A stretch of 64,000 nt of DNA from Pirellulales bacterium (GTDB lineage: Bacteria > Planctomycetota > Planctomycetia > Pirellulales > Pirellulaceae), in NCBI GenBank assembly GCA_046349895.1, contig JAXMBJ010000006.1, positions 3,092,051 to 3,156,050 on the forward strand, given 5' to 3'. Below the pieces are notes generated by a model that did no database searches, was not told the DNA's origin, and saw only the letters and a program-made list of their open reading frames with translations. Below, in pieces: positions 1 through 64,000 of the stretch. How positions within the stretch are numbered: position 1 is the first letter of the stretch; the number at the start of each line of letters is the position of its first letter. The translations under genes and the position numbers were made by a program.

Positions 1-1296
1 GAAGTCATGCAGCTGACCGACCGCTGGCGATCGCTCAGCAACGGGGCATTCCATCCGTCGACGGGCGCCGTAGCTCAGCTCTGGAAGACGGCCAGCCAGA
101 CGGGGCGCGAAATCGATCGGAACGCGCTTCGCCAGACCGTCGACCAGCTTCGTCAGCCAGCCTGGCGGCTTGATCCGACCCGACGCTCAGCCGAACGCCT
201 GTCGGAATTGCCCGTCGACTTCAACGGGATCGCCACCGGCTACATCATCGATCGCGCTGGCCAGCTCGCCCTGCAGACCCACCCGTCGCTCAGCGGACTG
301 CTGATCAACATCGGCGGCGACCTGCGGGCGTTCGGCGATCTGGAGACGGATGTCCACATCGCTCGCCCCGACGCCGATGCGGAAAACTCGCCGCCGTTGG
401 CCTCCATCCGGCTCCGTCACCGGGCTCTCACAACCAGCGGCAGTTACCGTCGGGGCGTCGACGTGCAGGGAGTCCACCATTCGCACATCCTGGACCCGCG
501 CACGGGCCAGCCGGCCGACACCATCGCCAGTGCCACGGTGATCGCCGCGACGGCGACCGACGCCGATGCCCTGGCCACGATCTGCTGCGTCCTCTCGCCT
601 GCTGACAGCCTGTCGCTGATCGATCAGCTGCCGGGTACGGCCTGTCTGCTGGTGACCGCCGACGGCAAACAGCTGACCAGTCGCGACTGGACCCAAGTCG
701 CCCCGCCCGCCACTCGCACCGTCGCCGCTCAACAGGCCCAGGGTGCCGACGAACGAACTGGCACGGCCGGCGGTGGCGGAGCTGCGTCCACGGGCGATGG
801 AAGTTGGAGCGAGCAGTTTGAATTGGGAGTGAATTTCGAGGTGCAGCGATCCGGGGACGCACGCGGTTATCGCCGGCCCTACGTCGCCGTGTGGCTGGAA
901 GACGCCGACGAGTTTCCCGTACGCACCCTCGCCCTGTGGCTCCAGACCGACGGACCCGGCCCGCGCTGGCACCCGGATCTCAGGCGCTGGTACCGCAACG
1001 ACCGAGTGCGGAAGCTGGTCGATGGCCGCGAACTGATCGGGACCGTCTCGGCCGCCACTCGCCCGGCCGGCAAATACAAGCTGGTCTGGGACGGCCATGA
1101 CGACCAAGGTCAGCCGGTGGCACCCGGCAAGTACACACTGTATCTCGAAGTCGCCCGAGAACACGGAACGTACCAACTGATGCAGACGGAGGTCGAAGTG
1201 GGAGGAGCCCAGCCGACCGACGAGAAGAATCTGGAAGGGAACGTCGAGATCAAGGGAGCCACGGTTGCCTACCGCCGCCGCACGCCAAAGAACTGA
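1..1296 (+). CDS. FAD:protein FMN transferase (ApbE/Ftp family) fused to a C-terminal DUF2271-like domain; 5' end probably lies upstream of the window
   Basis: Frame is open from nt 1. ApbE motifs are present (NGIATGYIIDRAG, TSGSYRRG, HHSHILDPRTGQP), but the conserved GYxxD block sits at about residue 75 rather than about 170, which implies N-terminal truncation. C-terminal about 160 aa (PYVAVWLEDAD...GKYTLYLEVAREHGTY) resembles DUF2271-type periplasmic domains. Confidence 0.7.
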   Translation, partial: EVMQLTDRWRSLSNGAFHPSTGAVAQLWKTASQTGREIDRNALRQTVDQLRQPAWRLDPTRRSAERLSELPVDFNGIATGYIIDRAGQLALQTHPSLSGLLINIGGDLRAFGDLETDVHIARPDADAENSPPLASIRLRHRALTTSGSYRRGVDVQGVHHSHILDPRTGQPADTIASATVIAATATDADALATICCVLSPADSLSLIDQLPGTACLLVTADGKQLTSRDWTQVAPPATRTVAAQQAQGADERTGTAGGGGAASTGDGSWSEQFELGVNFEVQRSGDARGYRRPYVAVWLEDADEFPVRTLALWLQTDGPGPRWHPDLRRWYRNDRVRKLVDGRELIGTVSAATRPAGKYKLVWDGHDDQGQPVAPGKYTLYLEVAREHGTYQLMQTEVEVGGAQPTDEKNLEGNVEIKGATVAYRRRTPKN

Positions 1297-2005
1297 TCGA
1301 CCCGGCCATCCTGATTCTGTCCGGCCAGACGCCGATTCGGGGGACGAATCGTCGGCGAGTTCCGACCGCCAGCCTCAGCGCGGGTTCTGGTTACGGGTCT
1401 CCCGTTCGTTCGCCGCCTGGGCCCGGTGGCTCCATATCTACTTGTCGATGGTCGGCTTCACCGTGCTCCTGTTCTTCAGCGTCACGGGGATCACGCTGAA
1501 TCATCCGCAATGGTTTCCGGCTGGCGACGCGAAGGAGAGCCAAACAGAGGGGCACCTCGATCCTAAGCTGCTGGGCGTAACTGCCGACGGCACCGTTGAA
1601 GAGGCCGAACGAGTCGATCGGTTGCAGGTCACCGAACACCTCCGCAACGTCCATCACATTCGCGCCGCACTGGCCGATTTTTCGGTCGATGACACTCAGT
1701 GCGTTGTCATCTTCAAGGGCCCCAGCTATGCGGCCGACGCGTTCATCGACCGTAGCTCGGGTGACTACCAGCTGACCGAGTCCTATCAGGGGCTGGTGGC
1801 CCTGGTGAACGATCTGCACAAGGGTCGCGACACGGGGACCGGCTGGTCGTGGCTGATCGACATCTCGGCCATCCTGATGACGCTCGTCTCCTTGACCGGC
1901 TTTGTCCTGATCTTCTACATTCGTCGCCGGCGGCTCTCAGGACTGGTCATGGCCGGCATTGGCACGGTCGCCGCGTTCGGTGTCTACTGGTTCTGTGTGA
2001 AGTAG
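1265..2005 (+). CDS. PepSY-associated TM helix protein
   Basis: Hydrophobic helices (WLHIYLSMVGFTVLLFFSVTGITLNHPQWF; C-terminal LIDISAILMTLVSLTGFVLIFY) are typical of PepSY-TM family. Start is TTG at 1265 and overlaps the ApbE gene by 32 nt; start uncertain. Confidence 0.6.
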   Translation: MPTAAARQRTDRPGHPDSVRPDADSGDESSASSDRQPQRGFWLRVSRSFAAWARWLHIYLSMVGFTVLLFFSVTGITLNHPQWFPAGDAKESQTEGHLDPKLLGVTADGTVEEAERVDRLQVTEHLRNVHHIRAALADFSVDDTQCVVIFKGPSYAADAFIDRSSGDYQLTESYQGLVALVNDLHKGRDTGTGWSWLIDISAILMTLVSLTGFVLIFYIRRRRLSGLVMAGIGTVAAFGVYWFCVK

Positions 2006-2025
2006 CTTCACCGCTACTCGATACG

Positions 2026-3333
2026 ATGAACGTCCGTCGCCTCGAGGCGGTGGTTCCTTCGATCGCGAGGACGCGCATGCGGTTTCTCTGTTCCACGTTT
2101 GGCAGCGCCGGGGACGTCTTCCCGATGCTGGGCTTGGCTTTGGCCCTCAGGCAGCGAGGTCATGACGTCAGTTTTGCCACCAATGCCCACTACGGCGGCG
2201 TGGTCGAATCGTCCGGCCTGCCCTTTCACGCGCTGGGGACCGAGGAAGATTTTCAGCGGTGCGTCGACAATCCTGACCTGTGGCACCCGCTTCGCGCCTT
2301 CGGGCACGTCATTCGATCGCTGCAGCCCGTGCTGAAGGCACAATACGAGCTGCACGTCACTTCCGCTCACCCCGATCTGATCGCCATCACCAACTGTTTT
2401 GGTTTCGGCGCCTTCAACGCACGGGAAACAATCGGGCTCCCCGTGATCACCATGCACTGCCAGCCAGCCGTATTGTGGAGCGACATCGATCCGCCGGCAC
2501 TTCCCGGACTCGTCGGCCCGCAATGGCTCCAGCGGCTCGGATATCGACTCGGCGTCCGCTGGATGCTGCATCCGACCGTCGCGAGATTCGTCAATCCGTG
2601 GCGAGCCGAATTGGGCCTGGGCCCCATCCCTCCGGTCACTTCCTGGTGGAATTCCCCGGACGGCGTGCTGGCGATGTTCCCCGACTGGTACGCGCCGGCT
2701 CAACCCGACTGGCCGCCGCACGTCATGCAGACCGATTTTCCGCTCTGGAACCATCGGTCGGACCGGCCGCTGGACCCTGAGGTGGAAGATTTCCTGACCG
2801 CTGGGAAGCCTCCAATCGTTTTCACTCCCGGTTCGGCCAACATCCACGGCAGCGATTTCTTTCGCTCAGCGGTCGACGCCTGCCGGCTATTGGGGCGCCG
2901 CGCCGTGCTGCTATCCGAGTTCCCCGACCAAATTCCGCCGCTCTCGGGGACCGACGCTGCCCACTTTGCCTACGTCCCCCTCGATCGCATCCTGCCCCGC
3001 TCAGCCGCCTTCGTCCACCACGGCGGCATCGGGTCGACCTCGCAGGCGCTGCTGGCCGGGATTCCCCAGGTGATCATGCCGCTGGCCCACGACCAGTTCG
3101 ACAACCTGCAGCGCATCACGCGACGAAGTCTAGGGGCCGGCCTTCCGGTCCGACGGTTCCGCCCGCGGCCGCTGGCCAATACGCTCGACCAGCTCCTGAA
3201 CTCCACGGACGTTCACTCCGCCTGCCAAGCGGCGGCCGCACGATTGGCACCACGTGACGGCCTGACAAGATCAGCAGTTGCGATCGAAGAGCGTGGCACT
3301 GAACTGCTGGCCAGTCGAAGAGATCGCACCTGA
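2026..3333 (+). CDS. GT1-family UDP-glycosyltransferase (MGT/macrolide-glycosyltransferase-like)
   Basis: N-terminal MRFLCSTFGSAGDVFP and C-terminal HHGGIGSTSQALLAGIPQVIMPLAHDQFDN match the GT-B UDP-glycosyltransferase signature. ATG at 2026 verified; alternative ATG at 2077. The upstream part of ORF 1849-3333 was discarded. Confidence 0.8.
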   Translation: MNVRRLEAVVPSIARTRMRFLCSTFGSAGDVFPMLGLALALRQRGHDVSFATNAHYGGVVESSGLPFHALGTEEDFQRCVDNPDLWHPLRAFGHVIRSLQPVLKAQYELHVTSAHPDLIAITNCFGFGAFNARETIGLPVITMHCQPAVLWSDIDPPALPGLVGPQWLQRLGYRLGVRWMLHPTVARFVNPWRAELGLGPIPPVTSWWNSPDGVLAMFPDWYAPAQPDWPPHVMQTDFPLWNHRSDRPLDPEVEDFLTAGKPPIVFTPGSANIHGSDFFRSAVDACRLLGRRAVLLSEFPDQIPPLSGTDAAHFAYVPLDRILPRSAAFVHHGGIGSTSQALLAGIPQVIMPLAHDQFDNLQRITRRSLGAGLPVRRFRPRPLANTLDQLLNSTDVHSACQAAAARLAPRDGLTRSAVAIEERGTELLASRRDRT

Positions 3334-3430
3334 CAGCGCACGAAGGTCGAGGCTGAAGCTGCAGCCTTCATCCCCGCGTGCGCTGAGTGCCGTTCGTTCC
3401 GGTCTCGCCCGCCATAGTTCGTCGAGCGAC

Positions 3431-4600
3431 TTACTTCGCCAGCGACTTCAGCTTGGCAGCCTGATCGGTCTTTTCCCAAGTGAACTCGGGCTCGTTGCGA
3501 CCGAAGTGTCCGCCGGAGGCCGTCTTCTGGTAGATCGGACGCCGCAGATTCAGGTGCTCGATGATGCCGCGCGGCGTCAACGGGAAGACTTCCCGCACCA
3601 GCTCGCACAGCTTCGCGTCGGGCACGATCCCGGTGCCGAACGAGTCGACCCGGACGCTGACCGGCTCGGAGACGCCGATGGCGTAAGCGAGTTGGATTTC
3701 ACAGCGACGAGCGAGTCCGGCGGCGACGAGGTTCTTGGCGACGTAGCGGGCCATGTAAGCCGCACTGCGATCGACCTTCGTCGGATCCTTGCCGCTGAAC
3801 GCACCACCGCCGTGACGACCCCAGCCACCGTACGTATCGACGATGATCTTGCGGCCAGTCAGACCGCAGTCGCCCTGCGGGCCACCGACGACGAAACGAC
3901 CGGTCGGATTGATGTGGTGCGTGAACTTGTTCCCCGGAATCAGCTCCGCGGGGACCGTCTCCGGCACGATCTTCTTGAGAATGTATTCTTCGATTTCTTT
4001 CTTCTCGACCGACGGAGCATGCTGAGTCGACACGACGATCGTATCGACTCGCAGCGGACGGTCGCCATCGTACTCCACCGTCACCTGGCTCTTGCTGTCC
4101 GGACGCAGCCAGTTGACTTCGCCCTTCTGCCGAGCGGCGGTGAGCCGATTGAGAATGCGGTGAGCCAGAGCGATCGGCGTGGGGAGGAGCTCGGGGGTTT
4201 CGTCGCAGGCGAAGCCGAACATCAGACCCTGGTCGCCGGCGCCAATGTCTTTGCCAGCTTTCTGGTCGTCATTGACCCCTTGAGCGATATCCGGACTCTG
4301 CTTGTCGATCGACACCATGACGGCACACGTCTTGGCACAGATCCCCATCTCGTCGTCCGTGTAACCGACCCGCTCGATCACGTCGCGGGCGACCTGAGCG
4401 TAATCGACAATGGCCTTGGTGGTGATCTCGCCGGCCAGAATGGCGATCCCGGTCGTGACCATCGTTTCGCAGGCCACGCGGGAATAGGGATCCTGAGCAA
4501 GAATAGCGTCCAGGACTCCGTCTGAAATCTGATCGGCCAGCTTGTCGGGATGCCCCATGCTGACCGATTCGCTGGTAAACAAGAACTTATTTCCGGCCAC
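3431..4600 (-). CDS. metK: S-adenosylmethionine synthetase
   Basis: [20 protein letters not shown] and the [12 protein letters not shown] motif; full-length 389 aa. Start codon is GTG at 4600 with GAGGA 8 nt upstream. Confidence 0.95.
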
Positions 4601-4786
4601 GACTGATCCTCACGACTAAGCTAAGACCTCGAACTGCCGAACCCCGGCGAACGCTCGTCCAAGGGGGCCCTGCGGTGTCTTGGCGGCAGCCCACACGGCG
4701 CCGCGCAGCTTCAAACTATAACACTGGCCTCATCCGACCGGTAGGAGCCCTCGCCCCATGGCCGGTCCCCTGTCGGCTCCATCAAC

Positions 4787-4812
4787 GGCCCCCGTGACCG
4801 GTGACGGGGGCC
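4787..4812 (-). terminator. GC-rich hairpin (9-bp stem GGCCCCCGT/ACGGGGGCC, 8-nt loop) abutting the stop of the MBL-fold gene
   Basis: Inverted repeat read directly from the sequence. No U-tract follows on the minus strand, so an intrinsic terminator is uncertain. It also lies in the metK upstream leader. Confidence 0.3.
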
Positions 4813-4814
4813 AC

Positions 4815-5642
4815 TCACGATGGGCCCAAGTCGATGCGCAGGCCGTCATAGGCCAGTTCGATGCCCCTCGGGAGCTCGGCATTGGTCTGGTCGTAGTCCA
4901 GCTCATGTGACAAGTGAGTCAGATAGGTCTGCCGGGCGCCGATCTGTCGAGCGGCCGCAATGGCCTCTTCGATCGAAAAATGGGTCGGGTGGGGGCGATG
5001 GCGGAGAGCGCCCAGGACGAGCACGTCGAGGTCGGTCAGCAACGGCCAGGTCGCGTCGGGGATCGATTTGACGTCCGTGCAGTAGGCGACTCGGCCCACG
5101 CGGAATCCCAGGACCTGGAAGCGGGGGCCGTGGAGCAGCCTCAGCGGACGGATATCGGCCCCCAGCAGCCGGAACGGCTCGGTACCGATATCGTGCAGCT
5201 CCAGCTGCGGCACCGAACCCGGGTGAGTCGGCTCGAGGTCCGAGAAGGCGTAGTCAAAAGACGCCCGGATCCGCGTGGCGACCTGAGGTTCGCAATAAAT
5301 GGGCATCGGATGGCCCAGGTAGAACGGAAAGACCCGCAGGTCGTCCAGGCCGAACAGATGGTCGGCGTGTTCGTGGGTGTAGACCACCGCGTGAATGGTG
5401 CCAATCCGTTCCCGCAACAGCTGCAGCCGCATTTCGGGCGATGTGTCGACCAGCAGATTGCCTTCCGGGAGCCCGAAGACCACCGAGCATCGCGTGCGCT
5501 GATTGCGGGGGTGGCCTCCGGTGCAGACGTCACAGGGGCAGCCCAGAGCGGGGACGCCGACCGAGGTCCCCGTCCCCAGCAGCACCAGCTGACCACGGAT
5601 CGATTGATCGACTTTGGCCAGTTCATCAGGCAGACGAGTCAC
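4815..5642 (-). CDS. MBL-fold metallo-hydrolase (PhnP/GPMB-like)
   Basis: HxHxDH motif (YTHEHADHLFG) and glycine-rich N-terminus LVLLGTGTSVGVP. Start GTG at 5642; start uncertain. Confidence 0.7.
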   Translation of the reverse strand: MTRLPDELAKVDQSIRGQLVLLGTGTSVGVPALGCPCDVCTGGHPRNQRTRCSVVFGLPEGNLLVDTSPEMRLQLLRERIGTIHAVVYTHEHADHLFGLDDLRVFPFYLGHPMPIYCEPQVATRIRASFDYAFSDLEPTHPGSVPQLELHDIGTEPFRLLGADIRPLRLLHGPRFQVLGFRVGRVAYCTDVKSIPDATWPLLTDLDVLVLGALRHRPHPTHFSIEEAIAAARQIGARQTYLTHLSHELDYDQTNAELPRGIELAYDGLRIDLGPS

Positions 5643-5781
5643 AGTGGATGGCTTCCCGGGTGCTGGCTCCGATGTGCAGGCCGGAGCGGTTGCGAGTACC
5701 GTTGACGGTGCGCGCCTTCACGGGCAAGATACGCCAGTCCTCGATCCCGCTCAACCGGTACAACTCTCGGAGCCCCTGCGG

Positions 5782-6672
5782 ATGAAGATCGCCGCCTTCC
5801 CCAAGTGTTACCTGGACGCCATCTCGCGTGATCGGACGATGACCGTTTTCGACTGGATCGAGATGGCTCGGGAACTGCCCACCGAAGGGCTGGAGATGTA
5901 CGAGGGGTTCTTCACCAGCCTGGACGGGCCCTACCTGGACCGGGTCCGGCAGGCCATCGAAGGGGCCGGTTACGAAATGCCCATGCTCTGCTGTTCGCCC
6001 GACTTCACCAATCCCGATCCGGCGGCCCGCGCGGCGGCGGTCGTCAAGGAACGGCAGATGATCGAAGTCACCCGACGGCTGGGAGGGGGGTTCTGCCGAG
6101 TGTTGACGGGGCAGAGGTATCCGGAGGTGAGTGTGGAGCAGGGAGTGACTTGGGTGCGGGAGGCGATCGAGCAGTTGCTGCCCGACGCTCGACGGCTGGA
6201 CGTCGTCCTGGCCCTCGAAAACCACTACAAGGACGGCTACTGGAAGTACCCCGAGTTCGCTCAGAAACAGGACGTCTTCCTGAAAGTGCTGGCGGCGATC
6301 CCCGACACGAAACACTTCGGTGTCCAGTACGATCCGTCGAACGCGATTGTGGCCGGAGACGACCCGCTGGAGCTGCTGCAGCTGGTCAAGCACCGCGTAG
6401 TGACGGCTCATGCGAGCGACCGGTTCCTGGCCCCCGGCGTGACGCTGGACGATTTGCGGCAGACCGACGGTACGCTCGGCTACTCACCCGCACTCCAGCA
6501 CGGCGTGACCGGTCAGGGGCTGAACGACTACGATACGATCTTCCGCACGCTGGCCGAGGTTGGCTTCCAGGGCTGGATCAGCATCGAGGACGGCATGAAC
6601 GGCATGGACGAGATGCGTCAGTCGCTGGAGTTCCTGCACGCGATGCGGAAGAAGTATTTTGGCATTGGCTGA
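5782..6672 (+). CDS. sugar phosphate isomerase/epimerase (xylose-isomerase-like TIM barrel)
   Basis: ATG at 5782 verified. The 5614-5781 part of the ORF is an antisense read-through of the MBL gene and was discarded. Typical AP-endonuclease-2/TIM-barrel composition (LALENHYKDGYW..., ISIEDGMNG). Confidence 0.7.
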   Translation: MKIAAFPKCYLDAISRDRTMTVFDWIEMARELPTEGLEMYEGFFTSLDGPYLDRVRQAIEGAGYEMPMLCCSPDFTNPDPAARAAAVVKERQMIEVTRRLGGGFCRVLTGQRYPEVSVEQGVTWVREAIEQLLPDARRLDVVLALENHYKDGYWKYPEFAQKQDVFLKVLAAIPDTKHFGVQYDPSNAIVAGDDPLELLQLVKHRVVTAHASDRFLAPGVTLDDLRQTDGTLGYSPALQHGVTGQGLNDYDTIFRTLAEVGFQGWISIEDGMNGMDEMRQSLEFLHAMRKKYFGIG

Positions 6673-6726
6673 GCGTTGGGGCTGGGCCACCCGTTTATCT
6701 CTTTTGGATTGGGAAGGTGTTGTCTG

Positions 6727-7446
6727 ATGTCGCAAGTCCCGTCGTCCGCGTCCAGTTCGAAACGACCTCGCGCCCTGGTCCAGATCTCCCTGGACGTGAC
6801 CTCTATTCCGGAGGCCCTGGAGCTGGCCGGAGCCGCCGTGCGGGCCGGAGTCGACTGGCTGGAAGCGGGGACGCCGCTGATTCTGGCCGAGGGACTGCAT
6901 GGCGTGCGGGCCTTGAAGGGGGCCTTTCCGGACAAGCCGCTGGTGGCCGACCTGAAGACGATGGACGGTGCCGGGCTGGAGGCCGAGATGATGTTTCAGG
7001 CCGGAGCCGACATGGTCGTCGTCATGGGGCAGGCTCATGATGCGAGCATCATCGAGCAGGTGAAGATGGCGAAGAAGTACGGTGGCCGGGTGATGTGCGA
7101 CGTGATGCTGTGCGACGACAAACCGGGTCGAGCCCGCCGGGCTCAGGAACTGGGCGTTGACTACATCATTGTCCACACAGGCTTCGACGAACGGAACATG
7201 ATCCCCGGCCTGAGCCCGCTGGACGATCTCCAGCCGATCCTCGACGCCGTCACCATCCCCGTCCAGGCGGTGGGGGGCCTGTCGGTCGAACAGGCGATTC
7301 AGACGTGGGAACTGGGCGCGGAGATCGTCGTCTTCGGCGCTCCGCTGGTCATCCGCAGCGACCGGTTCCAGGCGGCGGGAGACGATTTCGAGGCCCAGCT
7401 GCGGGCCATCATGGCCGAGATGGAGGGCCGCCGCGGCCAGTCTTGA
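6727..7446 (+). CDS. 3-hexulose-6-phosphate synthase family protein (HxlA/RmpA-like; OMP-decarboxylase fold)
   Basis: LVQISLDVTSIPEALEL, VADLKTMDGAG and GVDYIIVHTGFD align closely with Bacillus HxlA (LQLALDLVNIPEAIEL, VADLKIMDAG, GVDYICVHTGYD), recalled from memory. Confidence 0.8.
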   Translation: MSQVPSSASSSKRPRALVQISLDVTSIPEALELAGAAVRAGVDWLEAGTPLILAEGLHGVRALKGAFPDKPLVADLKTMDGAGLEAEMMFQAGADMVVVMGQAHDASIIEQVKMAKKYGGRVMCDVMLCDDKPGRARRAQELGVDYIIVHTGFDERNMIPGLSPLDDLQPILDAVTIPVQAVGGLSVEQAIQTWELGAEIVVFGAPLVIRSDRFQAAGDDFEAQLRAIMAEMEGRRGQS

Positions 7447-7494
7447 GCAACCTCTCTGAGCCAAACGGGCCCCACCCCAAAGAGCTATCCCGGC

Positions 7495-7560
7495 TCAAAC
7501 ACAAGTTGACCACGCGGCAGAATCGCTATAAATTGTGTGTTTGAAATAATTTAGGACCAC
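7495..7560 (+). promoter_or_regulatory. AT-rich island with TATAAAT -10-like element upstream of secA (long 5' leader)
   Basis: cgctataaattgtgtgtttgaaataatttagg stands out in GC-rich surroundings, about 230 nt upstream of the secA ATG. Confidence 0.3.
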
Positions 7561-7785
7561 AGCCAAGGCAACTTGGCGGTCGTGGTTCCGGTTGCTGGCA
7601 GCCGTCGGGTCAAGGAGTGACCGCCTGCGCGTCGGGCTGGGAGCGGACTCGGCAGTTTCGTCGGGAGACTGGCGGCAGAGGGAACGGGAAGCGTGCCGGA
7701 TCGTGAAGCCCTTGGGCTCAGTCGGGGCGTTGGTGACAGGTACTGGCCCTCGCTGGGAACGATCCTCATTCAAGAGAAGCCAATC

Positions 7786-11538
<3,753 letters not shown>

Positions 11539-11579
11539 CGGCTCAACTCCGGCGTCCGTTCGAGGAAAAGGATGTCCTC

Positions 11580-12944
11580 ATGGCTTGGCTGCTGAACGCT
11601 GTCTACCTGCTGCTGATCGTCGCCTGCAGTCCGGCCCTCATCTGGCAGGCTTGGCGACACGGCAAGTATCGCCAGGGCTGGCGCCAAAAACTGCTCGGCG
11701 ACCTGCCGCAACTCGACGCACAACCACGACTCTGGCTCCATGCCGTCAGTGTCGGTGAAGTCCAGCTGCTGCAGCCGATCGTCACGGCCTTGCGGGCCGA
11801 ACGGGCCGATCTCGATCTGGTGATCACAACCACCACGCAGACCGGCTACGAACTCGCCCGACGACGCTATCCCGATCTGACCGTCGCTTACTGTCCGCTC
11901 GATTTCAGCTGGGCCGTTCGCCGCGCCTTCGATCGCCTGCGGCCATCCATGCTCGTCCTGGCCGAATTGGAACTCTGGCCCAACCTGATCCACACCGCGG
12001 CTGCCCGACACATCCCCGTGACGATCGTCAACGGAAGACTTGGTCAGCGCAGCGCACGAGGCTATGGACGCATCCGGCCATTCATTCGGCAGGTGCTGAG
12101 CCGGTTGACCTGGATCGGCGCTCAGGACCACACCATCGCCGCTCGCTTTATCGCCCTCGGTGCCCCATCTGCGCGAGTGACCGTCACCGGCTCGGTGAAG
12201 TTCGACGGCGCTGAGTCGGACCGTCAGAACGCCCGGACGCGCGACCTGGCGCGCTGGGCCGGTTTTGAGCCGCACGATCAGGTGTGGCTGGTCGGCAGCA
12301 CGCAAGACCCCGAAGAACGCCTGGCGCTGGCCGTCTTCGATCAACTCGCCCCGCGTTTCTCGCGACTCAAGCTGGTTCTGGTCCCCCGCCATGCCGAGCG
12401 GTTTGAAGATGTCGCCGCTCTAGTCGCTCAGTCCCAGTGGACTTGGCGCCGTCGGAGCGACACTGGCGCCGCTCCGGGCAAACCACCCCGCATTGTCGTC
12501 GTCGACACGATTGGCGAACTGGGTGCCTGGTGGGGAACAGCGTCGATCGGGTTTGTGGGTGGAAGCCTCACTCAGCGCGGCGGCCAGAACATGATCGAAC
12601 CGTCCGCCTACGGTGTGGCGACCTGCTTCGGCCCCCATACTCACAACTTCCGCGATATCGTCGCTCTGCTGCTGCAAGCCGATGCCTGCCAGGTGGTGCA
12701 CGACCAGCAGGAGCTGCATGATTTTGTCGAACGATGCCTGGTCGATCCCGACTACCGCCAGTCGCTCGGCCAACGCGCCGCTCAAGTCGTCGCCCAACAC
12801 CGCGGCGGCACGCGCCGCACCGTCGACCGACTCCTCGAACTCCTCGGCCCCCCTCCCCTACCCTCGCGTGCGTGGCCCGCACCGGCTACCCCTGCCACCA
12901 CACCGGCCAGCACTCCCCCTGCCCCCATGCGCCGCACGGCGTAG
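11580..12944 (+). CDS. waaA: 3-deoxy-D-manno-octulosonic acid (Kdo) transferase
   Basis: HAVSVGE motif near the N-terminus and a GT30 Kdo-transferase-like C-terminal half; Pro/Thr/Ala-rich C-terminal tail. ATG at 11580 verified. Confidence 0.8.
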   Translation: MAWLLNAVYLLLIVACSPALIWQAWRHGKYRQGWRQKLLGDLPQLDAQPRLWLHAVSVGEVQLLQPIVTALRAERADLDLVITTTTQTGYELARRRYPDLTVAYCPLDFSWAVRRAFDRLRPSMLVLAELELWPNLIHTAAARHIPVTIVNGRLGQRSARGYGRIRPFIRQVLSRLTWIGAQDHTIAARFIALGAPSARVTVTGSVKFDGAESDRQNARTRDLARWAGFEPHDQVWLVGSTQDPEERLALAVFDQLAPRFSRLKLVLVPRHAERFEDVAALVAQSQWTWRRRSDTGAAPGKPPRIVVVDTIGELGAWWGTASIGFVGGSLTQRGGQNMIEPSAYGVATCFGPHTHNFRDIVALLLQADACQVVHDQQELHDFVERCLVDPDYRQSLGQRAAQVVAQHRGGTRRTVDRLLELLGPPPLPSRAWPAPATPATTPASTPPAPMRRTA

Positions 12945-12979
12945 GCGCCGGTTGTGGAGTCCTGACGGCAGCCGGAGCC

Positions 12980-15900
12980 CTATTTCAGAAATTCCCAATC
13001 GACGTCGGTGCGGGTTGTCAGTCGGCCGGCCACATCGAGGAGCTCATTGCGGCTGCCGATCAGCGACGCGGTGACGTTGCGCAGCGGGGCCTGTTCGAGC
13101 TCACAGCACAGGACGGTCGGCCCAGCCGACTCGTCAATCTCGACCACAGTTCCGTCGAGTTGCTCGGCGAGTATCTTGGCCAGCGCGGTGCGATCGGCAC
13201 CGGCGGGACCACACAAGAGGAATCGGACGGCTCCGCCACAGTGGGCTACCAGCGGCAGACTATCCGAGATCAACTGCGCGATGCGTTCGGGCGAATAGGT
13301 CGTCGTCGCATCGCGAGGCCGGCCGTCGACTTCGATCCGCCATTCGGCATTCACCCACCGTCGGGCGATCACTTCGGCCTCGCCCGCCAGCCAGTCCAGC
13401 TCACGCCCATTAGTCAACAGAATGCGGGTCAACGGGTGCTGAGCCTGCTGGCACCGTTCCCGCACTCGTTGCCACAGTCGATGCACGTTGCGAGTCTGTG
13501 CTGACGCGTCGCCCGACGATCCGTCGGCGGGCGAAATCCCGTTGACTCGGTCGCCGTATCGGTTGCAGAGCTGCGAGAGGGAGAGTCGCAGTCGTTCGAG
13601 CAGATCCGAGATGACGTTTTCCATCTGCAGCAGGCATGAGGCCACGCTGCGTCGCCACACCTGCGCCACACGCTGATCGAGGTAAGCGGCCAGTTGATGG
13701 ACCAGCGACTCATGCCATTCGTCGTCGGCGACTTGCTTGGGCCGCTCGGTCCAACGACCGCCGGAGAGCCATGACGTGCGGAAGTTCTCGGCAATCATCG
13801 CCGCTGCGCGAGCCTCTTCCTCCAGCGTACGTCGCAGCCCTGAGATATGACTGATCGCCGCCTGCCCCAGCATGCGGACTTCCAACAGATCTTCCTGCGG
13901 GTCATCAATCAGACTTTCCAGCGTCTGCTTGATCTGCAGGCAACGTGATTTGGTCGGCTCGGTAAGTTCCGCGTGGAGGATCTCCAGCAGACTGCGCTGG
14001 CCGGCGGGTTGAGCGACGGTGAGGCGGGTGAGTCCCATCAGGGCGTCGAAATGGGCGAAGGTGTCTTCCCAGTAACTTGAACCGAGATCGCCGGCTGATT
14101 GAGCGGCCCCGTTTTCGACCGAAGTCATGGCCAGCAACCGCAGACACTCACCGCTCTGCCCGCCAAAATGCCGATCGGCGATTTGGCGCGTCGCTTCGGC
14201 CCAGTAGCTCGTTTCGAGGTCCAGCTGCCGCATCCACACATCGCACGGATGCCGTCGTCGCATGGCCGCGCGCGGGTCGCCAGCTTCTGCGCGGCCATCG
14301 TCGCTGGAATTTGACATGGCACCCCGCGGTGAATTGCCAGAAGATGTCGGTGCGGGGGTCCCCAGCAGCATCGACCAGAGACGATAGCAGAGCTGATCGG
14401 CCTGGCGGTCGAGCGATTGATCTTGCTGGCTGCTGAGCGATACCAGACCGAAACTGCGCACCTGACGGCGAGACAGGCTCAGCCCATGGAGCTGAGTCTC
14501 CGCTGTGCGAGCCCGATCGAGGTATTCGGCCGAATTGCCGGCAATCGCTCGGTAGATGTATTCCGCCAGCTGGTTCACGCCGGTGAGCTGACCGAGCCCT
14601 TCGGGCGATTGGTGCAGATACGTGAAGTACAGATGGGAAAAGGTGGCGTGATCGGTCCACCGAGCTGCCATACCTTTCTGCGGGTCACCCGGATAGCCCG
14701 ACCCTGGCGCACTGTAGTGCTCGATCTCCTTGAGACATACGTAACTGTTGGCCGCCGCGATGTCATGCCCCTGGCTCGAGCGTCCTGGCGTATGGACCAG
14801 GATTCCGCACAAGTCGTCGGGCGGGAGACCGAGCTCATCCAAGAGTGAGCGGATCCCGTAGGCCACATCGGCGACCATGCCGCTTCCCGATCCCCCAGTC
14901 GTCGATGCGATGACAAAGACGCGCGGCCCGACCGGCGCGGCCAGCTTCAAAGTCTGCTCCGAGGGCGAGGTCGTGGAATCGGGCGAATTCACGGCGCTCA
15001 TCAGAGCAAAACGAAGCCGCTCGACGACGCTGGGCCAGTGATCGACAAGTGCCAGGCGTCCCAGCGGCCGAATCGATTCAGTCCGCAGGGATCGGGGAAT
15101 ATTGAACAGCCAACGACGGTTGATCCAGTTCAGCAGTTTGCTGGAATGGCGGCGATAGTCGGCCGTCGTCCGCAGCGGGATCGCCAAGGTCTGTTGATCG
15201 AGGAGCGTACTGGCAGCCGTACCGCGACAGGCTGAAGCCAATGAGCCGGCGTCGGTGTCGATGGCGAGCAGTTGGAGCCAGGGTGTGTCTTCGCTGGGAC
15301 CACAACCGACCTGCACTCGGGCTCGCAGTTCCTGCACGACGCGAGTGCCGAGTCCACCGAGTCCGACGACCAGCGTCGGGCGGGGCTTCGGTCGACGTTC
15401 GCTATCAGCGTGGGCTCCCTCACCGATCCCCGACTCGGGCGCCGGCAAATCACATAATTTCACAAGCTTGCCGGTATGCAGCAGCTTCGTGCGGTCCTCG
15501 TCCACTGGCAGATCTTCCAGTGGAGCCAGGACCGGAGTGGCGGTCGAGCCAGTGGTAATCAGACGGCTGGTGCTTCCCGCTCCGCTGGCGGTCCGCAAAG
15601 CTTCGACCATTTCACCACAGCTACCGAATCGGCGACCGGGCTCCTTGGCCAATGCCTTGGCAATCACCGGCTGGTCAGCCAGCGGCAGTGTCGTCAGGAC
15701 GGGAGGACTTTTCAGATGCTGAGCGGCCAGCTGAGCGGCTGTGCGGCCAGTAAATGGCGGGACGCCGGTCAGCATTTCCTGGTACACCACCGCCAGACTG
15801 TACTGGTCGCTGTTCATGTCGGGACGACCGTCGAACAGCTCGGGGGGAGCGTAGAGTGGAGTGAGCCCGGCGACCAGCGAGACATTGGTCTCTTCGAGGT

Positions 15901-16402
15901 CCTTGATCAACCCGAAGTCGGCGACTTTGATATGGCCGCCATTGAGGAGCAGGTTTTCGGGTTTGACGTCGAGATGCTGGAGTCGGAAGTTGTTGCGGAT
16001 GAAGTCGAGCGAATCGGCCGCATCGGCCAGATACCCGATCAGCTCCCGTCGTGGTATGCCCGGGAGGCCCTCCTGCCGGCAAGCCAGGAACCGTCGTTTC
16101 AGACACGATTCGGCAAATTCCGTAACGATCAGCAGTCGGTTGTCGACGACTTCAATCCGCTCAATCGACAGCAAGAACGGATGCTGGACGGTCTTGACGC
16201 GGTTGAGCGATTTCAGTTCTCGCAGCGCACATCGATCCTGCACGCCGCCGTAGATGATCTTGACCGCCTTCACCAGATCACCGGGCGCCGAGGCCTTCCA
16301 CACCTCACCGTACCCGCCGCTGCCGATAATGCGTTGCAGCACGTAGCCCGGTATCGGCTCGTCGCCTTCAGCAAATCGTCCGATGGAAGCCGTCAAGACC
16401 AT
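12980..16402 (-). CDS. Ser/Thr protein kinase fused to a tubulin/FtsZ-like GTPase-signature domain and a long helical C-terminal region (1140 aa)
   Basis: Kinase motifs: GSGGYGEVWKA, AVKII (Lys), HLDVKPENLL, VADFGL, LYAPPE (aa about 20-270). Then LVVGLGGLGTRVV (T1-like) and VIASTTGGSGSGMVADVAYG, which resembles the tubulin GGGTGSG T4 signature (aa about 340-520). ATG at 16402 verified, 5 nt after the stop of the upstream AAA+ gene. Confidence 0.85.
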   Translation of the reverse strand: MVLTASIGRFAEGDEPIPGYVLQRIIGSGGYGEVWKASAPGDLVKAVKIIYGGVQDRCALRELKSLNRVKTVQHPFLLSIERIEVVDNRLLIVTEFAESCLKRRFLACRQEGLPGIPRRELIGYLADAADSLDFIRNNFRLQHLDVKPENLLLNGGHIKVADFGLIKDLEETNVSLVAGLTPLYAPPELFDGRPDMNSDQYSLAVVYQEMLTGVPPFTGRTAAQLAAQHLKSPPVLTTLPLADQPVIAKALAKEPGRRFGSCGEMVEALRTASGAGSTSRLITTGSTATPVLAPLEDLPVDEDRTKLLHTGKLVKLCDLPAPESGIGEGAHADSERRPKPRPTLVVGLGGLGTRVVQELRARVQVGCGPSEDTPWLQLLAIDTDAGSLASACRGTAASTLLDQQTLAIPLRTTADYRRHSSKLLNWINRRWLFNIPRSLRTESIRPLGRLALVDHWPSVVERLRFALMSAVNSPDSTTSPSEQTLKLAAPVGPRVFVIASTTGGSGSGMVADVAYGIRSLLDELGLPPDDLCGILVHTPGRSSQGHDIAAANSYVCLKEIEHYSAPGSGYPGDPQKGMAARWTDHATFSHLYFTYLHQSPEGLGQLTGVNQLAEYIYRAIAGNSAEYLDRARTAETQLHGLSLSRRQVRSFGLVSLSSQQDQSLDRQADQLCYRLWSMLLGTPAPTSSGNSPRGAMSNSSDDGRAEAGDPRAAMRRRHPCDVWMRQLDLETSYWAEATRQIADRHFGGQSGECLRLLAMTSVENGAAQSAGDLGSSYWEDTFAHFDALMGLTRLTVAQPAGQRSLLEILHAELTEPTKSRCLQIKQTLESLIDDPQEDLLEVRMLGQAAISHISGLRRTLEEEARAAAMIAENFRTSWLSGGRWTERPKQVADDEWHESLVHQLAAYLDQRVAQVWRRSVASCLLQMENVISDLLERLRLSLSQLCNRYGDRVNGISPADGSSGDASAQTRNVHRLWQRVRERCQQAQHPLTRILLTNGRELDWLAGEAEVIARRWVNAEWRIEVDGRPRDATTTYSPERIAQLISDSLPLVAHCGGAVRFLLCGPAGADRTALAKILAEQLDGTVVEIDESAGPTVLCCELEQAPLRNVTASLIGSRNELLDVAGRLTTRTDVDWEFLK

Positions 16403-16407
16403 ACGGG

Positions 16408-17841
16408 TTACTGCTCAACAGGGATGTTCATCGAAGAGCCGGTAGTTGAGTCGAACACGATTGTGGCCGGCGTTGCGCGCGGACCGGTCGTTACGGCCGG
16501 ATTGGCAACCAGTCCGGGCCGACGCAAGACCAGAGTGAAATAACTCTGCGCAATGCGGTCGAAGATCTCGGGAGTCATCCGCAGCGGCAGATCGTGATAG
16601 ACGCAGTAGTTCTTGATCTGAGCCAGGATGTCGCGCGGGTGGCACCGCCGCAGCGGGCGACCTGCCTGACGGTAATGTCGAGCCAGGAGATGTTCGACAG
16701 CCGAGTGGTTGTACTCGAACCCTAACCCCTCCGCATAAATGCGAAACAGCTGATGGAATTCTTCCTCGCTGGGGTCAACGATCTCAATCTTGTACGGAAT
16801 CCGCCGCAGGAAGGCCTCGTCCACCAGATCACTGGGCTCCAGATTGGTCGAGAAAATGATCAGCTGTTCGAAGGGGACCTGAATCTTCTTGCCGGTCGAC
16901 AAGGTCAGGAAATCGTGCCGATTCTCCAGCGGGATGATCCAGCGATTCAGCAGCTCGGCCGGCGCCACACGCTGACGGCCGAAGTCGTCGATCAGCAGGC
17001 AGCCACCGTTGCTCTTCAATTGCAACGGCGCCTCGCTGAGGTTGCTGCGCGGATCATGCCGGATCTCCAACGCATCCATCGTCAGTTCACCGCCGACCAC
17101 CACCGTGGGACGTTTGATGCGCACCCACCTCCGGTCGTAGTCCTGAATCCGCAGCTTCGCCGACGCCGACATCTCCACTTCCTGGTGATATGACGTATCG
17201 AACAGCTTGATCAACTGCCCATCGTCCGACACCACCCTGGGAATCCAGATCTCCTGCCCGAAGCAGACCGTCAGGCGTCGAGCCAGGGTCGATTTGCCAT
17301 TGCCCGGAGCTCCATAAAGGAACATCCCGGCACCCGAGTTCACAGCGGGGCCCAGCAACTCGAACAGCTGAGCGTCCACAGAGACGCCCTGCAGTGCGGC
17401 TTCCAGCTGCTCGCGCCGCACCGTCTCGGCGCTGATCGCCTGAGCTTCGACGGAAATCACATAGTCCATCAACGGCACAGGAGCCGGCCCCACGTAACTG
17501 CTGGCCCGCTGAAAACTCTGAGCATACTGGCGACCGCGTTCGGTCAACGAGTAGTAGTAGTCGTTGAACGGAGCCGATCCGGCGTGGACGATTACCTGAC
17601 GCGTCCGGAGACTGCCGAGCATTTTCTCGGTGATCTGGAAGGGGAGCGCCAGCTGAGCAGAGAGCTTGCGACCGCTGCACGTTCCGCCCACCAGGAGATG
17701 TTTGCAAACGAGGGACTCGACCAGGGACTCTTCGAGCCCGGTTTCGGCCAGTGTTTTCGGTTCTGCCGGCCAGAACGTTTCGTCGGCCAGCAGCGACGTC
17801 AACAGACCATGGTCGATCTCTTGTGTGTCGATTACGGTCAT
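16408..17841 (-). CDS. AAA+ ATPase (MoxR/AAA_5-like) with N-terminal winged-helix-like region
   Basis: Walker A GAPGNGKSTLARRL, Walker B CLLIDDFGRQ, sensor-1 IIFSTNLEP. ATG at 17841 verified (MTVIDTQ). Confidence 0.8.
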   Translation of the reverse strand: MTVIDTQEIDHGLLTSLLADETFWPAEPKTLAETGLEESLVESLVCKHLLVGGTCSGRKLSAQLALPFQITEKMLGSLRTRQVIVHAGSAPFNDYYYSLTERGRQYAQSFQRASSYVGPAPVPLMDYVISVEAQAISAETVRREQLEAALQGVSVDAQLFELLGPAVNSGAGMFLYGAPGNGKSTLARRLTVCFGQEIWIPRVVSDDGQLIKLFDTSYHQEVEMSASAKLRIQDYDRRWVRIKRPTVVVGGELTMDALEIRHDPRSNLSEAPLQLKSNGGCLLIDDFGRQRVAPAELLNRWIIPLENRHDFLTLSTGKKIQVPFEQLIIFSTNLEPSDLVDEAFLRRIPYKIEIVDPSEEEFHQLFRIYAEGLGFEYNHSAVEHLLARHYRQAGRPLRRCHPRDILAQIKNYCVYHDLPLRMTPEIFDRIAQSYFTLVLRRPGLVANPAVTTGPRATPATIVFDSTTGSSMNIPVEQ

Positions 17842-18113
17842 GGAAGACCTCAACTTTCCAGTGGCATCCTGCCCTGACGCATGCCCCGCGAGAACGAGGC
17901 AAACCAGCCAATTGTAGGTCAGAATCCACGATGTTCGGCCCAGATCTTCTCCCCCCACGCCCACCACTTATTGCCGACGTCGGAACACTTCGATCGCGTC
18001 AATCGGTACGAACCACACGACCGGTACAAGCCGGCCGCCGTGGGTCAAATCGACAGCCCATCTGCGATCGCGGCGCACATGGGCAAAATCCGAACTAGAC
18101 TTCCCCCGGGAAC

Positions 18114-19322
18114 GTGAGTGTTGGATCGGCTCCTGCGCGATGGCAATGTATGACCGGTTACCCTGCCCTCGAAACTCAACATGGTTCGGCGAACGAACAC
18201 CCTCGCGGAAATAGCTCGGGTGTACGCTCCGGCGTGACCGATTACGGCCACTGTTGGGTCTGGTTCCTGTCAGGCCAGACTGCGGAAACGGGGACCGTGC
18301 GCCATATTCCCATCCACGCCAGCCCTTTTGTGATCGGTCGCCGCAACGAAACAACCCTCTGTCTGCCCAGCCCCACCGTCTCAGGACTACACGCCGAGAT
18401 CGTCGAACTGGGCGATCAGCTCTATCTGCGAGATCTGAACAGCACCAACGGGACCTACGTCAACGGCCAACGGATTCGCGAGCCGATCGCACTGCAACCA
18501 GATGACCTGGTGCAGATCGCCAGTTTCGCGTTCCGGGTCAGCCGGCAATCGGCCGACGCCAGCGCCAAGACCGTGGCAGAGAACGTCTGCGACAAGGCAC
18601 TGGCTCTAGTTCAATTCGACAAGATGATGACCGAGCGAGCCGTCCTCCCCTTCTACCAGCCCATTATCGATCTGCAGTCGGGGACCACTATCGCTTTTGA
18701 AGTCCTGGGACGCAGCCCCTTCTTTGGCCTGGAAACCCCGGCCGCCATGTTCTACGCCGCCTCGCAGCTCGATCTGGAAGTTGAGCTGAGCAACATGTTT
18801 CGGTGGGAGGGGATCAGCCTCTGCGCGGCTGTCGCCCCCCAGATCCACCTCTTCGTCAACACGCACCCGGCCGAAATGCAGAAAGAAGGCCTGGTGCAAT
18901 CGATGCGAGCCGTGCGGGAGGTGAGCCCCGAGCAGCCCATTACGCTGGAACTGCACGAAGCGGCCGTCACCGACGCTCCTGCCATCAGCCGCCTCCGCAA
19001 TGAACTGGCCGCCATCGACGTCAAACTGGCCTACGACGACTTCGGCGCCGGCCAGACACGCCTCGTCGAACTGATCGAAGTCCGACCCGACTACCTGAAG
19101 TTCGACATGAACTTGATCCGCGATATCGACCGGGCCGGCGAACAGCGTCAGCGAATGCTCGCCACCTTGGTTCAGATGACCCGCGAACTGGGAATCGCCG
19201 CTATCGCCGAAGGGGTCGAAACCCCAGGCGAAGCCGACACCTGCCGCCAGCTCGGCTTCGACCTCGGCCAAGGTTTCCATTTCGGCTGGCCCGCGCCCAT
19301 CACCTACCTCGCCCGACGCTAG
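18114..19322 (+). CDS. FHA domain-EAL domain protein (putative c-di-GMP phosphodiesterase)
   Basis: FHA: FVIGRRNETTLCL...SGLHAEI...NSTNGTYVNG. EAL domain: FEVLGR (EVL variant), DDFGAGQT, YLKFDMNLIRD, AEGVET, QGFHFGWP. GTG at 18114, or ATG at 18150. Confidence 0.8.
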   Translation: MSVGSAPARWQCMTGYPALETQHGSANEHPRGNSSGVRSGVTDYGHCWVWFLSGQTAETGTVRHIPIHASPFVIGRRNETTLCLPSPTVSGLHAEIVELGDQLYLRDLNSTNGTYVNGQRIREPIALQPDDLVQIASFAFRVSRQSADASAKTVAENVCDKALALVQFDKMMTERAVLPFYQPIIDLQSGTTIAFEVLGRSPFFGLETPAAMFYAASQLDLEVELSNMFRWEGISLCAAVAPQIHLFVNTHPAEMQKEGLVQSMRAVREVSPEQPITLELHEAAVTDAPAISRLRNELAAIDVKLAYDDFGAGQTRLVELIEVRPDYLKFDMNLIRDIDRAGEQRQRMLATLVQMTRELGIAAIAEGVETPGEADTCRQLGFDLGQGFHFGWPAPITYLARR

Positions 19323-19337
19323 ACGACGCCTCTTCCT

Positions 19338-19702
19338 CCCTTGTGGTGCGGGCGTCTCGCCTGCCTCGCGTCTCGCCTGCCTCCGCGCCTCCGCGTCTCT
19401 ACTCCTCCCTTGTGGTGCGGGCGTCTCGCCTGCCTCCGCGTCTCCGCGTCTCTCTTCCTCCCTTGTGGTGCGGGCGTCTCGCCTGCCTCGCGTCTCTCTT
19501 CCTCCTCCTCCTGCTCCTTTCTATGCCCCTTTCCGAAGCTCCTCTTTCTTCAGTTGCCAGACAACTTCTGGCCAGGAGAATCCCCCAACAGCTGCCAGAT
19601 CCAGGCAGGCGGGACGCCTGCACCACAATACAAAGGCAGGCGGGACCCCTGCACCACAATACAAAGGCAGGCGGGACGCCTGCACCACAATGTGTGGGCA
19701 GG
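19338..19702. repeat. Cluster of palindromic GGCAGGCGGGACGCCYGCACCACAA-type repeats: three copies in one orientation (19338-19500), then three tandem 31-bp copies in the opposite orientation (19614-19706)
   Basis: Direct reading of the sequence. Each unit holds a short hairpin (CAGGCG-GGA-CGCCTG). The same unit recurs at 56201-56228 and 57348-57512. Located between convergent genes. Confidence 0.8.
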
Positions 19703-19706
19703 GAGA

Positions 19707-21068
19707 TCAATCGAGCGATTTGATCTGGATATTGCGGAATTCGACCGGGTCGTTGTGACCGGCCAGACCGAAGTGGCCGCGAGTCCGATCCTTGCCAGGG
19801 TGAGGCGAATTGGCCATGTACTGATCAATCTTCGACAGATCGGTTTTGAGGATGACCGTACCGTTGAGCTCCACCTGGATCGTCGAACCCTTGACGGTCA
19901 CTTCCTGGTAATTCCATTCGCCGGTCGGACGGAGGTAACCTCGAGCGGCGGCGGCCATGCCATACGCCGAACCGTGGTACTGGCGCGCGTCAAGCTCTTT
20001 GTAGTTGGGATGATCATTGTCCAGAATCTGGAGCTCGCACATCCCTACATAAGCCGTATCGCCTTGGCCGGGATACCGAATGGCCAAGCCGTTATTGCCT
20101 GAAGGCGGGAGCTTGAATTCGAACTTCACCACGAAGTCGCCGTATTCGCCGTCGGTGTAAATCGTCCCGCCCTTGCCCGGCTTGCAGCGCAAAGCCCCGT
20201 CGTTGATTTCGTATTCGTCGACGGGCCCTTTCCAGCCCTTCAGCCCACTCCCGTCAAACAGCTTCTGAAAGCCTTCGGTGGTGATCCCCGCCAGAATCTG
20301 ATTGGCTTCTTCAGCGGGAATCTCACGGATGAAAATATTCCGCCAGCGAATCTCACCGCCGTGCGTCTGCAACTGGAACGGTCCGCGCGCCATCAGCGGT
20401 TGCGACCGATCCCAGAAGTTCTCCATCGGAGCGTTATCGACGACCAGCTTGCCGTTGAGCCACACACTGGTTCGAGCGCCGACCTGACGGATCCGAAACC
20501 GATTCCACTCACCAAACGGCTTGTCCGCCAGCTCGGACGGATCTTTTCCGGGCGCCCCGGGGCTGTTGTTCCACAAACCACCGGAACCCTTGTCAGCACC
20601 GATATCCCACTTGCCACCTTCCTTGCGCCAGTCCCAGATCTGGACTTGCGGGTTGGCCCGCAGATAAATGCCACTGTCGGCCAGCGGGACGGTCTTGTAG
20701 TCAATCCACAGCTCATAGTCGCCGTAATCGGCGTCGGTCGTCAAATAGACTCCATCACCGTCATTCACCAGCTCGCCATTCTCCACGCTCCAGTGGCGCC
20801 GCATGTCCTCGTCGTCCGCGGCCCGCTTGGCCTGCCGCTGCTGGTCGTTCATCGCCGCCAGCTCGCGCGGATCGAAATGCCCCATGCCGTGCCACCCCGT
20901 CAGGTCGCGGCCATTGAACAGAGCCCGAAACCCGGCCGGCGGCTGGTTGTTTTCCTGAGCCGCTGTGGATGAGACCAAGCACAGCCCCAAAGCGAGGATC
21001 CACAAAGGTCGCGACCCGCAGCGAGCGAGCGACCGACACAGGCTGATTGAATCTGAGCAGCTGGTCAT
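19707..21068 (-). CDS. secreted protein with two DUF1080 (3-keto-disaccharide hydrolase-like) domains
   Basis: Signal peptide PLWILALGLCLVSSTAAQE. Repeated blocks (NGELVNDGDGVYLTTDADYGDYEL... and GGTIYTDGEYGDFVVKFEFKLP...) are typical of DUF1080. ATG at 21068 verified. Confidence 0.75.
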   Translation of the reverse strand: MTSCSDSISLCRSLARCGSRPLWILALGLCLVSSTAAQENNQPPAGFRALFNGRDLTGWHGMGHFDPRELAAMNDQQRQAKRAADDEDMRRHWSVENGELVNDGDGVYLTTDADYGDYELWIDYKTVPLADSGIYLRANPQVQIWDWRKEGGKWDIGADKGSGGLWNNSPGAPGKDPSELADKPFGEWNRFRIRQVGARTSVWLNGKLVVDNAPMENFWDRSQPLMARGPFQLQTHGGEIRWRNIFIREIPAEEANQILAGITTEGFQKLFDGSGLKGWKGPVDEYEINDGALRCKPGKGGTIYTDGEYGDFVVKFEFKLPPSGNNGLAIRYPGQGDTAYVGMCELQILDNDHPNYKELDARQYHGSAYGMAAAARGYLRPTGEWNYQEVTVKGSTIQVELNGTVILKTDLSKIDQYMANSPHPGKDRTRGHFGLAGHNDPVEFRNIQIKSLD

Positions 21069-21130
21069 GAGCGTGTACTTTCTTTTCCAGAAGGCGGGAA
21101 TTCGATCAACGCGGTGGGCATGGCAGACAG

Positions 21131-21181
21131 TGATCGTTCGGACTGAGTGACCGTTCGGACTGAGTGACCGTTCGGACTGAG
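21131..21181. repeat. 3 tandem copies of a 17-bp unit TGACCGTTCGGACTGAG in the divergent promoter region
   Basis: Read directly: tgatcgttcggactgag, tgaccgttcggactgag, tgaccgttcggactgag. Confidence 0.7.
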
Positions 21182-21354
21182 CGATCGGCCGCCACGCCGG
21201 CGGGACCGACATTCTAGTGGATGGCCCACCCCGCCGCCACTGTCGACCGTAGCCGGGAAATAGCCGAACCGTTAGACTGCCCGATTGTCCTGAGGATGGA
21301 CCAACGGACACCATTTCGAGGAACTGGCCCCGAGCGGGCTCAGCCAAAACTCTC

Positions 21355-22668
21355 ATGCAGAAAGCACGTTCCGCCGCGTCTGACGACGACCGGCGACCGA
21401 CGCACGACCCCTACGCGGCCTGGCGACACCCCAGCTATCGAACCTTCCTGATCGGCAACTTCGCTTCCATCTGTGGCATGCAGATGCAGTCGACCGCCGT
21501 CGGCTGGGATATCTACAACCGGACCGAATCGAACATGGCCCTGGGCCTGGTCGGGCTGGCTCAATTCCTGCCCGTCGTCCTGCTGTGGCTCCCCGCCGGA
21601 TACGCCGCCGATCGCCTGCCGCGCAAATGGATCGTCATGGCCGCCATGGTCATCGTCGCCGCTTCGTCGCTGGCCCTCACCGCAATCTCACTCCACCACC
21701 TCGACTACCGCTGGATCTACCTGGCCCTGGCGACCGTCGGTGTGGCTCGAGCGTTCCAGCAGCCAGCCAAGGCATCCCTCCTGCCGCAGCTGGTCCCGGT
21801 CGAACAATTCGCGAGCGCCGTGACCTGGAACACCAGCGCCTTTCACCTGGCCACCGTCCTCGGACCTGGACTCGCCGGCTGGCTGATCGCCCGCACTCTG
21901 TCTCCTGTCACCGTTTACTTGATCGATGCGGCTTCGGCCGTCGTCTTCGCCGTGATGCTCGCCTGCACTCGCACACTCCCCGCGCCAAAGACCGACGCCG
22001 TGGAGCACGACCGCAGCTTTGTCGGCGGACTGACCTACCTCTGGTCAAATCCTGTCATCTTCGGCGCTATCTCGCTCGACATGTTCGCCGTACTGCTCGG
22101 CGGCGCCATCACGCTGCTCCCGGTCTACGCCGAAACAATCCTCCGCACCGGACCCGAAGGGCTCGGCTGGCTGAGAGCCGCACCGGGCTTCGGCGCGCTG
22201 ACCATGGCCCTGATCCTCGCTCACCTCCCACCCATCCGCCGGGCCGGCCAAGCCATGTTGTGGTCCATTGCCGGCTTCGGTCTGGCCACCATCGTCTTCG
22301 GGCTCTCCCAGAACCTGACCCTCTCACTGATCATGCTCTTCCTGACAGGCGCTCTGGATAACATCAGTGTCGTGATCCGACATACGCTGATCCAGACGCA
22401 AACTCCCGACGAACTCCGCGGCCGCGTCTCCGCCGTCAACGGGCTCTTCATCGGTGCTTCCAACGAACTGGGTGGCTTCGAATCGGGCGTGGTCGCCCAC
22501 TGGTTCGGACCCGTTTTCTCGGTCGTCAGCGGCGGGATCGGCACCATCCTGGTGGTCCTGGCCACCGCCGCGCAGATCCCCCAACTCCGACGCTACGAAC
22601 AGAGTTCAACACACAAGATCGACGGGGAAGCAGACGCAGAACCCAAGGCGGAACCCAAGCCAAAATAG
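21355..22668 (+). CDS. MFS transporter
   Basis: About 12 hydrophobic segments, MFS-like N-terminal motif region (LPAGYAADRLPRK), ATG verified. Confidence 0.8.
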   Translation: MQKARSAASDDDRRPTHDPYAAWRHPSYRTFLIGNFASICGMQMQSTAVGWDIYNRTESNMALGLVGLAQFLPVVLLWLPAGYAADRLPRKWIVMAAMVIVAASSLALTAISLHHLDYRWIYLALATVGVARAFQQPAKASLLPQLVPVEQFASAVTWNTSAFHLATVLGPGLAGWLIARTLSPVTVYLIDAASAVVFAVMLACTRTLPAPKTDAVEHDRSFVGGLTYLWSNPVIFGAISLDMFAVLLGGAITLLPVYAETILRTGPEGLGWLRAAPGFGALTMALILAHLPPIRRAGQAMLWSIAGFGLATIVFGLSQNLTLSLIMLFLTGALDNISVVIRHTLIQTQTPDELRGRVSAVNGLFIGASNELGGFESGVVAHWFGPVFSVVSGGIGTILVVLATAAQIPQLRRYEQSSTHKIDGEADAEPKAEPKPK

Positions 22669-23536
22669 AACTGACCGCAGAGCCGGACCCAGAAACAAAA
22701 AGGCTCTTCGGCAGAATCTGTGAGTAGTTTCTGATTCTATTAGGCGGCCATGGTTATTCAGCTTGGCGATTCTCGCGAGCTGCGAGCTGGCATGCCGCCG
22801 GATTTTCTCGTAGTGAGTCGAGGTGATTTCGTAAGCGAGAGATGGCTTACCGGCTCGTCGCTCCCTCGGGTTCGGGCTCCAAGAATGGGGCGGCTGGAGC
22901 TCCTGCGCGCCGTCCCTCGGCCTCTGCCATCGATCGCTCGCCACCTGGGCCCCGCCAAAGTCGTGGGGCTGGTTGGCCGGCAGGTGATGGCGACTTTTTT
23001 GCCCCACCGACTTTGGGGGGCCTCCCGGTTTTGGCGAAGCGACCGACGGCGACGGCGACGGGAATGGGGCAGGAAGCGCGGAGCCAGCCCCTTGTGCGAA
23101 AGAAGCCAGAAAGGATCACCACTTGTGACAAGCGGTCGTCTTCCGGCGGCATTTGTGTGCACAGCAGGATGAATTGGCTGACAGTCCGCAAGTTCCGTCT
23201 CCCGGCGAGTGGTCGAGCCCCGTTTCACCTTCCCGTCACCGTCGCCGTCCGTCGCTTCGCCCGAACGCCGCAGGTCCCCCACAGTCTGTGGGCGAGCCAA
23301 ATGACAAGGAATTCAGAATCGAGCTCGCCGAGCCCACGACTGTGGCGGGGCCAGAGGCAGGGCGAGTGACGACGGTCGACGTAGGGAAGGGGAAAGCGGG
23401 GCGGCCCCCGTGGCTCACCTTTCCGGAGCCCGAGCCTGAGAGAGCGCCGTGTCACCAAGGCATGCGATTCTCGCTGCGGCTCAACGAATGCTCACACGAA
23501 TTCACCCAGAGGTTCCGCCAAAGAGCCAAACAAAAA

Positions 23537-23569
23537 GAGGATGCCCGCGCCATTGGCGCCGGCATCCTC
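23537..23569 (-). terminator. rho-independent terminator downstream of tsp
   Basis: Hairpin GAGGATGCC...GGCATCCTC followed on the minus strand by TTTTTGTTTGG. Confidence 0.55.
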
Positions 23570-23606
23570 TCTCAAGTTCTATTCGCTACGGACTACAGTC
23601 GATTTG

Positions 23607-25724
23607 CTAATTCGCGCTGGGAGCGGCTTTCTGAGTAGCGGCCGTGTTGAGCGCACCGCTGTTGCCGCCCAGCAGACTGAGGTAATCGACGGCGATGTTC
23701 ATCACCTCGTCGAGATAGAAATCGCGGCGAATTCCCTCGCTCGATTCCACCTGCTCCTCAATCTGCTTCTCGTCTTCCTTGTCGGCATCGAATTCCTTGC
23801 GCACCCGTAAGAATTCTTCTTCGTTCAGCGACACTGCTTTGCGTTCCTTCTGAGCGACATACTTCTTGATGTCCTGCTCCAGATCCTGGAATTCCTTCGA
23901 TGCGGTCTGGCGTTCCTGCGACTTGTGAGTCAACTTCCGCACCAGCTCGTCGTTCACCAGCTCCATCTTGCCGAACGTCGCCGCCGGCACCGTGTCGAAT
24001 TCAATGGCGTAGTCCAGATCCGCCTCACCGTAATCGGTGTGATCGGTAAACGACGGCAAGACCACGTCCGACAGGACACCCCGCTTCTGAGTGCTCTGGC
24101 CACTGGGCCGATAGAACTTCTGAATGGTGATCTTCAGCGCTCCCAGATTGGGCGTATTCGCCACGCCCGGGAAGAGCTGCGATCCGAGGTCAAGCAGGCT
24201 CTGCACCGTCCCTTTGCCGTGTGTCGACGAGTCGCCGATGATGATGCCTCGCCCGTAGTCCTGAATCGTGCCGGCCAGAATCTCGCTGGCACTGGCGCTG
24301 AACTTGCTGGTCAGCACAACCAGCGGTCCCGACCACGACGTCCCGCCACGCGAATCGTCGTACGTCTGCACCCGCTCGTCGCCGTCCTTCACCTGCACCA
24401 CCGGACCACGATCGATGAACAGGCCCGTCAGGTTAATCGCTTCGGTCAAGCTGCCACCGCCGTTGCGGCGCAAGTCGAGCACGACGACGTCGACTTTCTC
24501 CGACCGGAACTTCTCGAGAATCTGATCGACATCCCGCGTCGTCGACTTGTAATTGCTCTGCCCCTGCGAGAACGCATTCATGTCCATGTAAAAGCTCGGC
24601 AAATCAATCACTCCCACCCGGAACGCCGTTCCGTCGGGCTTTTTGCCGATTTCGAATACCTTGGACTGAGCTTCACTGTCCTTCAGCTCGATCTTCGCTC
24701 GAGTAATCGATACCGTCTTGGTCTCGTTGCTCCCCGCCGGTTTCACTCCCAGCCGGACGACCGTCCCTGCCTTGCCGCGAATCATCTCCACAACGTCGTT
24801 CAGGTTCGCGTCAATCACGTCGACCATCTCACCGTTCTCGCCCTCGCCCACGCTGACGATCTGATCCTCGGGCTTCAACTGACCCGATTTCTCAGCCGCT
24901 CCGCCCGGAATCACGCGATCGACCACGGTCAGACCGTCTTCCATCTTCAGAGCCGCACCGATCCCCTCCAGATTCAATCGCATCTGAATCAGAAAGTTCT
25001 CGTAGTTGCTCCGCGACATGTAAGTCGTGTGCGGATCAAAGCTCGACGTGATCGCCGTCAGATAGGTCTCCACCAGATCGTCGTCCTTCCAGCGATGAAC
25101 GCGACGAGCGAAATTGGCGTAGCGACGCTTCAGGCGGCTGACCGCTTCCTCGCCCGACTTGTCCTCGGTCTTCAACAGCAACAGATCGTACTTCAGCCGG
25201 CGACGCCAGCGGTCACGAGCCTCGGCCGCGTCTTTCGGAAACTCGATGTGGTCAAAGTCCGTGATGTACTCTTCCTGCAGAGTGAAATCAGGCTGCTCGG
25301 CCAACAACTCGTCAATCTGCTTCAGCCGCTCGTCAACCCGCTCCACAAAGACCTTGAACACGTCGTACGCAAACGTGATGTCGTTCTTCTTGAACGCTTC
25401 GTCCAGCTTGTCACGCTGCTGCTGAAACCGTTCAATGTCCGACTGATAAAAGTAGAGCTTGGCCGGGTCGAGCCGCTTGACGAAGGTGTCGAGCGCCCGG
25501 TGCGAAATCTCGTCGTCAATCGCATGCTCGGTCAGATGGTCTCGCCCAAGCAACAAGCGGACCGTCATGGCCACCTGGCGTTCGGTCGCGTCCGGACCCT
25601 TCAGGTCGGCTCGAACTGTCGGCATGTTCATGCCGCCCGTGGCCCACGCTCCCGTGGCCAGCGCCACAGCTGCCAACCAATTGCCGACCGAGCGGCACGA
25701 CTTCACTGTCCGGCACCTAGCCAT
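23607..25724 (-). CDS. carboxy-terminal processing protease (S41 family, Tsp/Prc-like)
   Basis: Signal peptide, PDZ-like region, and S41 catalytic region (GPLVVLTSKFSASASEI..., TIQKFYRPSG). ATG at 25724 with AAAGGAAAC RBS. The ORF extends to a GTG at 25757. Confidence 0.85.
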   Translation of the reverse strand: MARCRTVKSCRSVGNWLAAVALATGAWATGGMNMPTVRADLKGPDATERQVAMTVRLLLGRDHLTEHAIDDEISHRALDTFVKRLDPAKLYFYQSDIERFQQQRDKLDEAFKKNDITFAYDVFKVFVERVDERLKQIDELLAEQPDFTLQEEYITDFDHIEFPKDAAEARDRWRRRLKYDLLLLKTEDKSGEEAVSRLKRRYANFARRVHRWKDDDLVETYLTAITSSFDPHTTYMSRSNYENFLIQMRLNLEGIGAALKMEDGLTVVDRVIPGGAAEKSGQLKPEDQIVSVGEGENGEMVDVIDANLNDVVEMIRGKAGTVVRLGVKPAGSNETKTVSITRAKIELKDSEAQSKVFEIGKKPDGTAFRVGVIDLPSFYMDMNAFSQGQSNYKSTTRDVDQILEKFRSEKVDVVVLDLRRNGGGSLTEAINLTGLFIDRGPVVQVKDGDERVQTYDDSRGGTSWSGPLVVLTSKFSASASEILAGTIQDYGRGIIIGDSSTHGKGTVQSLLDLGSQLFPGVANTPNLGALKITIQKFYRPSGQSTQKRGVLSDVVLPSFTDHTDYGEADLDYAIEFDTVPAATFGKMELVNDELVRKLTHKSQERQTASKEFQDLEQDIKKYVAQKERKAVSLNEEEFLRVRKEFDADKEDEKQIEEQVESSEGIRRDFYLDEVMNIAVDYLSLLGGNSGALNTAATQKAAPSAN

Positions 25725-25833
25725 CGACGGTTTCCTTTCTGCGATCGTCAAACTCACGCCACCTTGCTTATGTTATCCCCGCCAGTAGAGGGCGACAATA
25801 GCTTTGATCGGCCCCCCCCACCGCGGCGCCTGG

Positions 25834-27441
25834 TCAGTCCTTGCCCACATGGCGGACTTCCGCCCAATACCGCTCAAACGCGCCATCCTTGTGGAAGTCC
25901 GGACTGTTGTCCAAATCGTGACACTCCAAACAAACCCGCTCAGCCGCCGACAACGGCAGCCGCATCTGCTGTCTCAGCTTTAAACGCTCAGCGTCCGTCG
26001 CATCAACGTCGCCCGATTCCACCGCCACGTGCTGCGAACCCGGGCCATGACAGTTCTCACATCCGTTGCCGGTCAGATGAGCCGTCTGGGTGAGCGACTG
26101 GTAGCCCGACAAGTAGGGGTAATACCCCTGAGCATTCCAGCCCGTCACGTGACAACTCAGACACTCCGGATCGAATTGCCGCTGCACGGCCGCACGTTCG
26201 GGGGGATGGACCAAGTCGGCCGTCGCCTTCTGGTGAGGAGTCTTCTCCCAGATCGCGTACGCCTTCGTGTGACACTCGCCACACTTCTCGCTCCCCACAA
26301 ACTCACCACCCCGCGGATGAGGCGAAGCGGTCAGCCCCAGGCCGTCCAGCCCCAAGGTTTCCAGCTGCTGCTGATAACTGGCCAACGCCTCCAACATCGC
26401 CGGATGATCTCCAAACGTCGCATCCAACGGCACCCGCTGATAACGGAACTGCCCTTCAAAGATGCCAATCACTCCCGCGTACATCCCCTTCGCACCGACT
26501 TGAATCACCTGCGTCGATGTGCCGGCTACCTTCTCGGGTCGCATCGTCGGCTCGCCCGCCCCCGCAGCATTCACCACCAGATCAAACTCGGGGACCTCAC
26601 GCACCAACCGCTCCGTCTCCTCCGTGTCCGTGTAACTCAATAACAACAGCAACCCACATTCCTGCCGCCGGAATTCGGCCACCACTTCCTTGAGACTGGC
26701 GACCGTATCCCGAAACTCCACCGCGTCGTTGTGCACCTGCTGCTGAGCCTCAGCACCCAGCACCGACGTCACGCCAATCTTCAAATCGCCCACCTCGATC
26801 ACCCGCGATTTGGGGACCAAGTCGAGCAGATTCAGGTTGCCCGCCACAAATAACTCCGGGTCGTTCACCACCGCCGCTACCAGCTCGCCCGAGGCCAGCC
26901 GCAGATCGTCCGGACCCAGACCCACCGCGCGATATCCCATCTTCTTGAGCGATTCCAGAGTCATCTGGAACTTGATCTCCGACTGCTTGCCGATCCGACG
27001 CACCTGATTCCCCAGGTCGAGCGGCACCACGGGCCATTGCTTGCCACGCAGCTGCTCGAGCAGCGTCGCACGACGCATCAGCCCCCCCTTCTGATTCTCC
27101 AGACCCGTGCAACCGCACGGCTCGAAATAGCCCGTCTGGCGACCCGTCACCACCAGCACCGCTCGCGGCTGCGGCCAGCGAGCCAGCGTGGCCATCGCCA
27201 ACGCTCCCGCCCGCTCCGTCGGACCAGCCTTCCCGTCCAACTCGCCCTTCTCTCCCTTCGCTGCCGCCGCCCCAATCTTGGGCTCCGACGCCCAGACACG
27301 GTCCGTCCAGCGAATCAGCAACGAACTGGCGCAAAGACTCAGCACGGCCACCGCCAGACGAACGCCCCAGCGACTCGCCGCTCCAGCTCGCCGACCCACA
27401 GTCGCTTCGTCGTCGCCCGAATCGTTCACGGCCCCCCCCAT
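25834..27441 (-). CDS. multiheme c-type cytochrome (4 CXXCH) with uncharacterised N-terminal domain
   Basis: CGECH, CLSCH, CENCH and CLECH in the C-terminal about 150 aa. N-terminal TM/signal segment; ATG verified. Confidence 0.7.
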   Translation of the reverse strand: MGGAVNDSGDDEATVGRRAGAASRWGVRLAVAVLSLCASSLLIRWTDRVWASEPKIGAAAAKGEKGELDGKAGPTERAGALAMATLARWPQPRAVLVVTGRQTGYFEPCGCTGLENQKGGLMRRATLLEQLRGKQWPVVPLDLGNQVRRIGKQSEIKFQMTLESLKKMGYRAVGLGPDDLRLASGELVAAVVNDPELFVAGNLNLLDLVPKSRVIEVGDLKIGVTSVLGAEAQQQVHNDAVEFRDTVASLKEVVAEFRRQECGLLLLLSYTDTEETERLVREVPEFDLVVNAAGAGEPTMRPEKVAGTSTQVIQVGAKGMYAGVIGIFEGQFRYQRVPLDATFGDHPAMLEALASYQQQLETLGLDGLGLTASPHPRGGEFVGSEKCGECHTKAYAIWEKTPHQKATADLVHPPERAAVQRQFDPECLSCHVTGWNAQGYYPYLSGYQSLTQTAHLTGNGCENCHGPGSQHVAVESGDVDATDAERLKLRQQMRLPLSAAERVCLECHDLDNSPDFHKDGAFERYWAEVRHVGKD

Positions 27442-27697
27442 ATTACTGTTCCTTTGCCGAGTCCCCTCGCAGGCTCCATGGGTACACGCTCAGTCGTCTC
27501 AGAGCAAGATCGAAACCCCCAAACACCCACCCCGCCAGTCCCCCCCGATCCCCATCAGCCGAGCCACCCTTCACAATAGGCCCCCATTTCAATAGGCACT
27601 GATCAACGGGCACTGCGCATTCCCCAGGCCAGTTGCCCCAAGAGGGCCAATCGGTCTGAGGACGAATGGCTGTCAGGATTGGCTGGGCCGAGTGCTG

Positions 27698-28894
27698 TCA
27701 GTTGGTCCGGTCTTGAAATACGACCAGCGACACGTACATCACCAGCTCAGGGATCTCCGGGTGGTTGGTGGTGAAGACCAGCTTGCCGACATGGTTCAGG
27801 TCTCGGCCGAACCGGTCCACGCTCGGACTCCCCGGCGGGACCCGGATGGTGACCGGGTAAGCGATCACGGCTCCCGAGTTCACCTCGGTCGGGGCGCCGA
27901 TCTCGACCTTCAAGACTTCCGCCGGGTCGGCCGATTTGAGCTGGATCGACAAATCGCGACGCCGAGGCCCTTTGGCGAGCAGCTTCACTGAGACTTCCTT
28001 GCCCACTGATGAGGGAATCCGTCCCAGGTGGATCAGGTTCAAGTCGCGATCGAGGAACCGCCCCGCGACGATCGTTACGTCGCTGATGACGTTGGCCTCC
28101 AGCGGGATGGAGATCTCCCCGACGTTGGCCTGGTTGGTGGTGATCTGTACGGTCTGTCGGAGCGGTCCGAGCGGAATCCCGGGCTTCATATGGACGCGGA
28201 CCACCGCACCCGACAGAGCGTCTTTGCGGCTCTTGAGCCGTTCGGCCGACATCGGCAGGACCTCGGATGAAAAGTATTGAGCCGTCTCAGGATGGCCAAA
28301 CTTGACTTCCTTGACCTCCAGTGCCGCATCGCGAAACCCGAACAGCTCCACGTCGTACGACCCCGGCTCGCTGCGCGAAATCTGGCTCAGCAGCAACTGC
28401 ACCGGCTCGGCCTGCACCACCAGCGTCACGCGTCCTTTGACGGTCAGCACCAAGGTCGGCGTGTCGGGGTCGTTTGTCTTGAGCGTGGCCGATTGACGGA
28501 ACTGAGGGTCAAACCCGGAGGCTTTCCAGGTGAGCTTGACGTCGCGGGCCTCACCAGGCGGGATCTGATCCGCCTGAAGTTCGCCCACGGTGCATTTGCA
28601 GGTGGTGTCGATGATTTCCAGCGACAGTGGTTGAGTGCCGACATTGCTGACGCGAAACGTATGGCTCTGGCTCTCGTCGAAAGCCATCGTGCCAAAATCG
28701 AACGTGTCGCCGTCGATCAGCCGCACCTCAGCCTGCAGCTCGCCACCGGGCGCCACCGGCGCATCATTACCGGCGAAATCCCAACTCGACGGCCCGAAAT
28801 CGACCTTCGTCTCAGGATACTTCCACGACGCTCCCAGCCAGCCCACGACGCCCCCAGCGACGATGGCCGCCAGCACGATCCCCACGATCCTCAT
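27698..28894 (-). CDS. DUF1573-like domain protein (PapD/Ig-like), membrane-anchored
   Basis: N-terminal TM helix (MRIVGIVLAAIVAGGVVGW) and beta-rich repeats. ATG at 28894 preferred over GTG at 28966. Confidence 0.55.
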   Translation of the reverse strand: MRIVGIVLAAIVAGGVVGWLGASWKYPETKVDFGPSSWDFAGNDAPVAPGGELQAEVRLIDGDTFDFGTMAFDESQSHTFRVSNVGTQPLSLEIIDTTCKCTVGELQADQIPPGEARDVKLTWKASGFDPQFRQSATLKTNDPDTPTLVLTVKGRVTLVVQAEPVQLLLSQISRSEPGSYDVELFGFRDAALEVKEVKFGHPETAQYFSSEVLPMSAERLKSRKDALSGAVVRVHMKPGIPLGPLRQTVQITTNQANVGEISIPLEANVISDVTIVAGRFLDRDLNLIHLGRIPSSVGKEVSVKLLAKGPRRRDLSIQLKSADPAEVLKVEIGAPTEVNSGAVIAYPVTIRVPPGSPSVDRFGRDLNHVGKLVFTTNHPEIPELVMYVSLVVFQDRTN

Positions 28895-29036
28895 GCCCGC
28901 CGACTCCCGTTCACCCTCACGTGTCGTTGCACCCCTACGCTGCCGTCGGAACCTCCCCAGCGTCACTCCGGCGAGTCACTTTCGATGATCACTCCGGCGA
29001 ACTGGCCGCTGCATCGTCGGGGGATGAGTCCTGATG

Positions 29037-29582
29037 TCAGTCTACCACCTGGCGGACCAGTCGTTGGAGATACTGGCGGGCCTGACCGAAGAACTGGTGA
29101 AAATCGGCCCGCCGGTAGTCGGGATAGGTCCAGGGGAGCTCCTGCCAGACGCCCCGTCGAAACTGCAGCGTCAGTTCAGCGTAGATCCCCTCCCGCAAAT
29201 AGATGCGGTGGGCGTGGTTCTTGGTGGAGGCCAGGACGAGTTTGCTGAGCGTCAGGTAGCCGGGATCGAGGTTCAACGGCCTCGGCTCGGGATGCGAACT
29301 CTGCCGAGCGTAGTCGGCTTCCCAGCCGTTGGTCGACCGTTTCCAGTCGGCCAGCCCTGAGACATCCTGGGGCTGAGCCAACACGAGGAACATCTTCTTC
29401 AGGTCGGGCCCCATCGTGGCCGTGTAGTAGTCCGTTTCGACGAATTTAAACGGCCGACTCTCCAGCGCGACGCTCCCCCATCCCTCTTGGCAGCGTTCCC
29501 GGGCCCACGCCAGTCCTTCGTCGTACCGGCTGATCACCGCCACGATCGGCAGCCCTGTCTCGGCGGAATGGACATCTCCCAT
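29037..29582 (-). CDS. conserved hypothetical protein encoded immediately downstream of proS
   Basis: ORF with balanced composition. ATG at 29582 verified; alternative GTG at 29642 would overlap proS. Confidence 0.5.
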   Translation of the reverse strand: MGDVHSAETGLPIVAVISRYDEGLAWARERCQEGWGSVALESRPFKFVETDYYTATMGPDLKKMFLVLAQPQDVSGLADWKRSTNGWEADYARQSSHPEPRPLNLDPGYLTLSKLVLASTKNHAHRIYLREGIYAELTLQFRRGVWQELPWTYPDYRRADFHQFFGQARQYLQRLVRQVVD

Positions 29583-29625
29583 GGCCGACCGTTGCCCCTT
29601 CGCATCCCCCGCCGGACAGCCGGCG

Positions 29626-31146
29626 TCAGTAGGCCTTGGCAAAAATCGCCTGAGCCTCCGCCGCTTTGCCGGTAAAGAGGCACGGCCCCTGGGGGGCGGA
29701 ATCGTCGAGCGGGATGCAGCGAATGGTGACTTTCAGCTCCTTCAACAATTCGTGCACCGCCGGGTCTTCCCGATACGAGATGCGGGCGAATCCACCCGAA
29801 ATCTCGTTCTCGCCCGCGGCCGTCGCCTGGAAGTAGTCGCGGAATTCGTCCAGCGTCCGCAACGTGACGGTGTTTTCCTCACGCATGGTCAGGGCTCGCT
29901 GATACAGCGATCGCTGGATGTCATCGAGCGTCTGACCCACAGTGGCAATAAACTCTCCGCGCGGTACCGACTTCTTGTCGCGCGGCCCCTGATCGCGACG
30001 GCCCACAAACAGACTGTCGCCGGCCATATCCCGCGGTCCGATCTCCACTCGGATCGGCACTCCCCGCTTGACGTGATACCAGGTCTTCTCACCACCGCGC
30101 AAATCGCGGTCATCGATCATGGCCCGGACCGTCCCGTCGCCGTAAGGCTGAGCCGAGAGCTCCGCCAGCACACGCTCACAATAGGCTCGCACCGCCGCAC
30201 GTTCTTCGTCGTTACGGTAGATGGGGAGCAGGACGACGTGCTTGGGAGCCAGTCGCGGCGGCAGGATCAGCCCGTCGTCGTCGGCGTGAGTCATGATGAG
30301 CCCACCGACCAGACGCGTGGAAACGCCCCACGACGTGGTCCAGGCGTAAGCCTCCTGCCCCTGCTGGTTCTGAAACTTGATCTCCTGGGCTCGTGAGAAG
30401 TTCTGACCGAGAAAATGCGAGGTGCCGGCCTGCAGTGCCTTGCGGTCCTGCATCATCGCTTCGATGCTGTACGTGCAGACCGCTCCCGGAAACCGCTCAC
30501 CCGCCGTCTTCTCCCCCTGAATCACCGGCATGGCCATATAGTTCTCGGCGAAATCAGCGTACAGCCGGAGGATCTTGATCGTTTCCTCGCGAGCCTCCTC
30601 TTCGGTGGCATGAGCCGTATGGCCCTCCTGCCACAAGAACTCGGCCGTACGCAAGAACAACCGCGTACGCATCTCCCAACGGACGACATTCGCCCACTGA
30701 TTGATCAGAATCGGCAGGTCACGATACGACTGCACCCACTTGGCGTACATCGCGCCGATAATCGTTTCGCTGGTCGGGCGGACGATCAGCGGCTCTTCGA
30801 GCGGACCGGCCGGCACCAGCCCTCCGTCCGGGCCTGGCTCGAGCCGATGGTGAGTCACCACCGCACATTCCTTAGCAAAGCCTTCGACGTGCTCCGCCTC
30901 CTTCTCGAGGTAACTCATCGGAATGAAGAGCGGGAAGTAGGCGTTCTCGTGCCCAGTCTGCTTGAATTTCCGGTCCAGCACCGCCTGGATGTTCTCCCAG
31001 AGCGCATAGCCCCACGGTTTAATCACCATGCAGCCCCGCACGGGCGACACTTCGGCCAGATCGGCCTGCTTGATCACTTCCTGATACCACTGCGGATAAT
31101 CTTCTGCCCGCGTGGGCCGAATCGCCGACCCCGACTCCTTCGCCAT
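29626..31146 (-). CDS. proS: proline--tRNA ligase (archaeal/eukaryote-like type)
   Basis: Class II aaRS motifs; about 500 aa without the INS editing domain; YAKWVQSYRDLP, FLRTAEFLWQEGHTAH. Confidence 0.9.
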   Translation of the reverse strand: MAKESGSAIRPTRAEDYPQWYQEVIKQADLAEVSPVRGCMVIKPWGYALWENIQAVLDRKFKQTGHENAYFPLFIPMSYLEKEAEHVEGFAKECAVVTHHRLEPGPDGGLVPAGPLEEPLIVRPTSETIIGAMYAKWVQSYRDLPILINQWANVVRWEMRTRLFLRTAEFLWQEGHTAHATEEEAREETIKILRLYADFAENYMAMPVIQGEKTAGERFPGAVCTYSIEAMMQDRKALQAGTSHFLGQNFSRAQEIKFQNQQGQEAYAWTTSWGVSTRLVGGLIMTHADDDGLILPPRLAPKHVVLLPIYRNDEERAAVRAYCERVLAELSAQPYGDGTVRAMIDDRDLRGGEKTWYHVKRGVPIRVEIGPRDMAGDSLFVGRRDQGPRDKKSVPRGEFIATVGQTLDDIQRSLYQRALTMREENTVTLRTLDEFRDYFQATAAGENEISGGFARISYREDPAVHELLKELKVTIRCIPLDDSAPQGPCLFTGKAAEAQAIFAKAY

Positions 31147-31196
31147 CACGTCCCTCTCAATTTCCCCTGCCTGAAACCTCGGATTGCCGCACCCAT

Positions 31197-31237
31197 CAAA
31201 TCAGTGTTAATCGAATCAGTGCGATCCGAATCGGTGT
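31197..31237. promoter_or_regulatory. three direct repeats (C/A)AATC(A/G)GTG spaced about 15 bp apart upstream of proS
   Basis: caaatcagtg, cgaatcagtg and cgaatcggtg in an AT-richer patch between the SPFH stop and the proS start. Confidence 0.3.
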
Positions 31238-31333
31238 GAATAGAAAGTAAAAAGTTGAGCTCCTGAAGGAAAGCCGTGGTGGAATCACCTGGTCTCCTGC
31301 TCGTCCCGCTGGAGTTTCGGCCGCCCCTTCGGA

Positions 31334-32668
31334 TCAGAGATTGTCGGTGGTCAGCAGCTGCTGTTCGATCCGATCGGCCTGCCAGGCGATCGCGGCCACA
31401 GCGCGCGTGATCTCCAGCGGGTCGACCGTTTCGGCCAGCAGATTCGACTCCAGCGTGACCATGGGCCCCGACGGCGTGTCACGGACCGAAAAAGCGCCGT
31501 GCACCAGCCGCGCGTTGTAACGCAGGAAGTTCATCGCCTGATCGGCGACCGCCGGTCCGCAGAGAGTGGCGAAGTGGAGCACTTCATAGCCGTCATCATC
31601 CTGACGATCGAAATGAACATGGACGATCTGCCGGCGGAGCGGTCCGAGCTGGACCGTCAGCTGCCAGTTGTCAGCAGCTTCCGTCAATTGCCAGCCGGCC
31701 CCCTGCGAAACTTGTCGAACGAGCTGGCGGACGTCAAGCGACTGCGGCTTGGCCGACCCGCCACCACTGCCCGGAAAGCCACCACTGCCCGGACCGCCAC
31801 CTGCGGCCGGGATGCCCCCACCGGCCGGGATGCCAGGCACCGGCTGGGCCCCAGCCGCACCAGGCTGCATCAGCCAGGGGAGATTCAATCCGACGCCCAT
31901 CCCCAAACCGCCGCCGCCACCCGATTTGGCCAGTTCACGAAGGCTCGCCCCGGCCTGGTACTGCGTGTAGGACCGGAGGTCGCCAACCACAGCCATCCCC
32001 GAACGGGCGTCAATCGCCTGCTGCACCTCTTCAGGAGGAGTCAAGCTGTTGATGATGAAGTCGGTCAGCTCAAGTCCGTACTTCTGGAAATCGGCGCTGA
32101 TCTGAGTCCGAGCGGCGGCGGAGAGCTCGTCCAGTTTGCTCGGCAGATCAAGCAGGCTGATCTGCAGCGTGGCCAGGAGATCGGTCAGGCGAGTGACAAT
32201 CACGTCGCGCAGGTATGAGGTGACATCCTCAGTCGTCATCTTCCCCTGGCTGCCGATCAGCGTATTGACCAGCAGAGCCGAATCGACGGCCCGAAAAGCG
32301 AACTTGCCGAAACCTCTGAGTCGGACCATGCCGAACTCCGGATCGCGCACCGCCACCGGCTGACGCGTCCCCCACCGCTGATCGAGAAACGTCTGGCGAC
32401 TGACGAAGAAGACATGAGCAGTGAACGGAGAACGTTCCCAGGGGATCGTCAACAACCGCGTCAGAATCGGAATCGTCTCAGTGTTCAGCGTATGTCGGCC
32501 CGGGCCCAACACATCACAGGCTTCGCCGTTGCGAAAGAAGACGGCCTCTTGATTCTGCTGCACAATCAGCTGCGATCCCATGGGGATCTCGCCCGAACTG
32601 TGCGGCGGAATCCGCTGCACCAGCGTCTGGTTCGTGTTGTCAAAAAACTCGATGACCTTCAATAACAT
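31334..32668 (-). CDS. SPFH/band-7 domain protein with Gly-rich linker and YbjN-like C-terminal domain
   Basis: COG4260-like N-terminal SPFH region, low-complexity GGGGLGMGVGL...PGSGGFPGSGGG linker, C-terminal domain; ATG verified. Confidence 0.65.
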   Translation of the reverse strand: MLLKVIEFFDNTNQTLVQRIPPHSSGEIPMGSQLIVQQNQEAVFFRNGEACDVLGPGRHTLNTETIPILTRLLTIPWERSPFTAHVFFVSRQTFLDQRWGTRQPVAVRDPEFGMVRLRGFGKFAFRAVDSALLVNTLIGSQGKMTTEDVTSYLRDVIVTRLTDLLATLQISLLDLPSKLDELSAAARTQISADFQKYGLELTDFIINSLTPPEEVQQAIDARSGMAVVGDLRSYTQYQAGASLRELAKSGGGGGLGMGVGLNLPWLMQPGAAGAQPVPGIPAGGGIPAAGGGPGSGGFPGSGGGSAKPQSLDVRQLVRQVSQGAGWQLTEAADNWQLTVQLGPLRRQIVHVHFDRQDDDGYEVLHFATLCGPAVADQAMNFLRYNARLVHGAFSVRDTPSGPMVTLESNLLAETVDPLEITRAVAAIAWQADRIEQQLLTTDNL

Positions 32669-32716
32669 GGTAGATCAATCCCCTTTCGATTGGTCGGCAC
32701 CGCACGACTACCAGCT

Positions 32717-33217
32717 CTAGCTGCGTTGGCCGGCCATCAGGTCGTGTCGGCGAGCGATCGCCGTTTCAAGTTTCCCCAGACGCTGCAACACGTCAGCCGG
32801 TTTCGTCCCCCCGGCTGACCCGCCCGCTTCGGTCAACATCTTCGCCACCGCGGCCGCTTCGTCCAGGATGTCAGCTTCCAGGTCATACAGATCCTGGAGC
32901 GCGTCGGCGTCCAGCCGCGAAGCATTGAAGATTCCTTCGCCCGGGCGTAGCGTCACGCTCATCTTCCGGACCATCAAGTCGATCTTCTGCCGCACTTGGT
33001 CCCAAGCGCCGACCGATGCCAGATCCCCTTGAGCGATCGACGCCTTGATCGCGCCGTCAATACCCGACCCGGCACCGCTCAACCGCTCGAGAATCCATTG
33101 CCGAGTCTGTGCGTCGGTATCCCGACGCCGCTCAGCCTGATCGTAACCGCCGAAACCGGGAATCTGCGCGAGAATGCGTTCCCAGATCGACGCGGCGGTC
33201 TCTTGGCGACGGTCCAT
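32717..33217 (-). CDS. hypothetical protein (first gene of putative hyp-SPFH-proS operon)
   Basis: ATG at 33217 with AAGGAG 10 nt upstream. Confidence 0.55.
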   Translation of the reverse strand: MDRRQETAASIWERILAQIPGFGGYDQAERRRDTDAQTRQWILERLSGAGSGIDGAIKASIAQGDLASVGAWDQVRQKIDLMVRKMSVTLRPGEGIFNASRLDADALQDLYDLEADILDEAAAVAKMLTEAGGSAGGTKPADVLQRLGKLETAIARRHDLMAGQRS

Positions 33218-33498
33218 CCCGGTCTACTCCTTGAGCACTGACGGCATTGCTGTCATGGTTCGACTGGCCCACTCCGGTCCAGGCGCCCCCCGATTGTACA
33301 ACAAGCCGGCCAGGGCGCGCATGCGACTCCCCCCAGTTCGTCTGGTCGACTCCCTTAGCTTCTGTTACAGTCCCGCCCCGGATGGTCCCCGACCCTGGTC
33401 GTCGCCAGCCTGGCGTCGCCCTTCGGTCAGCGGTTCCCATCATGCGTCCACCGATCACGCCCTGAGTTGTCCGTATCCCTAGTTCCAGCGGTGCCCCC

Positions 33499-34263
33499 AT
33501 GCGCGACGTCGCTCCACGCCGACTGCCGTCACCAGACACGGCCTTCCTCATCCGACCCGCCTCCCTGATGGCCGTCGGAATCGCCCTGGCCCTGGCCTCC
33601 ACCGGCTGCTCAGAACCCTGGCGACTCTGGCGACGCGGAGGAAAAGAACTCGCCTCCATGAGCCCCCCGTCGACGTCCGACCCCAAGGCCTCCGCCACCG
33701 TCGCCCAATGGGCCCGCTCGGTCGCCCGCGAAGCCCCCCAACTCGAGCCGGCTGAATCCCGGCGACTGGCCAAAGAGATCCAAGAACGCCTGACCACCGA
33801 ACCCTCGGACTGGAACCGCCGCGAACTGGTCCTCGCTCTGGCCGCTCTCCAAACCCCCGAAACCTTTCCCGGACTGACCAACGCCCTGGCCGACCCCTCC
33901 AGCACCGTCCGCGAAGCTGCTTGCACAGGCCTCGGCTCCATCAAGTCTCAACAGGCCATCCGGCTCCTCGGTAACACCCTGGCCACCGATAACAACCTCG
34001 ATGTCCGCCTGGCCGCCGCTCGGGAACTCGGCCACCACCGTCGACCCGAAGCAGTGCTAGCACTGGCAGCGGTACTGGACGATCCGGATGCGGCCTTACG
34101 TCACCGAGCCATGGTGTCGCTCGGCTCGTCGGCCCCAAAGGACTTTGGGGGTGATGCGACGGCCTGGAAACAGTACGCCGCCAATCTGATGATGGATATG
34201 GACTCCCCCGCATCGATGGTTGCTGAGCAGCCTGACGGGTCGGACCCTCCCACGATCCGCTGA
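33499..34263 (+). CDS. HEAT-repeat (PBS-lyase-like) lipoprotein
   Basis: Lipobox ALASTGC and repeated LALAALQTPE...VREAACTGLG...VRLAAARELG HEAT-like units. Confidence 0.6.
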   Translation: MRDVAPRRLPSPDTAFLIRPASLMAVGIALALASTGCSEPWRLWRRGGKELASMSPPSTSDPKASATVAQWARSVAREAPQLEPAESRRLAKEIQERLTTEPSDWNRRELVLALAALQTPETFPGLTNALADPSSTVREAACTGLGSIKSQQAIRLLGNTLATDNNLDVRLAAARELGHHRRPEAVLALAAVLDDPDAALRHRAMVSLGSSAPKDFGGDATAWKQYAANLMMDMDSPASMVAEQPDGSDPPTIR

Positions 34264-34536
34264 CCTGTTCCGAACGACGTGAACTGGTCCGAGGCGATTT
34301 CACCCCGCGCCTCAAATGTCCGATAGATAGCTAGTCGCCCGCCCCGATAAGAGCTGGCATGACAGCATGGGCCTGTGACTTGAGCGGTGGCCGAGGATTT
34401 CTTCGCCATCGGCTCGCCAGAGGCCTGACCAGAACCTCCCCAGCTCGATACGATAGCCATAGCCTCGATGAGCGGCCTCTGGAGTCCGTGAAGGGCGCCA
34501 GCCGGCCACTCATGCAACCTCAGCTAGAGACCTGAC

Positions 34537-36333
34537 ATGCCTGCACCGGTGCTCCGTCGGCCTTCCCGCCTGGCCGGTCGTTTTTCGACTCCAGCCGTCC
34601 CGATCGCTAACGAAACTCCCGCCCTGCAGCAGGGCGACTGGCCCTGGTTATCCACTGGCTGTGCCGCCTGGAGCCGCTGGGCAGTTGCCGGAGCCGTCCT
34701 GTGCCTGCTTCCCTTGGGCTGGGCCAGCTGGCACGCACCCGCCTCCCACCACGGGCTCGCCGCTACCACCGATTCACCCCTGCTGGCGCAACTGGAGCTC
34801 GGCCCCGCTCACGATCACCCCGAGCCTCCCCCGGCCCCCGAACTCCCCGACGGACCGGCCGACCCGCCAGCCGCCGCTGAAACCGAAGAGACTGTGCCGG
34901 CCGAAGACCAACCCACAGACGAGACGGCAAGCGAAGCCGTACCGGACGACGGTGCGGCGGAGACCGATGCCGGGTCGGCTCAGTATGATGACCGACCGTC
35001 GGCCGATCAGGGAGCTGACGAAGCCACCGACGGATCGGACAAGACGGAGTCCCAGGCGGATGGCGAACCGGCCAGCCCGACAGTGAATCCCCAAGCCGAT
35101 TCGAAATCCGCTCCGAGCTCGACTCAATCCCGGCCGAACTCGGCCCCCAACTCGGCCCCCAAAACGGCGCCACCGAGGCCAGTCCCGCAGGCCGCTCCGG
35201 GGCACAATCGTCGGCCGGGGAGCTCTCAGCCGAGCGCTACCCCACCGGGGAAAGCGAACCCCGATGGGGCGAGCGAGGCGGAATCGAACAAGCTCGCTCC
35301 ACCCCCGACGGCTCCGCGCCAGCTGTCGCCACGTCAGCAGGCTTTGAAGCACCAGCTGGAACAATGCCTGCAGTTCTACTTCGTCAATAAACCGCTCAAC
35401 ACCCGCGATGACAGTGCGTGGTCGATCATGCACTCGTTCCTCGGTTTCGGAGCTCCGACGCCGGTGGCCGTTGGTTCGCCCCAGGGTCAGCGGGCGAATG
35501 CCATCGCCTGGATGTGTGCCAACAAGCCGTGTGGCGGCCGGGAGCTGCTGTATATCCAGAACGGCTTGGTGATTGGGCGGGAGGGACCTGGTTACCAGGG
35601 CCATCCGGCTCAGTTTCTGGCCATGCTGGCTCAGGTCCACGTCAGCCCGAATTATGAGCTGCGAGTGGCCAATCAGCGGCTGACGGTCCAGAACCTGATC
35701 GAATCCGAGAAAGTGACCTGCCGGGACGGGATGGAGCTGACGTTCAAGCTGATCTCGTTGTCGCATTACTTGGAGTCGACGGCTACCTGGCAGAACCAGC
35801 AGGGCCAGACGTGGGACATCCCGCGGCTGATCCGGGCGGAGATCAGCCAGCCGATCAATGGAGCGGCCTGCGGCGGGACCCACCGCCTGATGGGGCTCTC
35901 CTGCGCCATCTACAACCGTCAGCAGGAAGGGCTGCCGATCGACGGGCAATGGGCTCGGGCCGACAAGTACATTCGCGACTACCATCGCTACACGTTTTCG
36001 CTGCAGAACCCCGACGGCAGTTTCAGCAGTGACTGGTTCAAGCGGCGGGCCAACTGGGGCGAGAACGATCGCAAGCTGCAGACGACCGGCCACATCGCCG
36101 AATGGATGATCTATTCCGTGCCGGAAGACGAGCTGCACGACCAGCGGCTGTTCCGAGCCGTGCAGCTGCTGGTGAACCTCATGTCGCAGAACCGTCACTA
36201 TGATTGGGCGGTTGGCCCGCGTGGCCATGCGATCCGGGCTTTGCGGCTGTACCACGAACGCGCTTTGGGTGGCCGCCCCGCCGACTGGATGGGTGGCCAG
36301 ATGACCCGTCGTGCGGTCAGTCGCGCCCGCTAA
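34537..36333 (+). CDS. hypothetical secreted protein with acidic/Pro-rich low-complexity region and conserved C-terminal domain
   Basis: TM/signal segment, about 200 aa of D/E/P/A/S-rich sequence, then C-terminal about 300 aa (AACGGTHRLMGLSCAIYNRQQEGLPIDGQWARADKYIRDYH...) resembling alpha/alpha-toroid domains; ATG verified. Confidence 0.55.
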   Translation: MPAPVLRRPSRLAGRFSTPAVPIANETPALQQGDWPWLSTGCAAWSRWAVAGAVLCLLPLGWASWHAPASHHGLAATTDSPLLAQLELGPAHDHPEPPPAPELPDGPADPPAAAETEETVPAEDQPTDETASEAVPDDGAAETDAGSAQYDDRPSADQGADEATDGSDKTESQADGEPASPTVNPQADSKSAPSSTQSRPNSAPNSAPKTAPPRPVPQAAPGHNRRPGSSQPSATPPGKANPDGASEAESNKLAPPPTAPRQLSPRQQALKHQLEQCLQFYFVNKPLNTRDDSAWSIMHSFLGFGAPTPVAVGSPQGQRANAIAWMCANKPCGGRELLYIQNGLVIGREGPGYQGHPAQFLAMLAQVHVSPNYELRVANQRLTVQNLIESEKVTCRDGMELTFKLISLSHYLESTATWQNQQGQTWDIPRLIRAEISQPINGAACGGTHRLMGLSCAIYNRQQEGLPIDGQWARADKYIRDYHRYTFSLQNPDGSFSSDWFKRRANWGENDRKLQTTGHIAEWMIYSVPEDELHDQRLFRAVQLLVNLMSQNRHYDWAVGPRGHAIRALRLYHERALGGRPADWMGGQMTRRAVSRAR

Positions 36334-36509
36334 GTCTGGCTCAATCGTCCCCGCAGTCGGCCCGGAATGGGCTCGCTTGGGTTGCGATCGGGCGGAAAGC
36401 GTTCTACTATTGAAAGGCTTTTCGCGCCCGGGCTCCGCTGGCCATCACGGCTGCGAGTGCCTACCCTGCTGCGTACCTGATCCCGACCCAGTTCACCCTC
36501 GCACCGGCC

Positions 36510-37445
36510 ATGAAAAAATCCTCGCCAGTCGACGACTTCTTCCTGCCGCTGCTCGATACGGCAATCGACGTCGCGTTGCGAGTCGACGCGGAAGCGGTGA
36601 TGGTCTTCGCCGAAGACCATATCAATTGGGTGGAGGTCAAGCAGCGGACGACCCGGATTCGGATTCTGGTGGCGACCGACGAGAATCCCCATGCCGCCGC
36701 CGCTCAGAAAGCCAGCCTCGAAACCGTCTTGCTCAAGACCGTCGACGCTCCGGTCTATGAGAAACTGACTCAGGCTCTGCTGCAGAGCGTCGCCGACGAT
36801 CTCCTCTCCAGCGGAGCGGACGTGGTGGTGGTCTACAGCGGTTTCGAAGTCGGCAAGATCGATTCGCTCAGCTTCATCAAGCTCGACGAACGACTCGGAC
36901 GGCTCACCGCCCGCGACCTCCGCCAGCTCGAGACCAAGGTCCCCCTCGATACGCTCAAGATGGTCGTCGATCTGGCCGTGGAAATCGGCCGCGAGGGACG
37001 CGAAGGAAAACCGGTCGGGACCCTGTTTGTGGTCGGCGACACCCGCAAGGTTCTGACCAGCAGCCAGACTCTCGGCTTTGACCCGGTCCGCGGCTACAAC
37101 CGCCGCGAACGCAATCTGCACGATCACCGGGTCCGGGAAGCGATCAAGGAATTCGCGTCGCTCGATGGCGCCATCATCGTCGGCCCGGACGGCACCGTCG
37201 AAGCCGCCTGCCGACTGCTCGACGTCACCGCCACCAATATCACCCTCTCCAAAGGACTCGGGGCCAGACATTGGGCCGCGGCGGCGATCAGCAAGAAAAC
37301 CAGCGCGGTGGCCATCGCGGTGAGCGAATCGACAGGTACGGTTCGCATCTTCCAGAACGGCGAGGTGATCCTCCGAATTGAACCCTTCCGCCGTGCCATG
37401 AAGTGGAAGGATTTCGAGTACGAACCTCCGTCGCTGTCGGAATAG
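36510..37445 (+). CDS. DAC (diadenylate cyclase) domain protein with uncharacterised N-terminal domain
   Basis: C-terminal LDGAIIVGPDG...GARHWAAAAIS...ESTGTVRIF matches the DGA and (G)(T/A)RH(R)AA motifs of DisA_N/CdaA, with W replacing the second Arg. Confidence 0.65.
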   Translation: MKKSSPVDDFFLPLLDTAIDVALRVDAEAVMVFAEDHINWVEVKQRTTRIRILVATDENPHAAAAQKASLETVLLKTVDAPVYEKLTQALLQSVADDLLSSGADVVVVYSGFEVGKIDSLSFIKLDERLGRLTARDLRQLETKVPLDTLKMVVDLAVEIGREGREGKPVGTLFVVGDTRKVLTSSQTLGFDPVRGYNRRERNLHDHRVREAIKEFASLDGAIIVGPDGTVEAACRLLDVTATNITLSKGLGARHWAAAAISKKTSAVAIAVSESTGTVRIFQNGEVILRIEPFRRAMKWKDFEYEPPSLSE

Positions 37446-37481
37446 TCACAAGTTCGACCGGCGACTTGCGGAGCCTCCATC

Positions 37482-37706
37482 ATGCCACTGTACGAATACG
37501 TCTGCCAGAAATGCCAGCACGAGTTTGAATACCTGGTGCGCAGCGCCGACGACCAGCCCGTGTGCCCGCGTTGTGAAAGCCAAAGGCTGCAGCGGCTGCT
37601 GAGTGTCCCGGCGGCCCACTCCGGCAGTTCGCCCTCCATGACCGGCCCCGATCCGGGGACCTGCGGCCGCCCTCAGTGTGCGCGGGGATGCCAGTTCGGC
37701 GGGTAA
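37482..37706 (+). CDS. FmdB-family zinc-ribbon protein
   Basis: MPLYEYVCQKCQHEFE...CPRCES: classic FmdB CxxC...CxxC. Confidence 0.85.
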   Translation: MPLYEYVCQKCQHEFEYLVRSADDQPVCPRCESQRLQRLLSVPAAHSGSSPSMTGPDPGTCGRPQCARGCQFGG

Positions 37707-37713
37707 CGTTCCA

Positions 37714-38385
37714 TCAGGACGATCCGCTGCTGAGCCCCAGGGACCGGAGTAGCGGCCCCGGAGCGCCGATGTCGACCACCTGCAGCTGGCCGACGTAAGG
37801 CTCAACGTCCGGTGCGATCAGCCCAGGCTTCGGAGCCACAAACGTGCACGTGACGTCGGCCCGAAACGTCGCCGGCGCCGCCTCGCCCGTGTCGGCATTC
37901 AGACCGCTCGGGACGTCCACCGCCAGTCGCCGAGCCGTGGTGGCGTTGGCTCGAGTAATGACCGCATCCAGCGGTGGACGCGGAGCGCCGCGCGCCCCCG
38001 TTCCCAGCAAGGCGTCGACAATCCATGTCGCTTCATGCCACCATTCCAGCGGAATCCCCTCGGACCAGGCCCGACACGCCAGACCACTCCGCTCAATGAT
38101 CCGGTAATTCGTCAGCGAGTCAGGAGGAAGTCGGTCGACCGGCAGACAGGTGACGATCCGCACGTCGAATCCTCGCCCATCAAGATGCCGGGCCATCACC
38201 AGACCGTCGCCGGCGTTGTTCCCTCCACCGCACAGAATGGTCACCAGTCCGACTGGACCGGCCTGCTGCATCCAGTCGACGACGCCTCGACCGGCGTTTT
38301 CCATCAGCACCACACCGGGAACTCCGTACTCGTTGATCGCTCGCGCATCGACATCGCGGCACTGGGCACAAGTAAGCGTCAGCAT
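37714..38385 (-). CDS. NAD(P)H-hydrate epimerase (YjeF N-terminal domain)
   Basis: ILCGGGNNAGDGLVMARHL motif; ATG verified. Confidence 0.8.
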   Translation of the reverse strand: MLTLTCAQCRDVDARAINEYGVPGVVLMENAGRGVVDWMQQAGPVGLVTILCGGGNNAGDGLVMARHLDGRGFDVRIVTCLPVDRLPPDSLTNYRIIERSGLACRAWSEGIPLEWWHEATWIVDALLGTGARGAPRPPLDAVITRANATTARRLAVDVPSGLNADTGEAAPATFRADVTCTFVAPKPGLIAPDVEPYVGQLQVVDIGAPGPLLRSLGLSSGSS

Positions 38386-38592
38386 GTTGAGAGTTTCTCC
38401 GGCGGATGATTCGAATTGGCTCAGCGTCCATGTTCAGTCTACCAACGAAAACGGCGACTTCCTTGCTGAAGTCGCCGCTCGCCCAATCGCTCCCTCGCTG
38501 CACGACTCGCACGTCGTGAGGAGTTCGGTCACTATATTCTCGGCCACGTTCTGGGCCACATTCTCGGCCCCTGCGGCCGTGCTGTCGCCGTG

Positions 38593-40530
38593 TTAGGGGA
38601 TCAGGAAGACTCCTCCCAGAACGGCGGCGGTCTGAGCCTTCACGGCTCGCGGATGCCAGGGAAAGGCGGGGATCAGCCACGGAGCACAGTCGCCTGGCCG
38701 GTAGTAGCCCAGTACGTACTGGCATTCCTGCGGCGGATGGAGCCCGATGTTGTACGGCAGCAACAGGACGTTGCCGAAGAAGTGAGCTCCTGACAGGAAC
38801 GTCTGAGCCACGGGGCCCTGTGAGTGGCCATACCGTTCCAGCTGGACGTCTTCAAAGTACAGCGGCTTGTGGCACAGTGCCGAAGCGGTCCAAGTAAAGG
38901 TCGACGGAGTCCAGTGACGACCGGCATAGGTTTCTTCCGGCAACTGGCAGTCGTTGGGAATCCGCCACCAGCCCGACAGGAAGCACCGATCGTCGGTACC
39001 AATTTCCCGCGCGGCGACACGCACCGACTCGCCTTTTTCCGGCTGAATCACCAGATAGCCGTTGGTGTAGTCCAGCAGACGCCCTTGGGCCAACACCTTG
39101 CCGTTGCGGTCCTTCCAGACCCGCGACGGGATTTTGGCCAGCTGCTCGTCACGGCCCTTCAATACCTCTTCCAGATCCTTGCCCTCCGTCACCAGCAACG
39201 GTGAGACGTCGATCGAGATATTGGCGATCGAAAAGTCAATCAGTTCCTGACGGGTCGTCTGACAGTTTTTGCTGTCGGTCGCGCAATCGGCACCGTTGTA
39301 CTCCGATGCTTTCGCCCGCAAAGCCTCATCCTCTTCCGGACTCAACAACTCGCCTCGCGACTCGGCCTCCAGCTCGCTCTCTGCACGGCTCTCCGGTTGG
39401 CTCTCTGGCTTGCTCTCTACCTCGTCCTCCATAAACCCTTCCCGGGCCTCGACCTTCTGATCTCCGGACGAAGACGGCTCGGGCTGAGTGGTTGAGCCGG
39501 GTCCTTCAGCACGTGGGATTTCGCGCGGTGGCGTCTGGCCCGATCGCGGCGGGGTCTTGCCGAACGTGTCGTCCAACGTTTCGTTACCCGGCGACGGAAA
39601 CTCGGGGAGGTCCGGGACCGAACCGCCTGGAGTCTGCTCCGGATCGATCTGCACTCCCCGTGTCGTCGGCACTCCCCGTGTCGTCGGCACTGGCACGGTG
39701 CGCGGCGGAGCGGGAGGCTGAACGATCGGGTTCTGCACGGCCGGGCGGGTCTTCAGAATCGAAGGCACCGGCGCTCGTCGCTCCAACGCCTCCGACAACT
39801 CGGCTTCCGTCGGAAGTTCATCCGACGAGCTTTCGAGGAGCTTCGGGGCGGGGGGCTGAGGGATGTCCAGCGGTGCAGTCGCCTGGTTGCCAGCCGCGGC
39901 CGACAACCCGTCATCGCCAAACGGATTGGTAGGTTCGGTGTGCTGCACACGATCGATTGATTCGGCGGTTGGCAACTCGCGAGCGTCGGCAGTGATCGCC
40001 TGAGGCTGCGGACTGAGCTCAGCCAGCGTCGGCTCACCAGAAGCCGGCAGCAAGCGAGGACGGACGCTGCGACGAGCTGATCCGACAGCCGGCGAATCGA
40101 CCGTGGGTGCTTCGAGTGAGAGCGATTCGACTGAGGTAGCTGCTGAATCGCTCGGCTCGGCGGACACCGGAGCATGATGAGCGGCAGGGGTGACCTGGAG
40201 CGTCCGGCGGCCGGTCGCTTGAGCCTTCGCGGCGCCAGGCCGTCGCCAGTCGAGCTCGGTCGACGTGTTGGCTGGTGCTGCGGCACGTTGCGCCCAATTG
40301 CGGGTGGCCGGTGGAGCTGCCTGCAGCTCGACAGTGGCGCCACCCATCAAACACCAGCCGAACATCCAGGCCAGTGAAGCCGGGGCCAGCAGATCGGCGA
40401 CCAGCTGCGCACCACGGCTAGCAGGCGCCGCGCCGTAGAGCAGCGAGCTGGCAGGCCGCAGATCAGCCTGGCTCGTTGCCGGGAAACTCAGGGCTGTAAT
40501 TGGGGGCTTCGTGCGTGATCGAAATGTCAT
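38593..40530 (-). CDS. hypothetical protein with Pro-rich central region and Cys-containing C-terminal domain
   Basis: ATG at 40530 with GAGGGAGAA RBS. Overlaps the guaB 3' end by 68 nt. In-frame 18-nt tandem duplication (VPTTRG x2). Confidence 0.45.
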
Positions 40531-41944
40531 GAGGATGATTCTCCCTCATACTGGCCGGCGATATCCGCACGAAGCGGGTATTCCGACGCAGCTCCTCAAT
40601 GGTTTTCGTGCCGCAGTATCCCATACCAGCTCGAAGCCCCCCGACCAGCTGATACACGAAAGGTCCCAGCGGACCCTTGAACGGCACGCGTCCTTCCACT
40701 CCTTCCGGGACAAGCTTTCCCGACCGCTGCTCGTCGCCAGCCTGTCGGTACCGTTCGCTTGAGCCTTTGACCATGGCCCCCAGCGAACCCATGCCCCGAT
40801 AACTCTTGAACGTACGTCCCTGATACAAAATGACCTCACCCGGGCTCTCCGCCATGCCGGCAAACAGGCCACCAATCATGGTGACGTTAGCTCCGGCAGC
40901 CAGGGCCTTGGTGATGTCTCCCGAATAGCGGATGCCACCGTCGGCGATGATCGGAGTCGATGTCGCCGCAGCCGCTCGAGCCGCTTCGTAAATCGCGGTA
41001 ACCTGCGGAACGCCGACGCCGGAAATCACGCGAGTGGTGCAGATCGACCCGGGGCCGATCCCCACCTTCACTGCATCCGCGCCGGAACGAATCAGGTCGT
41101 CACACCCTTCATAAGTCGCCACGTTGCCAGCAATCACATCGATATCCCACCGCCGCTTGATCTCTCGCACCGTCTCCATGACGTTGCGCGAATGACCATG
41201 AGCGCTGTCGACTACCAGCACGTCCACGTCCTTGCTGATCAGACTGCCAGCTCGGTCGTAGTCATAAACTCCGACCGCCGCTCCCACACGCAGCCGCCCT
41301 TGAGCGTCTTTGCTAGCGTCTGGGAAACGTTTCTGCATGTCGATGTCCTTGATGGTGATCAGACCGGTCAGCCGGTAAGAATCGTCCACCAGCAAAAGTT
41401 TCTCCACTTTTTTAGCCGTTAAAATTTTCTCAGCTTCCTCAAGCGTCACATTCCCCGTAGCCGTCACCAGCCCGTCGCGGGTCATGACCTCCGAAATGGG
41501 GAGTTCGGTGCTCTCCAGAAAGCGGAGATCGCGGCGAGTGAGGATCCCGCAGAGCTTCCCTTCCCCGTGAGTTATCGGGACCCCCGAGACGTTGTATTTC
41601 TCCATGACGGCTCGGGCCTGAGCCACGGTCGCTTCCGGGGGGAGCGTAACCGGGTCGACGATGATCCCGTTGGCGCTCCGTTTGACCTTGTCGACCTCCT
41701 CGGTCTGTCGTTCGAGCGACATGTTTTTGTGGATGATGCCGAGCCCCCCGACCTGGGCCAGTGAGATCGCCATGGCACTCTCGGTAACGGTGTCCATGGG
41801 TGAGCTGATGAGGGGGATATTCAGCCGGATGCGGCTGGTGAGTCGGCTGGAGACATCGACTTCCGCGGGCACCACATCGCTGTACGCTGGCTGCAGGAGC
41901 ACGTCGTCAAAGGTGATTCCTGTCAAAACGATTCGGTCGTCCAT
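40463..41944 (-). CDS. guaB: IMP dehydrogenase
   Basis: Tandem CBS region and catalytic [11 protein letters not shown] loop; full length 493 aa. Confidence 0.95.
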
Positions 41945-42080
41945 CGACTGGCCCTGTCCCTAGTAGCCCCCCAGAATGACTCGGCGACCGCCAGTTGGGG
42001 CGTACGATGCACGGTGCCGTGCCAGCAGAGAAAAGCAAGCTGTGGCGGCATTATGCCCCTCCCAGCCACGGGTGACAATC

Positions 42081-42431
42081 GGAGGTCGCACGTACCTCCA
42101 TCGAGGTCGCACCTACCTCCATCGAGGTCGCACGTACCTCCACGGAGGTCGCACGTACCTCCGCGAAGCTGCTAGCACCTGCAGAAACGCGTCGGCTGGC
42201 GGAATTGCCGCAATTCGGCCCCACCGATCGAACCAAGCCTCCATCGAGGTCGCACGTACCTCCACGGAGGTCGCACGTACCTCCGAGCGATGCTAGCAGC
42301 TGGGAAGTCGCACCTACCTCTCGCACTCGGTCAAGTGAGCTGCAAAGGTTGAGCAAGGGCGATAGGTAGGTGCGACCTCCCAGTCGGTCAAGTGAGCTGC
42401 AAAGGTTGAGCAAGGGCGATAGGTAGGTGCG
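42081..42431. repeat. second hairpin-repeat family: tandem 21-bp GGAGGTCGCACGTACCTCCAT units (4+2 copies), inverted copies, and a 50-bp direct duplication
   Basis: Read directly. GGAGGT...ACCTCC forms a 6-bp stem. 50-bp repeat at about 42326-42375 and 42383-42431 (TCGGTCAAGTGAGCTGCAAAGGTTGAGCAAGGGCGATAGGTAGGTGCGA). Confidence 0.8.
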
Positions 42432-42445
42432 AATTCTCGGTGGGA

Positions 42446-43480
42446 TCAGCGGCTGCGGGTCCGGTACCGGACCCGCTCACGGCGCGTGGGACGCTGCGAC
42501 CGGACCGTCGACCACCTGGGGTTCGGATGTCGCGCCGTGGCGCCGATCTGCCGAGCCGGATCGGGGACTGGCCACCACCCCGATACGCCACCGGACACCC
42601 GACCCTCAGCTCCCTTACCCGGCTCAGAACTACCCGGCTCGGGACGAACTCCCGTTGGACCAGCCGCCGGAGCTTCCGCTCCCACTTCCCGAGTCCCCTG
42701 GCCAGGCTCCGCTGCGACATGGAAATCGATCAACTCCATCGTGCTCCGCCGCAACAACTCACCATGCGCCCCCAACTCCTTCGATGAGTGGCCTGTCACT
42801 CCCCCAGGGATCTCATGGCTGAAGGTCTCCAGCGTCAGCGTTTCGCTCTGCTTGAGCTTCTGCAGCGTCTGGACATAGGCGACTGGAATTACCCGATCGC
42901 GGAACCGAAAGGGAAGTTCCACATTCAATGTCGATACCCGCGTCGAATAGAGCAGCGCGTGGTCGGGTCGAGCAAAACACTCGATCGTGCGTCGCAGCAC
43001 ATGCGGAGATTGCTCGTCCGAAAAATCAATCACCTGCTTGCATACCGTCGTTTCGCCCAGCACTTCGACCTCGAAACGACGCACGGGGACGAGCCGATCA
43101 GGGAGCTCAAACGGATCGGCCGGACTCGCCTCCTTCACCGTCACTACACTCGCCTTATCGCCCCACAGTCCCTTGGTCAACGTCTGCGGCGGCGATTCAA
43201 GCCCACGCCCTCCCAGTTCGACCGAAGACTCGATCAACAGCGTGTAGGTGCGAGGGGTTACTTCCTGGAGCGTCGTCCGAGTCCGAGTAATCGACGTGTC
43301 GGTCGACTTGCCGTCCCCACCGAACGTCTCCGTCCGAGTCTCGACCAGCGACCAGCTCCCCGGCTGGAACCGCCACCACGGATGATACTGGCCCCACGAT
43401 GGCGGCTCGGCGCCGACCACCGCCGACATCCAGCACCCCCACCACAACCAGCCCCAACAAACGATCCGCCTGACGCTCAA
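42446..43480 (-). CDS. hypothetical (probably secreted) protein
   Basis: TTG start at 43480 gives a W-rich hydrophobic N-terminus; ATG at 43429 is the alternative. Low-complexity C-terminal tail. Confidence 0.45.
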   Translation of the reverse strand: MSVRRIVCWGWLWWGCWMSAVVGAEPPSWGQYHPWWRFQPGSWSLVETRTETFGGDGKSTDTSITRTRTTLQEVTPRTYTLLIESSVELGGRGLESPPQTLTKGLWGDKASVVTVKEASPADPFELPDRLVPVRRFEVEVLGETTVCKQVIDFSDEQSPHVLRRTIECFARPDHALLYSTRVSTLNVELPFRFRDRVIPVAYVQTLQKLKQSETLTLETFSHEIPGGVTGHSSKELGAHGELLRRSTMELIDFHVAAEPGQGTREVGAEAPAAGPTGVRPEPGSSEPGKGAEGRVSGGVSGWWPVPDPARQIGATARHPNPRWSTVRSQRPTRRERVRYRTRSR

Positions 43481-43658
43481 CGCTGCCCCCTCATGTCGTG
43501 CCCCGCCATCGCCCGCCCGGATTGCTGACCGGAAGACCGAGCGTTGACCGCCTCGCCAACGCCCGCTGCTAGCACTCCCCTATCTTAGACACAGCCGACC
43601 GGAGGACGAAACTCCCCGGGAAGGCCGTACGGCCCAGCGTACCGTCGACAGGCTCGGC

Positions 43659-45098
43659 TCAAGATGTCGCCGAAGACTTCGGATGATCCCCTGCCGGGGG
43701 GATCGATTCCAAGGCCAGTACGATCTGCCCATCCTCGGCCGGTCGAACCGCCCGCAGGTCCAGCAACAACCGATCGTGGACAACGCGACCGCAGACTGCT
43801 GGGCGTCCGGACCGCAGCCGCCCAGCCAGGTCGCTGGCCGCCATCCCCGCCGGTTCGATCGCCACGCACCACGTGGCCAGCTGATGACCGGGGACGGCCG
43901 CATCCCCGAGATACGTGTGATCGGACACCGCCTCCACCGTTCGCACACACGGCAGCCCGCGCAGCTGGACGGCCATCTTCTCCGCCCGATGCCGCAGATT
44001 CTCGGCCGAAGTACCGAGCAGGGCGAGCACGGGGACCGAATTCTCGGGGCCCGCAGGCTGCAAGTAGAGCCGCAAGGTGGCCGCCAGGGCCGCCAGCGTC
44101 AACTTGTCGACTCGCAACGCCCGAGCCAACGGATGACGAGCCAGCTGGTCGATCAACGCCTTTCGACCGACGATGATCCCCGCTTGAGGACCACCGATCA
44201 GCATGTCGCCGCTGAGCAGCACCAGATCGGCACCCGCGCGAACACTCGTCGTCACCTGCGGCTCCGCCGACAGACCGCTCGCCGATAAATCGACCAGCGT
44301 CCCCGATCCGAGATTGTCGATCACCAGCAGATTGCGGCGTCGAGCCATCGCCACTAGATCTTCGAGCGACACTTCGGCGGTTGCCCCGTCAATGACGTAG
44401 TTCAGCGTATGAACTCGCATCACCGCCGCCGTCGCGTCGCCGGCCGCCTGTTCGAAGTCAGATAAACGAGTGGAGTTGGTCGTCCCCACTTCGCGCAGTC
44501 GAGCACCGGCGGCGGCCACAATGTCGGGAATGCGGTAGCCCGAATCGAATTCAATCAGCTGACCACGTGACACCAACAGCTCGCGGCCACCGGCCACAGC
44601 AGCGGTGGCCAGCAAGGTCGCAGCGGCCGAATTGTTGACAACGAGCGCCCCTTCGGCACCCGTCAACTGACACAGCAGCGCCCCCACCACCTGCTGCCGA
44701 TCGACCGGGAGCCCAGAACTCAGATCCAGCTCCAGACTGCAATACGATCGCCCGGTCTCGACCATCGCTTCCAGCGCGGCGTCAGCCAGCGGAGCCCTCC
44801 CGAGCGCGGCTGGCAACACCACTCCGGTGGCATTGATCACGGCCCCCAGTCGATCGCTCTGACCGCCGCGAATCCACTGAGCGACCCGTTCAGCGACTTC
44901 TTGGGCCGTCGGTACGCGAACCTCGGACCACTTGGCCGTCTTGGCAATCAGCTCGCTGCGCAGCGTCTCCAGAACGCTTCGCACTTCTTCCGTCACTACA
45001 TGGCGATTCACTGTGTCCAGCACGCCACGCAGCGCCGGAGAGTCCAGCAGTTCCTGGACCGAAGGAAAATTCTTCTTGAGAAAATCGTTGGCGTTCAT
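43659..45098 (-). CDS. selA: L-seryl-tRNA(Sec) selenium transferase (selenocysteine synthase)
   Basis: GAVINATGVVLPAALGRAPL (SelA INATGVVLHTNLGRA block), PLP-enzyme fold length of about 480 aa. Confidence 0.85.
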   Translation of the reverse strand: MNANDFLKKNFPSVQELLDSPALRGVLDTVNRHVVTEEVRSVLETLRSELIAKTAKWSEVRVPTAQEVAERVAQWIRGGQSDRLGAVINATGVVLPAALGRAPLADAALEAMVETGRSYCSLELDLSSGLPVDRQQVVGALLCQLTGAEGALVVNNSAAATLLATAAVAGGRELLVSRGQLIEFDSGYRIPDIVAAAGARLREVGTTNSTRLSDFEQAAGDATAAVMRVHTLNYVIDGATAEVSLEDLVAMARRRNLLVIDNLGSGTLVDLSASGLSAEPQVTTSVRAGADLVLLSGDMLIGGPQAGIIVGRKALIDQLARHPLARALRVDKLTLAALAATLRLYLQPAGPENSVPVLALLGTSAENLRHRAEKMAVQLRGLPCVRTVEAVSDHTYLGDAAVPGHQLATWCVAIEPAGMAASDLAGRLRSGRPAVCGRVVHDRLLLDLRAVRPAEDGQIVLALESIPPAGDHPKSSATS

Positions 45099-45245
45099 CG
45101 TGCAGCTGGCCCCCCTGAGGTGTCCGGATCCGGACTTACCCTCTTCCTAGCGAGCCGCCCCGTGGCAATCAAGCCGGTAGGGGCAGAATTGGGGGGAACG
45201 GCGAACAAAGAAACGACTCGTCCACCGTCAACCGCACGATCAACT

Positions 45246-45710
45246 TCACGGGCGAACCTTGTCGCCGCCAATAAATTCCTCGACGGTCGTGGGACGCTTC
45301 GGCTCTTCCGGCCCGAACATCCGCGACCAGAATCCCTGCGACTCTTCTTTGCGAGCCGGCCGCTTGGGAGCCTGCTTTTTCGGCTGAGCCTGGAACGGCG
45401 CCGTCATGGCAGATTTCGTCTTGTCGACCGCCTCGCGCGTGTTCTGGTTCATCTTTTTGACCCAGGTCGGCGTCTTCGGACGCTCGATCTTGGGCATGCT
45501 CAGCTTGGGCATCGACGGCTTCCACCACGAACTTTCGTCGTCGTCCTTCTCGCCGGTACTGGGCAACGGCAGAAAATCGTCATTTGCGGGGGCCGGATCA
45601 CGCCGAGCCACTCGACCCAGCGAATCATCCTGAGCCGTAGCCGGCCGGACTCCGCCCAGCACTGCCAAACCGCCAAACACCACCACGACTGAAACGTATG
45701 CGAACCGCAT
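45246..45710 (-). CDS. small secreted hypothetical protein (Lys/Pro-rich)
   Basis: ATG at 45710 with GGAGG RBS and clean signal peptide MRFAYVSVVVVFGGLAVLGGVRPATAQ. Confidence 0.55.
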   Translation of the reverse strand: MRFAYVSVVVVFGGLAVLGGVRPATAQDDSLGRVARRDPAPANDDFLPLPSTGEKDDDESSWWKPSMPKLSMPKIERPKTPTWVKKMNQNTREAVDKTKSAMTAPFQAQPKKQAPKRPARKEESQGFWSRMFGPEEPKRPTTVEEFIGGDKVRP

Positions 45711-46094
45711 GGCGAAACCTCCGTACTTCATCCACCCGGTCAAGTTCCCTCGGTCAAACCGAACTGACTTGCCCTACACGGGGCGGAACTCTCGCAGAAC
45801 CCCGTCGGCCTGTAAAGGCCAACTCCTACCCTGCGGTATCCCTGTCGGCCGTCCCTGCCCGCAGGCACTCTCAGCAGGCACTGACAGCATGCACGCCGGC
45901 TGATGTCGGCAGCGCCAACCGCCCGTCATTCTTCCCCAATCATTATCTTCTATCGGCAACGACCACGGCCGGATATCGAATCAATCACAAATTCGGCGAT
46001 GCCGGCGCCAGCAACGACAGAAGCGACAGAAGCGACTGTGATGCCATCACACGGTGAAGCACTGACTCAAGCGACCACTTGAGCACGCTCATAA

Positions 46095-46571
46095 TCAGCT
46101 TTGCTTGTTCGGCCCGCGCGAACCGCGTGGAGGCCCAATCGACAACAGATTGGTGTCGTCGCACAACGGCGTTGATCCCTGCGTGTCACGAAACAGATCA
46201 CTCAGCCGAGTCTGCTGAAAGGCCTCTTCCACCAACGCCAGCGTCTGATCAAGACGACGATGCAAGGGACAGAGGTGAATGTGACCGGGCAGCCCCAACG
46301 GACAGCTCCGTATCCGCTGCAATGGCTCGATCGCGTTCACCACATCGGCCATCGTGATCTCGTCCGGCGAACGAGACAAGGAATAGCCACCACCTACGCC
46401 GCGCTGCGAACGGACCAGACCGCCTCGTACCAGGCCCTGCAATAATTTTGCCAGATAGGGCCCGGGAATCTGTCCCTTGGCGGCCAGATACTGCACGGTC
46501 AGAGGGGCTTCCGAATGCTGGGCCAGCAAGGCCATGGCCCGTAAGGAATACTCCACGGCTTGAGATATCAC
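46095..46571 (-). CDS. Rrf2-family transcriptional regulator
   Basis: ISQAVEYSLRAMALLA...GGGYSLSR matches the Rrf2 wHTH. Probable GTG start at 46571. Confidence 0.75.
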   Translation of the reverse strand: MISQAVEYSLRAMALLAQHSEAPLTVQYLAAKGQIPGPYLAKLLQGLVRGGLVRSQRGVGGGYSLSRSPDEITMADVVNAIEPLQRIRSCPLGLPGHIHLCPLHRRLDQTLALVEEAFQQTRLSDLFRDTQGSTPLCDDTNLLSIGPPRGSRGPNKQS

Positions 46572-46709
46572 ACACTCGCTCCCAGCAATCCACCCACACT
46601 GCGCGCCCCACATGCTGCGTGTGTCGCTCTAATGTAGCCCACAGCCGCCGCCGGGAACAATACTTTGGCGCCTTGAATTCCCCCATAAGTGGCCAAGTTT
46701 AACGAGATC

Positions 46710-48215
46710 CTATCTCCGGGCCGCGTCCGACCGAACCGACTCGCCCGGCCCCGGACCGGCCACCCCCAACCGCGCGGACACCCACGGATTCACGAACGCA
46801 CCCGCCGGATCGAGCTGCCGACGTACCCGCTCAAAACGGCCCAGGTCGGGATAAGCCCGCCGAACTCGCTCGGCCCCCCACGGGAACCATTTCCCCCAAT
46901 GAATCCGAGCCTCGAACAAATCGGCCATGCTTTCGGCCAACAACCCGGCGACCCCATAGAACGGCTCGCGCGGGATCACGTAAGTAATCAGACTCACTGC
47001 ATACCACGTCCGGTCGCGTCCAGCCGCCATCGACAGCAACGTGTCGTCAGCCAGTACCCGCCGAATGCAGATCGGGTAATGATGCACATACGAACCGGCC
47101 AAGCTCCGCGCCACCTCAGCCTGACCACACGACTCCAGCATCGCCCCGACCTCGGCCGACACCCGAAACTCACCGTCATCGGCCAGCTGCAGCACCTCGC
47201 GTAGAAACTCCAGCGCCCCCTCCAGCCGATCCGCCGCCACAAACAGCTCCATTTCCAAATGACGGAACCGTTCATGGTCCATCGTCAATTGCCGGAAGCT
47301 GCGATCGGTCACCTGCCAGCTCGCCCGCACCGCCACCGGCAACAGCCATCGGTACAGCCCATGAACGGCCCAACGGCTCCGCAACGTCGCGGCAGCCAAC
47401 AGGATCAGCAAATGCAAACCGATGTCGAATGTCAGCCACCAGTACCAGCGGTAGAGCCACGCACCTCCGCTGGGCCGCCCCCGCGGATCGACCCGACGCT
47501 GCTGTGCATACCAATGCCAAGCGTGAGGAATCAAGAAGAACTGCTGCAACGGCCAATCCGACTCGTTCGCCATGACTTCACTCAGCGACGAACACCGCTT
47601 GGCATGCTCCTGCACAAAATACTGCGGCACGCATCGGAACGTGACTTCGACAATTACCCCCAGACACCCCAGTCCACACCGCGCAGCCCGCAATTCGTCT
47701 CCGCCCGTGATCTCCCGTATCACCGGCGTGCGACTATCCTCAGCAAAACAGGCGATCCGCAGCGACTCGATGTAATGCGACAGACTGTGTTTCCCCGAAC
47801 CGTGCGTCCCGGTAGAAATGGCTCCCGCAATCCGTTGCTCGGCGATCAAGCCAATCGACGGAGTAGTCAGCCCCTCGCGGTCCAGCTCGACCAGCACTCG
47901 GTTCATCGGGCACCCGCCACCGACTCGAGCCCACGCCTCGCCGCCACGACGCTCCACCATCACGCGATCGAGATACACCAGATCGATCAGCACCTCCGTG
48001 CATTCGATCAACGGGCTCCACGCATGCCGCGAAGCGACGACGCGAATCTTGGCCCCGTGATGGTCGCGCAGGATCTGCAGCAACTCGGCTTCGTCTCGCG
48101 GCTGAAAATAATGCTGCGCAGTGAATCGCACGTTCCCGCCGAAATTCACCACCTCGCGTGGACCAGCGTCAGCCATTGGCCGGTTACCACCCGCAGCCCG
48201 CGCCAACGGCTCCAT
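46710..48215 (-). CDS. FAD-linked oxidase, D-arabinono-1,4-lactone/L-gulonolactone oxidase (ALO) family
   Basis: N-terminal FAD-binding PCMH-type region (VVNFGGNVRF...HGSGKHS) and C-terminal ALO HWGKW motif. ATG at 48215 with GGGGAGGTGG RBS. Confidence 0.75.
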   Translation of the reverse strand: MEPLARAAGGNRPMADAGPREVVNFGGNVRFTAQHYFQPRDEAELLQILRDHHGAKIRVVASRHAWSPLIECTEVLIDLVYLDRVMVERRGGEAWARVGGGCPMNRVLVELDREGLTTPSIGLIAEQRIAGAISTGTHGSGKHSLSHYIESLRIACFAEDSRTPVIREITGGDELRAARCGLGCLGVIVEVTFRCVPQYFVQEHAKRCSSLSEVMANESDWPLQQFFLIPHAWHWYAQQRRVDPRGRPSGGAWLYRWYWWLTFDIGLHLLILLAAATLRSRWAVHGLYRWLLPVAVRASWQVTDRSFRQLTMDHERFRHLEMELFVAADRLEGALEFLREVLQLADDGEFRVSAEVGAMLESCGQAEVARSLAGSYVHHYPICIRRVLADDTLLSMAAGRDRTWYAVSLITYVIPREPFYGVAGLLAESMADLFEARIHWGKWFPWGAERVRRAYPDLGRFERVRRQLDPAGAFVNPWVSARLGVAGPGPGESVRSDAARR

Positions 48216-48251
48216 CAACCACCTCCCCAACCCACCGAACGGCAACGGCAG

Positions 48252-48860
48252 TTAACATTCTAGCTCCGGCGCACCGCGGGAAACCGATAGACACCACTGA
48301 AAAAGCGCCCGTAATATGACCACCAACATCACCCCCACCACTAATCCGATAACAGCAATCAGCGCGAGCACCATGGTTCCCTCCTCCCCACGTCCCTCAC
48401 AAACACACTCCAACAACAAGATCGTCGTGAACACCAGCAACCCGATGGTGTAAATGGATAGAGGATACAGCAACAGCTGAACCAACGCCCTCGCACGCCA
48501 GTCGCTCACTCCGCGCCGCAACATGAACGAACGACATTTCGTCCAGATCAGCCATGCCAGAGCGTTCGCTATCACAGCCATGATGACTATCCACCAGGTT
48601 TCGACCTCTGAAGATAACGTCGTCACCACCAAGTTGGCCAACGCCAGCAACACCACCATCGACAACATGTCGACCAGGGAAAATGAACCAGCCTCACGAA
48701 ACTCCGGCCCGTTCACCGGCTGCGTCTGCCCTCGATAAACCAAATCGGGGCCCCACAACGGCACCAGCAAGAATAAGGCGACGAATCCTGCGCCCGTTAC
48801 AACAACCAGCATGGCTATGGCTACGTCAGACATGTCGGCCATGTCGGCCACCCCAATCAC
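48252..48860 (-). CDS. hypothetical integral membrane protein
   Basis: 4-5 predicted TM helices, no recognisable family. Confidence 0.5.
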   Translation of the reverse strand: MIGVADMADMSDVAIAMLVVVTGAGFVALFLLVPLWGPDLVYRGQTQPVNGPEFREAGSFSLVDMLSMVVLLALANLVVTTLSSEVETWWIVIMAVIANALAWLIWTKCRSFMLRRGVSDWRARALVQLLLYPLSIYTIGLLVFTTILLLECVCEGRGEEGTMVLALIAVIGLVVGVMLVVILRALFQWCLSVSRGAPELEC

Positions 48861-49157
48861 CGTGACAGGATTCTGAACTCCCGTACGTTCTCACCTTCGG
48901 CCTGATATAGCCTGACCATAAAAGCCCCTCAGGACATCGTCAACCTAAACCTTGCCCGCCACCTTCGGACAGCACCAATTCCGTGCCCCACCACCAGACC
49001 TGTACCAAGCGGCCCGCCCTATCGTATCATCCATTACTCCTCCCTTGCTATCGAACTGGAAAACACGGACAACTAAGGGCGTCTGCAGCCGGCTTCCCGC
49101 GTCCCGCGGAGCGTCGATCGAACGTCAGCTGACCTGTTAACCCGCCCCCTGGCCAAA

Positions 49158-51002
49158 ATGAACGAATCCCCTGCCCCGCAGCCGGTGACCAACGCCGCCG
49201 CTTACCGCTTCGCCCAGCTGACGGACCTCAAACCGCTCCGCGAACACCTGCTCGCCAACTGCCGCCAATGGGATCTCAAAGGCACCATCCTGCTCAGCAC
49301 CGAAGGAGTCAACCTCTTCGTTGCCGGCAGTGAACACGCTGTCCACCAACTGCTCGACCTGCTGCGGACGGTGCCTGGCCTGGCCGATCTGCAAGCGAAG
49401 TTCAGCACCAGTTCGCAACAGCCGTTCCAGCGCATGCTGGTCAAAATCAAACGCGAAATCATCACCCTCGGAGTCCCCGCCGTCGATCCGGCCGCCAACC
49501 CCGCGCCGCGCATCACTCCGCACGAACTCAAACAATGGCTCGATCAGGGACGTCCCGTCATACTGCTCGACACTCGCAACGGCTACGAAGTCCAGCTCGG
49601 GACGTTCCGCCACGCCGTGCAGCTGAACATCGCCAAGTTCCGCGAATTCCCCGCAGCGGTCGAGCAAGGTTTTTCGCCGCCGCCCGATCAGCCGATCGTC
49701 ACCTTCTGCACCGGCGGCATCCGCTGCGAGAAGGCCGCACCGTGGCTGATCCAACACGGCTTCCAGCACGTCCTGCAACTCGACGGGGGAATCCTCAAGT
49801 ACTTCGAAGAATGCGGACAGACGCACTTCGACGGCGAATGCTTTGTGTTCGACGAGCGAGTCGGATTGAGCTCGGACCTGGAAACGTCCGGACATGCCAT
49901 CTGTTACGCCTGTCAGAGTCTGCTGACGCCTGCCGAAGCCGCCGACCCGCTCTACGTCCCGCGTGTCTCGTGCCCACGCTGCTACCGACCGCCCGACGAC
50001 GAAGTTCAGCGACGGCAGGCAGAGACTCAAGCTCGCCTGCAATCCGTCGTCTCGCCCCTCCCGGGCAGCATCCCGCGGGACAACCTTCGCCCCTTGCGAG
50101 TCCCAGCGCGACACGACGGCCTGAACGCACTCGATCTGCTCTGCGCACTCCTCCCGCAATTCCCGCGATCACAGTGGCAACAACAGTTCGATCAGCAGGA
50201 TATTCTGAACGCCCAGCGCCAGCCTGTTCGACCCGATCATCGAGTCCACGCGGGCGAACGGTATTACACGCGTGAACGTCAACTGATTGAGCCCGACGTG
50301 AATGTCGATATCCGCATGCTGCACGAGGACGCCGCGCTGCTGGTAGTCGACAAGCCTGCGCCGCTCCCCATGCATGCCTCAGGCCGTTATCATCGCAATA
50401 CGCTCGAGTGGATCCTGAGCCAGGTCTACGCACCCCAGAATCCCCGCCCCGCCCATCGGCTCGATGCCAACACCTCTGGACTCACGGTCTGGACCCGCAC
50501 CGCGGCCTTCGCTCGAATCGTCCAAGGCCAGTTCGAACGGGGAGAAGTCACCAAGACTTATCTGGCACGAGTGCTGGGGAACCCGAACGAAGATCATTTC
50601 ATCAGTCGTCAGGCAATCGCGCCAACCACCGGTCGGCGTGGCGCTCGTGTGGTCGATCATGACGCCGGCGCCGCGGCACAAACCGATTTCCAGGTGCTCC
50701 ATCGACTGGCCGACGGTACGGCCCTGCTGCAAGTCCACCCGCGGACCGGTCGCACCAATCAGATTCGAGTCCACCTGTGGCATCTCGGCTGGCCCATCGT
50801 CGGCGACCCGATGTACCTCCCTGGTCAACAACTGGGCGACTCGCAGACACTCAGCCTTCTCGATCCGCCGCTGCAACTCCACGCGTGGAAACTCGCTTTC
50901 ACCCATCCTCAGCACGGCCGACCAGTTGAGTTCACCTCGCCCGCACCCGACTGGGCTCAGTCAGTCGCCACTCGTTTGGCTCCGGGCATTTCCAGTCCCT
51001 GA
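49158..51002 (+). CDS. fusion of TrhO-like rhodanese-domain tRNA U34 hydroxylase (UPF0176) with RluA-family pseudouridine synthase
   Basis: N-terminal AYRFAQL...ILLSTEGVNLFVAG and rhodanese CTGGIRCEK plus Cys cluster. C-terminal LLVVDKPAPLPMHASG...HRLDANTSGLTVWTRT...GRTNQIRVHL (RluA motifs). Confidence 0.8.
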   Translation: MNESPAPQPVTNAAAYRFAQLTDLKPLREHLLANCRQWDLKGTILLSTEGVNLFVAGSEHAVHQLLDLLRTVPGLADLQAKFSTSSQQPFQRMLVKIKREIITLGVPAVDPAANPAPRITPHELKQWLDQGRPVILLDTRNGYEVQLGTFRHAVQLNIAKFREFPAAVEQGFSPPPDQPIVTFCTGGIRCEKAAPWLIQHGFQHVLQLDGGILKYFEECGQTHFDGECFVFDERVGLSSDLETSGHAICYACQSLLTPAEAADPLYVPRVSCPRCYRPPDDEVQRRQAETQARLQSVVSPLPGSIPRDNLRPLRVPARHDGLNALDLLCALLPQFPRSQWQQQFDQQDILNAQRQPVRPDHRVHAGERYYTRERQLIEPDVNVDIRMLHEDAALLVVDKPAPLPMHASGRYHRNTLEWILSQVYAPQNPRPAHRLDANTSGLTVWTRTAAFARIVQGQFERGEVTKTYLARVLGNPNEDHFISRQAIAPTTGRRGARVVDHDAGAAAQTDFQVLHRLADGTALLQVHPRTGRTNQIRVHLWHLGWPIVGDPMYLPGQQLGDSQTLSLLDPPLQLHAWKLAFTHPQHGRPVEFTSPAPDWAQSVATRLAPGISSP

Positions 51003-51379
51003 CGTTCGCCGAACCAGTAACAGAGTCCGTCCGGGGCGACCACAAAGAAGACTTTCCACAGCGCCCCCTGCCGGACTTCGCTGCGGAATTCCGAAAGCTC
51101 ACGGTCCAAGCCCTGCGAGCGAAACTCGGCGTGCAATTGTTCGAGCCCGGCGACTTGAAACGCACATCCATCCTGCGACGGATCACCACCATTTTCGGCG
51201 AGCCCAATTTGGACTTGATCGCGGCCTAGTACCGCGCGCTGACAGGGCGTCGCGTCGCGAGAGACAACGCGAAAGCCGAGCCGCATTTCATAAAAAGGCA
51301 ACGCGGCCTCCAGATCGAGAACCGGCAACTGCAGACAGTCGCCCTGATAACCCCAGGCCTGCTCGAGTACGCCCGCCAT
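50957..51379 (-). CDS. VOC-family (glyoxalase/bleomycin-resistance-like) protein
   Basis: About 140 aa of beta-alpha-beta-beta-beta VOC-like sequence. Overlaps the 3' end of the convergent gene by 46 nt. Confidence 0.65.
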   Translation of the reverse strand: MAGVLEQAWGYQGDCLQLPVLDLEAALPFYEMRLGFRVVSRDATPCQRAVLGRDQVQIGLAENGGDPSQDGCAFQVAGLEQLHAEFRSQGLDRELSEFRSEVRQGALWKVFFVVAPDGLCYWFGERQGLEMPGAKRVATD

Positions 51380-51427
51380 ACTGCACCTTGTTAATAGACC
51401 GACCGCAAATCAACTCGGACTTCCCGG

Positions 51428-52684
51428 CTAACCCCGTGTCTCGCACACCAGCTGCGGCGCTGAGGACCCCGCGACGGCATGCGGTACGGTCACGAACCAA
51501 GCCGCAATCGCCAGCCCACTCGACACTGCAGCGAATCCCATCATCAGCGGCAGAAAGCTACCGAAGCGAGCCTCTCCCTGAGCGACGATCAGAGGACCGA
51601 CAGCTGAAGCCAGGACGGTCATCGTTTGCGCGGCACCTTGAATGCGACCGAGGTGCTGCGGTCCGTAGGCATGAACCCAGACGGCAAAGAAGAGGACCGT
51701 AATCACACCGCCACTCACTCCGCCCAGCACGGCCTGCAAATACGCTTCGGTCGGTGATCGCAATTGCGGCAAGAGAAACAGTGATACGGCAAAGGTCGCC
51801 AAACCGAACGACAACAGCCGCGACATGGAGACGTGACGCGTCAACCAGCCACCGACCAAGTTGGCGATCATCCCTGTGATCAAACCAATGATCAGCGATG
51901 TGTGGTAGACCTGCTCGGACAGGCCGCGTTCGGCCAGCACCAGCTGCATGAACAGACTCACCCCCGCACTGATCATCCCGAAGAATGAGACACCGATCGC
52001 AAAGATCCAGAAACATCCCGATCGGACCGCTTCGCTCAACGAGACACCGCCCAATTCGTCGCCCGCCTGGCTCGACACCAACGCCTGATCACGGTGCGGG
52101 GGCCGCAGCGCTAAGGCGGCAGTGAACGGGGTCAGCACCAGCAGCACAATGGCCGTGTCGCGCCAAGCTCCTCGCCAGCCGGCCGCTGAGACGTGCTGGC
52201 CGAGCAACCCGGTCGCCGCGGCCAGCAGTACGGTCATCAACACGGCGAAGCTCCCCATGCCCCAGGCCGAATTGCGCCCAAACCACTTGCCCAACATGGC
52301 CACGCTGATGACCGACAGCATGCTTTGACCGAACCCACGGCTCAAGGTCAGCATCACCGCCAGCCCCCAGACCTCCGTCGCTTGACTCATCGCCCACACC
52401 GAACCCGCTAGGCAGATCATCACCATGACCAGTACCGGTCGCACTCCCAATCGGTCGAGCAACCAGCCACACGGCAAGCAGAAAAGACTGCTGATTAACG
52501 TGGCGACCAGGTTCAGCTGAGCAAAACCGGTGGCGTCCAGCGACGGGAGGTCGTCGAGCAATCGAGTGGTGATCAGCCCGAGTCCATAGGTGCGGGCAGG
52601 GAGCGTCGCGGCCATCGCTAAAGACGCCGCCACCACCACCGACACCGCTGCTGCACGCGAAGTCCGAGATCGTTCTTCCATCAT
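51428..52684 (-). CDS. MFS transporter
   Basis: 12 hydrophobic segments, LDRLGVRPVLVMVM motif region. Confidence 0.8.
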   Translation of the reverse strand: MMEERSRTSRAAAVSVVVAASLAMAATLPARTYGLGLITTRLLDDLPSLDATGFAQLNLVATLISSLFCLPCGWLLDRLGVRPVLVMVMICLAGSVWAMSQATEVWGLAVMLTLSRGFGQSMLSVISVAMLGKWFGRNSAWGMGSFAVLMTVLLAAATGLLGQHVSAAGWRGAWRDTAIVLLVLTPFTAALALRPPHRDQALVSSQAGDELGGVSLSEAVRSGCFWIFAIGVSFFGMISAGVSLFMQLVLAERGLSEQVYHTSLIIGLITGMIANLVGGWLTRHVSMSRLLSFGLATFAVSLFLLPQLRSPTEAYLQAVLGGVSGGVITVLFFAVWVHAYGPQHLGRIQGAAQTMTVLASAVGPLIVAQGEARFGSFLPLMMGFAAVSSGLAIAAWFVTVPHAVAGSSAPQLVCETRG

Positions 52685-52907
52685 GTCAGTCGTTCAGTTC
52701 CCCCCGAGCCTCGATCTGCCAAGCCTCGATCTGCCATTTCCGGCCGACATTTTAATGGACGGCCGACATTGATGCGACCATCTTCTGATGCGACCGCCGC
52801 CGTGGCCGGACGGAACCGATAGACGCGACCCCACAGTTCCGGTACTCTGGAGACGACTCGTTGCCACCCGCTCGATCCGCATCGCCAGCGTGGAGGTCCA
52901 GCCGAAC

Positions 52908-54305
52908 ATGTTGGATGAAATGAAACATCGGCAGCGCACTCGTCACGATGACGGGGCGGCCGGTTCGAGCAGGCGCGTCGGCCGTCGTCGGATGCTGAGC
53001 TGGGGAGCGGCCAGCGCGATGGCCGCACTCTGGGGGCCGTGGGCACGGACGGCGTCGGCCGACAGTGCGCGTGCGGCGCGGGCCAAATCGGTGATCTTGA
53101 TTTTCAATTGCGGCGCGCCGAGCCATATCGATCTGTGGGACATGAAGCCGAATGCACCCGACTCGATCCGCGGTGAATTTCGGCCGATCTCGACTCGGGT
53201 CCCCGGCATGCTCGTTTCCGAACTGATGCCGCACGTGGCCGAGGTGATGGACAAGCTGACGGTGATCCGCACCCTACACCACGAACATGCTCAACACAAT
53301 GCGGGCATGTACTGGTCGATCGTCGGGCGTCCCTACTCGGTCGACAGCACGCTGATCAATCCTTCACCTACGGACTTCCCCAGCTTCGGCACGCTCGTTG
53401 GCTGGTTGGCACACCAATCGGGTTACCGTGGAGCCATCCCGCCGTACGTGATCACCCCGCGTCCGCACTGCGACAGTTTCCAGTACATCACACCGGGACA
53501 GTATGGCGGTTGCCTGGGAGCCAGTTTTGATCCGTGGGTGCTGAACCGCGATCCTAACGAGCCGAACTTTCGCGTTCCCGGCCTGAAGCTGGAACCGGGC
53601 CTGTCGGTCGGGAGATTGCAGGAGCGGCGCGAGCTGCTGCAGCGGCTGGAACAAACCGGCACGCCCATCGCACTGCCGGGCGCGACCGAGCTTGACATGC
53701 AGCGAGACAAGGCGTTTGCCATGGTTGCGTCGCCTGAGGTGAGCGAGGCATTTGACTTGAGTCGCGAGCCGGCGTCGGTCCGCGATCGCTACGGCCGTCA
53801 CTCCTGGGGCCAGTCGCATCTATTGGCCCGCAGGCTGATTGAGGCGGGGAGCCGGATGGTGACCACGGTGAACGGGCCGAGCATCACCTGGGACACCCAC
53901 ATCAACAACTTCTCGCGAATGCGGAACGAGCTGGTACCGCCGATGGAACAAGCGTTCGCGGCGTTGATCGAGGACCTCGACGAACGCGGATTGCTGGATG
54001 AAACCATCGTGGTCTGGCTCGGCGATTTCGGCAGGACTCCGCAGATCAACGCTCAGGCCGGCCGCGATCACTGGCCGCAATGCTTTACCGCCGTGATCGC
54101 TGGTGGCGGAGTCCCTGGCGGGCAATATGTCGGCCAGTCGGATCAACTGGGCGCCTACCCCGTGTCGCGGCCCGTGACTCCGGCCGATCTGCACGCCACC
54201 GTGTTCCGGTTGCTGGGTTACGACCCGGCCACGATCAGCTACCGGTCGGCCGACGGTCGGCCCATTCCCGTGTCGACTGGTACGCCCATCACCGAACTGC
54301 TGTAG
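52908..54305 (+). CDS. DUF1501 (sulfatase-like) Tat-secreted protein
   Basis: Twin-arginine signal SRRVGRRRMLSWGAASAMAAL. Conserved DUF1501 blocks (ILIFNCGAPSHIDLWDMKP, DHWPQCFTAVIAGGG). ATG at 52908 verified. Confidence 0.8.
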   Translation: MLDEMKHRQRTRHDDGAAGSSRRVGRRRMLSWGAASAMAALWGPWARTASADSARAARAKSVILIFNCGAPSHIDLWDMKPNAPDSIRGEFRPISTRVPGMLVSELMPHVAEVMDKLTVIRTLHHEHAQHNAGMYWSIVGRPYSVDSTLINPSPTDFPSFGTLVGWLAHQSGYRGAIPPYVITPRPHCDSFQYITPGQYGGCLGASFDPWVLNRDPNEPNFRVPGLKLEPGLSVGRLQERRELLQRLEQTGTPIALPGATELDMQRDKAFAMVASPEVSEAFDLSREPASVRDRYGRHSWGQSHLLARRLIEAGSRMVTTVNGPSITWDTHINNFSRMRNELVPPMEQAFAALIEDLDERGLLDETIVVWLGDFGRTPQINAQAGRDHWPQCFTAVIAGGGVPGGQYVGQSDQLGAYPVSRPVTPADLHATVFRLLGYDPATISYRSADGRPIPVSTGTPITELL

Positions 54306-54308
54306 GTA

Positions 54309-55544
54309 ATGTTCGTGAGCGACGAGATAGTGCCAGCCGAACCAGCTCGACCGCTGAAGCCGCAAGTGAAATACTCCGAGACGGCAGACACGCTGATCTT
54401 GCATCGCCGGAATCGGGGCGGTTGCGTTGCGATCTTCCTTGCCGTCTGGCTGACTGGATGGACGCTTGGCTGCATCGCCATGGCCGTCGCGATCATTGCC
54501 AAGCCTTCGCTGGGCATGGTGGCTTTCGGTATCCCGTTCTGGGTCGCCTGGCTCTTCGTGGCCGGTATGTGGACGTGGATGACCTTTGGCACCGAGACCC
54601 TGGTGCTGGGCCCTGCGACGGCCACCTGCCTCCGCACGGCGATCATCAAGCTCTCGAGCCGTTCGATCCCTCGATCAGAATGCGTCCGGTTTCAACGTTG
54701 CGAAGGGATCCAGAATGACAATGGACGGGGAGCGCCGGGCATTGAACTGCAGACGCTTGGCCAGCCGTTGCGAATCATGTACGGAGTTGCGGAGGACGAG
54801 CTCGCATGGCTGTTGTTTCAGCTGAACAACTTCATCGGGTATGTGCCCCCTGTCGAAGATCGGCGGCAAGCAGCCGAGCTGATCGGATCGGCCGTTGCTG
54901 CACCGGAGCCCGAAGTCGATATTGAGCTCACGGACGACCAGACGCTGCCGACTCCACCTTCCGACAGCGCCTGGCGACTGGACGATGACGGCTGGACATT
55001 CACACTCAGCCGGCGCGGCCGGCTCAACATGGCCCTCACAGGCGGATTGCTGTTCGCCACCCTGTTTTGGAACGGGATCGTATCGGTCTTCGTACTCCTG
55101 CTGCTGGGCGTGATGCCAACCGATAAGCCGCCCCAAGGCAAGGAATGGTGGGGGCTGTTCTTTTTTCTCATTCCCTTTGAGCTGATCGGCCTGGTGCTGC
55201 TGCTGGCGTTTCTGTCAGTCGTGCTCGCCCCCTGGCGGAAAACTCGCTGGAGGTTCGACCGTGACCAGCTAGTACGCCTATCAAGTCTGCTGGCCTTCCA
55301 GCGGACCAAGACTTGGCCACTGACAAGTCCCGTGCGACTCGAATTGCGGTCAGGGCCGGATGTTAGTCTCCGGCGCTCACAACCGACGCTCGGCTCACAT
55401 GCCGATAGTTCCTGGTCGGTGGTGCTGGTGGCGGAAGACGGAACCGATGTCTGTGCCATCGAGGAGTTAACCGAGGGCGAAGGACGCTGGATCGGACACC
55501 TGATCCGCGACCGTCGTCCCGACTGGGTGCGCGACCACTCGTAG
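54309..55544 (+). CDS. hypothetical membrane protein with internally duplicated architecture
   Basis: Two similar halves, each with two TM helices followed by a soluble segment. Start is 3 nt after the DUF1501 stop. Confidence 0.55.
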   Translation: MFVSDEIVPAEPARPLKPQVKYSETADTLILHRRNRGGCVAIFLAVWLTGWTLGCIAMAVAIIAKPSLGMVAFGIPFWVAWLFVAGMWTWMTFGTETLVLGPATATCLRTAIIKLSSRSIPRSECVRFQRCEGIQNDNGRGAPGIELQTLGQPLRIMYGVAEDELAWLLFQLNNFIGYVPPVEDRRQAAELIGSAVAAPEPEVDIELTDDQTLPTPPSDSAWRLDDDGWTFTLSRRGRLNMALTGGLLFATLFWNGIVSVFVLLLLGVMPTDKPPQGKEWWGLFFFLIPFELIGLVLLLAFLSVVLAPWRKTRWRFDRDQLVRLSSLLAFQRTKTWPLTSPVRLELRSGPDVSLRRSQPTLGSHADSSWSVVLVAEDGTDVCAIEELTEGEGRWIGHLIRDRRPDWVRDHS

Positions 55545-55698
55545 CCGCATAACCTCGCCGCTGTGACTGACAGTGCACGGGGACACTTTCGCCATTCACG
55601 CCACGCATTGCGGACCATTCGGGCGATTCGCCATCGCGACAGTTACCAGAATTGGGACGTGAAACTGAGGGCCGCTGTCGGCGATGGACGGTGAGCTC

Positions 55699-56190
55699 TC
55701 AGGCCAAATTCTGCCCGACGGGGGTGGCGTTGTTGAGCAGTATCTCCCGGACGCTGCTCCGAATCGTCTGGCAGTAGTCGTCGAGCTTCAGATCGTCCTG
55801 GCTCATCCCGAAAGAACCTTCAATCTCCTCAGCGACCATTTCCAGGCCGATCATGAAGTAGGCCAGCATCGCTTCAGCCGGGATCGACCAGTAGGCGAAG
55901 TTATCCAGCATGGCCCAGGGCAAGGTCAGCAGGTAGATGGCGATCGATTGGCGGATGAACCAGCGATACGAGACCGATATCGGCGACTTCTGCACGCGTT
56001 CGCAGGCCCCGCAGATCTGCATCAGCGACGCGGCATGGGGATCCAGAAACAGCAACTCGAATCCCCCCAGCTGCTCGGCTCGCCTCCATTGCTCCAGCTG
56101 ACCGTAAATCCGGGCCGACACGTAGGCGGGCACATGAGCCGGGCGATCGGTTACCTGTTTGAATCCCGGCAGGGACTGCAGATGCGATTC
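55699..56190 (-). pseudogene. bestrophin/UPF0187 (YneE-like) channel gene remnant: only the C-terminal about 160 aa are present
   Basis: ICGACERVQKSPISVSYRW...YFMIGLEMVAEEIEGSFG matches E. coli YneE GCERIAYTPIPFAY...LAEELEDPFG (recalled from memory). The upstream part of the ORF is encoded by the CT-rich microsatellite and a palindromic repeat. Confidence 0.5.
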
Positions 56191-56200
56191 CCCCCGCAAT

Positions 56201-56400
56201 TGTGGTGCGGGCGTCTCGCCTGCCTCTCTGCCCCCTCTGCCTCTCTCTGCGCCTCTGCGCCTCTGCGCCTCTGCGCCTCTCTCTGCCTCTCTCTGCCTCT
56301 CTCTGCCTCTCTCTGCCTCTCTCTGCCTCTCTGCCTCTCTCTGCCTCTCTGCCTCTCTGCGCCCTCTGCTTCTCTGCGTTGAAACCTCCGCCTTCTCTTG
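56201..56400. repeat. single palindromic-repeat unit (56201-56228) followed by a CT-rich microsatellite (GCCTCTCT/GCGCCTCT units)
   Basis: Read directly. The microsatellite is in-frame on the minus strand as REAERQ repeats. Confidence 0.8.
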
Positions 56401-56456
56401 TGCCCCCTGCGTTGAAAAATTCTTCTCTGCGAAGCCGTTGTTGTGCGCCGTTCCCA

Positions 56457-57167
56457 TCACGAACAAATCCAGATCGCCAGGCGCACGATCACCGGCACGT
56501 AGAATGGCATGAGGAGCACGAGCCAACCGACGACGGCGAGTATATCGGCATTTGAGGGTTCGTTGATCCGCGGACGCAGCCACCCCAGAGAGACCCCTGT
56601 CATGCGACCCAGGTGTTCGGGGAACCAGATACAAGCCAGCGGCAACAGCAGACCAAGAATCGCCCGATACTTGCGGTGAGGTCGGAGGTGAGAATTCAGC
56701 ACCAGGTAGACAATGACCAGAGCGACGAGCCCCGAGGCCAGCTTCGACCGGGTCACCCGCCGGAATAGCTCCAGGCGCCGCGATGCGGCCATCTCAGCCG
56801 CCATCGCCACGGCCAGCTGCCGTACGTTCGGCGTTCCCGTCCGGTAGGCGACCAACTGAGCCAGCTGGCCCGACTCCAGCCACACTCCGCCACATCGGCC
56901 GCACTTTTTGACCGTGATTCCCGAGTCATAAGCGTAGTTGTTCTGGCGCAGCTCAGCAGCACACTTGGGACACTCGATGGCTTCCGACCGCAACCGGTCG
57001 GGCGTTACGGAAAGCCGTCCGGTTATCTCCGACGGGACCGATGAGCAGACAACCGTCCCTAACTCCAGATCGTCCAGCCACAGTCCGTGACAGACTTCAC
57101 AACGGTCGAGCTCCACCCCCGCCACGACCTCGCGCGACAAATCGATCTGGCAATGAGGGCACTTCAT
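56457..57167 (-). CDS. double zinc-ribbon protein with C-terminal TM helices (possibly the detached N-terminal part of the disrupted bestrophin gene)
   Basis: CPHC...CEVCHGLWLD and CPKC...CGRCGGVWLE zinc ribbons, then 3 TM helices. ATG verified. Reading frame differs from the bestrophin remnant. Confidence 0.5.
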   Translation of the reverse strand: MKCPHCQIDLSREVVAGVELDRCEVCHGLWLDDLELGTVVCSSVPSEITGRLSVTPDRLRSEAIECPKCAAELRQNNYAYDSGITVKKCGRCGGVWLESGQLAQLVAYRTGTPNVRQLAVAMAAEMAASRRLELFRRVTRSKLASGLVALVIVYLVLNSHLRPHRKYRAILGLLLPLACIWFPEHLGRMTGVSLGWLRPRINEPSNADILAVVGWLVLLMPFYVPVIVRLAIWICS

Positions 57168-57347
57168 GACCGACTACTTCTCCGCCTGCTATACTAACCC
57201 ATGATTTGGGGGCGATATAGAGTCAGCATATGTCGTTACCGTCAAATGATTTGAAGTCCACTTGGCCGCGTGAGAATCACCGAGGACACACGGCAAGGCC
57301 CGCGCGCGCAAGGCACGGCTAAGGGACGCGATCAGGCAAACCAGGCA

Positions 57348-57512
57348 GCAGTTCCAGGCAGGCGGGACGCCTGCACCACAATGGAACCGAGGCAGGCGGG
57401 ACGCCCGCACCACAATGGAACCGAGGCAGGCGGGACGCCCGCACCACAATGGAACCGAGGCAGGCGGGACGCCCGCACCACAATTGATTTCAGGCAGGCG
57501 GGACGCCCGCAC
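57348..57512. repeat. five tandem 34-bp copies of GGCAGGCGGGACGCCCGCACCACAATGGAACCGA directly upstream of the GNAT start codon
   Basis: Read directly. The last copy ends 17 nt before the ATG at 57529. Confidence 0.85.
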
Positions 57513-57528
57513 CACAATGGAACTGATT

Positions 57529-58314
57529 ATGAATCGACCGGTAGACGTCCAGATCGACGTGACGAGGGCTCTGAACGAGCAGCTGGTCGGCCTGCGGACC
57601 CGGTACCGCGACGAAGCACATACTCAGATCGTCCACGATTCGCTGCACAATCGACCCGGCTGGACCGAAGGCTACCTGCTGCAGATCGATGGCCATCCCG
57701 CCGGACTCGCTTCGATCGCCATCGCCGGACCCTGGCAGGATCGACCGACCATCTACGAATACTATCTGCTCCCTGAGTTCCGTCAGCATGCATTTGCCGT
57801 CTTCGAGCAGTTCCAACGAGTCAGCGGCGGACGGTTTTTCGAGGTGCAGACCAGCGACGAGCTGCTGGCGGTCATGCTCCATACATACGGCCACCAGATC
57901 GCCACGGAGAAGATCGTCTTTCGCGATCTGCTGACCACGCATCACACGGTTCCAGGAGCCAAGCTGGTGTGGGAGACCGATCGACCGCTGATTGAACAGG
58001 CGATGCACGAACGACGCGGCGGGGGCGAATGGAAACTCACGCTGCACGCACAGCCGGTCGGCAAAGGGGGACTGCTGTTCCACTACAACCCGCCCTATGG
58101 CGACATCTGGATGGAGATCGAGGAACCCTACCGCCGGCAAGGCTTAGGAAGCTACCTGGTGCAGGAGATCAAGCAGATCGCCTATCAGCTCGGCGCAATT
58201 CCGGCCGCTCGGTGCAATTTCGACAACATCGCGTCGCGGCGGACTCTGCAACGAGCGGGGTTCGTGCCATACGCATCTATTCTGCTGGGCGAGGTCGCTG
58301 CCAGCTCGGCTTAA
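57529..58314 (+). CDS. GNAT-family N-acetyltransferase
   Basis: C-terminal acetyl-CoA motif RRQGLGSYLV; ATG at 57529 verified. Confidence 0.7.
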   Translation: MNRPVDVQIDVTRALNEQLVGLRTRYRDEAHTQIVHDSLHNRPGWTEGYLLQIDGHPAGLASIAIAGPWQDRPTIYEYYLLPEFRQHAFAVFEQFQRVSGGRFFEVQTSDELLAVMLHTYGHQIATEKIVFRDLLTTHHTVPGAKLVWETDRPLIEQAMHERRGGGEWKLTLHAQPVGKGGLLFHYNPPYGDIWMEIEEPYRRQGLGSYLVQEIKQIAYQLGAIPAARCNFDNIASRRTLQRAGFVPYASILLGEVAASSA

Positions 58315-58341
58315 CTTCGACATCAGGACTAGGTACCTCCC

Positions 58342-59298
58342 ATGGCCCGCTGCAATACGTGGATCTGTGCCGCTGTATCGTGGTTCGCCATCGGCTGCGT
58401 CCTGCTCGACGCTGCCTCGGCCGACGATCCGCCTGCTCCGGCCAGCAGCCACGACCCGGCCGCATCGCTGTCGGCCAAGCATCCCAATGACGTCGGATTG
58501 GCCGAGGATCCCGACGTGCTGTTCGCGGACAATTTCGAATCGGGGGATCTTTCGAAGTGGGACGAACGACGCGGTCAGATCGTTACCACTCAAACCACAC
58601 CCCACCGCGGTGACTGGTGCGTGGCGATTCCTATGGAGCGGGGCAAGAACGAAGGGGGCGATGCCATCCAATGGTTCCTGCCCGGCGACGATAGGGTCTA
58701 CGCCAGATTCTACGTGAAGTTCTCCGAAAACTATCAGTACAACCACCACTTCGTCACCCTGCTGGCCAATCAGCGACAGAATCGATGGTCAGCCTTTGGC
58801 AAAGCAGGACTGCGGCCCAATGGGACTTATTTCTCCAGCGGTATGGAACCCTGGTTCGCGTGGGGACAGAATCCGCCGCCAGGTGAAGTGAATCTCTACT
58901 CGTACTTCCTCGATATGAAACCGGACCGCAAGACAGGCAAATACTGGGGCAACGCATTCTTTCCGCCCGGCCCGGCAAGCGGTCAGGCGGCCAGCGACAA
59001 GCGTGTGATACCACTCCGCGACCAATGGCAATGCTGGGAGTTCATGATCCAAGTGAATACTTCACCCGACAAATCTGACGGCCGGCAAGCGATGTGGGTC
59101 GACGGCCAGCTGGTCGGCGAGTTCTCAGGCATCCGGTGGCGGAGCGATCCTGAGCTGAAAGTGAATTGTCTGTGGCTGCAGCACTATGGATTCGACCCGG
59201 GAGATCCGACGAAGCAATTCTGGCCCGCAGCTCAATCAGTCTGGTTCGATGATGTGGTCGTCGCCCGTCGCTACATCGGCCCCGTACACCAGCCCTGA
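58342..59298 (+). CDS. secreted concanavalin-A-like (polysaccharide-lyase-like) protein
   Basis: Signal peptide; beta-rich sequence with WFDDVVVA near the C-terminus. Confidence 0.5.
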   Translation: MARCNTWICAAVSWFAIGCVLLDAASADDPPAPASSHDPAASLSAKHPNDVGLAEDPDVLFADNFESGDLSKWDERRGQIVTTQTTPHRGDWCVAIPMERGKNEGGDAIQWFLPGDDRVYARFYVKFSENYQYNHHFVTLLANQRQNRWSAFGKAGLRPNGTYFSSGMEPWFAWGQNPPPGEVNLYSYFLDMKPDRKTGKYWGNAFFPPGPASGQAASDKRVIPLRDQWQCWEFMIQVNTSPDKSDGRQAMWVDGQLVGEFSGIRWRSDPELKVNCLWLQHYGFDPGDPTKQFWPAAQSVWFDDVVVARRYIGPVHQP

Positions 59299-59556
59299 CC
59301 GGCCCACCAGCCCTGACCGGCCCTACATCCGGACTGACCTGACCAACCGGTGCCGTCCCAACCGGACCACCGCTCGCTCAGCGAACTTCAAGTGGCCGGT
59401 CGATGGTCCTCAATATAGACTCGGATGAATCTGGCTGACGGTCGGGCTGAGCTACCTATGTTGCGCAGCCGTGGGCCGTCCAGCGAGCGTGGTTAGTCGC
59501 CGGACACCCGTCGACGCAGAACCACAGCTCGAACTCACAGACGGGCACACGAGACT

Positions 59557-60312
59557 ATGGGTTTCCTCGGCGGCGAAATTGGTTACCGACTGCTCAAGTC
59601 GATCAGCCGTACGGGCGAGACGGGCTACATGGACGGCAGCGCCTACGCGCACGTCAGTAAACTCGAAACGCTCCTGGGCCCCGATATCTGGGACCGAATT
59701 CGCGGCCGATCGGTGATCGATTTTGGCTGTGGCGCCGGCGGTGAAGCCATCGAGATCGCTCAACATGGAGCTGCCCGAGTCGAAGGGATTGATATCCAAG
59801 AAAAATGGCTCGCGGTGGCGCGCGAGGAAGCGGCGAAGGCGGGGATTAGCGACCGCTGCCGATTCGCCACAGCGGCCAGCGAACCGGCCGACGTCGTCGT
59901 CGCCATCGACTCCTTCGAACACGTCGACGACCTGGGCGGCGTCCTCGCCTACATCGCCGGGATGCTCAAACCCGACGGCTACCTCCTGGCCGCCTTCGGC
60001 CCCACCTGGTATCACCCCCTCGGCGGCCACCTGTTCTCTGTCTTCCCCTGGGCTCATCTCATCTTCACCGAACGAGCTCTGCTGCGCTGGCGAGCTGACT
60101 TCAAGGACGACGGAGCCACTCGGTTCCATGAAGTGGCCGGCGGATTGAACCAGATGACCATCGGCAGATTCGAACGGCTCGTCGCTGCCAGCCCATTGAA
60201 GTTCGCCGAATTCGAAGCACGCCCCATCCAGAAACTCCGCCCACTCGCTAACCGCCTGACACGCGAGTTCACCACAGCCATCGTCCGCTGCAAACTCGTC
60301 CATCGCCGCTAA
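59557..60312 (+). CDS. class I SAM-dependent methyltransferase
   Basis: VIDFGCGAGGEAIEIA motif I; preferred over the overlapping antisense ORF 59452-60303. Confidence 0.75.
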   Translation: MGFLGGEIGYRLLKSISRTGETGYMDGSAYAHVSKLETLLGPDIWDRIRGRSVIDFGCGAGGEAIEIAQHGAARVEGIDIQEKWLAVAREEAAKAGISDRCRFATAASEPADVVVAIDSFEHVDDLGGVLAYIAGMLKPDGYLLAAFGPTWYHPLGGHLFSVFPWAHLIFTERALLRWRADFKDDGATRFHEVAGGLNQMTIGRFERLVAASPLKFAEFEARPIQKLRPLANRLTREFTTAIVRCKLVHRR

Positions 60313-60339
60313 ATGAACCCCGGCGACAGAATTGAGTCG

Positions 60340-61113
60340 TCAGGCTGAGCTCGCTCGCGATGATCCACGTCGCATGATGAACGCGACCCATGGACTCAGG
60401 TTGGCGACTCGTTGCAGTCCCAGCGAACGCTCCAACTGGACGCACGGAGCGATCCAGGGCGAATCGCTGGTCCTACCAAACAGAAACCAACAGAATCCCC
60501 GTTCGGCGACCAGCGTATATCCTCGCCGCTGCATTTCCTTTTTCCAGCGCGGATAGGAACACGGAAAACTGTCAAATCCGCCGGTGACTCGAGCTTTGAG
60601 ATGGGCTAATTGGCCACGGAACGATGAGCGATTGAAGAAGATGCCCATCATCACCCCGTCGTCGGCCAGCACTCGATCGGCCTCGGCTGGAAACCAATCC
60701 GACGCCATGACCGCAGGGACCTCGATACAAACCAGTAACCGGACCGATCCCGATTCGCACGGCAATGTCGTCTCGTCCGGTGACACCTGGACGCAGCGAG
60801 CCGTCGGAACCTTCCGACGGCAGACGGCCAAGGTCGCCGGATTGACCTCAGTACACGTCATATCCCAGCTCAGATCGGTCAACAACCGCGTCCAGCGACC
60901 GCCTTCACAGCCAACCTCCAGCGCTGCGGTCGGCTCACCGGCCAGCTCATGAGCGTCCATCAGCATGTGACGCTCAATCTCAGTGATGTACGCCCCCCAC
61001 CGACTCTTGGCGGCGACGTCGCAGTAAGTCTCCAGGTCCGACGGCGTATCAAGCAACTGGGCCATGTCCCTCTCCGATACGGTTAGCACTGAACGAGGGT
61101 CCCACGGGTCCAT
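60340..61113 (-). CDS. class I SAM-dependent methyltransferase
   Basis: ALEVGCEGGRW motif I and acidic motif II; ATG verified. Confidence 0.7.
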   Translation of the reverse strand: MDPWDPRSVLTVSERDMAQLLDTPSDLETYCDVAAKSRWGAYITEIERHMLMDAHELAGEPTAALEVGCEGGRWTRLLTDLSWDMTCTEVNPATLAVCRRKVPTARCVQVSPDETTLPCESGSVRLLVCIEVPAVMASDWFPAEADRVLADDGVMMGIFFNRSSFRGQLAHLKARVTGGFDSFPCSYPRWKKEMQRRGYTLVAERGFCWFLFGRTSDSPWIAPCVQLERSLGLQRVANLSPWVAFIMRRGSSRASSA

Positions 61114-61311
61114 ATCTTACCCGATCCCTACGCCCAGTCGACCGATTTATTCCGGAAAACATCCGCGTCCAATTGACTCGGAATTCCAGTCTCGGAAAAT
61201 GGCGAACTGAACATTCAGGGCCGGCGCCATCGGTGATGTAACTCAGCCTATGGCATCGGGCGACATGATTCGGCAAGCGTTGCCGGCCAAGGGAGGGGCA
61301 CCAGTCGATCG

Positions 61312-64000
61312 ATGCAGTGCGAAATCGGGATCAGCCCTGGAGGGGTCGTACGACTGTTTCTGGAGGTCGAGCGTTCTGGCTTGGGAGCGTTCGAACAGGC
61401 GAGCGTGTCCCGCGATCTGACGGCTGCCTTTGATGAATCGTCGGCGGCCGGTCTGTCATTGCTGGCCAGTGCCAGGTGGAACCGAGCCTGGCCGGCGCCG
61501 TTTGATTTCTGGCGGCGATTCGCCTGCCGTTACTTCACCTCGCTCCGCCGTCATTTTGCTCAAACGGCCCGCCGCTGGAGTTCTCCACCGGTCCCCGATG
61601 CGGATACTCTCGCGGAGATCGTGGCTGCCGCGCCGCCGATGATTGGATTGGAGTACCTGAAGCCGGAGACGGCGGCCAAGCTCTGGCGAGAACTCGACGA
61701 CCACACCCGTCAGGCCGTGGCCGCGCAGCAGCACGATCTGCCGGGCTACCTGAGCTCGCTCGACCCTGCCTGGACGCTGGTCGGCCGAGTAACGTTTCAT
61801 CTGGCCGAGAACAAGCGGGATCCCAAGGCCCCATTCGCCTTTCTGGCGACCTATACGGAGAGCCAATCGTCGACCGGGTCCCCCCAACACATCCCACTCT
61901 CGCAGGCCCTGCAGAATTCGGTCCGGCAGCGTGACGCGAAAAAACTGGAAGTACTGCTGGAACCGGTGACTCGCGCCGCCCGAAAGTCACCGCTGATCGC
62001 CGATTGGCTGTCGTCCCGAGCCCTCTTCGCTCCACAGTCGTTGACCATCCGTCAGGCGTACCAGTTCCTGCAGAGCGTGCCGGAACTGGAAGAAGCAGGC
62101 GTCATCGTACGAGTCCCCGACTGGTGGAATGCCTCCAGGCCAACGCGTCCGCAGGTCGCGGTGACCATCGGCACGAACCCGGGAACGTCGATCGTCAATC
62201 CAGCATTGAAACTCGATGTTCAGGTCGCCATCGACGGGCAACCCTTGAGCGAAGCCGAGTTGCAACAGCTGCTGGAAGCCCGCGAGGGCCTGTCACTGCT
62301 GCGAGGCAAGTGGGTCGAAGTGGACCGCCAGCGTTTACAGTCGGCGTTGAACCATTGGCGCGAATTGCAACGCGGCCACGTCGGCGGAATGGACTTCCTG
62401 CAAGCGATGCGACTGCTGGCAGGTGTCCCCATCGATGGTCAGTCGGCCGATCACGACCAGCGTGCCTGGAGCCGAGTTGCAGCCGGCCCGTGGCTCGAAG
62501 AAACGCTGCGTCAACTTCGGGATCCGTCGCTCGAAGGCCCCATTGATCCTCAGCAGGGATTGAACGCCAGCCTCAGACCCTACCAAGTGCGCGGAGTGCA
62601 ATGGCTCTGGTTTGCTACCCGCATGGGTCTGGGTGTCTGCCTGGCCGATGATATGGGTCTGGGTAAAACCCTGCAGATCATTGCGCTGGTGAATCAGTGG
62701 AAGCGATCGCCCTCAGGGAACAGACTGCCAACCTTACTGATCGTCCCCACTTCGCTGCTAGGGAACTGGCAGCGTGAAGTCGCTCGATTCGCTCCGCAAC
62801 TACGGCTATTGGTCGCCCATCGTTCGGTGACTGACGCCCAGACGCTGGCGAGGCTCGTCAAAGCCCCCGAGGAACACCTGAAAAACTACGATCTGGTCGC
62901 CACCACGTACGGATTGGCACGAACTTCGCCCTGGCTAGCCGATTGCTCGTGGCAGCTGGTGGTCCTCGATGAAGCCCAAGCCATCAAGAACTCCGCGGCT
63001 GCCCAGACCCGAGCTATCAAGAAGATTCCTGGCAAGGCTCGGATCGTCCTGACAGGTACACCGATCGAAAACCATCTGGGCGACCTCTGGTCACTGTTCG
63101 ACTTCTGCGCCCCAGGACTGCTGGGCTCAGCGACAGCCTTCAAGAAGTTCGCCGAATCGGCGGAGGGCGACGAACAGGCTTGGCGTCTGGCCACCCTTCG
63201 CAGACTGATTCGGCCCTATGTGTTGCGGCGCATGAAGACGGATCCGAACGTGGCGCCCGATCTGCCGGCCAAGACAGAGATGCGAGTCGACTGCGGGCTG
63301 ACGGCCACTCAGGCAGCCTTGTATCAGGCGGTGGTGAGGGAGTTAAGCAAATCTGTAGAGTCGAGCACGGGGATGCGGCGCCGCGGCCTGGTGTTGGCGG
63401 CTCTGACGCAGCTGAAACAGATCTGCAACCACCCCGCACTGTACCTGAAACAGGCTCAGTTCGAGTCCAAAGCGTCGGGAAAGTACTCGGAACTAGCCGA
63501 AATTGCCTTCCAAGTCCGTGATAAGCAGGAAAAAGTGCTGATATTCACGCAGTACCAGCAGATGTGCCATCCGCTGGCAGAATTCCTGGCGGCCCTTTTC
63601 CGCCGCCCCGGACTGATCCTGACCGGACAGACGGCCGCCGCACGACGCAGCCGAATGGTCGCCGAATTCCAGCAGGAAGATGGCCCGCCGTTTTTTGTGA
63701 TTTCCGTCAAGGCAGGTGGGACCGGATTGAACTTGACACAGGCCTGCCACGTCATCCATTTTGATCGCTGGTGGAACCCCGCCGTCGAAGACCAAGCCAC
63801 GGATCGAGCCTTTCGCATCGGTCAGACTCGACATGTGCTGGTCCACAAGTTCGTCTGCCGCGGCACCATTGAAGAACGGATTGACGAAATGATCCTGTCA
63901 AAACGAAGTCTCAGCCGAGAACTGCTGGCGTCCGATGGAGATATCAATCTGACCGAAATGAGCGACCAGCAGTTGATGGAGTTCGTCACACTCGACCTCA
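61312..64000 (+). CDS. SNF2-family helicase (RapA/HepA-like) with about 400-aa N-terminal domain; 3' end beyond the window
   Basis: Hand-translated from ATG 61312 with no stop to the window end. DDMGLGKT (motif I), VVLDEAQAIKN (II), LTGTPIENHL (III), helicase-C (QEDGPPFFVISVKAGGTGLNL, HFDRWWNPAVEDQATDRAFRIGQ). Absent from the ORF track because there is no stop codon. Confidence 0.85.
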   Translation, partial: MQCEIGISPGGVVRLFLEVERSGLGAFEQASVSRDLTAAFDESSAAGLSLLASARWNRAWPAPFDFWRRFACRYFTSLRRHFAQTARRWSSPPVPDADTLAEIVAAAPPMIGLEYLKPETAAKLWRELDDHTRQAVAAQQHDLPGYLSSLDPAWTLVGRVTFHLAENKRDPKAPFAFLATYTESQSSTGSPQHIPLSQALQNSVRQRDAKKLEVLLEPVTRAARKSPLIADWLSSRALFAPQSLTIRQAYQFLQSVPELEEAGVIVRVPDWWNASRPTRPQVAVTIGTNPGTSIVNPALKLDVQVAIDGQPLSEAELQQLLEAREGLSLLRGKWVEVDRQRLQSALNHWRELQRGHVGGMDFLQAMRLLAGVPIDGQSADHDQRAWSRVAAGPWLEETLRQLRDPSLEGPIDPQQGLNASLRPYQVRGVQWLWFATRMGLGVCLADDMGLGKTLQIIALVNQWKRSPSGNRLPTLLIVPTSLLGNWQREVARFAPQLRLLVAHRSVTDAQTLARLVKAPEEHLKNYDLVATTYGLARTSPWLADCSWQLVVLDEAQAIKNSAAAQTRAIKKIPGKARIVLTGTPIENHLGDLWSLFDFCAPGLLGSATAFKKFAESAEGDEQAWRLATLRRLIRPYVLRRMKTDPNVAPDLPAKTEMRVDCGLTATQAALYQAVVRELSKSVESSTGMRRRGLVLAALTQLKQICNHPALYLKQAQFESKASGKYSELAEIAFQVRDKQEKVLIFTQYQQMCHPLAEFLAALFRRPGLILTGQTAAARRSRMVAEFQQEDGPPFFVISVKAGGTGLNLTQACHVIHFDRWWNPAVEDQATDRAFRIGQTRHVLVHKFVCRGTIEERIDEMILSKRSLSRELLASDGDINLTEMSDQQLMEFVTLDL

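Follow-up and report, generated by a model that had tools for sequence, protein, structure and literature searches.

A conserved gene module of Planctomycetota comprising an FHA-EAL gene, an AAA+ ATPase gene, and a kinase-FtsZl1 fusion gene

Gene organization of the locus

The window (the whole stretch of 64,000 nucleotides analyzed here) contains a gene for a large protein in which a Ser/Thr kinase is fused to a tubulin/FtsZ-like domain, directly preceded on the same strand by an AAA+ ATPase gene, with an FHA-EAL gene in divergent orientation (Table 1). Genes for SecA, KdtA, a 3-keto-disaccharide hydrolase-domain protein, and an MFS transporter are further neighbors in the window. Both open reading frames (ORFs) of the initial annotation, its 5-nucleotide (nt) gap between them, and the sequence motifs it had listed were found in their reported places. 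The junction reads ...CAG TAA cccgt ATG... and is identical in the nearest relative (L092), in which the ATG of the fusion gene at 16402 is kept and codon 3 carries a synonymous change (TTG to TTA). On the basis of the 5-nt spacing and its conservation, the AAA+/kinase pair is predicted to be an operon; a scan for terminator-like sites between the two genes, which performed at chance level, found none.

The longest AAA+ ORF extends to a GTG at 17967; a start at the ATG at 17841 is supported by a GAGG sequence 6 nt upstream from it and by the alignments of homologues, which begin at residue 1 of this version. The FHA-EAL protein probably starts at the ATG at 18150, and the corresponding gene of the relative is called at 390 amino acids (aa). 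The divergent intergenic region presumably serves as a shared promoter region; a sigma-70 consensus scan of positions 17842 to 18113 returned chance-level matches and no signal.

Table 1. Coordinates of genes, protein domains, and intergenic features at the locus
Feature	Position	Strand	Basis
Ser/Thr kinase-FtsZl1 (Tubulin_2) fusion gene	12980..16402	-	ORF, 1,140 aa; Pfam Pkinase and Tubulin_2
Hanks-type kinase domain, aa 20-270, non-RD (HLD catalytic loop)	15593..16345	-	Pfam, PDB matches
Ser/Thr/Pro-rich linker, aa 271-340	15383..15592	-	Residue composition; without Pfam match
Tubulin/FtsZ-fold nucleotide-binding domain, aa 341-690	14333..15382	-	T1, T2, T4, family-specific block
C-terminal ~450 aa (aa 691-1140) and stop codon	12980..14332	-	No Pfam match; conservation poor
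Spacer of 5 nt, AAA+ stop (TAA) to kinase ATG	16403..16407	-	Junction sequence, also in relative L092
AAA+ ATPase gene, 477 aa from ATG	16408..17841	-	ORF
AAA+ protein parts: N-terminal winged helix, AAA+ core with pre-sensor-1 beta-hairpin, disordered tail aa 443-477			
Divergent intergenic region, AAA+/kinase operon versus FHA-EAL	17842..18113	.	Gene geometry
FHA-EAL gene, FHA aa 73-135, EAL aa 171-391	18114..19322	+	Pfam

The kinase-FtsZl1 fusion protein

The Hanks-type kinase core is complete, as initially annotated, with a G-loop (GSGGYGEVWKA, aa 27), the AVK lysine (aa 46), a catalytic loop (HLDVKPEN, aa 143), DFG (aa 162), and APPE (aa 185), and Pfam Pkinase matches aa 20 to 232 well above its cutoff (E = 3e-26; 92.7 bits versus 31.7). 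The best PDB matches of this domain are PknB, PknA, and StkP, with E values of 1e-20 to 1e-24. Since the catalytic loop reads HLD and not HRD, the enzyme is classified as a non-RD kinase; HLD is present in 105 and DFG in 107 of 120 homologues. The linker that follows is composed of 20% Ser plus Thr and 10% Pro, and a Pfam search found no domain in it. PknB-type kinases are known to pair with FHA proteins through autophosphorylated linkers, and by analogy we infer that the linker is a candidate segment for autophosphorylation and FHA docking. The Hanks core, the Ser/Thr-rich linker, and an FHA protein encoded at the locus with intact phospho-Thr (pThr)-binding residues resemble the mycobacterial pknB operon with FhaA/FhaB or PknB with GarA. 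In contrast to those systems, the window kinase has no transmembrane or PASTA sensor and a non-RD catalytic loop; at its C-terminal side it is joined to a tubulin-fold domain, and its FHA counterpart is fused to an EAL phosphodiesterase.

The glycine-rich region, with LVVGLGGLGTRVV at aa 344 and IASTTGGSGSGMVADVAYG at aa 498, is a Rossmann-like N-terminal GTPase fold of the tubulin/FtsZ type, as the initial annotation had suspected, and fold comparison together with Pfam rules out a generic Rossmann/P-loop fold. The Pfam Tubulin_2 search (PF13809) that had been suggested gave a match far beyond chance at aa 344 to 626 (E = 1.7e-28; 100.3 bits versus a gathering cutoff of 27), covering profile positions 1 to 297 of 356, so that the domain order is Pkinase, Tubulin_2, and then 450 aa without a Pfam match. 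Loops T1 (GLGGLG), T2 (DTD), and T4 (TGGSGSG) are all present, along with a family-specific invariant block, W..RRW.(F/Y)NIPRS..T...RPLGRLA.VD. In the family alignment, glycine G20 of T1 is invariant and G21 is conserved to at least 90%; the T4 consensus is SGGTGSG, with G174, G175, G177, and G179 invariant, and the window protein has a Thr-to-Ser variant of it that falls outside the strict PROSITE pattern and keeps all glycines. These conserved residues suggest that the domain binds GTP.

We relied on fold comparison because no FtsZl1 structure has been solved; the AlphaFold2 (AF2) model spans aa 330 to 700. A PDB-sequence search with the domain profile gave nothing significant, its sole match being CetZ at the T4 motif (E = 5.8), and hhalign against a single Escherichia coli FtsZ sequence aligned only weakly and locally (E = 0.006, probability 6%), a result used for T1/T2 registration only. 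With FtsZ, CetZ, tubulin, and TubZ, the domain shares the N-terminal nucleotide-binding fold (S1 to S6, H1 to H7) and the T1 GGxG, T2 (N/D)TD, and T4 GGTGSG-type signatures. It differs from them in sequence (9 to 18% identity), in its large family-specific inserts, which include the invariant block, and in being joined to a kinase on one side and a tail of 450 aa on the other. Neither a T7 synergy loop nor a C-terminal domain of the GTPase-activating kind was detected: Tubulin_C and FtsZ_C did not match the fusion protein even at an E value of ≤1, and the AF2 model up to aa 700 ends in helices, with neither a T7 loop nor a beta-rich C-terminal domain. The C-terminal region (aa 691 to 1140; 47% Ala, Leu, Glu, Arg, and Gln) has no Pfam match and aligns with homologues at 22 to 41% identity in tblastn, mostly across the last ~100 aa. 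Of the ~540 aa of helical sequence predicted in the initial annotation, the model spans the part up to aa 700. An assembly or activation domain, or a nonhomologous substitute for T7, may be concealed in the C-terminal region.

The window protein is an orthologue in the planctomycetal kinase-bearing branch of the FtsZl1/Pfam Tubulin_2 family. FtsZl1 was defined by Makarova and Koonin (2010; PMC2875224), who described a protein kinase domain at the N terminus of planctomycete members, and this was mentioned again in 2023 (PMC9871819). The kinase-tubulin fusion, of which the initial annotation knew no characterized example, had therefore already been described. Like the planctomycetal subgroup (RB10367 of Rhodopirellula baltica and Psta_0486 of Pirellula staleyi), which comes from the same phylum, the window protein combines a kinase, a divergent FtsZ-like GTPase domain that has inserts between T1 and T4, and a long C-terminal extension. 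Annotated homologues already number in the hundreds, the kinase-Tubulin_2 architecture is common to more than 100 homologue clusters, and the family was found in 523 planctomycetotal genome stretches, with two paralogues in some genomes. Identity to two metagenomic relatives is 95% and 54%, and it is 26 to 45% to the others among the matches listed; in a neighbor-joining (NJ) tree, the branch leading to the window protein is long. A literature search found no experimental characterization of, or functional work on, FtsZl1/Tubulin_2.

Partner proteins and conservation of the module

That the gene upstream encodes an AAA+ ATPase was borne out by Walker A, Walker B, sensor 1, an Arg finger, and an alpha/beta core with a helical lid, and the family alignment has invariant or near-invariant columns for Walker A (G177/G180/G182/K183), Walker B (D285/D286), sensor 1 (N333), and Arg (R346/R347). 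No Pfam or NCBIfam family matched at or above its cutoff. The protein belongs to the pre-sensor-1-hairpin group (Lon [LonB]/bEBP/MoxR-like), has a winged helix at its N terminus, and finds its closest structural relative in a hexameric ring. A classic-clade severing or remodeling enzyme of the spastin/katanin/Vps4 type was rejected on account of the pre-sensor-1 hairpin and this Lon/bEBP/MoxR affinity. Compared with LonB-type, bEBP, and MoxR proteins and the Pyrococcus furiosus hexamer Q8U0N8 (PDB 8p49), the AAA+ protein of the window lacks a protease domain, a sigma-54-interacting GAFTGA loop, and a C-terminal HTH, and has a MarR-like winged helix as its N-terminal domain. Relatives exist as fusions with FHA or HDOD domains, and the FHA-AAA+ fusions tie the family to pThr signaling.

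The divergent FHA-EAL gene, the most conserved partner, had been missed in the initial annotation. Its product matches Pfam FHA (5e-19) and EAL (5e-37) and has all EAL catalytic residues (E..L.R, N, ExxE, DD, KxD, EGVE, and Q) and the pThr-binding R/S/H/N of FHA. No pThr-binding residue varies in any of the 60 orthologues, including all 37 of the window type, and the EAL catalytic positions are each kept in 36 or 37 of the 37 window-type orthologues, most of them being fully invariant. In 23 type-B paralogues, the EAL catalytic residues are degenerate, and the type-B loci also carry a (REC-)CBS-GGDEF cyclase gene. Conserved residues point to kinase activity of the fusion protein and to FHA docking and EAL activity of this partner.

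FHA-EAL, AAA+, and kinase-FtsZl1 constitute a conserved three-gene module, with the FHA-EAL gene divergent from the AAA+ gene and the fusion gene that follows it. The closest relative has the same arrangement, and among 65 assessable related loci, the FHA-EAL gene is present at 63. The AAA+ gene lies directly upstream of the kinase-tubulin gene at 39 of them and within 6 kb at 50, and the AAA+ tree is congruent with both the kinase-tubulin tree and the locus type. The pair, whose conservation across Planctomycetota the initial annotation had suggested testing, is a conserved and coevolving unit in the phylum. The other genes flanking the module in the window (SecA and KdtA) recur at only 1 of 80 loci. 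A second kinase-tubulin paralogue in a genome is accompanied by a second AAA+ paralogue, and the congruent trees suggest co-duplication; these unbootstrapped NJ distance trees are suggestive of a split between type A and types B and C. In the planctomycete loci of Makarova and Koonin, a supplementary table has FHA(-EAL) neighbors and not vWA (PMC2875224), and the window locus lacks the vWA, GTPase, and OmpA partners that typify other FtsZl1 operons. Not part of that study are the AAA+ partner, the division of EAL domains into active and degenerate ones as judged from their residues, and the GGDEF gene of the paralogous loci; what looks new is the place of the fusion in a conserved signaling gene cluster, this kind of fusion protein being itself already known.

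A proposed signaling scaffold and its alternatives

We propose, with a probability of about 0.5 and from sequence features, that FHA-EAL, AAA+, and kinase-FtsZl1 form a cytoplasmic signaling scaffold linked to GTP, pThr, and cyclic di-GMP (c-di-GMP). All three proteins would be soluble and cytoplasmic; no transmembrane or membrane-targeting segments were found in any of them. The fusion protein would combine the non-RD Hanks kinase with a tubulin-fold domain that binds GTP and with the long C-terminal part, and would act as a nucleotide-dependent self-associating scaffold or as a GTP sensor and not as a canonical protofilament former. The kinase may phosphorylate Thr; the most plausible sites lie in the Ser/Thr-rich linker that follows it. 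The FHA domain of the adjacent, presumably active EAL phosphodiesterase would read these sites, so that Ser/Thr phosphorylation and GTP state would be coupled to local c-di-GMP hydrolysis. The AAA+ protein, presumably cotranscribed and putatively hexameric, may act on the assembly by loading, remodeling, or turnover.

The initial annotation had instead favored a filament-forming or membrane-remodeling GTPase, for which we found no direct support. In such a cytoskeletal system, the kinase would tune polymer dynamics and the AAA+ protein would take polymers apart, possibly taking over the function of FtsZ in Planctomycetes, which lack it. Several points would suit this role: the tubulin/FtsZ fold is genuine and keeps T1, T2, and T4, the family is widely distributed and vertically inherited in Planctomycetota (the 523 genome stretches), the AAA+ partner coevolves with it, and membrane remodeling has been proposed for FtsZl1 systems in general (PMC2875224). 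However, with no T7 loop, tubulin C-terminal domain, membrane segment, or vWA/OmpA gene among the neighbors checked, filament formation and membrane remodeling are speculative; Makarova and Koonin were unable to recognize T6-H7 in FtsZl1, thought that the family might not form filaments, and reported FtsZl1 alongside FtsZ in other phyla (PMC2875224). The GTPase neighbors that, with vWA and OmpA, underlie the membrane-remodeling idea are likewise missing here, the AAA+ protein is not of the spastin/katanin/Vps4 type, some genomes have two paralogues, and the fusion protein evolves fast (30 to 45% identity), unlike core division proteins. The absence of ftsZ from the 64-kb window, initially used as an argument, carries no weight, whereas the planctomycete-like character that the initial annotation had seen was borne out. 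We consider this role unlikely, and a variant of it distinctly improbable, namely, that the module is a tubulin-superfamily cytoskeletal switch of FtsZ-less Planctomycetes with GTP-dependent assembly via a noncanonical interface. In that variant, the RRW.YNIPRS...RPLGRLA block or the C-terminal region could replace T7, autophosphorylation and local c-di-GMP could gate assembly, a hexameric AAA+ could reset it, and the switch could contribute to budding/division or polar organization.

Whether the AAA+ protein belongs to the functional unit can also be questioned. It is 64 to 71% identical across the phylum versus 30 to 45% for its partner, two of four sampled close orthologues stand alone, with no kinase-tubulin gene within 6 kb, and 15 of the 65 kinase-tubulin loci have no AAA+ gene in the upstream sequence examined. 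One distant relative adjoins radical-SAM/SPASM-TPR genes, most contigs of distant relatives being too short to show gene context. Its conservation above that of its partner, the stand-alone orthologues, and the unrelated partners of distant members indicate that its role may be broader or independent, and a DNA-related function would also fit the winged helix and the similarity to bEBP, MCM, and RuvB-type ATPases. It would then be a housekeeping planctomycete ATPase, possibly DNA or protein directed via its winged helix, that is merely a frequent neighbor of a unit of FHA-EAL and kinase-FtsZl1. We regard this as doubtful, given the frequent adjacency at loci whose other flanks are not conserved, the tight gap, the congruent trees of genes that seem to have been duplicated together within genomes, and the FHA-AAA+ fusions. 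An antiphage defense or conflict system, with a PD-T4-6/Stk2-like kinase and an IetA-like ATPase, was rejected as extremely unlikely. PADLOC models do match the kinase domain (PD-T4-6, E = 7.5e-35; mad6, E = 6.6e-34), and IetA models weakly match a 50-aa AAA+ stretch (E = 6e-8), as does NCBIfam IteA far below its cutoff (E = 7.6e-7), but these matches, which fall far short of the family cutoffs, cover only the generic kinase core and an AAA motif of ~50 aa (28.6 bits versus a cutoff of 510 for IetA/IteA). No IetS protease or other defense partner is nearby, viral contigs yielded no relatives, and the locus is set among housekeeping genes (SecA and KdtA); the family, moreover, occurs throughout the phylum by vertical inheritance and is not patchy.

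To our knowledge, Planctomycetes divide without FtsZ, and kinase-fused FtsZl1 proteins are their only tubulin-superfamily proteins. The tubulin-like domain of one of these is confirmed here at the level of the fold, with the canonical polymerization apparatus (T7 loop and C-terminal domain) missing, and it is placed in a defined, conserved, and coevolving set with FHA-EAL and a winged-helix AAA+ protein, of which a paralogous version with a degenerate EAL domain and a GGDEF cyclase was identified. In connecting Ser/Thr phosphorylation, GTP, and c-di-GMP, the gene set provides testable hypotheses and genetic targets in tractable planctomycetes.

Kinase-FtsZl1, a planctomycetal member of a known family

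The N terminus of kinase-FtsZl1 is a kinase domain (Pfam Pkinase, amino acids [aa] 20 to 232; E = 3e-26), with PknB, PknA, and StkP as its best sequence relatives in the PDB. Its catalytic loop reads HLD instead of HRD (aa 144 to 146; non-RD), and HLD is kept in 105 of 120 kinase homologues, suggesting that activation-loop phosphorylation may be dispensable for this kinase. The kinase is followed by a Tubulin_2 domain (PF13809, aa 344 to 626; 100.3 bits against a Pfam threshold of 27). In an alignment of 24 tubulin-like domains, the T1-type G-G was invariant, the DTD motif after strand 2 was conserved, and the T4 signature had the consensus SGGTGSG (TGGSGSG in the window protein); a further invariant block, W..RRW.(Y/F)NIPRS..T...RPLGRLA.VD, is specific to the family. 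An AlphaFold model of aa 330 to 700 (pTM 0.77) showed the layout S1-S6/H1-H7. Together, the Pfam match, the T1 and T4 motifs, and this layout place the glycine-rich region in the tubulin/FtsZ fold, as the initial annotation had proposed, and not in an unrelated one; the motifs it quoted for the fusion and for the AAA+ protein were all found where expected.

Tubulin_C and FtsZ_C gave no Pfam match in kinase-FtsZl1 even at an E value of ≤1, and the model of aa 330 to 700 has neither a beta-rich C-terminal domain nor a T7 loop. The remainder of the protein (aa 691 to 1140) is poorly conserved and has no Pfam domain match. These missing polymerisation elements agree with the description of FtsZl1 by Makarova and Koonin (PMC2875224), who found T6-H7 unidentifiable in the family and remarked that its members might assemble filaments in a new way or form none.

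The fusion had been taken to be new, but it is of a known kind. Makarova and Koonin (PMC2875224) described FtsZl1 with a kinase, listing RB10367, Psta_0486, one Blastopirellula protein, and two Gemmata proteins, and their supplementary table gives FHA or FHA-EAL neighbours for listed planctomycete proteins; Santana-Molina et al. (2023; PMC9871819), whose FtsZ-like family corresponds to Pfam Tubulin_2, restated the kinase observation. More than 100 protein-database clusters combine Pkinase and Tubulin_2, several under the NCBI name "tubulin-like domain-containing protein," and a relative is encoded on 523 stretches from species-representative genomes. Eighty of these loci were retrieved, 79 of which are from planctomycetal metagenome-assembled genomes (MAGs). 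The remaining one (L067, JABMRB010000618.1) is a kinase-Tubulin_2 locus in a MAG labelled Candidatus Nealsonbacteria, and its contig is probably mis-binned.

A three-gene module and its paralogue

The window proteins were compared with the 80 loci by tblastn, and arrangements were counted in the 65 loci whose upstream sequence was long enough. In 39 of the 65, AAA+ is the immediate upstream neighbour of the kinase gene, on the same strand; 33 of these have the window arrangement, with FHA-EAL divergent (type A), and 5 have FHA-EAL downstream (type C, Bythopirellula). AAA+ is found 0.4 to 6 kb upstream in 11 loci and is absent from the range examined in 15. An FHA-EAL-type gene is present in 63 of the 65, and the window's other flanks, SecA and KdtA, recur at only 1 of the 80. 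The AAA+/kinase pair is conserved across Planctomycetota. FHA-EAL had been overlooked in the initial annotation; the actual unit comprises three genes, FHA-EAL, AAA+, and kinase-FtsZl1. In the window FHA-EAL, the EAL catalytic and FHA phospho-Thr-binding residues are intact; among type A and C orthologues, the latter are invariant (37/37) and the former are kept in 36 to 37 of 37.

Coordinates of the module, its surroundings, and the related loci discussed in the text
Feature	Sequence	Position	Strand	Remarks
SecA	window	7693..11538		
Overlap of SecA and KdtA-like ORF	window	11481..11538		58 nt
kinase-FtsZl1 ORF	window	12980..16402	-	1140 aa
HLD motif of kinase	window	15965..15973		
AAA+ ORF	window	16408..17841	-	477 aa from ATG at 17841
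FHA-EAL gene	window	18114..19322	+	FHA plus EAL domains
FHA-EAL start region	window	18114..18150		
Repeat-packed region	window	19330..19702		
AAA+ relative P0268 and radical-SAM/SPASM-TPR gene	L082	7001..10926		1-nt overlap
Type B module	L054	4585..12478		AAA+, divergent (REC-)CBS-GGDEF, FHA-EAL with degenerate EAL, kinase-Tubulin_2
Type B module	L085	6001..13329		AAA+, divergent (REC-)CBS-GGDEF, FHA-EAL with degenerate EAL, kinase-Tubulin_2

The AAA+/kinase junction reads CAG-TAA-cccgt-ATG, with a 5-nt spacer. The closest relative, the Logan contig L092, has the identical junction and a synonymous change in the third codon of its kinase gene. This speaks for ATG 16402 as the true start of the kinase, although the gene caller had picked a later start in L092. 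For AAA+, a GAGG lies 6 nt 5' of the ATG, and homologues align from residue 1. The longest FHA-EAL ORF begins at a GTG (402 aa); since alignments with homologues begin only near aa 49 and the gene of the closest relative was called at 390 aa, ATG 18150 is the likelier start. The FHA-EAL gene converges on a 3-keto-disaccharide-hydrolase-domain gene, and the intergenic region that separates the two is packed with repeats and gives rise to spurious ORFs. A 26-nt core, TTGTGGTGCGGGCGTCTCGCCTGCCT, occurs there in three direct copies (19341, 19410, and 19463) and, as the reverse complement, in three copies 31 nt apart (19603, 19634, and 19665; 88 to 92% complementary). The arrangement resembles that of a REP/MITE-like element or a multi-hairpin terminator. 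At the other flank, the KdtA-like transferase probably starts downstream of GTG 11481, where its longest ORF begins.

In the paralogous type B loci, the kinase gene is immediately preceded by an FHA-EAL-like gene, in which the FHA residues are invariant but the EAL active site has degenerated (N>A, DD>DG, KxD>KxA, and EGVE>TxxD); the product is probably a c-di-GMP sensor, not an enzyme. About 21 type B loci carry a divergent (REC-)CBS-GGDEF cyclase gene upstream, and AAA+ often lies beyond it. Both module types occur in single genomes (L054 with L059, and L051 with L053).

The AAA+ partner

Conservation of the AAA+ protein is much stronger than that of its kinase partner (64 to 71% identity among the best 120 of more than 8,000 matches), and its family, which is large and has no name, comprises 3,516 representative clusters. 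No Pfam or NCBIfam model reached its threshold, and the family profile matched AAA+ proteins in the PDB (E = 5e-15 to 1e-10). The confident AlphaFold model (pLDDT 89) shows an N-terminal winged helix, an AAA+ core whose Walker A and Walker B motifs are separated by a beta-rich insert, a hairpin preceding the sensor-1 strand, and a helical lid; the 8% of the protein that homologue alignments leave uncovered is a disordered, nonconserved C-terminal tail. Profile and model bear out the annotation as an AAA+ ATPase. The best structural relatives were the uncharacterised Pyrococcus furiosus hexamer Q8U0N8 (score, 17.6), a hexameric ring with a flexible N-domain by cryo-EM, and the archaeal LonB ATPase (16.3), followed by the NtrC-type bacterial enhancer-binding proteins, including FleQ and DmpR (∼14), the MoxR-type CbbQ and NorQ (∼13.4), and Vps4 and spastin (∼12.4); the N-domain was matched by MarR-like proteins. 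The protein is grouped with the pre-sensor-1-hairpin AAA+ proteins (LonB/bEBP/MoxR-like) and not with the polymer-severing classic clade of Vps4 and spastin.

Possible mechanism of the module

We give a probability of roughly 0.5 to a signalling function, in which kinase-FtsZl1 would be a GTP-binding, self-associating scaffold or sensor to which the FHA-EAL enzyme is recruited through (auto)phosphorylated Thr sites. Recruitment would tie c-di-GMP turnover both to Ser/Thr phosphorylation and to the state of the guanine nucleotide, and the AAA+ hexamer would act on the assembly. The initial annotation, correct as to genes, motifs, and fold, had favored a cytoskeletal or membrane-remodelling GTPase. 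We consider this unlikely: the defining polymerisation elements are missing, and the three proteins are cytoplasmic, none having a transmembrane-like segment that could provide a membrane link. A defence system is very improbable.

It is also doubtful that AAA+ is an unrelated neighbour, although 2 of 4 sampled close orthologues stand alone and a distant relative (P0268, 41% identity) precedes an 892-aa radical-SAM/SPASM-TPR gene in L082, from which it follows that the family has other partners outside the planctomycete module. (A large kinase is encoded 4 kb further downstream in L082.) Against it stand, besides the frequent direct adjacency, unbootstrapped neighbour-joining distance trees in which AAA+ splits by locus type as the tubulin domain does, with the same outliers (L056 and L079). 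In genomes with two kinase-tubulin paralogues, either AAA+ copy (61.5% and 63.9% identical) clusters with the locus type it comes from, which points to co-duplication of the AAA+ and kinase-tubulin genes; the gene neighbourhood is conserved and co-evolving. Moreover, AAA+ relatives are fused to an N-terminal FHA domain (P0292 and P0295) or to HDOD (P0242), and such "Rosetta-stone" fusions link the family to phospho-Thr and second-messenger signalling.

No functional study of FtsZl1 or Tubulin_2 was found in the literature searched, and the window protein adds a new and divergent member to a family already known. Three points seem to be unreported in that literature and are the useful additions: the conserved coupling to AAA+, the existence of both active and degenerate EAL versions, and the paralogous module with its GGDEF gene.

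Follow-up and report, generated by a model that had tools for sequence, protein, structure and literature searches.

A GTGG-headed hairpin repeat, probably of the REP type, is widespread in Planctomycetota and linked to one clade of REP-associated tyrosine transposases

The window (the whole 64-kb stretch of DNA that was analysed) contains twelve copies of a 25-nt hairpin repeat, which belongs to a previously uncatalogued repeat family that is widespread in the Planctomycetota. The repeat has a well-defined anatomy and a wide distribution, shows selection for pairing on one of its strands and is linked to one particular clade of RAYT genes. We consider it highly probable (roughly 85%) that the units are non-autonomous REP elements, which belong to the GTAG-tagged superfamily, carry a GTGG head and are moved by a RAYT that is encoded elsewhere. 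A full-text literature search for the core sequence of the unit returned no paper.

The unit is described by GGCAGGCG(G/A)GACGCC(T/C)GCACCACAA. A scan of the window with the query GGCAGGCGGGACGCCYGCACCACAA, in which at most 3 mismatches were allowed, yielded 12 copies against 0 expected; none of the 100 dinucleotide-preserving shuffles of the window that served as control gave any match. No further degenerate units were found in the window when up to 6 mismatches were accepted. An earlier note on this DNA, made from the letters alone, had described the repeat as dispersed over several places in both orientations, and the scan bears this out. The copies and their immediate surroundings are the following (coordinates of the window).

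18114-19322, plus strand: EAL/FHA gene, the left flank of the inverted arrays
19341-19365, minus strand: REP unit L1, for which the plus strand reads TTGTGGTGCGGGCGTCTCGCCTGCC; 18 nt past the stop codon of the EAL/FHA gene
19352-19383, no strand assigned: half-unit GCGTCTCGCCTGCCTC, present twice, a repeat of the 3' half of L1
19410-19434, minus strand: REP unit L2, same sequence as L1
19463-19487, minus strand: REP unit L3, same sequence as L1
19488-19603, no strand assigned: pyrimidine-rich spacer of 116 nt that separates the inverted arrays
19604-19628, plus strand: REP unit R1, GGCAGGCGGGACGCCTGCACCACAA, followed by the linker TACAAA
19635-19659, plus strand: REP unit R2, with one stem mismatch (GACCCC for GACGCC)
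19666-19690, plus strand: REP unit R3; 16 nt separate it from the stop of the DUF1080-type gene
19707-21356, minus strand: 3-keto-disaccharide hydrolase (DUF1080) gene, the right flank of the inverted arrays
56200-56224, minus strand: single REP unit, abutting a CT-rich microsatellite at 56220-56377
57357-57517, plus strand: five tandem REP units with a 34-bp period (TRF: 4.9 copies, 93% matches)

The region around 19.3-19.7 kb is indeed, as had been proposed, an inverted pair of arrays between convergent genes, with the EAL/FHA gene (plus strand) on one side and the DUF1080 gene (minus strand) on the other. Three copies in one orientation start at 19341, 19410 and 19463, i.e. at the spacings of 69 and 53 bp given before. 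The 31-bp period of the three copies in the opposite orientation also stands, but these are not perfect (TRF reports 96% matches, copy 2 carries GACCCC and the third linker differs), and the array ends 16 nt before the DUF1080 stop codon instead of at the codon itself. Both other sites are present as well, although their limits had to be moved, from 56201-56228 to 56200-56224 and from 57348-57512 to 57357-57517. In the minus-orientation units, where the plus strand reads TTGTGGTGCGGGCGTCTCGCCTGCC, it is the plus strand that bears the head and folds. The feature as a whole has the heads-out polarity of the doublet that is common in other genomes, with each arm and its linker triplicated.

The five-copy array is placed between the divergent genes for a Zn-ribbon protein (56457-57167, minus strand) and a GNAT protein (57517-58314, plus strand), and its linkers are TGGAACCGA (three times), TTGATTTCA and TGGAACTGA. 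The linkers measure 6-9 nt and are identical or nearly so within each of the tandem arrays, which implies growth of both arrays through local duplication. Such growth would have come about by slippage or unequal exchange at the hairpins, and the duplication of the half-unit GCGTCTCGCCTGCCTC looks like slippage at a hairpin. A CRISPR array was rejected on the basis of the same linkers, with their length of 6-9 nt and their identity within an array. The match to Rfam family CRISPR-DR47 is at chance level (14.3 bits versus a gathering score of 39) and lies outside the units; in the window no Rfam family reached its gathering score, and the region holds two chance-level matches.

Next to the single unit at 56200-56224, a bestrophin-like ORF (55699-56634, minus strand) matches only positions 153-288 of the 288-position Pfam profile Bestrophin_2, the N-terminal half being absent. 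The truncated homology begins about 50 nt from the unit, which suggests a deletion or rearrangement at the REP site. The CT-rich microsatellite that follows the unit (CTCTGCCT-type, 158 bp) looks as if it was seeded from the 3' end of the unit. At the five-copy array, the longest ORF of the GNAT acetyltransferase gene has its ATG at 57415, inside the array. The true start of the gene is at 57415, 57517 or 57529, where the ATG at 57517 is formed by the junction between the CACAA of the last unit and the TGG that follows, and a REP-encoded N-terminal extension of the protein could result.

Three further features of the window were observed. A small palindrome that is unrelated to the REP unit, GAGGTCGCACGTACCTCC, occurs six times at 42082-42432 within a 501-bp intergenic region, as 21-bp tandem repeats (x3.9 and x2.2); in addition, two 57-bp tandem copies contain its reverse complement. 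The palindrome was not found in the rest of the window or in any of the fetched loci, and may represent an operator-like site array. A region of about 1.26 kb (39204-40463) lacks a convincing ORF as judged by codon-position G+C, has neither a tRNA nor a match in Rfam, and includes a perfect 18-bp tandem repeat (x2.3) at 39651-39691. Finally, the 5' part of the DUF1080-type ORF contains a 17-bp tandem repeat, AGTGACCGTTCGGACTG, at 21129-21181 (x3.1, 97% matches). As a 17-bp period does not preserve the reading frame, this ORF may have its true start downstream of the repeat.

The folding strand of the unit consists of an unpaired 5'-TTGTGG head, a stem of 7-8 bp and a loop of 3 nt, and can be written as 5'-TTGTGG-T-GCRGGCG-TCY-CGCCTGC or as 5'-TTGTGG-TGCRGGCG-TCY-CGCCTGCA. 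The stem, for which 6 bp had been proposed, comprises 7 bp (GCAGGCG/CGCCTGC), or 8 bp where the first base is T. When folded as DNA the two strands reach -8.5 and -8.7 kcal/mol (z about -4), and none of 200 shuffles folded as well as the 25-nt unit does at -8.5 kcal/mol. The tail ACCACAA, which on the folding strand is the head TTGTGGT, is nearly invariant (180 of 188 copies). The head of the unit is thus GTGG, a variant of GTAG.

Which of the strands folds was addressed with pairing statistics on 169 metagenome units, retrieved by a search in which the variable stem positions were left free. Stem pair 5-13 is G-C in 134 units and C-G in 31, with 4 non-pairs, while stem pair 3-15 is A-T in 67, G-C in 48, A.C in 47 and G.T in a single unit. 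The changes in the stem are compensatory, and only one intermediate is frequent (47 versus 1): what reads as A.C on the GGCAGG strand is a G.T wobble on its complement, so that pairing is maintained on the TTGTGG strand. On that strand the C variant keeps all 7 pairs by means of the wobble (-6.5 kcal/mol), whereas the opposite strand has an internal A.C mismatch (-4.4 kcal/mol). The asymmetry favours folding of the head-bearing single strand. A tRNA-like minihelix, conceivable for the GGCAGG strand with its 7-bp acceptor-like stem followed by ACCA, was rejected because pairing is selected on the opposite strand; in addition, the units are oriented randomly with respect to transcription, and ARAGORN and Rfam find nothing.

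The distribution of the family was determined with a genome census. With one genome per species, copies of the exact core were found at at least 100 loci from at least 38 assemblies other than that of the window, labelled as Pirellulales, Gemmataceae, Isosphaeraceae, Planctomycetaceae, Thermoguttaceae, Tepidisphaerales and others. Almost all of these belong to the Planctomycetota, where the taxon labels of MAGs are the depositors' own and four short contigs in bins of other phyla may be mis-binned. A scan of metagenomes in which the variable stem positions were left open added at least 120 further contigs with the unit. The listed loci amount to 418 units in 220 loci, with G+C contents from 54 to 73%, and a single MAG (CAWJKP01) accounts for at least 18 separate 8-kb blocks. 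Among the 2.9 million viral contigs that were scanned none contained the unit, on account of which a phage or plasmid vector was rejected.

With these numbers it is extremely improbable that the repeat is a local duplication or an assembly artefact limited to the window. Three separate sites in the window itself carry the core, as do more than 220 contigs that many projects assembled independently, long-read MAGs among them. An artefact would be in keeping with the public 1-kb contig of the region (L101), which ends inside the array, where assemblers break, and the identical linkers within each array do indicate that the arrays themselves grew locally.

The arrangement of the units in other genomes is dominated by inverted doublets. 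Among 166 adjacent pairs of units 128 are heads-out inverted dimers, 17 are heads-in and 21 are tandem, so that the same-orientation tandem arrangement seen in the window represents a minority elsewhere (21/166). Within the inverted doublets, which have their tails outward, there are often just 4-13 nt between the hairpins, and many doublets combine a GCAGGCG arm with a GCAGCCG arm. The sequences that flank the copies are unrelated to each other; in the flanks of 200 copies neither a direct duplication nor a common sequence was found. The term REP/MITE-like used in the earlier note is apt in its first part, considering the hairpin, the head, the inverted dimers and the RAYT linkage, but the strict MITE label does not fit, since the unit is a single 25-nt hairpin that lacks terminal inverted repeats with target-site duplications.

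Some genomes carry additional sequences in association with the unit. Genome-specific composite repeats surround it in the MAGs ELA013 and DATKSN01. In the former (L011, L015, L021, L051, L054, L063, L071, L083) the spacer of the doublets is constant at 21 nt and the flanks are conserved over at least 20 nt, and in the latter (L003, L014, L045) a single unit is found at the tip of a 19-bp perfect palindrome. An extra motif about 10 nt past ACCACAA was observed in CAWJKP01 (L001, L016, L020, L025, L031, L048, L058 and others) and CAWGMT01 (L053, L055, L089, L097). This motif, e.g. CAAGTTATT or TTGGCAAAGTTATT, is common to many copies within one genome, and may reflect either a mobile unit that is longer than the doublet or a target preference.

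Crude gene calls place about 65% of 178 clusters outside genes; for these intergenic clusters the neighbouring genes are co-directional in 69 cases, convergent in 23 and divergent in 24. The location of the units leads to the question whether their primary function could be at the level of RNA, as terminators or 3'-end stabilisers, in which case the inverted arrays would form a bidirectional terminator for the convergent genes. Both arrays at 19.3-19.7 kb lie just past stop codons, and the two upstream genes would have the same strand of the unit in their transcripts. In the right array, read on the minus strand, a T-rich linker (CTTTGTATTG) comes after the hairpin, which gives 3 loose terminator-like sites versus 0.7 expected. 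The 384-nt spacer that separates the convergent genes can form a long interrupted hairpin from either of its strands, with -202 kcal/mol (z -13) for one and -198 kcal/mol (z -8.6) for the other. Nevertheless, we regard a primary role in RNA as unlikely. The orientation bias relative to genes that the earlier note had raised was absent, as single units between co-directional genes occur in both orientations (12 versus 11, p = 1.0). Moreover, divergent genes flank 24 clusters as well as the five-copy array at 57357-57517, and some units are located in frame within the ORF of a 1264-aa helicase. In the left array the hairpins are not followed by a T-run and gave no terminator-like match, a terminator needs neither the invariant 24-nt sequence nor the unpaired ACCACAA tail, and a transposase gene is flanked by the unit on both sides. 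Given the unbiased orientation and the units between divergent genes and inside genes, we treat an effect on transcripts as a side effect: the arrays may plausibly, in a secondary way, block or stabilise the transcripts of the flanking genes.

The helicase-like ORF mentioned above (L073, 3274-7068; 1264 aa) contains at least 6 units or remnants in frame, which encode peptides such as CGAGVPPA. The in-frame units parallel the REP-decorated DNA repair and helicase genes that have been reported for O. terrae.

The earlier suggestion that the units are the target of a RAYT-like transposase encoded elsewhere is supported by two contigs (L194 and L231) in which a RAYT gene is flanked by the unit. 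The first of these, a metagenome contig of 1110 bp, contains an ORF of 207 aa with 8 REP units around the gene, 5 downstream and 3 upstream; one unit ends at the base before the stop codon. The encoded protein scores 83.3 bits on the NCBIfam equivalog model NF047646 (REP-associated tyrosine transposase; cutoff 80) and 26 bits on Pfam Y1_Tnp (cutoff 23), and matches TnpA-REP (PDB 4ER8) with E = 2.5e-6. In the alignment with E. coli RayT the HUH motif (H118, H120), Tyr178 and Asn-Pro are invariant. An IS200 identity for the gene was rejected, the score being 18.8 bits (cutoff 55) versus 83.3 bits as REP-associated transposase. Likewise, IS200/IS605 elements were rejected for the repeat, as a Y1 gene is found neither in the window nor beside 219 of the 220 repeat loci.

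The protein collection contains 6630 homologues of the L194 protein. Many of them are encoded on contigs of about 1 kb, which is to be expected if assemblies break in the flanking repeats. Four homologues, picked by protein similarity and contig size alone, are accompanied by the following repeats.

L231, 68% identity to L194: 3 + 4 REP units of the same family
L232, 60% identity to L194: units with the tail CCCACAA, including a 9-copy tandem array of 64 bp
L233, 57% identity to L194: the same hairpins with the tail ACCACCA
L234, 54% identity to L194: canonical TTGTAG-headed REPs with unrelated stems

The tails of the repeats differ among these homologues, from which it follows that the repeat changes with the enzyme, and that the GTGG head grades into GTAG.

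In L232 (1-3633) and L233 (1-3615) the RAYT gene occupies the same chromosomal position in two genomes, with the gene order Peptidase_M56, Penicillinase_R, RAYT, Isochorismatase and PALP. The neighbouring proteins are about 80% identical between the two, versus 56% for the RAYTs, and their flanking repeats have the tails CCCACAA and ACCACCA, respectively. The pattern suggests that enzyme and repeat either diverge together quickly or have been replaced at a fixed locus.

The linkage between RAYT and unit was seen in other genomes only. In the 64-kb window no Y1/HUH gene was found with regular expressions (HUH + Y..NP) or with tblastn and a panel of RAYTs. The regular expressions also found nothing in the first 100 loci, where tblastn with the RAYT panel detected only an unrelated Y1 gene with terminal repeats of its own. 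A RAYT gene in 1 of the 220 motif-selected loci, a small sample, fits a gene that is present in single copy.

Three further clades of RAYT or Y1 genes served as controls, and were found to carry other repeats and not the present REP unit. Members of the RB11751 clade (863 homologues) are flanked by genome-specific GTAG REPINs and those of the Oter_2468 clade by GTAGGGC-type REPs, and an rba2408-like Y1 gene in L030, located 1.6 kb from a unit, has 23-bp inverted repeats of its own; all three were rejected as cognate. A 'GVPPA' peptide in two Oter_2468 homologues proved to be native protein sequence and is not REP-derived. The RB11751 clade (R. baltica type; L104 2290-3230, L106 2410-3160) is highly conserved, with top matches of about 60% identity from Gemmataceae, Pirellulales and Planctomycetaceae. 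Like the system of L194, it is found in Planctomycetota and has the REPtron layout, with inverted REP pairs on both sides of the gene. It nevertheless represents another RAYT clade (tblastn: about 29% identity across 89 residues). The REPs beside its genes combine canonical GTAG heads with stems that vary by genome, and none of the present units was found there. With a separate clade that has its own GTAG REPINs, the Planctomycetota carry at least two distinct REP-RAYT systems.

The 24-nt core, unpaired bases included, is exact across 54-73% G+C and many orders. Such constancy could also be expected if the units were binding sites of a conserved host protein or a DNA-uptake signal, kept by selection, and if the linkage to the RAYT were incidental. 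A nucleoid or topology factor has been proposed as the binder of the BIMEs of E. coli. For the present family we consider such an origin very unlikely, as the tail varies with the adjacent RAYT (ACCACAA, ACCACCA and CCCACAA, with TTGTAG for the most distant homologue) and the near restriction of the wobble to one strand (47 versus 1) indicates a single-stranded form. Furthermore, the flanking sequences of the copies are unrelated, in-frame intragenic copies occur and no candidate protein is known.

The interpretation as REP elements is in agreement with what has been described for related repeats. GTAG-tagged REPs were reported in Opitutus terrae and in Planctomycetes (Di Nocera et al. 2013, PMC3733652), as hairpins with an unpaired 5' head, the single-stranded fold of which is recognised by Y1 transposases. 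According to the same study the REPs of O. terrae include GTGG heads, tail-to-tail dimers with spacers of 1-2 bp and in-frame intragenic copies. The sequence of the O. terrae repeat 'GTAG-19' was not read from DNA; using REP-encoded peptides of three reading frames that Additional file 3 of that paper lists (GTGVPPV, VARASRP, WHGRPAR, HGRDARAT, TGGTPVP), we reconstructed it as GTGG-CACGGGCG-TCC-CGCCCGTG. Both repeats stem from the PVC superphylum and have a GTGG head directly 5' of an 8-bp stem, an inner stem GGCG/CGCC and a loop TCC (GGA). They also share the tail-to-tail dimers with very short spacers and the in-frame intragenic copies, with peptides GTGVPPV in O. terrae and CGAGVPPA for the present unit. 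They differ in the outer stem, which is CACG/CGTG in GTAG-19 and TGCA/TGCA here. A conserved TT precedes the head of the present unit; the comparison covers the peptide-derived part of the O. terrae repeat, from the GTGG head onwards. The common head, stem length, inner stem and loop identify the present family as a close relative of GTAG-19.

Similarity to the REP/BIME elements of E. coli is found in the short, GC-rich and imperfect palindrome, the unpaired tetranucleotide head, the two subtypes that occur in inverted pairs and the Y1/HUH enzyme that is flanked by the repeats. The E. coli enzyme TnpA-REP (RayT; PDB 4ER8) has the HUH, Tyr and Asn-Pro residues in common with the L194 protein at 23% identity. 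The E. coli REP differs by its GTAG head and a longer, bulged stem, compared to the GTGG head, 3-nt loop and 7-8 bp stem of the present unit. In the REPIN-RAYT systems of Pseudomonas (Bertels and Rainey 2011, PMC3116915) inverted doublets are likewise the commonest form, and there as here RAYT genes are located among ordinary housekeeping genes, two of the present ones (L232 and L233) at a syntenic position. In contrast to those REPINs, the doublet spacers of the present family are often just 4-13 nt, and its core is common to many species-level genomes whereas REPINs are typically lineage-specific.

The general mechanism of REP and RAYT is established for E. coli and Pseudomonas, and can be extended to the clade of L194 by analogy. 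By comparison with E. coli TnpA-REP and the Pseudomonas REPINs, the RAYT would bind, cleave and move the REP units. The functional form would be single-stranded DNA of the TTGTGG strand, with its unpaired head, stem and loop. A RAYT of the HUH/Y1 type (about 207 aa), encoded elsewhere in the genome, would recognise the hairpin together with the head and would cut and rejoin the strand. In this way the units, mostly in the form of heads-out inverted doublets, would spread through intergenic DNA. In the window both arms of one such doublet, together with their linkers, would then have been triplicated between two convergent genes, while the second site would be a five-fold tandem expansion and the third a single unit.

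The 24-nt core is identical across many orders and is in this respect more conserved than is usual for REPs, which could reflect an added host function or horizontal spread. A tentative and rather doubtful possibility is that the REP-RAYT pair forms an old, largely vertical system across much of the Planctomycetota, in which the head went from GTAG to GTGG and the core remained constant across orders. If so, the system would be far more conserved than the proteobacterial REPINs and would imply a function at the level of the host beyond selfish spread, e.g. in genome structuring or transcript-end control. It would also mean that the RAYT and the tail of the repeat can co-diverge quickly at a fixed locus (L232 versus L233).

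The assignment provides a name and a cognate enzyme for a repeat at which assemblies of Planctomycetota genomes break and which leads to inflated ORF calls, and REP-encoded peptides such as CGAGVPPA turn up in predicted proteins. It explains the three odd intergenic regions of the window without invoking anything new. The TTGTGG-headed hairpin and the RAYT of 207 aa constitute a clean pair for asking how the head sets the specificity of a RAYT, for which the natural variants of the tail come already matched to diverged enzymes.
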